Part shown: positions 1 to 64,000 of the stretch, piece by piece | Numbering within the stretch: position 1 is the first letter of the stretch | Layout: each line of letters begins with the position of its first letter | Assembly: GCA_044892525.1 (NCBI GenBank) | Contig: CM097885.1 | Location: 29,018,001 to 29,082,000, forward strand | Reading direction: 5' to 3' | From: Schmidtea polychroa | Taxonomy: Eukaryota | DNA length: 64,000 nucleotides | Position numbers and translations under genes: made by a program | Notes under the pieces: model-generated | Databases searched by the model: none | Seen by the model: only the letters and a program-made list of their open reading frames with translations | What the model was told of the DNA's origin: nothing

Positions 1-237
1 TTTGCTGCAAAAATGTCTATTATTTTCATAGACTTCATAAATGGAAAATTTTTGAACATGATCTTTCAGCAAAGGAAAATATCTATTGTTGTCAATATGA
101 CGTTTAAATAATATTAATTTGACTTCAAAACCATTAATAATACCAAACATAACATCAATTGATTTTCCTATGCATTGCAATTATATATTTAATCCATTTC
201 AATGTTTCATCTAAAAACATTCACCTATACACTAAAT

Positions 238-2239
238 CATAGGTTCTCAATATTTTTTTTCTAGAACCCCTCAATTTTTTAACTTACCACCTGTCGCGAA
301 TCTGAAATAGCTATTGCAACGATTATATTTAAACGTGTAATTACACTGTAATATTATATGGTCCTATCCTATTTCTGAGTTTAAAGATAAATGTTTCAAT
401 GAGAACATTTCAAACGCATACTTAATTATATTGAGAAGTATTTTTATTGGCATTCAAAAGTATTGAAGTTATAACTCATCTAGTGAGAAGGTTGAATTTG
501 ATCCTTTTTAAGGAGTTTGTTAATATCAGGCTCGATTTTACTTAATATGGAGCTGATTTCTCTTTTTAGTTACCAACGTTGCGACAGCACTAAATTCACG
601 TTCAGCTAAATATGACTATGTGAATGCTATCAGAAATCGTTGAACAATCGACCATAATCGACTTCTGTACCCAAAATTCTTGGTAGCCATTCTTAAATTT
701 AATTTTTACTTTCTCAGTTGTCGTCTGGTCTACTAGTTCTTCTAACGGGGATGATCCTGCAGTGTTGACATTTAAAAAGACAAACATTTATTAAAATAAA
801 AACAAAGATTTAATAAATACATCGCCAACAGATGTGTACCTTTAGGGGTCTTTCCCACATCTAGATAATAGATATTAAGTATGCCGTTTTTCGGATGCGG
901 CCACAATCATATTCCTCGCTTGGGCCACGTCTATCAGTTCTGTCAAACAGGTCTGTCAAATGAGCAATATCATTCTTTGATGAGATGAGGTTGTCACGCA
1001 ATTCTGTGCCTTTGTTTCGTAGGAACTCTATCACAGATTCAAACAGATTGTAAAATCAAGCCAAACAAGTACCTTTTGATAGCCAGCGCACCTCTGGGTT
1101 AAGCAGCAATCGGTTGAAATCTTCATCATTGACAATGCAAAGCAAACTAAATGATCTGTCATTCAACGAGTTACTTCTGATTTTATTAACTGCTCTGATA
1201 ATATATTTCAGTGATGTATGTAGGAGTTCACTCGCAACCAAATAATGACGATGAATTACGCTATGAAGCCTTTATGATTCGTTGTCATAGCTGGCGCGCC
1301 ATCGGTAGCAAATGACAAAATTTTATTAAAATGAATTTATTTTTCGCCACAAAACATTTCCAGTATATTAAATATGGTTTCTCCTGTTGTATCTGTTTCC
1401 AAATTTGTAGCAAACAATAGTTCTTGACATGTTTTCTCATCATTGGTGAATCTCACGTATGCCAATGCTTCATTGGTTGTTAAAGTGGACTCATCAAGCT
1501 GAAATGAAAATTAACAAATCTGCAAATGATTGCACAATGATTCTTCAATGTTTTCAGCCATCAGCACAGAATTATTGCTCAAAAGCATTTTTCGGATAAT
1601 ATCTGCAGATGGTTTATGAATCACAGTGGTTATTACTTTTTTTATTGCCGGTAAAATTAAATCTTTCCAAACAGAATGTGGTTTGCCTGTTTTAGCAATC
1701 AACAATGAGATATTGTACGAAGCTTGGAATCCGTTATCGTAGCTAAGAATTTTGTATTTTTTCATGTCTTGAAAATAGGTTACATCTTTGTCTTTCTTAT
1801 CCGGGTGTATTTTATTAAAAATGATCTTGAAGCCTAGAAGACTTCACCTCTTCATTTGAAAAATATATTTTGAAAAATAAGGCACATTAGTGATGATGGA
1901 CTTGTGGAATTTTCGATAAATCCGTATACACACTATACTGCCAACTCTTCTTTTTTGCTTCCAACATGGTTTTTACTTTATAGGTACATGAGTCAAAGTT
2001 TAATTCTTAAAACAATATTATCAATTGTGCACGATAATGTTAATGAACAATCACTGCCGTTATATAGGTTGAAGACATATAACACGCTTCGACACAAATA
2101 AGATAAACAAACACTTTTATAACACCAACGTGGGAATAAGGGCGACGTTGGAGAAAATTTTGGGTCGGGGGCTGTAAAGTTCAGTCTTGTCGACGCATTT
2201 ATCCTCACTCGCTGACTACCGAATGGCCCGAAAACACTG
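238..2239 (-). mobile_element. Degenerate hAT/Buster (ZBED5/SCAND3-like) transposon; broken transposase about 481-1967
   Basis: Minus-strand fragments carry Buster motifs: ASYNISLLIAKTGKPH, QLDEST (~1486-1502), ATDGAPAM (~1285-1310), EVRWLSKG and a C-terminal QPSH*. Many frameshifts and stops. Candidate ends (cataggttctc at 238, gaaaacactg at 2239) are weak. Confidence 0.85.
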
Positions 2240-2421
2240 AGCTAACTAGTTAACTAAAAACAGTAATAAAAAATTTATGACAATATCCCAAATACCTTTC
2301 CATCCTATTTAACTTGTATTATTTAAAACAAGAAATAAAAGCCTAAATTGTTTTCATTGGTTGAAATATTAGTTATTTCTGCCCAATTCGAAATTTTTCA
2401 AGAGTAGAATTTCCCAATAAT

Positions 2422-4127
2422 TGTAAAAAATAAAGTGTAAATCAACAACTGATTTATTCAAATACTAATTACTAATAAATATGCGATATTATTTCATCGT
2501 GATTACATCATGCCTGCTAAATATCCTTACATAATAATTATTATAAATATGTTAACATGTTTGACATTGTATATTACATCTCCCCTTATCGATAAGGAGG
2601 TTTTAGCATTTCTAGTTAAACGAATTGGGTAACGGCGCATTTTTTTCTTTGTTCGAATACTTATTTCTCGAGAGTAGACAGTTGGTATCATCCAGAATTA
2701 TTTTCACTTATAGCAGTTCCTTTGAATCAATCTTCCTTTATTATCTTGCAAAGAAAAAGTTCACTGATTCTACCTGAAATGGTCCATAGTATTTAGAAAT
2801 ATTAAATTGTCCAATCTCTCTATTAACCATAACCATATTTCCGGTTTCAATTTTGTGAATTCTTTCTTTGTCATGTATTTTCTGAATATCTTGTTTGTTT
2901 TCACTGTTTTCTAATACATATTTCTGTATCTCTTTCATGTCCATTTCCCTCTGTTTTAAGAAACAACCACCAAGTGATTCGTTGATAATTAATTGTGTAT
3001 AAATCAGGGTTTACCGACAAAAGAGAACTTTATATGGTGAAAATCCTGTTTTCTGAATTGTAAATCTGATTCTCAGTTCATTAATAGGCAAAATATCATC
3101 CCAAGCTTTACACCGTCTTCCTTTTTGGAACACTAGGAATCCATTTCGATGAAACTTACGCAATGATCAATCAAAGATTGTCTTACCTTATTTATTTTCT
3201 GATTCTTAGATTTAAATTGTTCAAAATCTTTGAGTGTGTCCAAATTGGTTGCACCGAAAACATTTTATTTGTTTCTTTTCAGAATGACAATTTTGTTTTA
3301 TATGGCCTGTTTAATTACATGTTTTAATTTAAACATCTAATATCTGTCGACGGTGGTTTCTGCTATCTAGGTATTTGATCTAAATTTTTTCTTGTGATAA
3401 ATTCACATTTCTTATCGCAATATTGAGCTAATTAGAGGTGTTTTTCCATTATTTTTTCTTGATAATTTTTGTCGTCGATCTTAAATAATTTTCTCATTTC
3501 CTTCATCCTTAATCGAGGCAATTGTTTCATCGATTTATTTGGCTTTATTTCAGGGCTCAGAAATACCTTTTGAAGCGAGATTGTTCATGAAAACTTTTAA
3601 AATAGTATTTCGGTCAATTTTCAATTTGTTTGCTTCAATTTTGATTCTCGTAGCGAATTTTCTTGTACTATATTCCTTAATTTTCGATTTTTCCTAATCT
3701 TACTAGCTTTCTCTGATCATATTTCTAAAGCTCTATTGAAATAAAATTCCAAATTTCTAATTTTATCCTCTTCTATACATTCCATTTTACCGAGCATCCT
3801 TTCATTGAAAGTACTTTTGAAGAAATCTTCTTCCAATGTTGATTCGGATTCAAAATTTTTTTAATATTCTTTAAATGATCTTCAATTTCTTTTGACCCAT
3901 GTTTCTCACATTTTGCAAGGTTTGAAATTTTTTCTGTCAAATATCCTGCTCGTGATGCCATGTAAAAGATAAGGTGTAAATAAACAACTAATTTATTCAA
4001 ATACAAATTACTAATAAATATGCGAGGATATTTCAACATAATTACATTATTTTCACAAACTATCCTTACATAATTATTATAAATATGTCAACATGTGATT
4101 CCGATGTCAATCACGTCGTATATTACA
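2422..4127 (-). mobile_element. Internally deleted Ty3/Gypsy LTR element with short (~160 bp) LTRs
   Basis: Direct repeats 2422-2578 and 3961-4127, both TGTA...TACA. Minus-strand PBS TGGCATCACGAGCAGGAT (3943-3960) abuts the 5' LTR and PPT AAGGGGAGA (2579-2587) abuts the 3' LTR. Integrase C-terminal remnants WDDILP and KTGFSPYKVL at ~3020-3110. Confidence 0.85.
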
Positions 4128-4997
4128 ATACAATACCTATTTATCGAACTAGGTCCCTAAAGTTTCATGTGCTGCTTTCTTCTTCGAATTTGGATCTTAT
4201 TAATTTAAAAGTTTTTAAATGTCTTCTACAATTCTTAACGTCTTTTAAATAAGCTTTTTTCCAACTCTTAGACGATGAATACGAGTACGTAGTAAATTTA
4301 AGATATTTAATAAAATATAAACGTCAACTACTTAATTAAAATAAAAAACGGGAACCACTTAAATAAAACAAAACATTGCGTAATAATTTATAATACATAC
4401 AATATGGTGAGTATGTAATAATTACATATCCATACATATTGTATGAAACTTGATGATTATACAATAGTGTATATGATTACGCTATAATTAACCACTCGAG
4501 CACAATACACTAAAATAAATTAACTAAAAATTATATTAATTTTTTGCTTATAGAAAATATTAGTGTCTATTTAAGGGTGATATATTGGATAGTTTCTTTC
4601 GAATTGAAACAATTTTTAAACTAGTTATTTGTAATTTGTTAAAAGAAGAAATCTAACAAACTCGGTTGGCCTGGGAGCGCGAGATTTATTACCGAGATAA
4701 ATAAATTGATAGTGAAAGTTTATTATATTGAAATTTAATTAGCGCACTTTATTATTAATTCTCAATAAATAATTTTATGTTATTTTAAGAACACAGAATT
4801 CATTTATATTTTTCAAAGGATTAGGATTATAAATTACTTGACATGAAAGTAAAGTATCATGTTTGTTGTTAATTAATATTTCAGCAAGTGTGATTTGTAT
4901 TTGATGTTTCAACAAATTTCAATTTCGAATGAAGCTTTTATTCTGTTTAATACGATTTAAAATATGAATTTGTAATGCTATTTTATTTTCAATATAG

Positions 4998-5044
4998 CAA
5001 CGCTTCGATTCCAGCCAATCTTAGTAAAGCTGTTCCTTGTAAAG
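4998..5044 (+). CDS. LEDGF/HDGF-related protein, internal exon (NASIPANLSKAVPCK)
   Basis: Bounded by tatag| and |gtaata. Its phase-1 end joins the next exon to form GAT (Asp). Confidence 0.6.
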
Positions 5045-5102
5045 GTAATACTCTTTCACACAATTCTGTTGTCTTTCTACTGTCTGTCGCCTTTTCTTTC
5101 AG

Positions 5103-5287
5103 ATGAAAATGAATTGCGGATCATTTCTAAACTTTCTATCATTGATAAAGAAATAAAAAAAAGTCTTATTGTTGGGCAGGAAAATTATGAAATTTGCCGC
5201 AAAATGATGGCAAATTTACTGGATTTGAACAATCTCACATTGATTTCATTGTGTCAAGTACCAGAAATCATTGTTACAATTAGAAAG
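5103..5287 (+). CDS. LEDGF/HDGF-related protein, integrase-binding-domain exon 1
   Basis: tttcag| ... |gtatat. Encodes KLSIIDKEIKKSLIVGQENYEICRKMMANLLDLNNLTLISLCQVPEIIVTIRK, which aligns by eye to the LEDGF IBD ([30 protein letters not shown]...EMITTLKK). Confidence 0.8.
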
Positions 5288-5595
5288 GTATATTATTATT
5301 ATATCTTTATTATTAATTTATTCTTTTTCACATTCTTTTCTTTTCATTCATTTTTTTGAAATATTTGAAACTTTAATGCAAAAATTTTCATTCATTAAAT
5401 CCATTAAAATAAGCATTTCAATGTATAGAAATTTCACTATGGTAGGGTATAATTAAATTGCTTGATAGAGGAATATTTAAAAAGTTCAGGAAAGATAAAA
5501 AACTATTTGTTCTTGATAATTTTCAATATAACCACCTTAGTAAAACAAAATGTAATGCGATTCTACCTGATTTCCAGTTATCATACGATCTGAAA

Positions 5596-5830
5596 CAGTG
5601 TCTCCCGACCTTCTTTATACCATGCCCGACCGTAGTATTTTCAAAACTCATATGCCCCACAGACCCCTTTTGAAGTAGCTGTCAAACTTCGATAATCAGT
5701 ATTGGCAGTATGTAAAAATATTATATTTAGTCGTGAATGAGTATATTATATTAATAAATATATGTGAAATAGTTGATAATTGCTGACGTGTCCATCTCTG
5801 AGGCGTGATGCCCCACCGTGGGAAACACTG
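5596..5830. mobile_element. Buster-type hAT MITE
   Basis: TIRs cagtgtctccc / gggaaacactg; 8-bp TSD atctgaaa / atctaaaa. Confidence 0.8.
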
Positions 5831-6239
5831 ATCTAAAAAGAACTGAAGATAAAGGGAATTTAAATTTTAAAGATCAAATATGAGAAAGAATATTTTACTG
5901 ATCAACGTATATAATTTTCATTGTAATTAACATATATTAAAATATTGACTTTATTTCATTTTTATTTATCGATATACTATTTATAGACAAATATTTATTA
6001 ATGAAAATAGGCAAAGGCATAATTAATATTCAAAGAAAAAATATAGTAGCAAGCTACTATGTGGGACATTGAATTCTCTAATGTGCCGTTTTTAAAATTT
6101 TTTAAATTATAAATAACAATTATAAATAATTATTTTGAAACAAACACTTTTTCATTTTTAAAAATTTTTTAAAAATTATTATTTTAATTATTTTTTAACA
6201 CAACTATTATTCAATATACATCAACATACAAAAACTTAA

Positions 6240-6850
6240 TTAAAACATTCAACACACAAGTATTCACTGCATTCTGCACATTGATTTTAGGATTAAAAGT
6301 TCTAATCAATAATGCTTCACATATCACACGCTCAAAACAATTATCAAATTTTTTGATAAGATTTTAAAATCAGACATTCCTAATTCTCTCATACAGACTT
6401 TATTGTGATCCTTAATATTGGACACTCCCTTCAGTCGACAGTGTTCTTGAACTCGAGTACAGAGATGACGGGAAGTCTCTCCAATGTATGTGGCATTACA
6501 CCCATTACATGTGAATTGATAAACGAGATCCGAACACAATCCAACCGGCGTTTGAGATTTACTAACAAACATACTACGTACTTTGCACGATTTTGAAACA
6601 CTTCTATAATTCAATGTACCCAGCTGTTTGTTTACCAATCTTTCTTTTGAAATCTTTATATCCTTCAGAATACGGCAATACCATCGTATATTTGGCTCAT
6701 CTTGTTTGTTAGTATCAATACTCATATTCACTACATCATTCGACATATCATTCAATTTACATTCATTCATTATACGATCCTTAGCATTATTCATACATTT
6801 ATCAACAGTCTCTTTCAACGTTTATGCTGAAAGTTGAAAAATTGAATTAT
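6240..6850 (-). mobile_element. Penelope-like retroelement 3' fragment (GIY-YIG endonuclease)
   Basis: ORF 6324-6818 contains LVYQFTCNGCNATYIGETSRHLCTRVQEH. A frameshifted continuation CEALLIRTFNPKIN is typical of PLE C-termini. Confidence 0.85.
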
Positions 6851-7568
6851 ATTGAATCATGCCAAGTTTTAAAAAATAAGAAATATTATAATCAAATAAC
6901 CTTACATTTTCCTTTCTCTCCAACGTATGCGGTAAACGAGATCCGAACACAATAATATATATATATATATATTCTTTTTTTTATATTTTCTTTCGATAAC
7001 TTTACCCTCTTCCCTCTTTCTTCAACATTTTATTTTTATCTTCAGATTTTCTTTTCTTAGCAGTTTTCGTTTTTTGTACAAATTTTACTATCTATTTCTT
7101 TACTGACATTAAAGAATTCTTTATAGAATTTATAAGCATTTTTAAGCTCAAAACCTTCATTAAAAGACAATGGCTGTTTTTCTCGATGAGAAATTTTCAT
7201 ATCAAGATATTTAGTTCTCTTCTAATATCCAATATGTCTTTATGGTTCCTTACGACCCCTCAATTTCTTATGATACATTTGTCATCAACTTTAGTAGCCA
7301 ATTGTCTATTTAAAGCTTTTCCGTCTATAATTGAAAACTAAAATAAAGATAAATAGTTGGACAACTTCACCCATAAAATATTGGTACTTCACTTTCGGAA
7401 CAATTTTGTTCATTAGTGTTTTCAAAAGCATTTATATACTTGATTAAGTTTTATTTTAATCCTAATTCTACATGTTAAAACTTGACATTATGTCGTTATT
7501 TCGATTTTATAACTTTTATGTACTTTTAATCGCAAGGACTTTTAAAAGATACATTTAACTAATTTTAG

Positions 7569-7667
7569 TGTCGAAGATATAAAAAAGATGATTCTATCAA
7601 ATCTAGTGCTTGTAAAATGTTTCAGATATTTTCTCAGCTCTATGAACAAGCCGAACTGGAGGAAGTT
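7569..7667 (+). CDS. LEDGF/HDGF-related protein, integrase-binding-domain exon 2
   Basis: ttttag|, phase 0. Encodes CRRYKKDDSIKSSACKMFQIFSQLYEQAELEEV, matching the last IBD helix ([25 protein letters not shown]). Donor at 7665 or 7668, both phase 0. Confidence 0.8.
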
Positions 7668-7708
7668 GTATTTTGTTTAAAATATCATTTAGGTAACCTG
7701 ATATTTAG

Positions 7709-8110
7709 AAAGTTTCAGCTGGGGCTGAGCTTCTCAAAAGACATCCAGGAGAGTATAAGACCGCACAAGTGCTATTTAATGAACTATTTGTGATTGATAA
7801 ACGACAGTCAGTCCAGAAAACTAATGTACCGAGTCTTGTTTTGTCATCTCCAAGTTCAGCTCAATCGTTTCACAGTTCTGCAAATAATACACCGCTGTTA
7901 ATTAATGATACATCAACAGATATCCCGGAACTCGGATTGACTCTAGATCCGGATTTGACTGATATCAACGAACTGCTAAGAAATGGTATTTTAGTTTTGA
8001 TTGATTCATATTCTTGCGATGAATCAGAAAAGAAAAAGAACTTGAAGACTCCATTTGAAAAAAGATCATATTCTGAAGAAATTGATTTGTATAAGCAATT
8101 AGGTGTTTGA
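7709..8110 (+). CDS. LEDGF/HDGF-related protein, terminal exon (Ser-rich/acidic tail)
   Basis: atttag|, phase 0, in frame with ORF 7769-8110; ends at TGA. Confidence 0.7.
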   Translation, partial: KVSAGAELLKRHPGEYKTAQVLFNELFVIDKRQSVQKTNVPSLVLSSPSSAQSFHSSANNTPLLINDTSTDIPELGLTLDPDLTDINELLRNGILVLIDSYSCDESEKKKNLKTPFEKRSYSEEIDLYKQLGV

Positions 8111-8499
8111 TTGTGAATATTGTTGTAAATAGATTAGTTTTATTTTTGAGTTGTAAGATTTTCTAAAATGTTTTTTCTTAAACTTGTTTCAACTTTATTT
8201 AGCGTTTATTTGTTTTTTCCTGGCTGAATCAAAATTGCTTTTTATGAATATTTTATTATTAGTATTTATTATTAATATTTATTATTACTATTTATTATTA
8301 TTTTTTATTATTAATTTTTATTATTTATTATTACTATTAATATTTATCATTATTCATTATTTATTATTATTTTTTATTATTAGTATATTATTTATTAATA
8401 ATTAATATTTTGTAAGCAAGTCATAAAAAATAAAATTATATGCATTCATATTTATAATCTATAATTTAATGTCAAAAACGGTCCTATAAATTGAGCGTT

Positions 8500-9240
8500 G
8501 GCGTCATGTGTTGGAAAGGTTAATTAGAGAACGCTTTGAGCGTAGTGTCACAAAAGTAACTAAAAAAACGAGGACCCACAACCCGTACAGCTTGAACCGA
8601 GAGTGACGGTTGGGCTCTTCACCAAATGAGGGGCGGAAGTAAGTTTTTCTGGGTGTTCCTGCTACCGGTATTGTGTACTGCTCTAATGATTTCTCATTCA
8701 CTATTGTTCTCCATGATTTCATATACAGCTGCTACTAGGCCTTATTTTTTACATTCTCGCGCTTGGGATCTCCTTTTTCTGCAAAAGACAAGTAGTAGCT
8801 CTCAGCATATCGTTGAAACGGTGAGCCGACAAATGCGCCGACGCTCAACTGACACGAGAAGACGGAATACTCGAGTATAGATAGGTTTATATGCCATCTC
8901 GCCAAAGTGTATCCCTTCCTCATATGTTCCACTCATGTCTGTGTCTTTTGTGTGCTGGTTCGTCGGAGACCACACGGAAAGACAGAAGTATTATTAATAA
9001 ATAGTACCTGTTTCCTCTTTCTCATTGCGTAACTTTTATGTCACGTCAGTCTTGGCTGCGAACGATCAACCAACCGGCCATTTCAACAAACTTTACTCGA
9101 TAGTCAACTATTGATGCCTGTGTATTGTTGTTGCACAGGGTGCATATTCAGAGTTTCCTACGTCACTGAGAAACACAAGTTTTAGTTTTGGAATTTTTAA
9201 TTTACAATTTTGTTGGCGCGCTTTTATTACGGCGCCCGTC
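8500..9240 (-). mobile_element. Probable degenerate Mutator-like (MULE) transposon remnant
   Basis: GC-richer island. Same-frame minus ORFs 8735-8932 and 8504-8722 loosely resemble a MULE C-terminus (RHSRFK...LW). GC-rich terminal motif ggcgcgcttttattacggcgccc at ~9215-9237. Confidence 0.4.
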
Positions 9241-9677
9241 TAAACACACAAAATAATTTTCAATGTCGCTCCAAATCTATTCCTATTCAGATCATAAACC
9301 AAATTTCTTATACACTGTAAAAGATATGCCAGCAGTTGACTCAGGAGGTTCAGATGAGCACTTCCATTGGGTAAGAGGACATGCAATTCCCTGTATGGGT
9401 GTCTTAGTTGACTTTGGATTAACAATATTTTTACTGGTTAAAATAATAAAAACCTATTTGGAGGGTTATTATTTTCTCTAGTCCAACCCCATTGAGCTTT
9501 CCATTTATTTTTAATTTCATTTCTATTGGCACAATTAGCAAATGAAATTCTATCGAGTGCAGTAAAATTTGCAAAAAACGAGTTAGATAACGATAAATTG
9601 GGGTTGGAAAAAATGAAGTAATTTTAGATGAATCTGGAATGTTTTGTATTTGACCTGATATTTATCTCTTCAAATAT

Positions 9678-10490
9678 TTTGAGTATTTATTACAAATCAG
9701 TGTCATTGTCTGACTCCTTGTTAATCAAATCGAACAACCCAACACAATATTTATTCAAGATTATCACAATTACAATTTTTAGATTATACCCTTAAGTGAA
9801 ACAATCACACTTTAAACAACTCTTTTGCTCTGCAAATACTTTAATTGCAATCTGAATCTTGTGCAGGGATTAATCTTCCAACTGGAGATGTCCCTTTCTA
9901 GTACCCTAGATTTGAAAATATTTAGTTATCACCAAGTTAAATTCGCCTCTGCTTTCTTTCGCTATTCTATAACTTTTCTTTCTTCGACCTACTACCAATT
10001 CTGTTTACTCGCCCGTCGCTTTTATATCCATCTCGAATTTCATTATCCCCTAATCAAATTGCTTTGGATCCTTTTTTCTCGGGCTTTCTCTCAACGATCT
10101 AATTAGTTTGGGGAATTTTCTCATCTTTTTTGATGGCTTGTCTCAATTTAATTATTCGTCGGCTGATTTAATTGCCTCTAGATAATTTGTTTGACCCGAC
10201 GGGGACTCTCACACTGCTCCAGTTTTTCATTGGCTCGGGTTTACCATTACCGATTAATTAATTTTAATTAATTTGTTTTTTCGCATTAACTTTCCTTGTG
10301 AACACCTTATTAAATTTTTATTATAATTTCTGACTCGTCTATCAATTTGGCGTTCAATCATACCCGATACCCTCGTTCAATATTGAGTTTTATTAAATTT
10401 TAATTAATTTTGCGCTTTTATTGTTTTTACCCATTTTTGTTATGCTTTCCTTTTATATATGAATTTTTGGTTTGTGCGCTAACTCCAACA
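9678..10490 (+). mobile_element. Solo LTR (family A)
   Basis: Ends ...ccaaca with ATAT on both sides. Shares tctgactcc, cccaacac, ctcggg and ctcgtct blocks with the copies at 18928, 47217 and 52160; left end degenerate. Confidence 0.7.
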
Positions 10491-11633
10491 ATATTATAAA
10501 TAAATTTTCAGGGTGTGGTTGCTTGAAGTCAGATTATATTTGCAACGGATTTCAAAGTCACGATCTGAGGATGCTTTTCGATAAACTAAGTTTCTTATTA
10601 AGGAAATTCACAAGCTGGTCTTTGAAACTCAATAGAAGAGAAATTATAAAGCATTTATTTATTGGTAAAATTTGGAAGTTCAAAAGAATTAATGGAAATG
10701 ATAATGGATAGCTTTTGGATACTTTATAAGTTAATGTTCTCAAAGATTTCTTGTGTTGGGCGACTGGAACTTATGTGGTGTGTGAAAAGTTAGATGCTCT
10801 CTTTTTAAACCGATGATGATTAATTTAAAACGTCTAATTCTAGATAATTGTGGATCTTTGAAAATAAATCATCATGATATAGGCATAAACGGTGAGAAAT
10901 AAAAAAAGAAACATAGTTGTAATGTATCAAGGGTTCAATAAATAACTCCATTTGATAAAATCACGAAATAGGTAAAAGGATCATTTTCCAATGCAATATT
11001 TAACAACTGAATTTAAAGATTTGTTTACCTAAAAGCAATAATTACTGACATTGTTGAAATTTCAAAAATATTTGAGAGATCAATAGCATACGATACAATA
11101 ATTTACAGGAGGAGTGTTGATTTCAACTCTAACTTAAAGTAAATAATTTACAGAAAAAAAATAAAGCTATAACTCAGAAAAACCTGCAGATAAAATGAAA
11201 ATTATAAAGAGCCACGTTTGATCTTGTAGTAATGTGAAAGGTACTCGTACTCAAAGAACCACAGGGAGACTCACAAAATACCTGTATAAATTTTTATTAT
11301 CAAATCAAGTTGAATTCTAATAAAAGATTGGAAAAAATAAGGAAGCACCAAATAGCTAAAGAAGTTTCAATGGCAATACGAAATGTGTCAATTATTTATA
11401 TGATTAATTTGTTTATTAATAAATGGAGTTAAAGAATTCTTTTATTTTTATCTCAATTTATCTCATAATTTTTATAAAAAAATTAATTTCTTTCAAAAAC
11501 ATTTAAAAACTTTCCTCTGAACCTTTAATAGTAAATTTAATAATTTTCTAAAAATGTAGCAAGTAATGAAATCAAAATAAAATAATTATTTATTACTTTA
11601 CCTAATACTTTAAACATTATAAGTAGTTTATAC

Positions 11634-13595
11634 TTAGACATATTTATAATATTCTTCTGAATCGTCTTTTGGTGGCTTCTTTCTTCCAATATTGGCGAAA
11701 AACGGATTAAGTTTAATATTAGGCACTTGTTTAAATGATTCTTCCATTTTGGAAGTTTTCTGATAGAGAATGGCTAATGCCCGCTTTGAAATTCTTCTAT
11801 CAAGATTAGCAGGTAGCACATCATTACCATCGGTTTGTGTATTCGACAGTTCATACACTTTTTCAATTTCCTTATTTACTGCATCCGCACGGAAATCCTC
11901 CAACATATAATCAACAGTTGACATGTTATAAAATTCGAATCTATTATTTCGTAAATTTGGTTTCAATTTCCGCAGAAATGATTTACCCATTTCTGTATTA
12001 TTGCCGCATGAATATGCAAGATAAAGCCGTAAGTCAATTGCTTTAAAGGTTTCGATAAGTTTAGATTCATATGTTTCTGGGTCTCTTTGTAAAATTGGAA
12101 GAATAAATAAAGTGTTAACATTGAAAAGGAATTCATAAAACGAATGCCGACCCTTCAAGTCAACGATGGATTCGATTGTTGCCAAAAGATGCGTCAAAAT
12201 TGTTTCATTGATTTGATCAATCAAACTTAATCCGTCTTCTTCAGAGATTTTTATTTGGAGAATCTTTACTAACGGGCCAATAGTTATACCCTGAAAGACT
12301 ACTGTAAACAATATAATGAATATTGTGGCATTCATAATAGATGTTTTGTCAACTCCATTATTATTGTTTAAAAGAACGGCTAAACAATATGATATGCCAC
12401 CTCTCATTCCACCGTACGCAATGATATATTGTTCCGTCCAATAAATTTCTCTTACAGCCAATTCATAGCGATTTATAAAGGCCGACAGTAAAAATGTGAT
12501 AATGAATCTCACATAAATACATAAAAATAAAGCCCAAAGAGAAAATGATGAATTCCATTCAAAATCGTCTATCTCGAAAAGTGTTACGCCAAGGCACAAA
12601 AAAATGATTGATTCACTGAGGTTTGCAAGTATTTTTATAACTCTTTTAATAACAATTAAAGATTTGTGGGTGATATTGTGAAAATTATAAGCGACTTGAA
12701 TTAAACCAAACATTATCATACTTATAATAACCGACCACCCTAACACGTCGGCAACTAAATATGCAACCATACTCATTCCGAAAACAATTATTGGTTCAGA
12801 TAGCGGAGCTTTATACGAAAATCTCGAAATGATACAAGTAATCGCACTGAACATAAATCCAGTGAACCCACCTCCAATAACTACAGCGAGAAATGAAATA
12901 CAACTTTTAAAGTAGTGCATTCCTCGCCATTCTTCAACAGCGGCCAATTGTCTGAGGACATTATACAAGACGACTGCCACTCCGTCATTCAATAAGGATT
13001 CCCCAAACACCAAATAATAAAGATTATTATCCACATGGATTTCTTGAAAGATTGCCAAAACGGCAACGGGATCAATGGAGGTTATTAACGAGCAGAAAAT
13101 TAAAATTGATATCTCATTAATGGAGTTTTCCATTACTCCAATGATCAGCAAAATCCATAAAAAGAGCGAAAGGAAAATAAAATTCAAGACGGTTGCAATA
13201 ATTGCAAATATCAACACAGGAAGAATGTTTGCCATAAAATCCACATGGTACATGGCGAAAGCGGATTCCAAAACGATTGGTGGAAGCAGTAAATACATAA
13301 AAGCGTAAGAATTTATGGAAAATAAATTTGGATCGGTTCTGGTAGCTTTTAATATATATCCAAAAAATATTCCCAGAAACAATAAAAGACTCGATTCGGG
13401 AAGATAATGAGAATATTTATGACACCAGAAGTAGCCTAATTTTATTATGGTTACAACTATAAGAAAGAGAATAATACTAAGTAATGAGCGTATGGTAGTG
13501 TAGTGGAAACCAATGATGATGATGAGATTAGTTGTATCATTCAGTTTCCCACCGTGATGACCTGATAAATATAAAATAAATAATATATATTTCAT
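11634..13595 (-). CDS. Sodium/hydrogen exchanger (SLC9A/NHE, CPA1 family), intronless, 653 aa
   Basis: Uninterrupted ORF with about 12 hydrophobic segments and the NHE motifs YLLLPPIV, IDPVAVLAIF, VFGESLLNDGVAVVLY, AYGGMRG and FQGITI, followed by a cytoplasmic tail. Confidence 0.95.
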   Translation of the reverse strand: MKYILFILYLSGHHGGKLNDTTNLIIIIGFHYTTIRSLLSIILFLIVVTIIKLGYFWCHKYSHYLPESSLLLFLGIFFGYILKATRTDPNLFSINSYAFMYLLLPPIVLESAFAMYHVDFMANILPVLIFAIIATVLNFIFLSLFLWILLIIGVMENSINEISILIFCSLITSIDPVAVLAIFQEIHVDNNLYYLVFGESLLNDGVAVVLYNVLRQLAAVEEWRGMHYFKSCISFLAVVIGGGFTGFMFSAITCIISRFSYKAPLSEPIIVFGMSMVAYLVADVLGWSVIISMIMFGLIQVAYNFHNITHKSLIVIKRVIKILANLSESIIFLCLGVTLFEIDDFEWNSSFSLWALFLCIYVRFIITFLLSAFINRYELAVREIYWTEQYIIAYGGMRGGISYCLAVLLNNNNGVDKTSIMNATIFIILFTVVFQGITIGPLVKILQIKISEEDGLSLIDQINETILTHLLATIESIVDLKGRHSFYEFLFNVNTLFILPILQRDPETYESKLIETFKAIDLRLYLAYSCGNNTEMGKSFLRKLKPNLRNNRFEFYNMSTVDYMLEDFRADAVNKEIEKVYELSNTQTDGNDVLPANLDRRISKRALAILYQKTSKMEESFKQVPNIKLNPFFANIGRKKPPKDDSEEYYKYV

Positions 13596-13889
13596 ATTTC
13601 AATTATATTATTTCCTACCTTAAACCCTTTCACTCCCACGGTTAGGTATACTTTTACGATTAATAACATTTAAACAAGTAAATAATTGGAATTGCAGGGT
13701 TTTTATTATTGTAAAACATAGAAATATTCATAAAACATGATATATATTCACTATAACAATGGAAACTATTTTGTTGTAAAAAAATATTTTAAAATAAAAA
13801 TATTGTAGCCAATCTAAGGCAAAAATGTTGATTATAAATCTGACACCTCGTGTTCAATATATAAGAATCAACACATTCAGATTATATTA

Positions 13890-14461
13890 CAACGGTGGGC
13901 AAATGCGGCTCTTAGAGCCGCATGCGGCTCTTCGTTGAGTAAACTGCGGCTCATTGATAATTGAATTTTTGATAATTGAATTTAAAAATTGAATTCGATT
14001 TTTTTATTTTGAAATTTTTTCAACTGAATTTTTAAAAAAACATTTTTTGTTGCAATTGTATTTTCATAAATGTTAAAAATTAACGAAACATTGTTTTTCA
14101 CATTTAACTGCTTTTTAAAATTATTTTGTAGTAGGCGGCGCTTTGTTATAACAACGAGAGAGAAGCAATGAAAATAAATTTAGTGAAATTTAGTGAATTT
14201 TGATTAGTTAGTATTTTTGTTTGTAAAATATTGCGGTCGTTTATATATTTTAGTATAGTTTTCTATTCGTGTTTTTTGAAAAATTTGGTAAGAAGATTTT
14301 TTATGAAGCATTTTAAAATTTTAAATTAATTAAAATTAAATTTATGTCTTTTTATTATTTTGTTTAAATTTCAGTAATATAAGTTATTCAAATTTATTAT
14401 TACAATGACCTCAGAAAACATCAAAAAACGAAAATACAAACAAGAAAATAGAACTTTTCAA
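13890..14461 (+). mobile_element. hAT (Charlie/SPIN/GTF2IRD2-like) 5' fragment
   Basis: Terminus caacggtgggcaaa with repeated tgcggctc subterminal motifs. Transposase start MTSENIKKRKYKQENRTFQ at ~14405. Confidence 0.6.
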
Positions 14462-15779
14462 TATAATATATTACTATTAAACTAGAAACAAAATGACCAC
14501 TTCACCACTTACAAATCTTAACTGATTGATTAGCTTCGCTGTCAGATAACAAAACTCTGCACGATTTATAATAATAATCTTCTTTTTACAAAAATCCACA
14601 AAATTGTCTTCAATGTTCCTTTGGTTAATTTCCTAATTATAGTTTCTTCTTTTCTAATTTCAAGTTTCTTTTTCCTTATCTAAGTCAAAAAGATACCTGA
14701 ATTATCCCTATTAATGGCTTTAGGCTAAATAATCTCTAACAATATTTTTCCTTTACCTAACAAATCGCTTGAATGTCATTTGAAACTAAAAGTTAATTAT
14801 TGAAATTAGTAGAAATTAATTAAAAACTAATTAAATAATCAAAAATGTAAAAATCAATGTTTTTCGGGAGAGAAAATGATATCCAATGGCAAATGAAAAG
14901 TTAAATACGTATAAGATAATTTTAAAATGATGAGAGCTCCATAAGAGAGGCTGGAACCGAAAAAGAAATTAATTATTTAATCTCATTAAATATGCGAAAA
15001 AAATTCATTAATCATTGTAAAATCTCAGGAAATGACAGACTAAGTAATTAATAAATCAAGTGGGGAAAATAGTACAATATTGCGTGGTCGCCTCGGTGAG
15101 TGAGATCGACCGATCCCATTAAGGGAGATGATATATGAGAAAAAATTAGTGTTTGCTAGTTGGTTGATCAATAAAAGAATTAGATCGAATCACTTTACAG
15201 AGCGAGAATACAAAGTTGAGAGCGACTTAAAATGAAAATTCGCCAAGCCAGATTATGTTTTGAGTGGTGACATTCTTGAGGTATATACCCCAAAATATTG
15301 AAAAACTTGTTTAAAAGAAGTGTATTATTTGTGACTAAATAGAAAAGTATTTTATCGAGGTTCGATTATTGTTGTTTTATCTGAACACGATCAGCCAGAC
15401 CGAGAAATAATTCCTATCCATATCTTATTAACAAATTGGGTAGGCGCGGTGTGAATAGAACCGTCGGTGTGAAAATATTGTTGTGAGGATTATTAGAAAA
15501 TGCTGAAATAGAAATAATTCCTATTGGTATTATACATTTGATCATTTTAACAATCTTATAATATTGACTAATTTTGTAATTATCATTTAACATCGGCATC
15601 TTTTGAACCTGCCTAAAATTTCAAACTAATTATTGCTCTATAAGTTTCAAAAATATACATTCTTTTTTTCGAAAATCTTCTCATAAAATAATAGGAAAAA
15701 CGAAAGAAAAAATAGCCTTCAAATTTGTAAACTACTCAGTACCCTCCAAAAAAATATCACTATATTTAAAAATAATAGA

Positions 15780-16130
15780 AAATCAGAAACTATTTCATCG
15801 AATACAATCAAGACATTGCTCCCAGGTTGCGCTGTTCACATAGACAAATTTGAGAGCAAGATGTTTAAATTAAACAGGAAATAATAATTACAGACTCCAG
15901 CCATACTTATCAATACATTTACAAAAATATATTTGAAATATTGGATAACATGTTAAAGTTTCCTATATTAATACATTATCCCCACAAATTTAACACATTG
16001 ATGAACATTCGGGACGCAATAATGATTCTTTCCGTCAAAATTCATAGATGTAAAAACAAATAAAATCAACTTAAAGAAATCACTTGCAAATGTGATGCGG
16101 CTTGTATCTGTATGCTAGAAAACGCACGTT
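15780..16130 (+). mobile_element. Highly degenerate piggyBac-like transposase remnant
   Basis: Frameshifted NLT-IDE (~15990) and CDA (~16093) motifs. Possible distant TIR pair ccctttcactccc (13625) / gggagtgaagg (18085). Confidence 0.35.
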
Positions 16131-16764
16131 TAGATAATAACAGAAGGGTTTTTTTAATTTATATATCATTATATTTTATAGCAGTAATGTAGATTACACA
16201 ATGGTGTAAATCTTTCTTAAAATATATCACCGATTCGAGATAGTGCTCGAATTTCTCTTGGATTTTAATAAATGTTTAGTTTTTAATATAATATTTAAAT
16301 ATCAGAATGAGTTTTCTTAAGTATAGATGAATAATTTGTATTTTTTAAAAGTTGACAATGTGTGTGTCCGTAAAAGTTGGCTGAAAAAGGCAATGTTTAA
16401 GGTGTTATGAGTATGAATTTGAAATAAATAATGATGTAGAGATTTTGTAGAGATTTAAATTTTATCAATATATATTGTTTGAGTGAAAATATCTCAAGTT
16501 GTTTAAAAAGATGTGTAAATTCAAAAATGGTGCACTAAAAAATGAAATTTCACAAATTTGACTGCATCATAGTTTGATTTAATAGAGAATTTAATTTCAA
16601 GTATATTGATATAAAAAGTTCTTATAAAAAATAAAAAATAATGACGTAATCGATAATTAAAACAAATTTATTTTGAAAAAAATACTTTTACACCGAAACA
16701 TGTTTTATGTAACGTTTTCTTTTATTATTAATAGTTATGGATTTTGAAATAAAATATGTTCTTG

Positions 16765-16766
<2 letters not shown>

Positions 16767-16835
<69 letters not shown>
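16767..16835. repeat. (TA)n microsatellite
   Basis: Direct reading. Confidence 0.95.
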
Positions 16836-16836
<1 letters not shown>

Positions 16837-18769
16837 TTATTATCAAATTTGTTAATGATACACATACATATATTATTCCTTTCTTAATGTTATTATGACT
16901 CTTATCTATTGCACTATAGTGTATAAAAAGAAATTAATTTATTGATCGGAGTCTATTATTGGAAACATTTTAAGGTCCACCTTTAAGATTCTTTACTAAG
17001 AAATTAACTATTTAATTTAATAGTCTTAAGATTATTGTATTAAATGTATAAATTCCTTATTGTCATGAGAAACATACATTTAAAAAGGAAACATCAAGCA
17101 CTGAATTTATTTGCTGAAAAATCCATTAATTAGCAAGGGTTTTTGGGGCTGCTGACCATTTTTTAATGAGGAATTTTGTATTATAAACTAAACAAATTAA
17201 ACATCCATGCGACATTTTCCTCTGCGGAGCTCAATTACAAAGTCAACGAAGGATATCTAAATTTCTCGATGAACACTTAAAATCATCTGTCCATTCAGTC
17301 TTTATTCCCTTATTGAGTTTCGGTCATCAGTTTTGACTTGTTTCATTTCGCTAAATTATAGATTTTTGGGAACATTTCCTTCATACAAAGTTTCAAGTAA
17401 TCTGAAGCAGATTTGGGTTTGATATTGCTAAAGATTTATTAAACCATTTTGTTGCAGATTGCAATCAACTTTTATATTTTTCAATTTTCTACGGAAGGGG
17501 GATCGTCCACCAGTCCCTCCTCTGTCTACGCGCCTGTGGGAAACAAATGACAAATCCCAAAAGTTCTATTTTGAATTATACTAATGATTTTCAAGGAATA
17601 GAACAATCAATAACATTTAATTTGATAATATTAAAGGGTAACTATTTATTATCGGATAAAAAAGAGAAAGCATGATCTATACACTTAAAGTATAGAAAAC
17701 AGAAAGCAGTGGGAAAGTTAATCAAATCCAAATTAGTTGAGAAATTATAATTGAATATTAACAGTTAAAGATGTCCAAATTGAAGAGAGAGGGGCTAGGA
17801 GAGCCAAATAGCCCCGAAATCGAAAATGATATATATTTTACATAAAAATTTAATACCATATTGAATTAACAAGTTGAAATCAAATTTAAGGATAATATAG
17901 AATCTGTAAGAAACGGAAGGGTATGAGGCTAGAAACATCGTTCAGCCAGGGCCCCATTGAACCTCCTCATGGCTTGCTTAATACTACATTCAAATTCACC
18001 GATTTCAATGAAATTTCTTTTGAAAATTTCCATCATGAAACCTTTATTTGCATTTTCCTTAACTTGACTATATTTGTACACTAAGGGAGTGAAGGTAAAT
18101 TAAATAATTATTATTATCATTTATAAAATATTTATCGAAATTTACACATGATTTCATTGGCATCAATTGATGAGAAAATTATAACTAAAAAATTCATTAT
18201 TTTGATATTTTTTCATTCTTTAAATAGTGAATTATTGGAAAGTGATTATGAGGATTATAAATGATTGATATAACACTTGACTTGGTTATTTAATAAAATA
18301 TTTGTTTATCATAGTAATAATATTATTCATTTATAATTCATTAATATTTATAATTCATTAAATTAGATATTAATAAAATTTACTTTCATTCAACATCGAC
18401 AGAATCTGAGATTGTTTGAAATTAATCTTCGATTTATCTTTCGTTTTATAAATTATTGATATGTTTAAACAAGGCTTAGAAAATTTTTGTCGTAAAATTC
18501 GAGTTAAATTTTATTTTGTAAACATATCAAATTTTGATGTTGCGAATATTTTTTTATATCTATCTATAAAAATTATTAATTTAAATAAGGGAAATGTTTT
18601 TTTATATAAAGTAATATAAATTTTTAATATATTTTTTAGGAAAAAGAATTACCTCAAAAATGGATAATGAAAGAAATGAATAAAATAATTGGTAATTGAA
18701 AATTATTTTGACCTTTTTCGAACAAAATTTTATGTTTTTAAAAAATGTTTTTATTGATAAATGTCAAAT

Positions 18770-20165
18770 AATATATACCACGATCTCGTTCATTACAGTG
18801 ACAGCAATAATACTAACAATGCTATTACTGCGTCACTGACAGATCCGAGGCGAAGAATCCTCACATCTTATCGGAGAAGTATATCATTTTATAGTTTTAG
18901 GGACACTATATACTGTATTTTATATCGTGTTGAGGTTTTAAAAGTAAATTATTAAATTATATAGTTAAGATTATAAGGAAAACCGAAATTGAATGTCGGT
19001 CAAGCAGAGAAGCAATGGCAAAGTAAAATATGATATAAGCAGAACTATAAAAGGGTACAATCGGACACGAAATGGGAAAATGCGAAACCTGAGGAAGTGG
19101 AATAAAGTTTAAAGTTATCGAAATTGAAGCTGGAAAACGGAGATGGGTAGATTAGGGGATGGTGAAGAAGACAGTGAGCAAGAAATTGTTAGAAAATGTT
19201 TAGAAAGGTTCGTAAAACAGGCAAATATGAAAAAACGCAAAGTATTAATTAATTAATTAATTGGCTAATGGGAAGTCCGAGCTAATGAGAAGTCCGAGCC
19301 AATGAAGAACCCGAGCGATGAAGAAAACCCGAACACAGCAATTTGGAAGGGTAAACAAACTGGGAATTCAGAGCGCAATTATCCAAATAACTGGATAAAC
19401 GAGGGTAAACAAAAGAAGGGAATTACGAAGAGGGTCAACAGAAATAGCTAATTAGGGAATGATAACTAGAGAAGTCAAAACCAATTAAGTCGAAAATGGG
19501 GCAATTATAACGATTATAGGAGTATATAAGGAAACTCCAAATTCAGATAATCGGCAGTAGCCTTAGGTAGGGAAGAAGAAACGGACAATAGGAGTTCGCG
19601 AAATAAAATAAAAGAAGAAAACGAATTATAAGAGGAATTGAAGAGTATTAAAAGATTTCGGATCAGAGAGCGGAACAAAATAAAAAGGTGAAACTTGTTT
19701 TTAAATCGCATAAGGTCAAGACCTTCCAGAGCGGAGCTCGATTGGAAACTGTGAGAAGATTGTGGTTAATTAAAAGTTGCAATTATTTATTGAGAATTGT
19801 CAATTTTCTATAAAACAAATATACGTTGGGAGTTGTGTTTATTAATTTCTGGAGCACGTGGAGTCAGAGTAACCAACGGTTAATTTTTGGTATCATAAAA
19901 CCCAACAATCGTATAAATATCCATATAACCGTATAAAAAGTCAAAATTTAAGTAAAGAAAGTGAATTTATTTTATCTTTCCATTTTTTAGATTAATATAT
20001 TTATTTACTATAGGTTTCAAGCTAATATATTCTTAATATATTATAGAGCAAACAATATTCAACAATATTTAGACACTCCAACTGACCTAAAAGATTTTTC
20101 AGGTTGATTTAAGATATACGCGGTGGGTCAGGAACGTAACCCACGCGTTATAGGAGAGATTGCTG
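18770..20165. mobile_element. Tigger-like MITE copy interrupted by a solo LTR
   Basis: Right end gagagattgctg+TA. Sequence on both sides of the 18928-19907 insertion is contiguous in the copy at 23633-24439; left end uncertain. Confidence 0.7.
18928..19907 (-). mobile_element. Solo LTR (family A), inverted orientation
   Basis: tgttg...caaca termini, 4-bp TSD ATCG on both sides, and reverse-complement similarity to the other family A copies. Confidence 0.85.
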
Positions 20166-20766
20166 TATATAAATATAGGGACTGGCAATACAAAAAACTT
20201 AGTTTACATCAGACAGAAAAAATCTGAAGATCCACGATGAAATTTTTTAGGTAACCTAGAAACTGCGCCAATTCTCAATTTAGGTAAGACGTATTTCACA
20301 GTGGTCATTACTATTATTTTTACCAAATTTTACTACACTGAAAAAAATCTATAATTTAAAAAATTAATCTAATAAAAACATTCACTATGTTAGACAGATT
20401 TACATTTTTTCAATCACTTAGCTGCAAAGAAATTTAAATTAAAAAAATTTATGCGAGATTTCTACCACATGTTACTACAAAAAAATCTTTCTATAATAAT
20501 AAATGCATACAATGAGAACTTTTAATTAAGAGATTTTCAGTTATTAACGAACACTACAAAAAATTAAATTAAAAAATATTCAAAGTTACAGAACATATAA
20601 GCATATCAAATATTTTTAAAAAAATGGATACTCGAAAATCCGAATCTTTTGGATTTTAAATTTACAATTTCAACTGTTTTTCTCGAATTTCTCTCATTTT
20701 TAATAATATATATATATATTTTGATTTGATACATAATTTTTAAATATTATTTTAATATTATTTTAC

Positions 20767-20948
<182 letters not shown>

Positions 20949-21280
20949 CATAGAATATATTTTTCTACTTATTCAATTTTTTAAGCCAATAAAATAATTC
21001 CACCAATGGAAAATAATTGAAAATGAATCATAAAAACTAATTTTTAAAAAACATTTTAGACTTGGATGATGGCAAAGCAATTCCCATATTTCATGATAAG
21101 TAAGATCTCAAGATTTAATTTATTTCAATTTAGATATTAAGTAAATATATCACTTAATATAACTTATTTGTTTTACTTAATATAAAAATTGTATTATTTA
21201 TTAATTATTTATTATTATTACCAGACCCGGATCCAATAAGTGCTTCTATATATTAAATATTGAAATAAAATGCAAATATT

Positions 21281-21777
<497 letters not shown>

Positions 21778-22725
21778 AAACACAATAATAAATTTCATCC
21801 ATCAATTCGAACTTAAAATAAATATATTTTTAATTATTCGAATAATTTATAATTTATTTTTTAGAGTCAAAATCAATTTGCTTTAAACTTCGAAAAGTAA
21901 CTTTTGTTAATTTTGGTGGTGATGCGTTAAATAGCCTTAAATTCTGGCCTGATTGTTAGCAACAAATTGTGTGCCTATGTTTTCATTGTATTTTCCATAA
22001 GTATTTATGAGAATTTACTTTTTTATATCCATTACCTAAATAATATAGATTAACATATAATCCGCTTATGTTCTTGATTGTATTCACCTTTCTATAAATC
22101 ATTTTAGAATTAACTAAACATAAAGTTTTCATCGAAGTTTTCTAAAACGATCACAAGATTTCCATGTAAATAATTGCTTTGCAATTTTCCACTAATGTTT
22201 TCGCAACTCGGAAGCAAACGAAAAGTTGTCACGATTTAAACAAATTTATAGAAATTAATATGAATATATTTCATTTTCACACTATTCTTTTTGCAGAAGA
22301 GAAAATTGGAAAATTTAATTTTATAATTGTTAAAACTAATTTAATATTTATTATTTAAACGGGAAAGTTCGGCGACCAACGTTCAAATTGTAGAATGGTA
22401 TTTTAATAAAATTGAATTTTTCAAAATTTTTCAAAAAGATAAAATATTTCTATATTAATATTAAACATCAAACTTTAAAGAAACTCAGAAACAAAACTTA
22501 AATAAATTTTAAATATTTCCAAAACAATTTATTATTTAATTTAATGTGAAATTATCATCTGTGTTTAGAAGGAAAGTTTTACGCTATCTAAATCTTCGTT
22601 TATTTTTGTAATTTTTACCATTATAATTTATTTATCTCATAAATTAATAGTTTCTATACTTTATTAGTTATAATATATAATATATTTTTAATATTAATTT
22701 TAATAATTATTTGGCTTAAAGTAAT

Positions 22726-22890
<165 letters not shown>

Positions 22891-23632
22891 GACAATTTTT
22901 GCTAGTGTAATTTTTGGAAACAATTTCAATTTATCAAAATTATGTTTTCGTTTCTTGAATTTCGAAGGTATCAATAAAATTTTTTTTTTGTTTAAGAAGC
23001 TGAAAGAAAACATTTGAAGGAAGTTTATAATATTAATAACGAATCTTCGATAATGATTTGATAGTAGATGACCTAATTGAAACTTGATAAAGTATTTATG
23101 ACGAAATAATATTACGGAGACCATAGTAGATTGATTATCAAATAAAATTTGGTAAATATTGTAACATTCGTCAAAAGGGTAATTACCAGAATATGTTTTG
23201 AGTATGTTTAAGTGCCTGAAGTTCTTCTGAATCTTCTAATCAAAGATTTCGTGCGGAACAAATCTTTGCAAGCCGTAAAAGTAAATTTAATAATAAAACA
23301 TTTCAGGCGAGGCCAGTACAAAATAGACGTAGGTAAGTCGTGTCATCAAACACCACTCATTCTCATTTTTTCCTTCCATGCTTATTGGGTCATTTAATGG
23401 AATTTGTAAATTGAGATATCAAGATAAATTTAGAAAAAAATTTAGAAATTTAGACAAAAGCTATTCAACTTTATGCAATATTTCCTCCAGGATAAGCCAT
23501 CAATTTACACAAACATTCCCAACAAGCGAAATACTGCTTTCTAGACCGTTTCCCATCCTTCGCGTTGTTTCAACCTAGTTACTTATTTCTTTATATAAAA
23601 ATACAGAATCCTCATTACATATATAATATATA

Positions 23633-24439
23633 CAACAATCTCTCGTAGAACGCGCTCTCATAGAACACGATCTCGCTAATACGCGGTTCGTAAAAAAGAG
23701 TTTTCAAGCAGCTAGAACCTTTCCAGTTTATATTTATATAAATGCGCAGTTTATATTTATAATTTTTAACTTTTGAAAATTAAAGACCAAAACAGTTAGA
23801 GCTTTCTAGTTTTTATCAGCATATTTAGCAGCTCTATATCTGCACAAAGTATTTTAATATTTATTAGTTTTCAAAAATTAAAGTTATTAATATAAACTGC
23901 GCATTTTATGTTTAGTTATACATTAAAACAAAAAACAAAACGAATAACTTCGAGTACATCTGATTAAGCTACGTAACAAATATCATAATATCCATTTTAA
24001 ATAAAGAAAAAAAAGATATAATACACACTGCTAAAATAAATTTTATCATTTAATAATTTTAGCGAGATTTTATACTGTATTTTATATCGCATAAATACTC
24101 GTATAACCGTATAAGAAGTAAATATTTAAGTAAAGGGAGTGAATTCCTCGCATATGATTGGAAAAGTATATTATTTAATAGTTTTAGCGGCATTATATAC
24201 TGTATTTTATATCATATAAATACCCGAATAACCGTATTAAAAAAGTCAAAATTTAAGTAAAGAGAGTGAAGTTATTTTATCTTTCAATTTTTTTATTTAA
24301 TATATTTAATTACTATTCTTAATATATTATAGTGCAAACGGCACTCGCAACTGACTTAAAAGATTTTCCAGGTTGATTTAAGATATACGCGGTCTCGCCA
24401 ATAAGGCGGTGGGTCAGGAACGTAGGAGAGAGATTGCTG
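23633..24439. mobile_element. Tigger/pogo-like MITE
   Basis: TIRs caacaatctctc / gagagattgctg, TA on both sides. Contains an internal inverted repeat (~23740-23907) and a tandem duplication (~24050-24270). Confidence 0.8.
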
Positions 24440-25095
24440 TAATTTGATTTAATTTGATTTAATTTTAATTAATACATACAATGAGATTTTATTAATATAT
24501 AGTAATATTTCGTTAAACGAAAAGGATGCATTCCAAGAAACTATTTCCTTATAAGGAGCTTAGTTTTCAGGAAAAGGTCTAATTGACATAGAAGATATGT
24601 GAATGTATTATGTATACATATCTTCTCTGTCTGAATAGTAGGACCCGCTTCCTTATAATGAAATATCGTTTCTTAAAGATCTGTTAAACGAAATATATTG
24701 TATTTTATTATAAATTGTTGGGTTTATTAGCTAAGTTCACATATTTATCTCACTTGTAGATAAATTATAATACAGGGAGAGGAGAACAACATCTTAATTG
24801 TCATTTGTTATGCCAAATGAACATTTTCACTTTTTGAAAATATATTTTTGAAAAAAAAACTCATTAATCCTTAATATGCAATTTAATTTTACTATTTCTC
24901 TCTTTCTCTTTCCACATATAAACGATAATAGACTATAAAACTCCCTCAATGTATCCTATTTGGGTAATAAATAATACGCATTCAGTAGTAATAAAAAAAT
25001 AATGATTAAAACAAATCAAAAATATTTACATTTCTGATAAAGTAAATAAACAATTTGATTTTTTTTTACACTTTTCATTGCATGATATTTTCCAG

Positions 25096-25325
25096 ATTTA
25101 TTGATTGCTCTCTGTTTGTGCTTTTTCATTCAATTTGCCGATCAAATGCCAGATCAATATGAACATCGATATGAACTTCTTGATCCGATCAATGAACACG
25201 AATCGAACTATGAAGCCCGCAAAAGAGCGATTTTACTGACGAGATATGGAAAACGAGGATCAAGCCGATATTTTCTCAACAATCACAACGCAAAACGAGC
25301 CATAGTTCTCACACGATACGGCTGA
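25096..25325 (+). CDS. npp-3: Neuropeptide prohormone (AILLTRYamide / AIVLTRYamide), flatworm npp-3-like; start codon unresolved
   Basis: Hydrophobic LLIALCLCFFIQFA (signal peptide part), acidic spacer, then KR-AILLTRYG-KR-GSSRYFLNNHNA-KR-AIVLTRYG-stop. Dibasic cleavage sites and Gly amidation donors; ttttccag acceptor ends at 25095. Confidence 0.85.
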
Positions 25326-25759
25326 GCTCATCAGAATAATAAAACTTTTATTATCAAAATAATGACAAATAAATTGAAAGGAAAATTCTTTGATATTATT
25401 CTTTCATTGATTTTGACAATAAATAAGAGCGACTCGAAATGTAAAGAGACTTCTTTACTTAACATAAGATCCTTCAACATTTATACATTATACATTAGAT
25501 TTTTGCTCCATCGTAAAACTTTCTCTGCAAAATTTTATACTCTTTGGCACAGACCATTCTTAAACAGCCTATTTATCCAATTTTATTTATAGAGGGTGGG
25601 ATTCCCTAAAAATTCCCTAAAAACCAGCTTAATATTAGTTGATTGAGATTAAATTTCTACTTCCTCTAATCGTTTATACTCTTTTGGCAATGGAAAGGCT
25701 GAGAAAGGTATTCGAGGATATCTGTTACTATTATCATCTTCCTAAACATTATCATTTCA

Positions 25760-25831
<72 letters not shown>

Positions 25832-26849
25832 AACGGGAGACGCTAGACAAAAACCAATGTGATATTTGAATTCAGAGTGTTAGATTTACTACAGAAATGC
25901 TCTAAAAGTAGCATAACTATATTTTTGTTGTGTTGTAATATTATAACAACTTTTCAAAACCACTAACAGATAATATTCCACTAAATAGGACAATAAGTAA
26001 TACACCCATTTTTAGATACTTTTAAATCAATCTAAAAGCACAAAAAATTTCTAGCATGAAGACTGAGTAAATGATACACATTTCCAAATTGAATATGCTA
26101 CAAGCAAGCAATTGTAAGTCACATTCACATGATATTATATCAATCGAACCAGTTGCAATTGGAATTTATGCCGTGATTCTTTATACATGCCACTAATAAT
26201 TATGTTTGCAAGCATCGAGTAGTGCATACAATTTCCTACTTATAGCAGATTGAATTTGGAAATGGTGTATGAAATTAAAGATTCCCGGAATTCCTAAATG
26301 GAAAGACCATGTAAATATACAATATTAAAAAGTAACATTTATATATTGCCTGGAATTCTACCCCAATTTTATTGAACAGAAGAAGAAAGAATAATTCAAA
26401 TTTAAACAATACGAAAGTTACTAAAGTCACGCAAAATCTATCCGAAGAAATATTAAAGAACTATTTAAATAATTATCAGAAGAAATATTAAAAGAAATAT
26501 CCGAATAATTATTTAAAGAAAGCCACATTTAAATCGGTGATTCGAGAAGTTAGAGTACTCAAAGAAAACTACATTCCAAAAGAAGATAATATCATAAAGT
26601 ACTTTTCTTTTTTTGGTTAATAAATTTTGTATTTTTTGGTTTATTGTTAGTTTGTTATTTTATTATCACTATTTTTAATTTGTCAGTATCTCACATTAAA
26701 CACATTCACCCCAGCGGTCCCGAGACAGTATTTTTACAGGCGACTCGGCTGGGTTCTTACAAATTTTCTGCAAATCATAAGTTACAATTAAAACATATAA
26801 AAACCACAAGTATGTTAATTTCGTCAAAGGCTCTGCAAGCAAACTGAAA

Positions 26850-28990
26850 CCTAGCATTGAAAATTGTTCATCAAGAAATTCTTTAAACAATCTGGTGAAA
26901 ACCATAGGGAATAAGCCGGTTGGGACTGGTAAAGATATCACTGTTATAAGCATAACGTCTTTGAAGAAGGTTATCAAGAGTAACCAGGATTACCTGTTTT
27001 TAGGAGTAATGTACGAATTAGTAGCGATAATAGTACCAAAATGAAAAGACATGGTAAGATTTTATTGAAAATTCAGTTTGGTGTGAAAACAGTGCAACAA
27101 ATATATGAAACAATTGATGATGTATTTCCAAATGTTTATATAGGATAGCTTTATACGAAAAGTGGCAGCATCATAGTCAATCCGAAAAAAGATTGCATAG
27201 AAACAAAAGGTATCAAGGTTCCACTTGTCTGAAAAACGTCTACATATTACAAAGAATTTTCTGTAAATGACACAATTATAGATAAAAAAATCAACCATAA
27301 AAACCATGGTTCTTGAAATTCTATATATCACTCTTTTAATTTCAACACATTTTCGATATAATTATTTAATACGATATAAATGCGATATATTTAATACGAT
27401 ATAAATATCAACATATCAATATTTTTTAAATTAACTCACTTTCCGTAATCAGATCGATCTGACATTTTAATAGCATGCAGTGTTCTTGACAGCAAATCTA
27501 CTTGCCAAATTTCAGCTCAATCGATCACGAAAAATAGGTTAATTTGACTTCAAAATATTGGCATGGCCTATACAAACATAAATCAGCGAAGTTAATATAG
27601 AGAGAGCAAAAATGGAGAAAAAATTAATTTGACTTTGTAAAATTGTTTAATTATTGATGATGGAGAAAATATAGTGAAACATGAAATATTTGTTCCAGAT
27701 TCCTTAGTCAATTGATTAAAAGGAAACATACTTGTCTAATTACGATTAATACTATAGAAATAAAATTATTTTATACGGAGCAAATTTGGGTTATATCAAC
27801 TATCTTTTTGAGGAAGCTAACTATTGTTATAAAAAGGAAGTAAAAGCGTTATCAGTACATGGAATGAGTGTAGAACAGGAAAGAACTGCAGAAATATTAC
27901 AGAAGATTATGAATAAAATTGATTGTGAAATTAAAATGTGAAATTGCAAAAATGATAAAGGTGTTTCTGAAATATTTAGTAGAAACAAATGGGATATTCG
28001 GAAGACAGCCTTTAGTAGAAGATTTTGACAGTTCGGATTTACAAAAATACATTTCAGATAATATACCGCTTCAGCAACATTTAGAAACATGATGAGTATA
28101 TTTTTACAAAATAAAAATTGGAAATCTTGTGTGAATTATCTCGACGATGTGTCAATCTTTCGAGGAAGGTTAGAGAAACATATCAAGATACCTCTACAGA
28201 CATTATCAAAATTAAAAGTTGCAGAATAAATGTGATTTTGTTCCGAATGAAGTAAAATATTTAGGCCATATTTTAAGTGAAGGTATTAAAGTCAATCCAA
28301 ATAAAATTACTGTCATAGATAACAGCAATATCTCAATAATAATTCAAGAATTAAAAGGTTTTCTTGGAATATGTACATATTGCAGACAATTGAGTAAGGA
28401 TTACAGAATCATTATTAAGTATGCTGGGGAAAGAAAATGGATTTGTATGAAATGAAAGGGAATAAAAAGCTCATTTTTTAATGAAATCATTAAGGGAAAC
28501 GTCAATTCTGAGTTAAATTATTCATAATGGTATCTTTATTCTCAATATAGACGTTTCCCATGACTACATTGGGGTTGTAACATCTCAATTTCAAAATAGC
28601 CTTGAAAGGTTATTGTATATGGATCAAAATGCCTTACAAAATCTTAGAACAGGTATTGCATCCCTCGGAAGGAACTACTGGTAATTCCAAGACGTGAACA
28701 AAGCTAACTATAATATAAGACTAACTATTAGACAAGATTCCAAAAGTGAAACAAGTCCTGAGAGAATATTATGTGCCAGAAATGAAGAAAATATCGATAA
28801 TAATAGAAATATTGGCATGCTAATTCAATATATTTGGGAACAGTGGAATACTAGGTTTGGTTGTCCAGAATATGTACATTCAGACAATGGATACAATTTT
28901 AGATGCAAACTAATTATAGTTCAACATAATTTATTGGAACTAAAAAGTAGACACCTTCCAAACAACAATAGTTATGATTTCAATGTTTCT
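26850..28990 (+). mobile_element. Degenerate Ty3/Gypsy pol (protease-RT-RNaseH-integrase order)
   Basis: GTGKDITVIS (protease-like, ~26920); ASATFRNMM and VNYLDDV (RT, ~28070-28150); VKYLGHI and LKGFLG; YCIPRKELL (RNase H); RFGCPEYVHSDNG (integrase). Confidence 0.85.
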
Positions 28991-29098
28991 GAAGGAAAGA
29001 CGATGTAACAATTTCGGCTTGACGAGTATCTCTGGTCTACCGGTAAAGGGGTTAATGGATAATACGATAAATTTTTTGAAAAAATAATAACAATATGC

Positions 29099-29550
<452 letters not shown>

Positions 29551-30779
29551 TACTAATATTACTATAATTACTATTATTACTGTTATTAAGAATTAAATTT
29601 ATGGAAAATAAAATTATATCAACGTCCGAAAAGGCTCTATTATCACAATTGCGCATTTCTAGAACCACTTATAATTTCAAAAAAAATCTTATCAATCATG
29701 TCAATGTTGTGATTTTTAAATTGGTTTTGCTATTTACGATTATTTCCAAAAAATTTCAAGTTTAAAATTTTTAGGATAAATATTTACAAATCCATTTGAA
29801 AGTTTTATGTCAAACTGTCGAGCTAAAACAATATGAATTTTCGGTGTTGCCGATGGGTTATGTTGTATGTTTAAATAAACTGTGAAATAATAGCGGTACT
29901 TTCTTTAATACTTACTCAATTTACGATTTGGGAAATCTTTCAATATAATTCCTCAGTTCCTTTTCAACATAAAGAGAAAGCTTAGATTGGGAATTATGCG
30001 TAATTTCTTCTGTCAAGGTCAGAATGTCTTTATAAATGGCAAATTTAAATTTATATTTATGAAAAGAATAGATAGAAATAGATCATTAATCAAGGATAGC
30101 CATAAACCCTATTAAAAAGTTTAATATATAACCCAAATTATAATTGGTAAGGTGATATAAGATATTATCAGTTTTAAATGATAACATGATAATTTAAACT
30201 TGTTATTGTTTTAATATTAATTGTACTGAAAAAGATTTTTAATTTTTAATTAAATCGCCTTATTTATTTATCATTTGTGACACTATGGAAGGTACTCATA
30301 ACTTGTAATGATACACAATATAACCGATATTAAAAAGCTTTTAACCCCTTTATGTGTCTTTGAAACAAAAAATTTAAATATTTGTATGAATTATATTTAT
30401 AATACAGTGCTATATTTATTATTTACCAATTATACGATTGACTATCCTCTTTTTTATTTAGAAAATATTTTATTAAAAAGTTTTAACTCATTTTCATATT
30501 CGGAGTTTTGACTTTGCTTTCTTTTCCTTTTGTTTAATCAACAAATAAAATAATTATATTTGCTCAGTTATTATCTAGTTTTACATTCACGGAATTTCTT
30601 TTTTGCCTTTGATTCTCAGTAAAATAGCAAATTTTACATTATGGATTTGCTGCAGAAAATAAACAATTAAAACAAACGATTTCTATCCCAAATCAGATAA
30701 TTTTTGTTGTTTTTATTAAATTATTTTTAGGAATTTTTAATGTCATATATTAAAAATAATATTAAAAGAAATAATAATA

Positions 30780-33293
30780 CACTCATACCTCGCTATACGG
30801 CTGCTCTTTATACGGCTTTTCGCTATAACGGCCTACTTTAATTACGGCACTTTTTCGATTTACGGCCTAAAATGTTTCGTTATACGGCCAAAAAAAGTGT
30901 GAAAAAAGGTGCGAAAAAAAACATGAATGTACATATTTTCAAAATGAAATTTTATTAATTTGAGTACAATGAATGTACATATTTTCTTGTTTATGTATTC
31001 TTAAAAGTAGAAGTGTTTATTCTTGTTTGGTAAATCTTGTTTGTTTATTTTTTATTACTATTTATATAAAGTGGAAAATTGGAATCTTTTGGAAACATTT
31101 CTGGTATGTATTGTATTAAAAAGTCTTTAATAAATATTTCCTTTATAAAACTTAATTTATAAATTCTTTTAAATATATATATAAATATATATATATATGT
31201 ATGTAATCCTTTTTTAAGACAAAATGCCACCGAAGCGTTCATCGAATTTGGAAACTGGTAAAATTATAAAGCGAAGCCGAAAATCTGTCACGCTAGGGAC
31301 TAAACTAGAAGTTTTACGTCGTATTGAAGCTGGTGAGAAAATTGTTCAAATTTGTAAGTCAGTTGGATTGGCGAAGTCTACCGTTCAAACTATTCGTGAT
31401 AAAAAAGAAAAAATTAAAGCACATTCGCAATCTGCTGCACCTTTAAGTGTCTCAAAATTAACTCGCCAAAGAAGTTGCATTATGGAAAAAATGGAAAAAT
31501 TATTGGGTATTTGGATTGAAGACAATAATCAACGGAGGATGCCAATGAGCCAAATGACTATCCAAGAAAAGGCTAAACATATTTTCGAGAATTTGAAGAG
31601 TGGGGATACCGATGAATCTATGGAAGATGTAACATTCCAAGCAAGCCGAGGTTGGTTTGAAAAATTTAAAAACCGGCACAATTTGCACAATTTAAAAATG
31701 AAAGGTGAAGCCGCTAGTGCCGATGATGACGCAGCTAAAGAATATCCCAACATTTTGAAAAAAAATATTGAAAGAGGTGGGTACCGACCCGAGCAAGTTT
31801 TCAATGTAGACGAAACAGGACTCTATTGGAAGCGAATGCCTGAACGCACGTACATTTCAAAAAACGAAAAGTCTGCATCTGGCTATAAGGTATCAAAAGA
31901 AAGATTAACTTTGCTCCTTGGTGCAAATGCTGCGGCCACGTTTAAACTAAAACCAATTTTAGTATATCTTTCAGAAAATCCGAGACCTTTTAAAGGGCTG
32001 GATAAGAAACAGTTGCCCGTCATTTGGAGATCCAACAAGAAAGCTTAGATGACTAAGATTCTTTTTGAAAACTGGTTCAAAAATTACTTTTGTCCAGAAG
32101 TAAAAAAATATTTGCGAGACGTTAACTTTAGCAACAAGGCTTTGCTAATTTTGGATAATGCTCCAGGACATCCGGTTAATTTATGCGAATTATCTGAAGA
32201 TGTGGAGATTGAGTATCTTCCAAAAAATACAACAGCTCTAATCCAGCCAATGGATCAAGGTGCAATAGCCACTTTTAAGGCATATTATTTACGTAGAACA
32301 TTTCGAAAACTTATAAACGTAACTGATGGTGAATCTTCGATTAAACAATTTTGGAAAAACTACAACATTAAAGATGCTGTAGTCAACATTAGCGAATCGT
32401 GGAAGGAATTGAAATCAACCACAATGAACCATGTTTGGAAAAAAATGTGGCCAGAATGCATAAAAACTGAAGATCCTGAAGTTGATTCTCTTTCTGAAAT
32501 AAGACAAAGCATATTGCACCAAGCGAATGATCTTGGTTTTGAGGATTTGGAAGAAGGTGATGTGTTTGATTTGCTAAATGCTGATAGAGAACCCCTTTCA
32601 CACGAGGAACTCGTCTATATTGAAGAGGACCGATCACTTGATGAGGAGCCAGAGCCTGATGTATGTAAACAGCTAACCTTAAAGAACTTGTCCAGTGCGT
32701 CTTCTCATTTCGAACAAGGAATAAAAATCCTTCTTCAAAGTGATCCAAACGTAGAACGCAGCGCTAACGTTTTTCGCGGAATTAACTCAGTGATTAACTG
32801 TTATGTTGAACTGCAAAAAGAAGCAAGAACCAAGGCAAGACAAACAACGTTGGATAAATTTCTTAAAAAATCATCTATATCTACAACAGCGGAAAATGAT
32901 GATGACATTATATTGCAGCTTACATATTCTTCATGTTCGTCTTCAGATTAGAACTCTGTCTTTAAAAATTTTAATTTATGTATTTTATTATGTATCAATT
33001 TATTAATTTCGATTTTATTAATGAATTTGTTTTTGTTTTTTTTTATTTCAGTTTATTGTTATATATAATATGTACTTGTTATTTATTTTTATTTTATATG
33101 TAAGCATTTTTAAATGAAATAAAAAGAAAAAAATGCATTTTAAACTAAAAACTACGTTATTTTATAAAAAATTGGAACCAATCCTATTGAATTTATATGG
33201 AATTGAATCAAAATATTTGATTCGTTATGCGGCGTTTCGCTTTGCGGCCAACTTTCCTGGAACGTATCTAGGCCGTAAAGCGAGGTATGAGTG
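30780..33293 (+). mobile_element. Full-length Tigger/pogo DNA transposon (2514 bp)
   Basis: 22-bp TIRs cactcatacctcgctatacggc / gccgtaaagcgaggtatgagtg (1 mismatch), TA on both sides, inserted in a (TAA)n tract. Confidence 0.97.
31224..32951 (+). pseudogene. Tigger DD32D transposase with a single in-frame stop (TAG 32046-32048)
   Basis: CENP-B-type HTH, FQASRGWF, FNVDETG, LILDNAPGH...QPMDQG and a C-terminal QTTLDKF PIP-like box. The stop replaces the Trp of the conserved KAWMT. Confidence 0.92.
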
Positions 33294-33656
33294 TAATAAT
33301 AATAATAATAATAATAAAAATAATAAATTTTAAAATAACTTTTTCATTGTGGAAACATTTATTAAAATAATATTCAAATAAATAACTATTTAAGCCATAA
33401 TTTTCAGTGTTATTTCATAAAATGAAATATTTTGTCCTAAAATAAGTCCAAATCACTCCAATACAAAAATTAAAAAGTCTTTCTTCTCACATTATTTTTT
33501 TCAAAAAATTTATAAATTGATAGAAAATTAAATTACTTTTAAAAATTTAATTCAAAATAAAATTTAATTACGAGTATTAAAATATGAATATATTTATATA
33601 ATATTTAAAATTTTATTTGGTTTTTCCGATAATTACATTTTGGTTAATAATAATAA

Positions 33657-33829
<173 letters not shown>

Positions 33830-34690
33830 AATATATTTCTGACAAAAATTATACTAATAACACTATTTTTCACACAAATTCTAAACAACTTTAATTATGA
33901 ATATTTTCATTTAATTCTCAATAAATCAATTGGTTTAGAAAAGTCTAATTATTTTTTTAAAAAAAGAAATTTTCTGATCAATGTATTATTTTTCTTTTAA
34001 ATGAACTTTTAATTTTATAATATTTTAATCTCAAAGCTTTCTTGAATTCAATTACAAATTATTCAAAAACACTCCAAAGATAAGGAATCAAAATGATTAA
34101 AGATTTCCAAGCACCAGAGATTACCGAGTGAAAATACTTTTAAATCTGTAGATATGAAACTCTTTATAAATAAAATATTTTATTAAATGAAAGATTAAAT
34201 GAAAAATATTAATTCCAAAATGTTTTCTTGTCTAAATGAGTAAAACATTATAAATCTTAAATCTAAAATGACATTTAATGATTATAACAAAAGAATTAAT
34301 TTAACCGATCAAATTTAAATGGCAACATCAAATATAATATTTCAGTTAAATAAATGTTCAGACGATTTTTTTAATTTTATTTACTAATACAGTCTTGAAG
34401 AAATAATTGAGATTTATGCGGCTAATTTAAATTTTATTTTATGAATTTTTACAAAAATTAAATTTATATTAATTAACGAAAAGTAAAATTTTCTTTATTT
34501 TCACTTCTCTTCAGACTAAAGATTAATATTTTTTTATTTATTATAAAGTTCCAATAAAGCCTTCAAGTATTATATAAAATTTGAGAAAGTCTGAAAAATT
34601 TGTGTATAGTTTGAATAGAAAAAATTGAATTTCTTGACATATTTGCAAATAATTACCTATGATACGGCAGTTGTAAAACAAAATATTTAA

Positions 34691-34880
<190 letters not shown>

Positions 34881-37773
34881 ATTATGAGGAAGTTGAAAGA
34901 TTTTTAAAGATCAATGGTAATCTTGTAAAAATTTAAAATATATTTTTATTGAAAAATATTTTAAAAAGAAGAAAGAAATTTATCATTTTTAAAAAATATT
35001 TTTATCAAAAAATATTTTAAGAAAAACTGAAATTTGATTAAATAACACAAATCAGAAGAGACAAGTTTTTGAGTATATCATTTATTAAATAAAATTTATG
35101 GAATTATTTAGTGATTTGAAAACTGATGTTGTAACGGATGAGAATCCTAATAATAATAATAATAATGATAATATTAATAATAATGATAAACATAATAATG
35201 ATAATAATAATGAAGTTTTAAATTACCGTATATACTCACGTATAAGTCAACCCCGCGTGTAAGTCGAAGTGACATTTTTGAGTCATTTCTTGTCATAAAT
35301 TGGAAACCTGCGTATAAGTCGACGAAGTAAATAAAGTATTGACATATATTGACATCTTCAAAAAGCTCAAATCAATCATCAAAAAGTTCATTGTAGAACT
35401 CATCTGAAACATATCCAACACAGTCCTCTGTGTAATCATTATCCTCAGATTGAGCTTCATCATATGCCAGATCACCTGCATTATCTAAATACAAAGCATC
35501 ATATTCTGATCCATCCATAGCATTACTTATGTCGCATTTTAGGAATTAATATTTGATTATAGATTCCAGATTTGATTTCCAAGTTTCATCAACCCAAGCT
35601 ACAAACAAATGCAATGTGAGGTTTCTGTAAATTGCTACCATTTGTTATAATTATTGAACCTGAACTCAGCCACTCAGTCTTGTGACATCGATCTTTAAAA
35701 GGACTATTGAGAGAGACATCCATTGGCTGGAGCATAAATTTGAGTCCTACTGGAATTACAGAGAGGTCAGTTTTGAGATCATTTTATGTTTTTTTACAAC
35801 CCACAGCAAGGTTAGCTCTAAACATGTCCCATATCAACAATGATCTCTTATTTCAGTAAGCTTCTTTTTATTTTTTCGTCAGTCTCGAATAAGCTTCTCA
35901 TTGACGTTTTTTTTCTCTGGCAGCTTTTGAGTTGTCATTATTCTCAGTGAATTCCACCACTCGTAATTTAAATCCAGCTTCATAAGAATTCCTACTTCGT
36001 TTCATTTTTGCACTGCTCTGTAATTTTTTGTTCAGTTTTTGATAAAAACAATCTGATTGGAAATATCATTTTGTCAAGTTTATTATTTGTTGGTTAATGA
36101 TGCTTGAAAATATTTTTTGATAAATTACAATTTTTTTTAAGAATTTTATTTTATTTATTAGAAAATTTAATTTAAAAATTACTGTATAATTAAAAAATTA
36201 ACACTACAAATTATAACCAAATTAATAATTTCGTTAAAAATTAATTTGTACTTTTTTTTTACCCGCGTATAAGTCAAAGTGGCTATTTGACGTAAATTTC
36301 CAGGGTCAGATTATGACCTAGACAAATAAGACAATTGTCTAGGACCAATTGTCTAGGACAGTCGGTCAAAATTAACAAAATAATAAATAGAAAATACGCA
36401 CGGTTTGATATTCCCGTTAGACGCTGATAGTTCACTTCATATAGTGTAGAAAGGTCCCTGAATTTACCGGATCACATTCACACATCATGCAGATTGGCGT
36501 CGCCAACTAACTCCATCGTAGCGTTTTCATTCTTCATTAGTGAAACATTTTAGTATGAACTTATACACATCGATGGATCACACATAAAAAATCTCTTTTT
36601 ATTTTCTTATTAATGCTGCGTTCTATGCAAAGTTCTTTGTAGTGTAGTTTTTATTTTTGCTCTTTGAAACATTAGTTATGAACGTAGATAAATACTTTTC
36701 CATATAATAAGTAAGTTTAATTTTTTACTTTTAATAAAATTTTCAAGTTGATATTAATTTATTTATTATTTGCTCGAAAATGAGTTACCGTTACGCTAGA
36801 GGCCACGACTAAAAAAATAAATGCGTAATATTTATTATTTACTATTGCTAGAAAATGATTTGCCATCACGCTAGTGACCACGAAAAAAGGAAGAAAAAAC
36901 TAAAGAGAGAAGAGGAATTCAGAAAACAAAAAAAACGCTTAAAGAAAACTACCAAGCAGTGATCAGATTGACGAGCTCTCGGTAAGACAAGGCGGAAGTG
37001 AAGAAAATACATAATAAATATAGAAGAAGTGCATATAATAAATGTAGATCAACTAACTGAAGATAATCAAGAACAAATATTGACACCAATGTTGCAAAAG
37101 CTCATTTAGAAGAAAATAATTATTGGGGAAAAGTTCTGCAACGTGTATTTGCAACAATTTAATATTTGGCTAGACATTCACTAGGTTTCGAGGTAATAGT
37201 GAAACATTTTTTGGATCTTTCCAAAGTGAAATACTTGGCCGAATTTGACGAATTTATAGCATCTCACATAAAAAAATATACCTCAGCTGGAAAAGGGAAT
37301 GTTAGTTACCCTTCGTTAACCATTTGTGACGAATTTATTAAGTTGGTGAATACACAAATGATAAGTACACGTTCCAATCAGAAATAAAGGCCTCTAAATA
37401 TTTTTCTATTATCATCGACTCAACTCCAGATATAACTCACACAGATCAACTAACTTTTGTGCTGCGCTATTTAACAGAAAGTGGAATTCCTGTGGAACGA
37501 ATTTTTGAATTTTTCCCTATACAAGAGCAGCTTTAGAAAACGAAGTGTTAAAATAGATTAAAAATTAAATTTTGATATTGCCGACTACAGAGGGCAAAGT
37601 TATGATAATGCAGCAATCATGTCAGGGAAATATAGTGGAGTCCAAAGCAGAATTAAGAAACACAACGAACTGCTCATTTTATTCCACGTGCTGCACATAC
37701 GTCAAGTCTGGTAGTTATTAGTGCTGCTGAATCATGACTGCAAGCAATAATATATTTTAACTTGCTAGAAAGC

Positions 37774-37939
37774 TATTAAAAAAGACAGTTTGAATACTAT
37801 AAATCAGTAATATATTGATGTTTTTTGATACCAACGAATTTTCAGCACTGCCTTTTTCAAGTGAATGAAGGTAAAATTGAAGGCAAAAACTCAATGGAAA
37901 AAATAATCAGTGAAGAAATTGGAAAAAAAAGTTCTTTTA
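37774..37939. mobile_element. Short retroposed insertion (repeat family H1) with internal inversion and 12-bp TSD
   Basis: TTGCTAGAAAGC is duplicated at 37762-37773 and 37940-37951. Removing the insert restores the transposase reading FNLLESIYTFF. Confidence 0.75.
37832..37864 (-). ncRNA. Minimal type I hammerhead-ribozyme-like motif (family H1)
   Basis: Minus strand UCAC-UUGAAAA-A-GGC-AGU-GCU-GAA-AAUU-C-GUUG; stem I partly mismatched. Confidence 0.55.
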
Positions 37940-38499
37940 TTGCTAGAAAGCATTTATACGTTTTTTTGCCACAACGCACCGATGGTATATTTTGGAAAAG
38001 CGTTTTATAGAGAACAATAAACATTTTACAGTTAAAAAATATTATCAACAAGATGGTCCTGCAGAGCTGATGCAGTGAAACCAGCTCGTACTGGATATAA
38101 CAATATTTAAACTTCATCGCTTGAAATTGCTCAAGATTTAACACAGAAATGTTCAGTTAAGCATGAAGCGCAGAGGAGTTAGCGAATAAAATCTTTACAT
38201 TGGGATTTGTTTTAATGATGGTTATTTGGGATAAAATCATATCAAGAGTTAATGCAAGTAGTAAATCATTACAGGATCCTTGTATTTTCTTTTCAATGGC
38301 AGAAATATTTCTAATAATTTATTCATATATATTAATACTTTAGGGAAATAATTTCTAAACATCGAAGAAGAAGCTTTAAAAATATCTGAAATAAAATCCT
38401 ATTCAGACTTAGAGAATGGACAAAGGAAAAGAAGAAATCTGTATTGTAACGAAGAGGATAAAATTGCTGTTATTTAACTTTTGACAATTTGTCTTAGAA

Positions 38500-38937
38500 C
38501 AGCGCTTCTCAACCTTTCTGTTATTGCGACCCAGTTTACCAACGTAAATATTCTCGCGCCCCTTTTTTTGATCAATCGAAAATTATAGTGTCAATCATTA
38601 ATCAGATCACATCTAAATATAGAAAAAGAACTTAGGGTATCCATATCTGGTATTACTCCTTCATTTCAAAAACTTTGCAATGAGAAACAGGCTCAAGGAA
38701 GTCATTAATTAATAACATAACATATTTAACTGGTATTTGTTTCATACTAATAAACTTAAATAATAAATATAATAAATTATTTATTGGTAATATGTAATTA
38801 TAAACTGTATTCTTATTTTAAATATATATATATATATATTAATTTTTTAATTATGCAATTTCTTTTATTTAACCTTCAACAAAGTTTTAATTTTGTTTTT
38901 AAATATACTCGCGCGCCCCACAGGTTGAGAATCGCTG
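38500..38937 (+). mobile_element. Buster-type non-autonomous hAT element
   Basis: TIRs cagcgcttctcaacc / ggttgagaatcgctg; TSD tcttagaa / gcttagaa. Retains a transposase C-terminus (LCNEKQAQGSH*). Confidence 0.85.
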
Positions 38938-39364
38938 GCTTAGAACTAAAAACTCATAGTAAGAGTTACAACGAAATTAACATTATTTTTCAAATTATCC
39001 TTTCTTATGAATACCTCGATGACATTTCCTCTATTTGCGAGCACACAGGGGAATTAAAAAATTGTTATAAAAATGATATTGATATTAACGAATTAGATGA
39101 GGAATTATTACAATTTTTATGCTCTGTAAAAGTGAGAATTTAAATTCCCTTATAAATATGCTCCAGTTTATAAAAACAGCGCACGTTGTATCTACTTTCA
39201 CTAATGTTTAAACTTTGTTGCGAATATATTTGACATAACCCATTACAAATGCTACATGCGAAAGATATTTTTCAGTTATAAGATTTTTATAGAATTATCT
39301 TAGAAATTCTATAAATCATTCGAAATTAAATTGTTTAGCTGTATGGTGTAAGAATGCTCTAGAA

Positions 39365-39648
39365 CAGGGCTTCTTAAACTATGGGTCGCAACCCCGTTTG
39401 GGGTCGCCTAGCGAAATATTGGGGTCGCGAAATTTTTATATAAAATATCCAAATACATAAAATTGCATAATTGTCGTATGTTTTCCTACTCATTAGGCAA
39501 ATGAAACGTCAATTTTGTCATATGTATTTATATTATTACTTAATTAATAAATCTTCACAAAAAATTTATATAACTTTATTTTAAATTATAAGGGGTCGCA
39601 AAAAAGGTTTACAATCATTAATGAATGAAAAAGGTTTAAGAAGCACTG
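39365..39648. mobile_element. Buster-type hAT MITE
   Basis: TIRs cagggcttcttaaac / gtttaagaagcactg; TSD CTCTAGAA on both sides. Confidence 0.88.
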
Positions 39649-39656
39649 CTCTAGAA

Positions 39657-40060
39657 CATCTACTCTCAAACTATGGGTCGCGACCCGCATGTGGGTCGCA
39701 TGGATGCTATTTGTAAAAAAATGAAACAAACTACGTTACAAACTTTTTAATCTGCTACAAACAAAACGAACTGGTCAGCAATATGCAAGCTCACCCATCT
39801 CATTAATATGCTAAATTTATTCGAGAATGCAACTGTGTTTTTTAAATTTATTCTTTTATTTCGAATAATTAATTGTAATAATTATCTTTAAGAATTAAGG
39901 GTTTGTTAGCAAAATTTTGAAAGAATTAATGGGAAAATATTTAAGTCGGAGTTGGTAAATATAAAGTTGATTGCAAAAGAAGGAAATATTTTATATTGGG
40001 TCGCCAAGTTTCAGGTTTCTGGCTAGTAGGTCCCTATTTAAAACAGTTTGAGGACCCCTG
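39657..40060. mobile_element. Buster-type hAT MITE (different family, tandem at the same site)
   Basis: Ends catctactctcaaact / agtttgaggacccctg; TSD CTCTAGAA on both sides. Confidence 0.82.
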
Positions 40061-40479
40061 CTCTAGAATATATTAATTTTGACGATATAATTGATAAGTT
40101 TGCAGATATGAGTGCGAGGAAAATGAACTTTTAACTTTTTAGGAAATACTCGTTTATTTTTACCGTAAAACACTAATTAATACAATATTCATAATATGTA
40201 TATTTCAATTTTATTTCCTAATATGCGCGACATACTTGTAACGGCAATATTAAGATTTATTGTTTTCTATATTAAAAACTATTTTTATTGTGCTTTTTAA
40301 TTTTTATGTATTTTTATGCAATAAATTCCTATTTTTTTTAATTAAGAAATTTTAATTCTAATTATCCTCAGCCCCATAAAGCCCGGAGATAAAAAATATG
40401 TTTAAGGACCCACAAAAGGTCTTTTCGGACCCTGTAAATTTCTCTACTTAATAATTCTCTACTTATACGCGTTTACAGT

Positions 40480-42066
40480 TTTTAAGAATGAGGAATGATT
40501 GAAAGTTTGCATCATTAGTTCGAATACTAAGTATGAATTCTGATAAAGATTTCAATAAATATGTTCCTTTTTGTAAGTTACATTCTTTGCTTTGTAACGA
40601 TTTATTGGTGGCATTGATTCTTTGCAATAGCGTATTCCAAAAAATCAATAACAGAGCCGTCTCTAAATCTTCAAAACTGCTATGTAATTTTTTCGCCTCA
40701 ATTTTCGCTATGGGTTTTTCAGATGGGTTAATACAAATTTCACCAAGAACAGTTTTTATGGAAGAAAAATTCATTCTTACAGTTAATACAGCTTCAGCTC
40801 TAGATGACCATCGAGTGTCGCATATACGTTTTAAAGTATGGCTTAATGTTTGATCAGTATTCATTAGCTGATCCCATCTCTTTGTCGAAGAGGAAAAAAA
40901 AACAAACAAATTTTGAATAAAATCAAAGAATCTAATAGCTTTAGAAGAACATTCTGCTGCTGTATTTCCAACTAAATTTAAAGAGTGTCCTGCGCAAGGT
41001 ACAAATTCAGCATTTTTGCTGTAACATTTAATTTTGGCTTGGAGACCGTTATAAATGCCTGACATGTTCGCAGCATTATCATACGTTTGTCCCCGGAAAT
41101 TATTAATGTTTAACCCTAATTCTGACAAGGCGGACAAAATCGTTTTTTCTAAATATGTTGCATCATGATATTCAATCGAAATAAAACATATGAACCTTTC
41201 TTGAATTTTTTGATCCAGATCTACGTACCTGATAATAATAGTTAACTGGTCAGTATGGCTTGCATCAGGCGTGGAATCAACTATAAGAGCAAAATAGTTA
41301 GCTTGTTTTATTTCATCAACAATGGATTTTTGTACGGTTTTGCCCATAAGTTCTATAAATTCATCACACGTACTTTTAGATAAATAATTAACATGCCCAC
41401 TTCCGCAATTACTGTATTTTTCTAAGTGAACCTAAGTGAACAAAATTCAAACAATAAATGAAATGAAATTGCATATGCATTTTCTGTTTTGGAAAAGAAA
41501 TATACAAAATACAAATACAAATTCAAAGCTTGCTTGGTTGTTGTTTTTTCCTATTTGAATTTTTATATTTCTATTTTGTGTATCATATAATTTTATTTTG
41601 TATTTAAAGGCCTACTAATTTTATTTTGTAAATAAAAAGTTTAAAATCTGAAATGCTACGGACTATTGATTTTTTTGTTATTTTTTTTTTAATTTTTCAG
41701 AGTTTAAAACCTATTCGTGGGGCCTCAAATTCAATTTATAAAATAAAATTAGTAGGCCTTTACAAAATAAAATATATTATATTCAAAATATAAAAATTCA
41801 AACCTTGCTTGGATTTTGCTTTTATCCTATTTGTTATTTTTTCCTTTTTGAATATGTGCAAATTCTTTTACTTATAGAAATTGAGGCTCCAAAAGGTTTT
41901 AACTCTGAAAATTTTAAAACTGTTAAAGTTTAAAATCTGAAATGCTACGACTTTGTTTTTTTTTTTTTTTTTAAAAATTATAATTTTTTTTTTGGATTTT
42001 GTAGGCTCTTATAAATCCGAGGCCCTAGGCAAATGCCTAATCTGCCTACAAATAAATACGCCGCTA
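40480..42066 (-). mobile_element. Truncated ZMYM1-type hAT element with an open 294-aa transposase segment (ORF 40463-41347)
   Basis: FALIVDSTPDASHTDQL, RGQTYDNAANMSG, CAGHSLNL and CDTRWSSR motifs; GC-rich terminus ...aatacgccgcta at ~42066. Confidence 0.88.
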
Positions 42067-42179
42067 TTTATTGTCTATATTAGACTTTTAATAAATACAA
42101 TGGAAAAGAAATCAATAGTGAAATTTGAAAAAAAAGTTCTTATAATATTAATAATTGTTTCAAAAAATATCGTTTTAAT

Positions 42180-42868
42180 AATAACGCGAAATTGGTTTCC
42201 ATATAACGCTATGTAAGTAAATATGATTTGTCTTATTTCTATAGTAGATGGGGGGTTTAAATTATGTAGGTCAACTCAAAAATAAGTAGGTCAACTGAAA
42301 AATAAGTTTGTCAACTCAAAAAAAAAGCATTTCAGTTGACATACACATTTTTTTAAAAATTTCTACGTTTTTTGAATTGACCTACATAAAAACTCTGAAA
42401 TATTTCGTGTAAAATGATAGAAAATTATAAAAAATTATAAAATTTGAGTTGACCTACTTAATTTAAAAAAATGTCTAAGTTTTTTGAGTTGACCTTCATA
42501 GAAACTCTAAAATATTTTGAGAAAAAATCTTGAAAATTGTAAAAAATTATAAAATTTCTGTGGAAAACCCTTGAAAATTATAAAACTTTTGAGAAAAACC
42601 TCGAAAAATATAAAATTCTGAGAAAAACCCTTGAAAACCGTTGAAAATATTAAATAATCTTAAAAAATTATAAATTTGGAGATGACCAACATAATTTAAA
42701 AAAAGAAATTTTTCCCCCGGGGGTATATGATTTAGCGGGCCCCTAACCACCTACTCTCTGTTTCATATAACGCGATCTCCATAAAATGGATTTACAAAAT
42801 CGAGTTTCTTATAACACGGTTTCCATATAACCCGGTACAATTCAATCGCGTTATAGGAGAGTTGACTG
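42180..42868. mobile_element. Tigger-like MITE remnant with a nested subrepeat-rich element (~42243-42755)
   Basis: Right end cgcgttataggagagttgactg+TA resembles the MITE end at 20165. The nested part has agtagatgg / ccacctact ends and repeated ggtcaactc / gagttgacc units. Confidence 0.55.
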
Positions 42869-45020
42869 TAATTAAAAGATTATCATTATTTGAAATACTT
42901 TTTAAATAAAATAATAATAATCTTTTAACTATTATTATTTTATTTACAATTTGAACTAAAATAAATTTTGGAATTATGAGTGAAGAGTTATGTGCTATAG
43001 CCTCTAATATCTATTATTCTTGAAACTAAAAAATCTAACAAAATTGCTTTGATTATCAATATTTTGGTTAATCAAAAAATAAAAACGAATTTATTTATGC
43101 ATGGAATGTGAATTAAAACAATATTATTTTAATTTTAAAAATTTTATAAAAAATTAAAAAAAACAAAAATATTAATAAAAACAAATAAAACATATTTTAA
43201 CCCAAAATCACCAAAGTTCGAAAAGACGTTTGAGAATGATTTAAAAGCGATTTAAATGTTAAATAACAAAAATTTAATTTTTGATTAATGAAAATGAGAG
43301 AGACAGATAACAGGGCTCTTCAGTTTCACTTATCTGGCCCCGATTGTCACTCTTGTAGTCAAGTTAACATTGTGGATTTGTAAGTTGTCTGCTGGATTTG
43401 AGTTGATCTAAAAGATCTGATCATTTAATGCATTTCAGAAAATATCTGGTCAGATTTAGACAATTCAAGTGTTATTGAATTTGATCCATTGAAACTACTC
43501 GTAAATATAAAAAAAAGAATCTCATTATTTACTCGTAATATCATGGTCAAATTGAGAATATGATTAATAAATAAAACAAACAATTTTCTTTTAAATTTGC
43601 ATTTTACATAAATTTTGTAGAATATATTTGATGAAATATGTAATTTATCAGCATTAAAAATGACCAATTTATTTTGCAAAGACGACAAGTCCATTTTTTT
43701 CTTACAATGAGATTTTAAAAGATTTGGGTTTCAGTAAATTTTAAAATATTGACAAGCTCTAGCATCCAACATTTCTGTGTTTTGTAGTTATAGATAATGC
43801 AAATTTATTACCTGTGGAATAACCAATAAATGTAAAGCGATTTATTCATTGCGAAAGAAATATCTCCAACTAATCCATACACCTTTTTTAATCACTATAT
43901 GCCTCTTTTGATATCTAGTTATAAATAATTAATCCACGATTCGATATAGATTTATCTGCGCCTTTATTGTCGGCACCGTTGCTAATCCGTTTTTGTCTGC
44001 GCTGTTCTGCCACGTCTTTATTGGCTGATAGCCGCGGAATTATATTTACTTGGCATATTGAACGGCCACATGATTTCGGATTTTATTTGGTAGTGAAAGT
44101 CTGACTTGATTTGGAAATATAATTCCAAGTGTAAATCGAATTTTGAATTGAAATAAAAATACACATGGAAAGCAGGTTGGAATTTCGACAATTTTAAACA
44201 AAACCCATATTTCAATTTAATCCTATCATATTTAATTTAATATATTTTAATAAATTACCTCAATATAATTTAGTTAATTACAATAAATTCTTAGTTAATT
44301 CATTTATAACCAGTCGATTATCCAAAAAAGTTTTAAAGAAAATAATAAGTTTTGCCATATACTTGCCTCATTTTCAAAAGGAACCGCTAACACATTGTTA
44401 CAAAATATAATACATGAACGTAAAATGTATGCATCAGTAAACATCACAGTTGCATGAGTTTAGTGGTGACTGCCGTTCATCTCTTGTTTTGTGAGACGGT
44501 CCATATTTTGATTCATTGTCCCGCTTTGTCTCGCTCTTTGAATACTGTCAGTTTTGCAACTTAAATGACATCAGTATGTACTTACTAGCATTTTCAGATA
44601 AACCATTTATTTCAGAGTGATATCAGGTCCATACCTATGCATTTAGGTAGTTCTCTGATCAACCTTTCGACTGATCTTTCAAAAACCATCATTTGTTCAG
44701 GGATTTATATTTATTGATTTCAATTGGGATATTTTTTGTTATTCTCAAAAATCCGATATACACATTTATTTATTAAAAAATTAATTTTATAAATTTTAAT
44801 ATCGTTATTTTAAATATATACTTTAAATATCCATGATTCCATTATTTTATTTAATATTTCCCCTTTATTGGCATTATTTAGTAAACATTCAATAATGTAT
44901 AACATTTCACAGTTAACAAATATTAACAAAATAATTACACTTTACTTTTGATATCATCAGCTTAATCTTTTATTTTTTTGGTCATCTTTGATCTATTTCA
45001 TTTATTTATATTGCTACTAT

Positions 45021-45163
45021 TATAAGAACTTCTTTCGATTTTCACATATGATTTCTTTTCAATCGGCATTGAATTTATAAATAAATCGATTATGAACCAA
45101 TAATGATATCGATGTATTTGTGATATTCACGAATTTTCGGCACTGCCTTTTTCAAAATGATTT
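45021..45163 (-). ncRNA. Repeat family H1 copy with hammerhead-like motif at 45127-45160
   Basis: Minus strand UCAUU-UUGAAAA-A-GGC-AGU-GCC-GAA-AAUU-C-GUGA; about 140 bp shared with 54601-54742. Confidence 0.6.
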
Positions 45164-45221
45164 CACTGCTACTTTTATAAATATTTATTTTTTTAATATT
45201 ACTTTCTCTTTATTTTACTGT

Positions 45222-45327
<106 letters not shown>

Positions 45328-47216
45328 TAATAAATGGTAAATTAAATGTCAAGCAATAAAATTCATAAAATAATAAAATATATAAATAAATAGAAATTCG
45401 TTCTGTCAAAATGCTACAGAATCGAAATCCGAGATATATTATATATGAATTAGATATGAAATAGATGAAAATATTTTATGTCATTCAATTTTTGTTTAAA
45501 TTTTAAAAAATATTAAACTGACTACAAATAGATGTGAAAACATTTTTGCTATAAATAGATTTTTCTGAAAAATAAATGTGAATTTTGCAAATTTATTACC
45601 CTATTTTACGATGCATAAAATTTGAAATAAAGTTCTTTGAATAAGCCAAATCTGTTTATTTATAATTTTTCGCATTTCATAAAATCCCCCATCATTTTCA
45701 ATCTGATTTATTCGTCTTTACGCTTTTTTTTGATCATACCTCTTCTTCCCTAAACGAAAAATATTTATTTTTCAATTTTAATTAATTTTTACACTTGAAT
45801 TTTAATTGATTTACACTCAAATATTTTCGTGATCAAATTTTGTCTGTCCTCACTTACATGACCCCAAAAAATAGAATTTAATTTTTTTTCTAATATTTAT
45901 TTGTCAAATATTTTTTTTTCACAAAATGAAGTCAAATGTCAATTTCATTTTATCAATATAAAAAATGATTTTGTTTGAAATTCGTTTTTTTTCAAGTATT
46001 TTTGGAAATCCTTTCGTTCCGAGAAGACTCGATGCCAATCATTGCAGAGATTTTTTGAATTTTTCTTGTTCGAAATTAAATTTATTTTCCTAAATGAATA
46101 ATTCATAAATATGTCAATGGATGAAGGATGATCAAATGTTAAGAGGAAAACATTTAATTGATGATGACATTTCATTGTTGGAAATATTTTTTAGAAATAG
46201 TTTATTAATTATATTTAAGATAAATTTTATTTTAATTTAATTTATATTTAAATTGCCTAATTATGTTTGTATATTATATATTATATATTTTTGTTGGAAC
46301 CTGCCGATTACAAATGACTTTTTTATGTGTTCAGTAAAACAATCAAATATTTGTTTTATTGATATTAAATTTCAACAAAATATTATTTGAAAAATCGATA
46401 AGATATCACATGGAAATTGTTAAGATTAAAACGATTTTTGGCATTATAAATTTGTTTTAATCATTAAACATAAATAATCATTTTCGTGCATGATTCAAAT
46501 AGTTTTAATTTAATTAATAATTGATATTTTATAATTACTTTAAAATCGCTAATTATTGAATTTATTTAAAAAATTTGATATTTATTATTTTAAGGACTTG
46601 TACTATATAAACATCTAAAATTAATTTTCTGTGATTTATTTTAATAAGACAAAGGGAAATTTTATTAATATGAAGAAATTTATAAATTGAAATAGAATTG
46701 TTAAATTTTCTAATCAGAATTTATGATTGACTACATTAAATATTCTAATTAAATATTAAATTTAATTAATTACACTTGTCTCATTAGTGATTGTCAGTGT
46801 TCCCGAAATTTAGTATTTTTAAGACGATTGGCTTTTGTTTCCTTTGGGGGTAGAAGGTGAGGGTAGAAGGTGGGGGGGGGGGGGTGTTGAATACTCCGAT
46901 TCCTGGATTGTTTTTTTGATGAACACCTGGTTAAGTAGTAGCTCTAGCATTGTGTATATGTACAGTACGAGTCTTTTACAATCGTCTGTAGGTAAAATGC
47001 ACCCAAATGAAATGAAAATTAAGACTTTAAATGCCGAAATATATATAAGAACTTGGTCAGCAATAATATACAAATAAATTTCAATGAACTTCATAAAATT
47101 TCATAGTTGAAGTGTTCATGTGCCTATATTGTTAGGGACAGACTCTTAGCCTTTAAAATATTATAATCGTAGAAAGACCTATAATGACGTCGTGATAATT
47201 TAAAAAATAAATAATT

Positions 47217-47862
47217 TATTGGGTTTTTATTTGAAAATCGGTTCTCTCTCTGACTCCTCGTGTTCTTATTCAACCAAAATAAATCAAGCCCAACACTGAA
47301 TAATTTTATTCAATCTTTATCACAATTACACTTTGCACTATTTGCACCTTTCTCTGATCTCCTGGTTTCTGTGCTTCTCTCTTTTCTTTTTCCTATTTGA
47401 CCAACTGGCGGCTTGCTTATTCTTACTGTTTCTGAGAGGCCAATTATTAAGAAAAATGCGTTCAATTATTTCCCCGGGAAATCCTAAGTCAATATTTGAG
47501 GATTTTCAGAATTTTATAATTTGTTTACCTTTGAATAGGGCTCAAAATATTCAATCTTTTATCTTATTGCACGGTCTCACTGCGCATCGGGCTTCCTTCA
47601 GCGCTCGAGATTCCCATTGGCTCGTGCTTTCCATTACAGATTAATTAATTTTAATTAATTTGTTTTTTCGTATCAACTTTCCCTGTGAACATTATAGTTT
47701 CTGAACTCGTCTATCAATTTGGTGTTCAACCATACCCGATACCCCTCTTCAATATTGATTTTTAGTAAATTTTAATTAATTTTGTACTTTTATTGATTTT
47801 ACCCATTTTTGTTATGCTTTCCTTCTATATATGAAATTTTTGGTTTTTGCGCTAACCCAACA
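47217..47862 (+). mobile_element. Solo LTR (family A)
   Basis: tattggg...cccaaca termini; the 3' ~300 bp closely match ~10200-10490. Confidence 0.75.
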
Positions 47863-50219
47863 TATTAGATAAATATAATTTATATAAAGAGGAAAAATTA
47901 ACAAAAATAGAAGTAGGTCATAAAATATTCATAGTAAACCAAAAATAAAAATTATAATAATCAATTTATAACCATTGTGTAATTAAAGAGGAAACTAATT
48001 AGAACCCGAATCAAATAAAATACTGACTAAGAAAGGATGCAAGGACTAGAGCTCAAACCAAAATAGAATAAATGTTATTATTATGTGAATTCAGAATATT
48101 ATTACCTATCACCAAAACTTGTTGCCCCGAATAGAAAAGTATTAATTTGGATTATAAGAGGGCAGAAACAGCTAAGCTTATTATGCGGAATATAAAATCA
48201 AGAATAAAACTGATTGGAGGAGAGCGAAAAACTGGAGAATTGCGTAACCAATAATTTTGTTTGAATAATCAATAACCAGGGAAAGTATGTTTGAAGAAAA
48301 AGAAATAAATCAAATGAATTACAGGAGATCCTAATTTTGGGGAATAACGGATACAATTTTATCCGGAAAATTCCAGCTTTGAGAAGATTGTGGATCTGGA
48401 TAGTTAATTAATTGACGTCTACGATTAAATAATTAATAATTTTAGTGTAATAAATTGATATCTGAATAATTTATAAATTAATTATTACTCTAGGATACAT
48501 AGATATCCTGAAATAATAAATTAAATAGTATTGCAATCGTATTATGCCCAAAGTCATACGACCGATTTTCATGGAATCCAAAAATTAGACTTTCTATTAC
48601 ACTTCTGTTAGTTAACATAACGGAGCTCGTTGCTTCAACTTCAGTGCGGCTCTCACTAAAAGTTAAAATCCATTATTTTATTATTTCACAACTTTTGTTT
48701 TGCTGAATCCTTGTAAATTAACTAAGTATTTTGGTATAAAGATTTAATTTTTATTGTTTTAATAATATCTATGGATCCGCCGATCAAGATCTTGAATGAT
48801 CTCTTTGTAGGCATAAATACAGATTGTAAATTTTAATTTTTAAAAAAGCACTTTGAAGACTAATTCATTTCATTTATTAGGAACACAATATATAAAGTAA
48901 ATATAAATAAATTATATATATTATTTGAATTTTATCATTGATGTCAGTTTTTTGTATTTAGATCGCCCCAAAATTCTGATCTTAACATTATCTTGTTTTA
49001 TTTTATCCATATAAACAAGTTAGATAAACAAATTTTAAAATAATTATTATTATTAATTATAATTATTTATTATTAAAAGAGACCTAATGTAAATAAAATT
49101 AAAGTAATAATTAAAACAAAACTTTTATAGTTTAAATTGATTATTAAGTTTTAATTTAGAAATTAATATATATTTTATATTTAAAGTTGTGTTTTAAAAA
49201 GTAAATTTTTACGAAATTAGTTTACATTATAATTTAAATTAAATTTAATTTAGAATATAACATATTCCTTAGTTTTGGATATTAACGCAACAATTATCAA
49301 TATATCCAAACCCCTCATTGTGAACAACGTGGGTTCTGAATATAATGGATATAATAGTTCTAAAACGTGAGCCTTTCTTCTTATCCGTATTCCTTTGTGG
49401 GTAGATGATCTTAGTTGATAACTCTTAAATGTGACTACAGTATTTAATGTGGTCGACGAAAAAGATTGAGTAGATAGGGGTCTTCATAGATTATTCCACA
49501 TTATAAAGTATGAGCCTTTTCGAGAAATGTCGAATTTCCACAACTTCCCCGACCATAGCTTGTCTCAAATTCGAAATTATGCATTGGATAGTACTCATTT
49601 GAAAGTAATGGAATCACATCTCTTTGAGTTTACGATGCGTGGTTTCCTTCTTATCCACTTATTTAGCCTACATTTTAGGTAACTGATAAGCTTCTTTCTA
49701 AAATCACAATCCCCACTCTCATTGAGTGGCAGTTGATCTTACAACCCGGTTCCTTTTGTATCCGAAAAGGAATATGAACAGATAATTATTTCTGACAAAT
49801 ACAACAATATTTCATGAGGGGAGGGGGGGGGGGGTTAATTTATTTTTGAAATGAAAAGAAATTGTTTTGTTTATTTAAAGAGTCACAAAACTGCAGAACG
49901 AAGTAATATATTTACCGGAATATTGGTATTTTAAAAAATAGAGATTTTATAAAAACGTTTATTCATATTAAAATGTCTATTGCCATTTATAATATAAAGC
50001 TGATATCTTTAATAAACAAATTCAATTAACGAAATCAGATTATTTGATTTCAGTAAAACAAATACAATAAATAAATTATGTTTTACATAAATAATAATTT
50101 TACTGAAAAAGCATAAAATATTCTTACAGAAAGAAAGATTATTTTTACAAAACAAAACTATTGAGAATAATTTTAAAAAAGTTTGAATTCCAATTCTTTC
50201 ATACAGTTTCAAACGATTC

Positions 50220-50302
50220 TCAAATCTTATCCAATTCATCAGTCGAAGTATCCATAAATTGAAACGCTTCTGAATCATACCATTTTTTATTCAATGGAGA
50301 TC
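50220..50302 (-). CDS. Unknown single-pass membrane protein, terminal exon (SPLNKKWYDSEAFQFMDTSTDELDKI*)
   Basis: tgtttcag| acceptor; phase 1 matches the upstream donor; ends at TGA. Confidence 0.6.
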
Positions 50303-50310
50303 CTGAAACA

Positions 50311-50467
<157 letters not shown>

Positions 50468-50479
50468 TTATCATCTCAC

Positions 50480-50636
50480 TTGTACTAACTGGTCTAGGAC
50501 CAGATTTCAATCCATTTGGAAGGCTTTCAAATTGGTCTTTTCCCTCTTCGTTTAAGTTTGTATCAGATGAATGAACATGAACGTTTGGTGGTTCAGAATT
50601 AAGTTTTGAAGCGTTGGTTGGAACTATTTGGTCTGT
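50480..50636 (-). CDS. Unknown single-pass membrane protein, cytoplasmic exon (TDQIVPTNASKL...GPRPVST)
   Basis: catttcag| ... |gtgaga; 157-bp open exon, phase 0 to phase 1. Confidence 0.6.
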
Positions 50637-52159
50637 CTGAAATGAATATTATAATTAGTAATCTGAAGATTTGTTTTATTTGTATTTCTTTAAATGTTTT
50701 CTGGTGTAAAATCAGATTAACAATGTTATATTTTTCCACTGTGACGACAATAAACGGTTATTGAATTCAGGATTTGGTGCATCAAATATATATTTAAGAA
50801 GTTTCTTGGATAAATCGGAACAAGGCGTATCGAAAAATGATTTTATGCTTTAATGCAGTTTTTTTATTACTATGCACATAAAAGGGTTTCAGTTAGATAA
50901 TTAGGGTGTGCTCCAGAAGACATAGGGAAATGAGGATAATTAGAATATTTTGTAACACTGAATTTCTGTCATTTTAATTAGAAAAAACTATTTTTTTCTG
51001 TGAGTTACATTTTTCATTTTTTGTATAACTACATATTTTTAAAAAGTATGTTTATATTATTTGCTGAAAAAAAAGAGGGGAACCAATTATATAATATTTT
51101 TGAATTCGGAGATATTAACATAAATTATGAAAACCGATGCCAACTTAATGAAAAATTGTTTGCATTATGCCTTACTTTTTATATCACATCATTGAATAAT
51201 TTAAATAATAAATTTTTTAAAATATTTTAATTTTTAAAAAAATTTTAAAAATTAGTAGATTAACATTGAAATAATTATCAAAATATTTCGATTCAATTTT
51301 ATAGCACATTCCATTTAAAACTTTGTTTTTTGTTGATTAATATTATTTTTATGAACCATATAAAAACTGAAATCTGTGTACAATGATTAAATTAGGTAAC
51401 AGTTTCAGGCCACTTCCAATTTAAACACAAAATTAAATTGAGATAAAATATCAAATAATAAAAATTTATAAAAAATTCAAAAATTAGAAAATATTTTTCG
51501 CAAAAATTTTAATTTGTAAAATTTATTAAATCTAAACATAAAAATAATCAAAGAAATATCTCAGATAAATTTATTTCTATTTAATAATTAGTAAGATTGA
51601 TTTAATATTATCTTAGTAATTAATTATTTATCTAAATAAAAATTTCTAAAAAGTCTCCAACAAAATTCTTTCATAGTGATTTTTCTAAAATATTACATTA
51701 TTTAAAACAAATCGCAGTGCAAGATATTTACATTAAACAAGTAAATTGAAATTATTCACAATTTTTCTAAAAAATTCACAAATTGAGAATTTTTTTTATT
51801 CACAAAAATTTGTATTTAACAGAAATGTGACACACAATATTCCCATATAACTATTGTTCGAAATGGGGAATGAGATCTATGCCATTATTCTTTCACTGAT
51901 TTGAACGAGTATAGTAGATATTTTAAGCCATACTTTCTTTTTATTGGTAAGAATTCTTTAAATAACACGTTGACGATTACGCCAGTCATCCATGACTAAA
52001 GCTTGTCTTATCAATATATTCTTCCTAGGTATCCGTGACTGGGACTACTTTTTTCTTTAAGAATGATAAAAACAGTGTACATATATTCTTTTAAAATGTT
52101 TTTAACTATATAGAGAAAAATTATATTTTGACTCTCAATGCTAAACGTGTAAGACATAT

Positions 52160-52991
52160 TGTTGGGTTTTTAATGTAAGTCGGTACTACGGTCTGACTCC
52201 TTTGTGTTCTTTTCAAAATAAATAAACGACCCAACACAAAATCTTTATTAACACTGATGCAGTTACACTTTTACACTTTTATTAGTTTACTCACACTTGA
52301 TACAATCAGGGTTTGTCTGCACTTTTCAATTTGCCAACAAATCTCACGCAGGGGTAGATTTTCCAACGGGAGATGTCCATTTCTGGTACGTTCGATTTTT
52401 AAATTGTTTATTTTCTACTAACTTTAATGTTTCCTTTTTCGCTCTCGTCAAACTTCTATTTTCTTTTCTTCGAACAACTGGCAGTTTTGTTTTCTTGCCA
52501 GTTGCTTTTATACCCACTTGGTAATTGACTTTATTTTGGTAAATTAGTTTGGGTCTAACTTGCCCCAAACATCCTCTTGTAGATCTAATTCAATTTAAGG
52601 GAATTGCCCCTTTTTCTTTGACGGCTCTTGTCACTTTTATTTTATTCGGATAAATTAATTGCCTTCCCAAAATTGGATTGCTAATTCAAGTTTTCTCAAT
52701 TCGCTCGGGTTTTCCATTGTCTCGGGTTTCCATCAGCTCGGGTTCTCTATTAGTTAATTAATTTTTAATTAATTTTTGTTTTTTTGTAATTTATTTCTTT
52801 TTGGGACACCCATTGATTTTATTTTATTATAGCTGAACTCGTCTCATTATTTAGCATCCACCCATACCAGTTTCCATTTTTAAAATTTTTGATTTTTAAT
52901 TAATACTTTGTACTTTAAATTTTTATTTTGAATTTGGTGTCTTTTATCGATTTTCACCTCATTTTTGTGCCTCTCCTGTTGAACCCCAACA
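52160..52991 (+). mobile_element. Solo LTR (family A)
   Basis: tgttggg...cccaaca termini with perfect 4-bp TSD ATAT. Confidence 0.88.
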
Positions 52992-53426
52992 ATATTAACA
53001 TATTATTATGTGACGGTTAAATATTTAAACACTTACTTACATTATAAATATAATAATCTATTTTTAAAAAAGATTCAAATCATTTATTTTTACAAACATT
53101 GATAACGTTGATTTATATTTTTAAAGAATTAATTTAAAATTTTCGCTTGTACTTAAAACAAAAATCAGATTAGTTTTTTTTTCCTTATTAAAAACTTCAA
53201 TTTAAGACTTATGTTAATTTATGATATAAATATCTTACCCAGCTATAGTAATTTAATATTTTATAATTGTTAAACTTGTAAATTTGTAAATTATATTTTG
53301 TAAATGTTATTTTGTAAATTCTTGAATTTTATCATTGTTTTAAAAATCAAATATGTGATTAATAAACAATTATGAAAATAAAATATGCAAGCGTATATTA
53401 AAAATAAAATTATTATATTATTGAAG

Positions 53427-53589
<163 letters not shown>

Positions 53590-53606
53590 TTATTATTATT
53601 ATTAGT

Positions 53607-53766
53607 ATAAAGTGATAATTTAAGCCTTTTGCTGTGAATAATGTATTTAATGAAAAAATTTTAGACTATAAGATAGTCCTTGTCAATCTCCTGGGACTAC
53701 CTTATAGTCGAAAATTTTTTCATTAAATACATTATTTGCAGCAAAAGACTTAAATTATCACTTTAT
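53607..53766. repeat. Long inverted repeat (~73-bp arms, ~14-nt spacer) of repeat family H2 within (ATT)n
   Basis: Arm 53607-53679 is the reverse complement of 53694-53766 with about 5 mismatches; a single-arm copy lies at 58228-58320. Confidence 0.9.
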
Positions 53767-53768
53767 TG

Positions 53769-53898
<130 letters not shown>

Positions 53899-54367
53899 AA
53901 TTTCAAATATTATGGGTATTTCTAGTAGATGAAAATACAAAAAAAAGTAATTATTTAATTCTAATTCAACATGCCAGTGAAGAAAGTATTAAATTGAAAC
54001 ACATAGGGAAAAAATCAGAAAATCTTTCATCGCTAAATTTTAATTCCCATTTTATGAATTGCAAATAAATATTTTTAAATTACTAAAATCTGGATTAATT
54101 CTAAATATTTATTTCAAAACACAATCTTGATAGTCAATATTATTATAAACTTTATAGAGGTTTTCTTTTAGATTATTTTAATTAAATAAAATAAAAAGGC
54201 TTAATATCAGTTAAATACAATTTTTAAAATTCAAAAAAATTGTGATAATTTTAAAATGATAAATATAATTAATAAGAAATTATGTTTAATTTTCATTTGA
54301 TATTTCAAGCCTAAAAATTTCAAATAATAAATATCTTAATTTGTGATTTAAATTAAATAAATTTAAC

Positions 54368-54502
54368 CTCTGTTTGAAGTTCTGCTGTAACGGATGGAGA
54401 TTTTGTTTTCTTCTTTATTCCACACAAGATTAAAGCGATACTTAATATGCTCAAACCAAAAATTGCAGATCCAATGTAAAAGGTAATTAACAGATTTTGT
54501 TC
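54368..54502 (-). CDS. Unknown single-pass membrane protein, transmembrane exon
   Basis: ctttcag| ... |gttaaa; 135 bp, phase 0/0. Encodes EQNLLITFYIGSAIFGLSILSIALILCGIKKKTKSPSVTAELQTE (TM helix plus basic stop-transfer). Confidence 0.7.
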
Positions 54503-54527
54503 CTGAAAGCAGTTTATAAAATTATTA

Positions 54528-54600
<73 letters not shown>

Positions 54601-54603
<3 letters not shown>

Positions 54604-54742
54604 GAACTTTTTTTCCAATTTCACCACTTATTTTTTTTCCATTGAATTTATTAAAAAGTGCTTAAAGACTATGAATCAGTGATGATATCGATGTTTTTGA
54701 TACTCACGAATTTTCGACACTGTATTTTTCCAAGTGATTTTC
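54601..54742 (-). repeat. Repeat family H1 copy with degenerate hammerhead-like motif (54704-54737)
   Basis: Matches 45021-45163; 3' end abuts (AAT)n on the minus strand. Confidence 0.6.
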
Positions 54743-57700
54743 AATATATATATATATATAAGCGCAAATACCAATAATAATAATAAAAATAATAATCTCT
54801 ATTTAAATAAAATACTTAGTCAACTAGATTCAAATAAATTTCATGCCTTTAAATGAATGCGTAAATACGTATTTGATTACGTATACTGTATTCGACGTAT
54901 ACAACAGTTAAAGAAATCTAATCTCAACGCGCGTCACGGAAAGCATTTACTATTTATAAAACACAAAATAATGCGAGATATTTTCACATGGAATGTGTAT
55001 ATCTATGAAACATCATAAAGTACATAATAACAATTTAATGCACAGATTTAACTACTTTTTATTTTTCCTTGCCATGTTGACAGTAATGATCCGCTCACAA
55101 CTGATCCATGTTCAGAATAACAAATTTTAATAATAATAAGCATCTTACAATATCTTAAATATTTCAATTTTCAAATATTTTTAAACGTTTTATGTTTATT
55201 TCACATTGAGGTGCATTTTAACTTTTGTATCACTCAAATCATTTTTATTTATATTTTCTTTATTGTACACTCTAATTGTCCATTCTAATATAAAATAAAT
55301 TGAATTAATTCCGAATTTGTTTGTTTATTTGTTATTATTTGTACTTATTTATTGGAAATTTATTGATTTATTATTAATTATTATAATAATGTGTTAATTT
55401 TAGATATTTATATACATTTGTTTTATTATTGAATTTTATTAACTTTGTTTTCTTTTAAGCTAAGCTCCCAAGTATTGGGTAAACAATTTATTTATATTTG
55501 AGAAATCCATGTTTTTTAAAATCACATAGAGCCTTTTTTGCAATAGGATTCACACTGCTTTAAAATCTTCAACATGTTGCCCATCAGACTGTGTTGAATG
55601 GGATATAATTCCTGATTAATGAGAAATTTAGACCTATTTTCAAACAGTCAATTAGCCTTTTGTAATTCGTTCTAAAAACATTTGTGTATCTGATTCTCTT
55701 ACAGACAACAAAACAGGATAAAGAAAATAGAAATTGAGCTATAACAAGTAAAATATGAATAGGTGGTGAACCGAAAAAGCAAATTGTATATTTTTCTGAA
55801 ATTTTATTCATTCTGGGCAATTATATACTATTTGTCTTACCTTTGTCAATCATGCAATGATTGTTTGTGATGAAACGCCTTTTACATCCTTATATCCGTC
55901 ATTTGGAGAAATATTCATTCCAGTGTATTGGTTTCATAAGAACTGTGCTTAAATTCCTTTGACTGTATTTTTCATAGCTCCTCTTATATTTTATATATTG
56001 TTTACCATTTTATACATTGCAGATTTGACATTGTAAATCTAATTGTAAAATTTTGAATTCTTCAGGCAAATTTACATTTGAAAATTTGATGAAAACCCTT
56101 TTTGCTGAATTGACTTCCTATTTGTGTCTTTTGTATTTACTGTTTTAAATTCCTGTTCAAACTTTATAGTCAAAGAGTAAATCTCATTTATTTATAACAC
56201 CGTTTTTAATCAAACGAATCGACAACACGTAATACTTACATAATGTTTCGTTTGGATGTAACTTGAACCTAGGAAAATAATTTAATAAATGCTTAAAACT
56301 TACCAGCTTTATTTATTATATTTGGTACTTGATTTACAATCATTGTAACCTCCAGTATTCAATGGATTCTTCATTCACTACGTGGTTGAGTGTATTTTTC
56401 TAACTTTTCCTTTAAAATCTCAATCCCATCTTCACTAAATGATGAGTAAATTATCATCGCTTTTTTATGGCAAGCAGCATGGTTTGAGCTGATCATCTTC
56501 TTTGGTAAATTCAGCAAAAAATTCAAATTGAACTTTAGTTTTCATTCATTTCTTTAATAAGGATATCTGGCACTGTTTTGGACGATCTGCTGTGTGCAAC
56601 TTTTGATCGCTTTTGTTTTGTGTGTTTACGCGTGTGCGTGTGTGTAGGCTGGATTTATTTTTCTTCCCCATGCAACTGATTGGATACGGAGTCTGTTAAT
56701 TTCAATTCTTTGAAATAATAATCTTTTTATTCATTTTTTTTGCTATTTATTATTTACATTTATATAGATAACTGAAACACTTTTCCAAATATATCAATCT
56801 TAGTATTAACTATATTGTTTGTTGTATGATTGATGTCCATAATAAAGATAATAAAATATTCATTTCCTAGAATATTATTAAAACAAAACTTTACTAGGAA
56901 TTTCTTGAAGAGTAATATATAAATAAAGAATTCAATAAACAGTAGCAGTCACCAAATTAAGGCAATTTATACTTTTATTCCTAATATTGGAAATCATTTT
57001 CTAAAATATCCAAGCAAATTTCAGAAAATTTAATTGAAAAAATTGAAAGGTATTGTGGAAAAATATATTTTGTTTTAATATATTCCACGTTTTATATGTG
57101 AAAGATATCATATGAAATTTATAATATAAAATCTAATTAATAAGAACCCATGAATTATTAAATAACAATGTCAAAAAGATGGCGTAAAATGACAATGTCA
57201 ATCACTATTAATTCATTATTAACTATTTTGTGCTTATCAATAAAAAATAATTAAATAATTTTTAAATTAAATTTTTCAACATCACATCCCTTTTCAAATA
57301 TCAACCAAAATGTTGATAAAGGCTAAGCCAAGGTTTATGGTTATTATCAATATCATCCATATAATTTCAAAGATTGGGAGAAAACAAACGTATTACTAGA
57401 TTTTCATGTGCAAATATCTGTAAATGTCTTTTATTTTCTTTTATTTTTCTTCAATTTCAAAATAAATATTATCAAATATCTACAATTTTTTCGTTTTTCC
57501 TCTAAAATAAATTGACTAACAAATTTATTAATATACATGCAAATTTTTATTAATTTTTAATATGTTATTGGTTAGACGAGGGTTAAGAAATTTTTTATTT
57601 GGAATTATTTTAGAAAATAAAATTAAAAAATATTTCAAAAATTTTTTTAATTTATTTTTTGTGCATAAAAAATTACAAGAAAATAAAATGATCTGTTCTT

Positions 57701-58108
57701 TGACCTTTTGATAAACTAATTTAAGTGATATAAGTATTAAATTGATTTTTGATCCGATTTTAGCGTGCACAGTTGTGATTCATAAAGTTTGGTTCAGTTC
57801 TTCCAATCAATTGTGCTTGGTCTACTATTTACAGAGAAAATGTCGATGGCACTCACAATCAACAAATTTCTATATCGATGTCATCGTTTTAAATATATTT
57901 GTAATTTTAATAAAATCATAGCTTTGAAAATAATTATTTTAATAAAATTCAATTTTTAATTTTCAGAAAATTTTAATATCTTATTTTTTGAAATCTGATT
58001 AAATGTTAAATTGAACATAAATAAAATAACAAAAATCTATGTTTAAAAACAATGTAAATACTGTCATAAAAATTTATATTAATTGAAAATTATAGACCAA
58101 ATAATAAT

Positions 58109-58187
<79 letters not shown>

Positions 58188-58278
58188 GTATAAAATGATG
58201 ATTGCTTGGTAGCAGCATTTATTATTTAAAACAATAAAATGATAATTTAATCCTTTTGCTGCAAATAATGTATTTAAT

Positions 58279-58317
58279 GAAAGAATTTTCGACTATACGA
58301 TAGTCCTTGTCAATCTC
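58279..58317 (-). ncRNA. Minimal type I hammerhead-ribozyme-like motif (family H2)
   Basis: Minus strand GAGA-UUGACAA-G-GACUAU-CGU-AUAGUC-GAA-AAUU-C-UUUC: perfect 6-bp stem II and a 4-bp stem I with one G-U pair. Confidence 0.65.
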
Positions 58318-58321
58318 CTTG

Positions 58322-58729
<408 letters not shown>

Positions 58730-59338
58730 AACTTTAAAAATATAATAATTTTATTTTTAAATTTAGCCAAAATTAAATTTTCTCTAGCAGTTATTGGCAT
58801 TAAATTATTTGATTGTTGTGTAAAACTATATAATTTGTGTATTTTATCATTCTCTTTAGTAAATCTTTGCTGTCCATAATTTTCTATTATTGTTAAACCA
58901 GTTAATTCATATAACCAGTTAATTCATCAATTTATTATTTACCCTGATGGACCATGAAGTGAAGGTAATTTTACTGAACTTAGATCCATTACAACTTCAA
59001 TGTTATCTTACTTCCATAAACGACTGAAAGATTCAATAATTGTATTTGTAAAATAAATTATAATATGGAAAGTAATAAAAACAACATTCAATAGATTTCT
59101 TCGGTTAAATTTTACAAGTTTTCAATTAATTTAAATTTTTTTATTTATTTAAACAACATACATATAGAAAACATATTTATTATTCCTATGCCTATTTATC
59201 AATGAGTTGACACTAAAAGTATGTCGATAATTCTTTACTGATTCTAGACGGATTATTAAAAAGATTAATTAAGCATAATAATAATAATAATTATAATAAT
59301 TATAATAAGCATAATAATAATAATTATAATTATTATTA

Positions 59339-59421
<83 letters not shown>

Positions 59422-61262
59422 ATTAATAATTACTATACAATATTAATTAAAATTGAATTAATATATATGAGATTCATAAATATATTATGTAAAAGTTAAA
59501 AAATAATAAATGTAATTCTATACTAACCTGGAATAAACTTCTGACAACCGCCATCTATAAATGATTAAAAAATATCGGTCTCAAATTATCAAATCTATAA
59601 ACTTGAATTGAGCTAGACTTCGACCCCTAAGCAAACGAACCAATAATTAATGCAATTTAACAAGTGGTTTTGCGTGTCGGTATGTGCGTTGACGTACGGT
59701 TTGTTATACGAAAATTGACTCGGTCAATGGTACAAAAACCGTGTTCTGCACATAATATTATAAGATTGTTGTTATTGTCACTGTCGGTTTGTGTCATTCA
59801 ATTATAAAAATAATAATAATTATATTAATAATGAGTTCACAATACATTTATATGCTCAGATATTTCTTTATCTCGTGAAAATTAAACCAATTATTATTAT
59901 TATTGATTTAAGGGCTACACATTTAAACAAAAATTTATAATTAAATTATAATTATTTGCATTATCATAAAACTGTTTATTATAATTAATAAATATTGTTA
60001 AATGTCAAATTCTGAGACATCATTGCCAAGATCTCCTTATTAATATCAAATAGTTAATTTATTTAAATATTTGATATTATTTTTATTGTTAATTTTTATT
60101 TAATCTCTGATTTTATTTATTCATAATTATCCAAATAAAATTTTCCATTATATTAGTTTATCATCCATATCACAATTTTACCAGATATGATTAGACCTGA
60201 TTTCTGTACAAGACACTGTAATTGCACTACGGAGGTTTCTTAGAATAAGGATTTGAAGTTCCCGGTGGTGATGGTGAGATGGGAGCCCATTCTCAACTTA
60301 GTGCGGCTAGTGTTGGCTAAGGCCGTACGATAGATGCAAGACGCACTGGCTGTCTCGTCTTAAGCGAGTGGAACATGAAAATTTGAGATGGCACAATACC
60401 CAGCACTGATGGTGATGTCAGTTGATGTCGTCCACCAGGTGATTGGAAGATTAAAAGAGAATGTATGAAATGATGTTAAGTTTGTTTGGGAATGGAGGGA
60501 AAGGAAAGCCCGAATCGTTTGACAAGAAAGTTGAAAATGATCTAATTAGTAGACACATAGAATAAATAAATTATAATTGAAAGTTAATATCCTATATTAA
60601 AGGACCAAAAATAGAAATCGGACATAGGGGTGTTCTCTAATTATAGGTTACTAGAGGGAGCACACTTTTTACTCATTTAATAGAGTCCCAACGTTGAAAT
60701 TTCATCAGGTATTATATGGTAACAATCATTGTATTCTAGATCTGCCTATAACCCACCACTTTTAGTGATCTTCATACCAATCAAGAAACTGGAAACAATA
60801 TGATCATTACTTCGTTCAATGTATCTGTGAAGACCGTCAAAACGCAATGCAAGAACTAATCAAGATTGAATATCGAAAATCGCGGCTTGATCACCATCCA
60901 ATCAAAAGAAAGCAACAGCTTAAGAAAGGTGTTTATGAAAACACAATACTTGATATAATAAGCAACTTTTGTTCTTTATATTTTACTTTACAATGAAAAT
61001 GTCTCGTTTAGTTTCAATTATTACAATCGAAATTTCATCTTGTCCAATTTTTCTATCAAATATTTGTGTCTAATCTTTTTGTTTCAATCTTGTTTTTTTC
61101 ATTCTCACTTAAATAACTTTTTGACAAGAATTCATTGTAGTAAATACACTATTAGAAACAAACAATTTCCACTATAAATCAATCGATTTTTGTTGTTTTT
61201 TTGATGAATATCAATTTTTCATTTTTATCAAGATAATAAAAACAATTTTACAATATTCAAAC

Positions 61263-61713
<451 letters not shown>

Positions 61714-63099
61714 ATTAAAATAATAAATTAAAATTAATAAAATTAAGCTATTATATTATAAATATTAAATAAAATATAACTAATATTTTTGTTAATGGTA
61801 AGCTCATAATAATTAAAAAGTTTTCTGATTAATTATTAACTTTATCCTTAACATCATTTTCGCATGGCTACCATTCTTGGGTTGGTATTTCATCCAGCAC
61901 AATACTGCCCGGGCTCGCTCTTCAGGCAGAATTCGCCGTTGTTCGATATTTAGAAATCCGAAATTAACTTTTTTAAAATTCTTTTTCATCATTTAATATT
62001 ATGAACCAATAAGTGTACCATATATTTCTCAAGGGATAAAACTTCGATCGAACTCTCCCAATATTAAATTGCATGGGTTTAAAGATAAGATTCACGAAAG
62101 GATGAATAATTGATCTATTGAAATGTCGCCAAGCATATTCAAGGGGGTTATCCCAATGAGAATCAACATCCCGATAACATATCATAAGGTTGCTTCAGTC
62201 ACCTCTTTCTTTTTAGGTTTAAACTTGAGAATTTCATTGTGGAAATATCTAGGGGAACAGAATCAATGTTTTGTTGTTTTCGGAATAAATTCGTTTTGGA
62301 GATTGGTTGGTTGGTACTCAAGTTCCTGAATTTCTCTTATAAAGGATAAAGCACGTGTTGTCATATAGAGAATTTGGTTGTACATTAACTAGAACTAGTA
62401 ATGTCGTGTCCAACGCATTTTGCAAACGTAATAAAAATGATGAGGAAATTAAGAAAAATAATAAAAATGTTTCTCATATTTAACATAATTTTAAAATAAG
62501 TAATATTTGTTGCTTCATTATTTAAACAAACACTTTTTGCAAATTATTTTACATAAAAGTCAAAAAATGTACTTTTTAAATGTATTTTGGACATAAAATC
62601 ACAACAATAATCAAAATTTTAACAAGATAATCCGATATATTTTGTTTAATCGTAATCACTTTTAAACCTGACAATAAAGCGCCAAAACCGATCTGTATAA
62701 AATTATATTAATAAAAATTCACTTAACGTGGCCACTTTTCCTGTTTATGCCCTTAGTAAACTATATGGTTAATCAAGCAGTATTTATTTACATTGAATTT
62801 GACAAGATTCAGCAAATGCACTACTGTATTACGAAAAACTTTTACCCTGTTTTCACGCTATAAGCCACTGACTTAAAAGAGTTTTAAAATATTTTTTTAT
62901 CTGAAAAAGACTTAATTAAGGCCAATGGCTACTAAGCCTTTTTTCAGATAAAAAAAAATTTCGTTACTGGTAAAAAAATAGAATGATGTTTATTAATTAA
63001 AAGATCTAATCTTTGTATTATATGGAGTTGAATTCATTCTCATTATCACTATTTATCAGAATTGCTTAACATTCTGACCATAACAAGTGTCGGAAATGA

Positions 63100-63159
63100 T
63101 ATGAATCAGTAAAGATATCGATGTTTTTTGATATTCACCAATTTTCGGCACTGCCTTTT
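63100..63159 (-). repeat. Repeat family H1 copy, truncated within the hammerhead-like core
   Basis: atgaatcagt...gatatcgatg...aattttcggcactgcctttt matches the other H1 copies; the UUG part of the core is missing. Confidence 0.6.
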
Positions 63160-63904
63160 ATATATAATGATGATGATGATTTTGAAATTATAATTAAAGA
63201 ATAAAGTGAAATGAAAAGAAATAAAAAACTGAAATTTCGTATTTTTGTATTTTTGCACCAAACCGCTATTTTTAGGATTTTGTAATCTAATATTAATGCA
63301 ATAAAATATTTAAATATCAATTGAAAATATTTATTTAAATAAATATCTATTTCTCATTTAGTTTTTACACATAATATTAATAAATTTGATAAATGAAATG
63401 TAAAATATTTTTGCATGCTTGATTTAATAAAAAAATAAATAATTTTTGTTTGAATATTATTCAAATGTCTAAATAAAACAAAATTTAAATTACGAATTAG
63501 GAATTATTATTTTATTTGAAATTATAATTTTATTTTACCCTTAAAAAGTATCTTAAATTTCAATTTCTGAAAAAAACTAAATTTCACACTTGGAATAAAA
63601 ATTTGAAAATTTTGAAAAATTTGAGTTTTTTTAGTTGGATTTTATCAAGATATCTCAGCAATATTATTTCTATTTGACATTTCATTTCCTTTTTGATAGT
63701 AGTTTCCGAAACAATGAAAATAATTATTATATTATTTCATATATTATTTATTTATTATTTGATATTTTCTAGGTGGACATTTGTTAAAATTTGAATAATT
63801 TATGCAGAAATAGTGGTTCACATTAATTAGTAAAACTTCTTTAAAGATTTTTTGAGTTTTATATCATTCTTCGTCAAAGAACACGCAGAAAATTTATGTT
63901 AAAT

Positions 63905-63970
63905 ATAAACGTGATTAGAAGGTAGATAATGGCCCTTTGTCGGCAGTGGGCTAAGAAGTGAAGTGAAGTC
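63905..63970 (+). mobile_element. Possible 3' end of an RTE-like non-LTR element
   Basis: Reads IMALCRQWAKK* followed by a short (AAGTG)n tail. Confidence 0.35.
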
Positions 63971-64000
63971 AATGTGAAAATCACACTATAGTGAGAGATA

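What the first reader, a model, noticed from the sequence alone, without database searches (positions are those of the whole stretch)
58279..58317. Second, independent hammerhead-like family (H2) with the same U3/A8 core and AAUU palindrome
Seen: GAGA-UUGACAA-G-GACUAU-CGU-AUAGUC-GAA-AAUU-C-UUUC. Stems I and II differ completely from H1 yet still pair, while UUGANAA-N, GAA and AAUUC are shared. Inference: this covariation is the strongest internal evidence that both motifs are real ribozyme folds. This copy looks intact and is the best one to assay.
Basis: partly seen in the sequence, partly recalled or inferred. Interest (0 to 1): 0.7.

Follow-up and report, generated by a model that had tools for sequence, protein, structure and literature searches.

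The report
Penelope retroelement end with minimal hammerhead
The 39 bases are the tiny hammerhead-ribozyme motif at the end of a young, abundant Penelope-type jumping gene, a known arrangement that likely cuts RNA only as a protein-helped pair; the one less familiar detail is that most short copies stop right at the motif's front edge.

Summary
The motif is present exactly as written, on the minus strand (58317→58279). Its 31-nt core has 1,498 exact copies in the genome against 0 for the reversed control. It lies in the terminal repeat (pLTR) of a young Penelope-like element (PLE) with an 856-aa reverse transcriptase + GIY-YIG ORF: about 410 nt after the stop codon and, in tandem junctions, 64 nt before the ATG. 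The window copy is a 133-nt 5'-truncated end (ribozyme, leader, first ~10 codons as 'tail') between (AAT)n arrays. H1 belongs to a second PLE family. The U3-A8 core, the extra base before stem II and the palindromic stem III are all published for PLE minimal hammerheads (PMC4209133). Diverged sisters of H2 carry C3-G8, which is better covariation than H1 versus H2. Cleavage is untested; 97 of 100 sampled copies span the cut site, so uncut RNA is the template. Less familiar: 57 of 100 sampled 5' ends fall 19-37 nt upstream of the cut site and none at 38-49, and H1 behaves alike. This suggests a transcription start or a reverse-transcription stop at the ribozyme's edge. Verdict: new member of a known kind.

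The parts
58187..58319 (-). 5'-truncated 3' end (pLTR + tail) of a young Penelope-like element, 133 nt; from -37 to +96 relative to the predicted cut
   Evidence: One mismatch to the natural tandem junction of L092 over the element; family structure
58279..58317 (-). Minimal type I hammerhead motif H2 (stem I 4 bp, U3-A8 core, extra G, stem II 6 bp, AAUU palindrome, C17)
   Evidence: 1,498 exact copies of the 31-nt core
58283..58283 (-). C17; predicted cleavage on its 3' side (inferred from hammerhead numbering, untested)
   Evidence: numbering as in PMC4209133
58219..58282 (-). 64-nt leader between the predicted cut and the ATG; contains the first 3'-end (reverse-transcription start) cluster at about +56 to +64
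58187..58218 (-). 'Tail': first ~10 codons of the RT-endonuclease ORF (MLLPSNHHFI), ending at the second 3'-end cluster (+92 to +97)
58100..58187 (.). (AAT)n array at the 3' junction (likely target)
58322..58730 (.). (AAT)n array at the 5' junction
53604..53772 (-). Second, older H2-family insertion: head-to-head pair of short arms; the sense arm (motif 53652-53690) has G12 changed, U17 and a different loop II base; flanked by (AAT)n

Best explanation
The motif is the minimal hammerhead sequence in the terminal repeat of a young Penelope-like retrotransposon, and it likely self-cleaves slowly, only when two copies pair and probably with help from the element's protein. Shown: it lies ~410 nt after the stop of an 856-aa RT + GIY-YIG ORF and 64 nt before the ATG in tandem junctions; the window copy is a 133-nt truncated end in (AAT)n; copies have two 3'-end clusters (about +56-64 and +92-97) and head-to-head pairs carry the tail on one arm; 97 of 100 sampled copies span the predicted cut site. 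Inferred: AAUU of two copies pairs to form helix III; cutting after C17 separates units of read-through RNA and leaves an ORF RNA with a 64-nt leader; integration uses uncut RNA, the endonuclease nicking ATT/AAT-rich DNA and reverse transcription starting inside the RNA near the ORF start, as shown in vitro for the anole element. The isolated window copy is most likely an inert by-product.
For: PLE ORF with RVT_1 (E 2e-14) and GIY-YIG (E 1e-5); DKG, Cys linker and CCHH motifs. 150 of 150 scored matches to the C-terminal 172 aa are 99-100% identical and several have 856-aa open frames. Motif precedes the ATG by 64 nt in 5 of the 7 long copies whose ORF start was printed (11 examined). 19 of 20 head-to-head pairs have the tail on exactly one arm. 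Sister lineages: U-A in 4 and C-G in 3 of 7 aligned motifs at pair 3-8, stem II 95% paired, slid controls 39-58% versus 88%; L042 is a clear homologue (101 of 142 columns identical through the ORF start) with C3-G8. H1 lies 325 nt after a second PLE endonuclease (E 4e-19 to a profile of relatives). Published PLE minimal hammerheads have the same U3-A8 variant, extra base, G10.1-C11.1 pair and palindrome (PMC4209133); protein-assisted cleavage and uncut template in PMC11167929.
Against: No cleavage data. No genomic footprint of cutting: 30 of 30 loci chosen on the motif alone continue past C17, and only 3 of 100 5' ends map at the cut, all with T-rich microhomology. The ViennaRNA dimer minimum (-18.1 kcal/mol) is a misfold; the active dimer scores -4.8 to -8.8. 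Stem I is only 4 bp and is broken in 2 of the 7 aligned relatives; shuffle control for covariation is modest (11-44 of 500). The three C3-G8 rows were picked by a pattern demanding CUGANGA; among 27 genome matches with C3, 24 have A8 (single changes or junction artefacts in young copies) and 3 have G8, two of them near-identical duplicates. An abundant older subfamily has U17. Rfam does not recognise the motif.
Confidence: 0.85

Rival explanations
1. The motif is a vestigial or non-catalytic hammerhead-shaped signal: it is kept as a binding or folding site for the element's protein (or as promoter/leader sequence) and does not cut in vivo.
For: 97 of 100 copies derive from uncut RNA; predicted dimer misfolds; in the anole element ribozyme mutants did not affect insertion in vitro and no RNA-seq reads ended at the cut (PMC11167929); Naiad PLEs spread without canonical hammerheads (PMC8557442).
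Against: Catalytic positions (U4 G5 A6, A9, A13 A14 A15.1, U16.1) are invariant across 7 aligned relatives and the 3-8 pair switches as a pair; related PLE motifs do cut in vitro.
Confidence: 0.1
2. The 133-nt unit is a non-autonomous element of its own (retrozyme- or SINE-like) that is transcribed and re-copied, rather than a truncation product of the autonomous element.
For: 52 of 80 sampled insertion loci reach no further than -37; short copies far outnumber ORF-start copies (5,145 anchor matches versus 50).
Against: Short copies have heterogeneous 5' ends and fold-back junctions, match the autonomous element base for base, and are dispersed singles or head-to-head pairs; no head-to-tail arrays of the unit among the 100 sampled, unlike retrozymes.
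Confidence: 0.04
3. Chance resemblance inside an AT-rich repeat.
For: Folding z-score -0.24; loose core patterns also hit unrelated coding repeats (L051, L054, L057).
Against: Those false hits lack the stems; two unrelated-sequence PLE families have the complete motif at the same position; 0 of 200 shuffles.
Confidence: 0.01

Closest known systems
Minimal hammerheads (min-HHR) of metazoan PLEs, incl. the U3-A8 variant of Schistosoma mansoni Cercyon elements (Cervera and de la Pena 2014, PMC4209133; read: main text parts 1-2 of 4, supplement PDF parts 2-3 of 3 and passages)
   Same: Type I, short helix I, longer helix II, unpaired base between 9 and 10.1, G10.1-C11.1, palindromic 15.2-16.2 with no loop 3, U3-A8 core, located in pLTR, mostly single truncated copies or close opposite-strand pairs; a Schmidtea mediterranea PLE motif is listed.
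   Different: Sequence of stems differs from the listed motifs (the S. mediterranea entry is C3-G8 with another stem II); here U3-A8 motifs dominate (6,718 pattern hits versus 253 for a C3-G8 pattern; the patterns are not strictly equivalent) and the family is young and homogeneous.
PAc, Poseidon element of Anolis carolinensis (Frangieh et al. 2024, PMC11167929; read: parts 1-2 of 4)
   Same: RT + C-terminal GIY-YIG; ATT-rich targets; two internal 3'-end sites 30-40 nt apart that define the tail; uncut RNA as template.
   Different: In PAc the ORF starts inside the ribozyme and the core is C3-G8; here the ATG is 64 nt after the cut and the protein has a Cys-containing linker.
Neptune / Nematis clades of EN+ PLEs (Craig et al. 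2021, PMC8557442; passages)
   Same: C-terminal endonuclease, DKG, CCHH, Cys motif in the RT-EN linker, microsatellite targets, inverted 5'-truncated arm, tail at one end.
   Different: Linker reads C-x4-C-x6-C (x5-7 in relatives), not the textbook CX2-5CxxC; clade not assigned (no reference PLE proteins available for a tree).
Adineta vaga Penelope pLTRs (Arkhipova et al. 2013, PMC3846280; passages) and Drosophila virilis Penelope (Schostak et al. 2008, PMC2377424; passages)
   Same: pLTRs of defined length with palindromes at the 5' junction, solo pLTRs, proposed self-priming; internal promoter within the pLTR.
   Different: In the passages seen, the 5' boundary is not related to the hammerhead; in D. 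virilis it is the intron end that maps to helix I (PMC4209133).
Metazoan non-LTR retrozymes (PMC7229834, search listing only; bioRxiv 10.64898/2026.07.22.740005, passages)
   Same: Short hammerhead-bearing sequence derived from PLE ends.
   Different: No head-to-tail arrays seen; minimal rather than canonical hammerhead; directly part of an autonomous element.

Membership tests
PLE minimal type I hammerhead | Core boxes CUGANGA (or U3-A8 variant UUGANAA) and GAAA..UH | tested here: met
   UUGACAA, GAAA-A-U-U-C
PLE minimal type I hammerhead | Helix II closed by G10.1-C11.1 with one unpaired base after A9 | tested here: met
   6-bp stem, G-C in 7 of 7 relatives, extra G
PLE minimal type I hammerhead | Helix I of 3-5 bp | tested here: met
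   4 bp with one G-U; 75% of cells paired across 7 relatives
PLE minimal type I hammerhead | Palindromic helix III segment allowing dimer | tested here: met
   AAUU in H2 and H1, AUAU in two C3-G8 families
PLE minimal type I hammerhead | Location in the pLTR of a PLE | tested here: met
PLE minimal type I hammerhead | Site-specific self-cleavage | not testable with these tools
   No raw RNA reads offered; genomic copies show no ends at the cut
Rfam hammerhead families | Score against Rfam covariance models | tested here: not met
   No hammerhead match up to E 10 in the window
EN+ Penelope-like element | Single ORF with RT and C-terminal GIY-YIG carrying CCHH; DKG motif | tested here: met
   856-aa ORF, Pfam RVT_1 above cut-off and GIY-YIG above cut-off
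EN+ Penelope-like element | Partial-tandem pLTR, inverted 5'-truncated arm, 30-40 bp tail at one end | tested here: met
   tail on exactly one arm in 19 of 20 pairs
Neptune / Nematis clade | CX2-5CxxC linker and placement in an RT tree | tested here: inconclusive
   Cys linker present but spaced C-x4-C-x6-C; no tree built
Non-LTR retrozyme | Head-to-tail tandem repeats of a non-coding unit with canonical hammerhead | tested here: not met
   Singles and head-to-head pairs only among 100 sampled arms

The most novel reading that the evidence does not exclude
The ribozyme fold itself sets where most insertions end: after the reverse transcriptase has copied through the hammerhead, refolding of the RNA (and hairpin formation in the new DNA) releases or folds back the cDNA at the last base that can pair in helix I, so the hammerhead acts as a built-in stop and strand-turning signal rather than mainly as a cutter. 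Basis: 57 of 100 H2 5' ends lie at -19 to -37 and none at -38 to -49; 23 of 30 H1 ends lie at -37 or closer with 8 at -33; in both families the edge is 2 nt outside helix I. The competing reading is a transcription start at that C|A step, with reverse transcription starting ~130 nt downstream and running off the RNA end.
Probability: 0.3. Interest if true: 0.55.

Novelty: new member of a known kind. Interest (0 to 1): 0.22.

Why it matters
As a ribozyme it is ordinary: PLE minimal hammerheads with this exact variant core were described in 2014. Its value is as material. The family is young, has intact ORFs and thousands of near-identical ends, so it lets one read PLE insertion steps from the genome: two reverse-transcription start clusters, a tail on one arm, and a sharp pile-up of 5' ends at the ribozyme's front edge in two families. 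What the hammerhead does for endonuclease-containing PLEs is stated to be unclear (PMC8557442); the pile-up gives a simple test between a transcription start and a structure-dependent stop.

Tried and rejected
Rfam scan: no hammerhead match. Folding z-scores uninformative. RNA evidence: no RNA holder listed; contigs of runs guessed to be RNA cover the region but cannot show ends (two runs laid nothing). Splice acceptor at the helix I edge (the sequence there reads like a 3' splice site and D. virilis has an intron ending at helix I): no copy among the fetched loci joins an upstream element exon or a shared leader to -35, no such joint in contigs (tables were cut), and H1 has no AG at its edge; set aside. 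Cleavage footprint: 5' ends of ORF-containing long copies are scattered (+73 to beyond -1400; 0 of 11 at -30 to -37, one at about -40, one at -7), so neither the cut nor -37 is their fixed start; this counts against a simple transcription-start model. Three C3-G8 pattern families (L051-53, L054, L057) lack stems and look like coding sequence of other repeats; two others (L047-50, L055-56) have stem II and a palindrome but poor stem I and were not resolved. Ends called at -120 to -157 (H2) and -43/-44 (H1, 7 of 30) are where older subfamilies or the reference diverge, not true ends. No covariance model was built; the genome search does not take relatives here. Lunse et al. 2017 (dimer cleavage of small PLE hammerheads) is not held; I saw only its citation and a review's summary. 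Searches for papers on U3-A8 activity found only PMC4209133; that U3-A8 cores can be active is recalled, not read. Searches for a published 5'-end pile-up at the hammerhead found none, but Lunse 2017, supplement file 1 of PMC4209133 and bioRxiv supplements were not seen and may bear on it. Host taxon was not tested.

Full report
Observation. It parses as a type I minimal hammerhead: 4-bp stem I, UUGACAA, one extra G, 6-bp stem II with a 3-nt loop, GAA, AAUU, C17. It is the only site in the window that fits a minimal descriptor, against 0 hits in 200 shuffles (descriptor written afterwards). Rfam does not see it and its folding energy is not unusual.

What it belongs to. The 31-nt core occurs 1,498 times exactly in the 781-Mb genome, reversed control 0. 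In the first 30 loci it is followed by the same 50-95 nt and then usually (AAT)n or (ATT)n, and most are preceded by a shared AT-rich 3' UTR. Longer loci hold an RT + GIY-YIG ORF; one has an open 856-aa frame with Pfam RVT_1 and GIY-YIG, DKG, a C-x4-C-x6-C linker and CCHH. It has 254 unnamed relatives at E<=1e-20, best 41% identical. All 150 scored matches to its C-terminal part are 99-100% identical, so the family is young. The motif lies about 410 nt after the stop and, where units are in partial tandem, the predicted cut is 64 nt before the ATG. The window copy (58187-58319) matches such a junction with one mismatch: ribozyme, leader and first ten codons, between two (AAT)n arrays. This is the pLTR-plus-tail end of an endonuclease-containing Penelope-like element.

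H1. H1 (core with a 3-bp stem II and 6-bp stem I) lies 325 nt after a broken PLE endonuclease in L187, 40% identical over 57 aa to the H2 element and E 4e-19 to a profile of its relatives. So H1 and H2 are two PLE families, not independent inventions. A generic U3-A8 pattern has 6,718 matches against 9, the first 100 being almost all H1 or H2; a C3-G8 pattern has 253 against 55.

Covariation. Seven H2-like motifs were aligned: pair 3-8 is U-A in 4 and C-G in 3, stem II is 95% paired with one double change, stem I 75%; slid controls pair 39-58% against 88%; shuffle controls are reached 11-44 times in 500 for four measures and 407 for the fifth. L042 is homologous to H2 through the ORF start (101 of 142 columns) and has C3-G8. 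Caveats: the C3-G8 rows were found by a pattern that demands that core; among 27 matches with C3, 24 keep A8 and look like single changes or junctions in young copies, 3 have G8; 29 matches have U3 with a base other than A at 8, against 3,561 intact core 24-mers. Decay after insertion is neutral, so only differences between lineages test selection.

Insertion anatomy. For the first 100 of 5,145 matches to an anchor 3' of the cut (all 100 fetched), 3' ends form two clusters, +49 to +65 (56 arms) and +87 to +102 (44 arms). In 19 of 20 head-to-head pairs exactly one arm has the tail. This matches the published tail and the two internal reverse-transcription starts of the anole element (PMC11167929; PMC8557442). 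97 of 100 arms extend 5' across the predicted cut, and 30 of 30 loci selected on the motif alone continue 3' of it: integrated copies come from uncut (or re-ligated) RNA.

5' ends. Of the 100 arms, 10 end at -18 to 0, 18 at -29 to -19, 39 at -37 to -30, none at -49 to -38, and 33 run further. By locus, 52 of 80 reach no further than -37 (three pairs of loci look like segmental duplicates; ends are uncertain by 1-3 nt through microhomology; the anchor needed an A/T 74 nt away). Genome-wide, a 24-mer covering -8 to -31 has 3,561 matches and one covering -22 to -45 has 1,801. In H1, 23 of the first 30 matches end at -37 or closer, 8 at -33 (30 of 1,784). In both families the edge is 2 nt outside helix I and at a C|A step. 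The window copy ends at exactly -37. Two readings remain: a transcription start at the edge with run-off of a ~130-nt cDNA (about 45%; D. virilis Penelope has an internal promoter, PMC2377424), or release and fold-back of the cDNA once the ribozyme has been copied (about 35-40%; some junctions are perfect hairpins on stem II). Against the first, 0 of 11 long ORF-containing copies start at -30 to -37 and 8 extend further (first 30 of 50 matches examined). A splice-acceptor reading found no support.

Mechanism. Shown: structure, position, copy anatomy, uncut template. Inferred from PMC4209133 and PMC11167929: AAUU of two copies forms helix III; cleavage is slow and probably protein-assisted (the naked dimer is predicted to misfold); it likely trims read-through RNA to an ORF RNA with a 64-nt leader. 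The solitary window copy has no intact partner nearby (the copy at 53652-53690 has G12 changed) and is probably inert.

Comparison and verdict. Cervera and de la Pena 2014 describe the U3-A8 variant (about 1,300 hits in S. mansoni), the unpaired base, the palindrome, solitary copies and close opposite-strand pairs, and list a Schmidtea PLE motif. All sequence-level membership tests are met; cleavage is untested. Earlier scan notes on this genome reach the same filing and call the host a planarian; I did not test the host. The pile-up of 5' ends at helix I was not found in the papers searched, though defined-length pLTRs with 5' palindromes are described (PMC3846280). New member of a known kind; interest 0.22.

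Noticed in passing
window 45088-45156, 37774-37866, 54570-54741, 63100-63196 (all minus); 42086-42155: Decayed copies of the H1 PLE end, several beside (TA)n or (AAT)n; 42086-42155 is a tail-only piece.
   Followed up: partly
window 6324-6821 (minus): Relic of a third PLE endonuclease (GIY-YIG with CxxC), 45% identical over 56 aa to the H2 element; no hammerhead found in the 1.1 kb downstream.
   Followed up: partly
window 11634-13598 (minus): Intronless 654-aa frame that reads like a Na+/H+ exchanger (label from recall, not searched).
   Followed up: no
window 31218-32951 (+) and 40463-41431 (minus): DNA-transposase-like frames (Tigger/pogo-like with one in-frame stop; hAT-like); labels from recall.
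   Followed up: no
L047-L050, L055-L056: Further C3-G8 hammerhead-like families with AUAU palindrome and U17; L050 has a PLE endonuclease fragment ~380 nt upstream; stem I pairs poorly in the expected register.
   Followed up: partly
L141, L050, L058/L133, L128: H1 and H2 (or other PLE) ends often sit adjacent or joined, e.g. an H2 end fused to an inverted H1 end in L141, suggesting shared AT-rich targets or nested insertion.
   Followed up: no
L039:2650-3480: Intronless Rab1-like GTPase frame (label from recall) lying between two H2 ends 6.9 kb apart in the same orientation; possibly a retrocopy or captured host sequence.
   Followed up: no
L004:1501 and 1516; L092:2312 and 2327: An abundant older H2 subfamily has U17 and a different loop II base, commoner than the young type in contigs of two runs.
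   Followed up: partly
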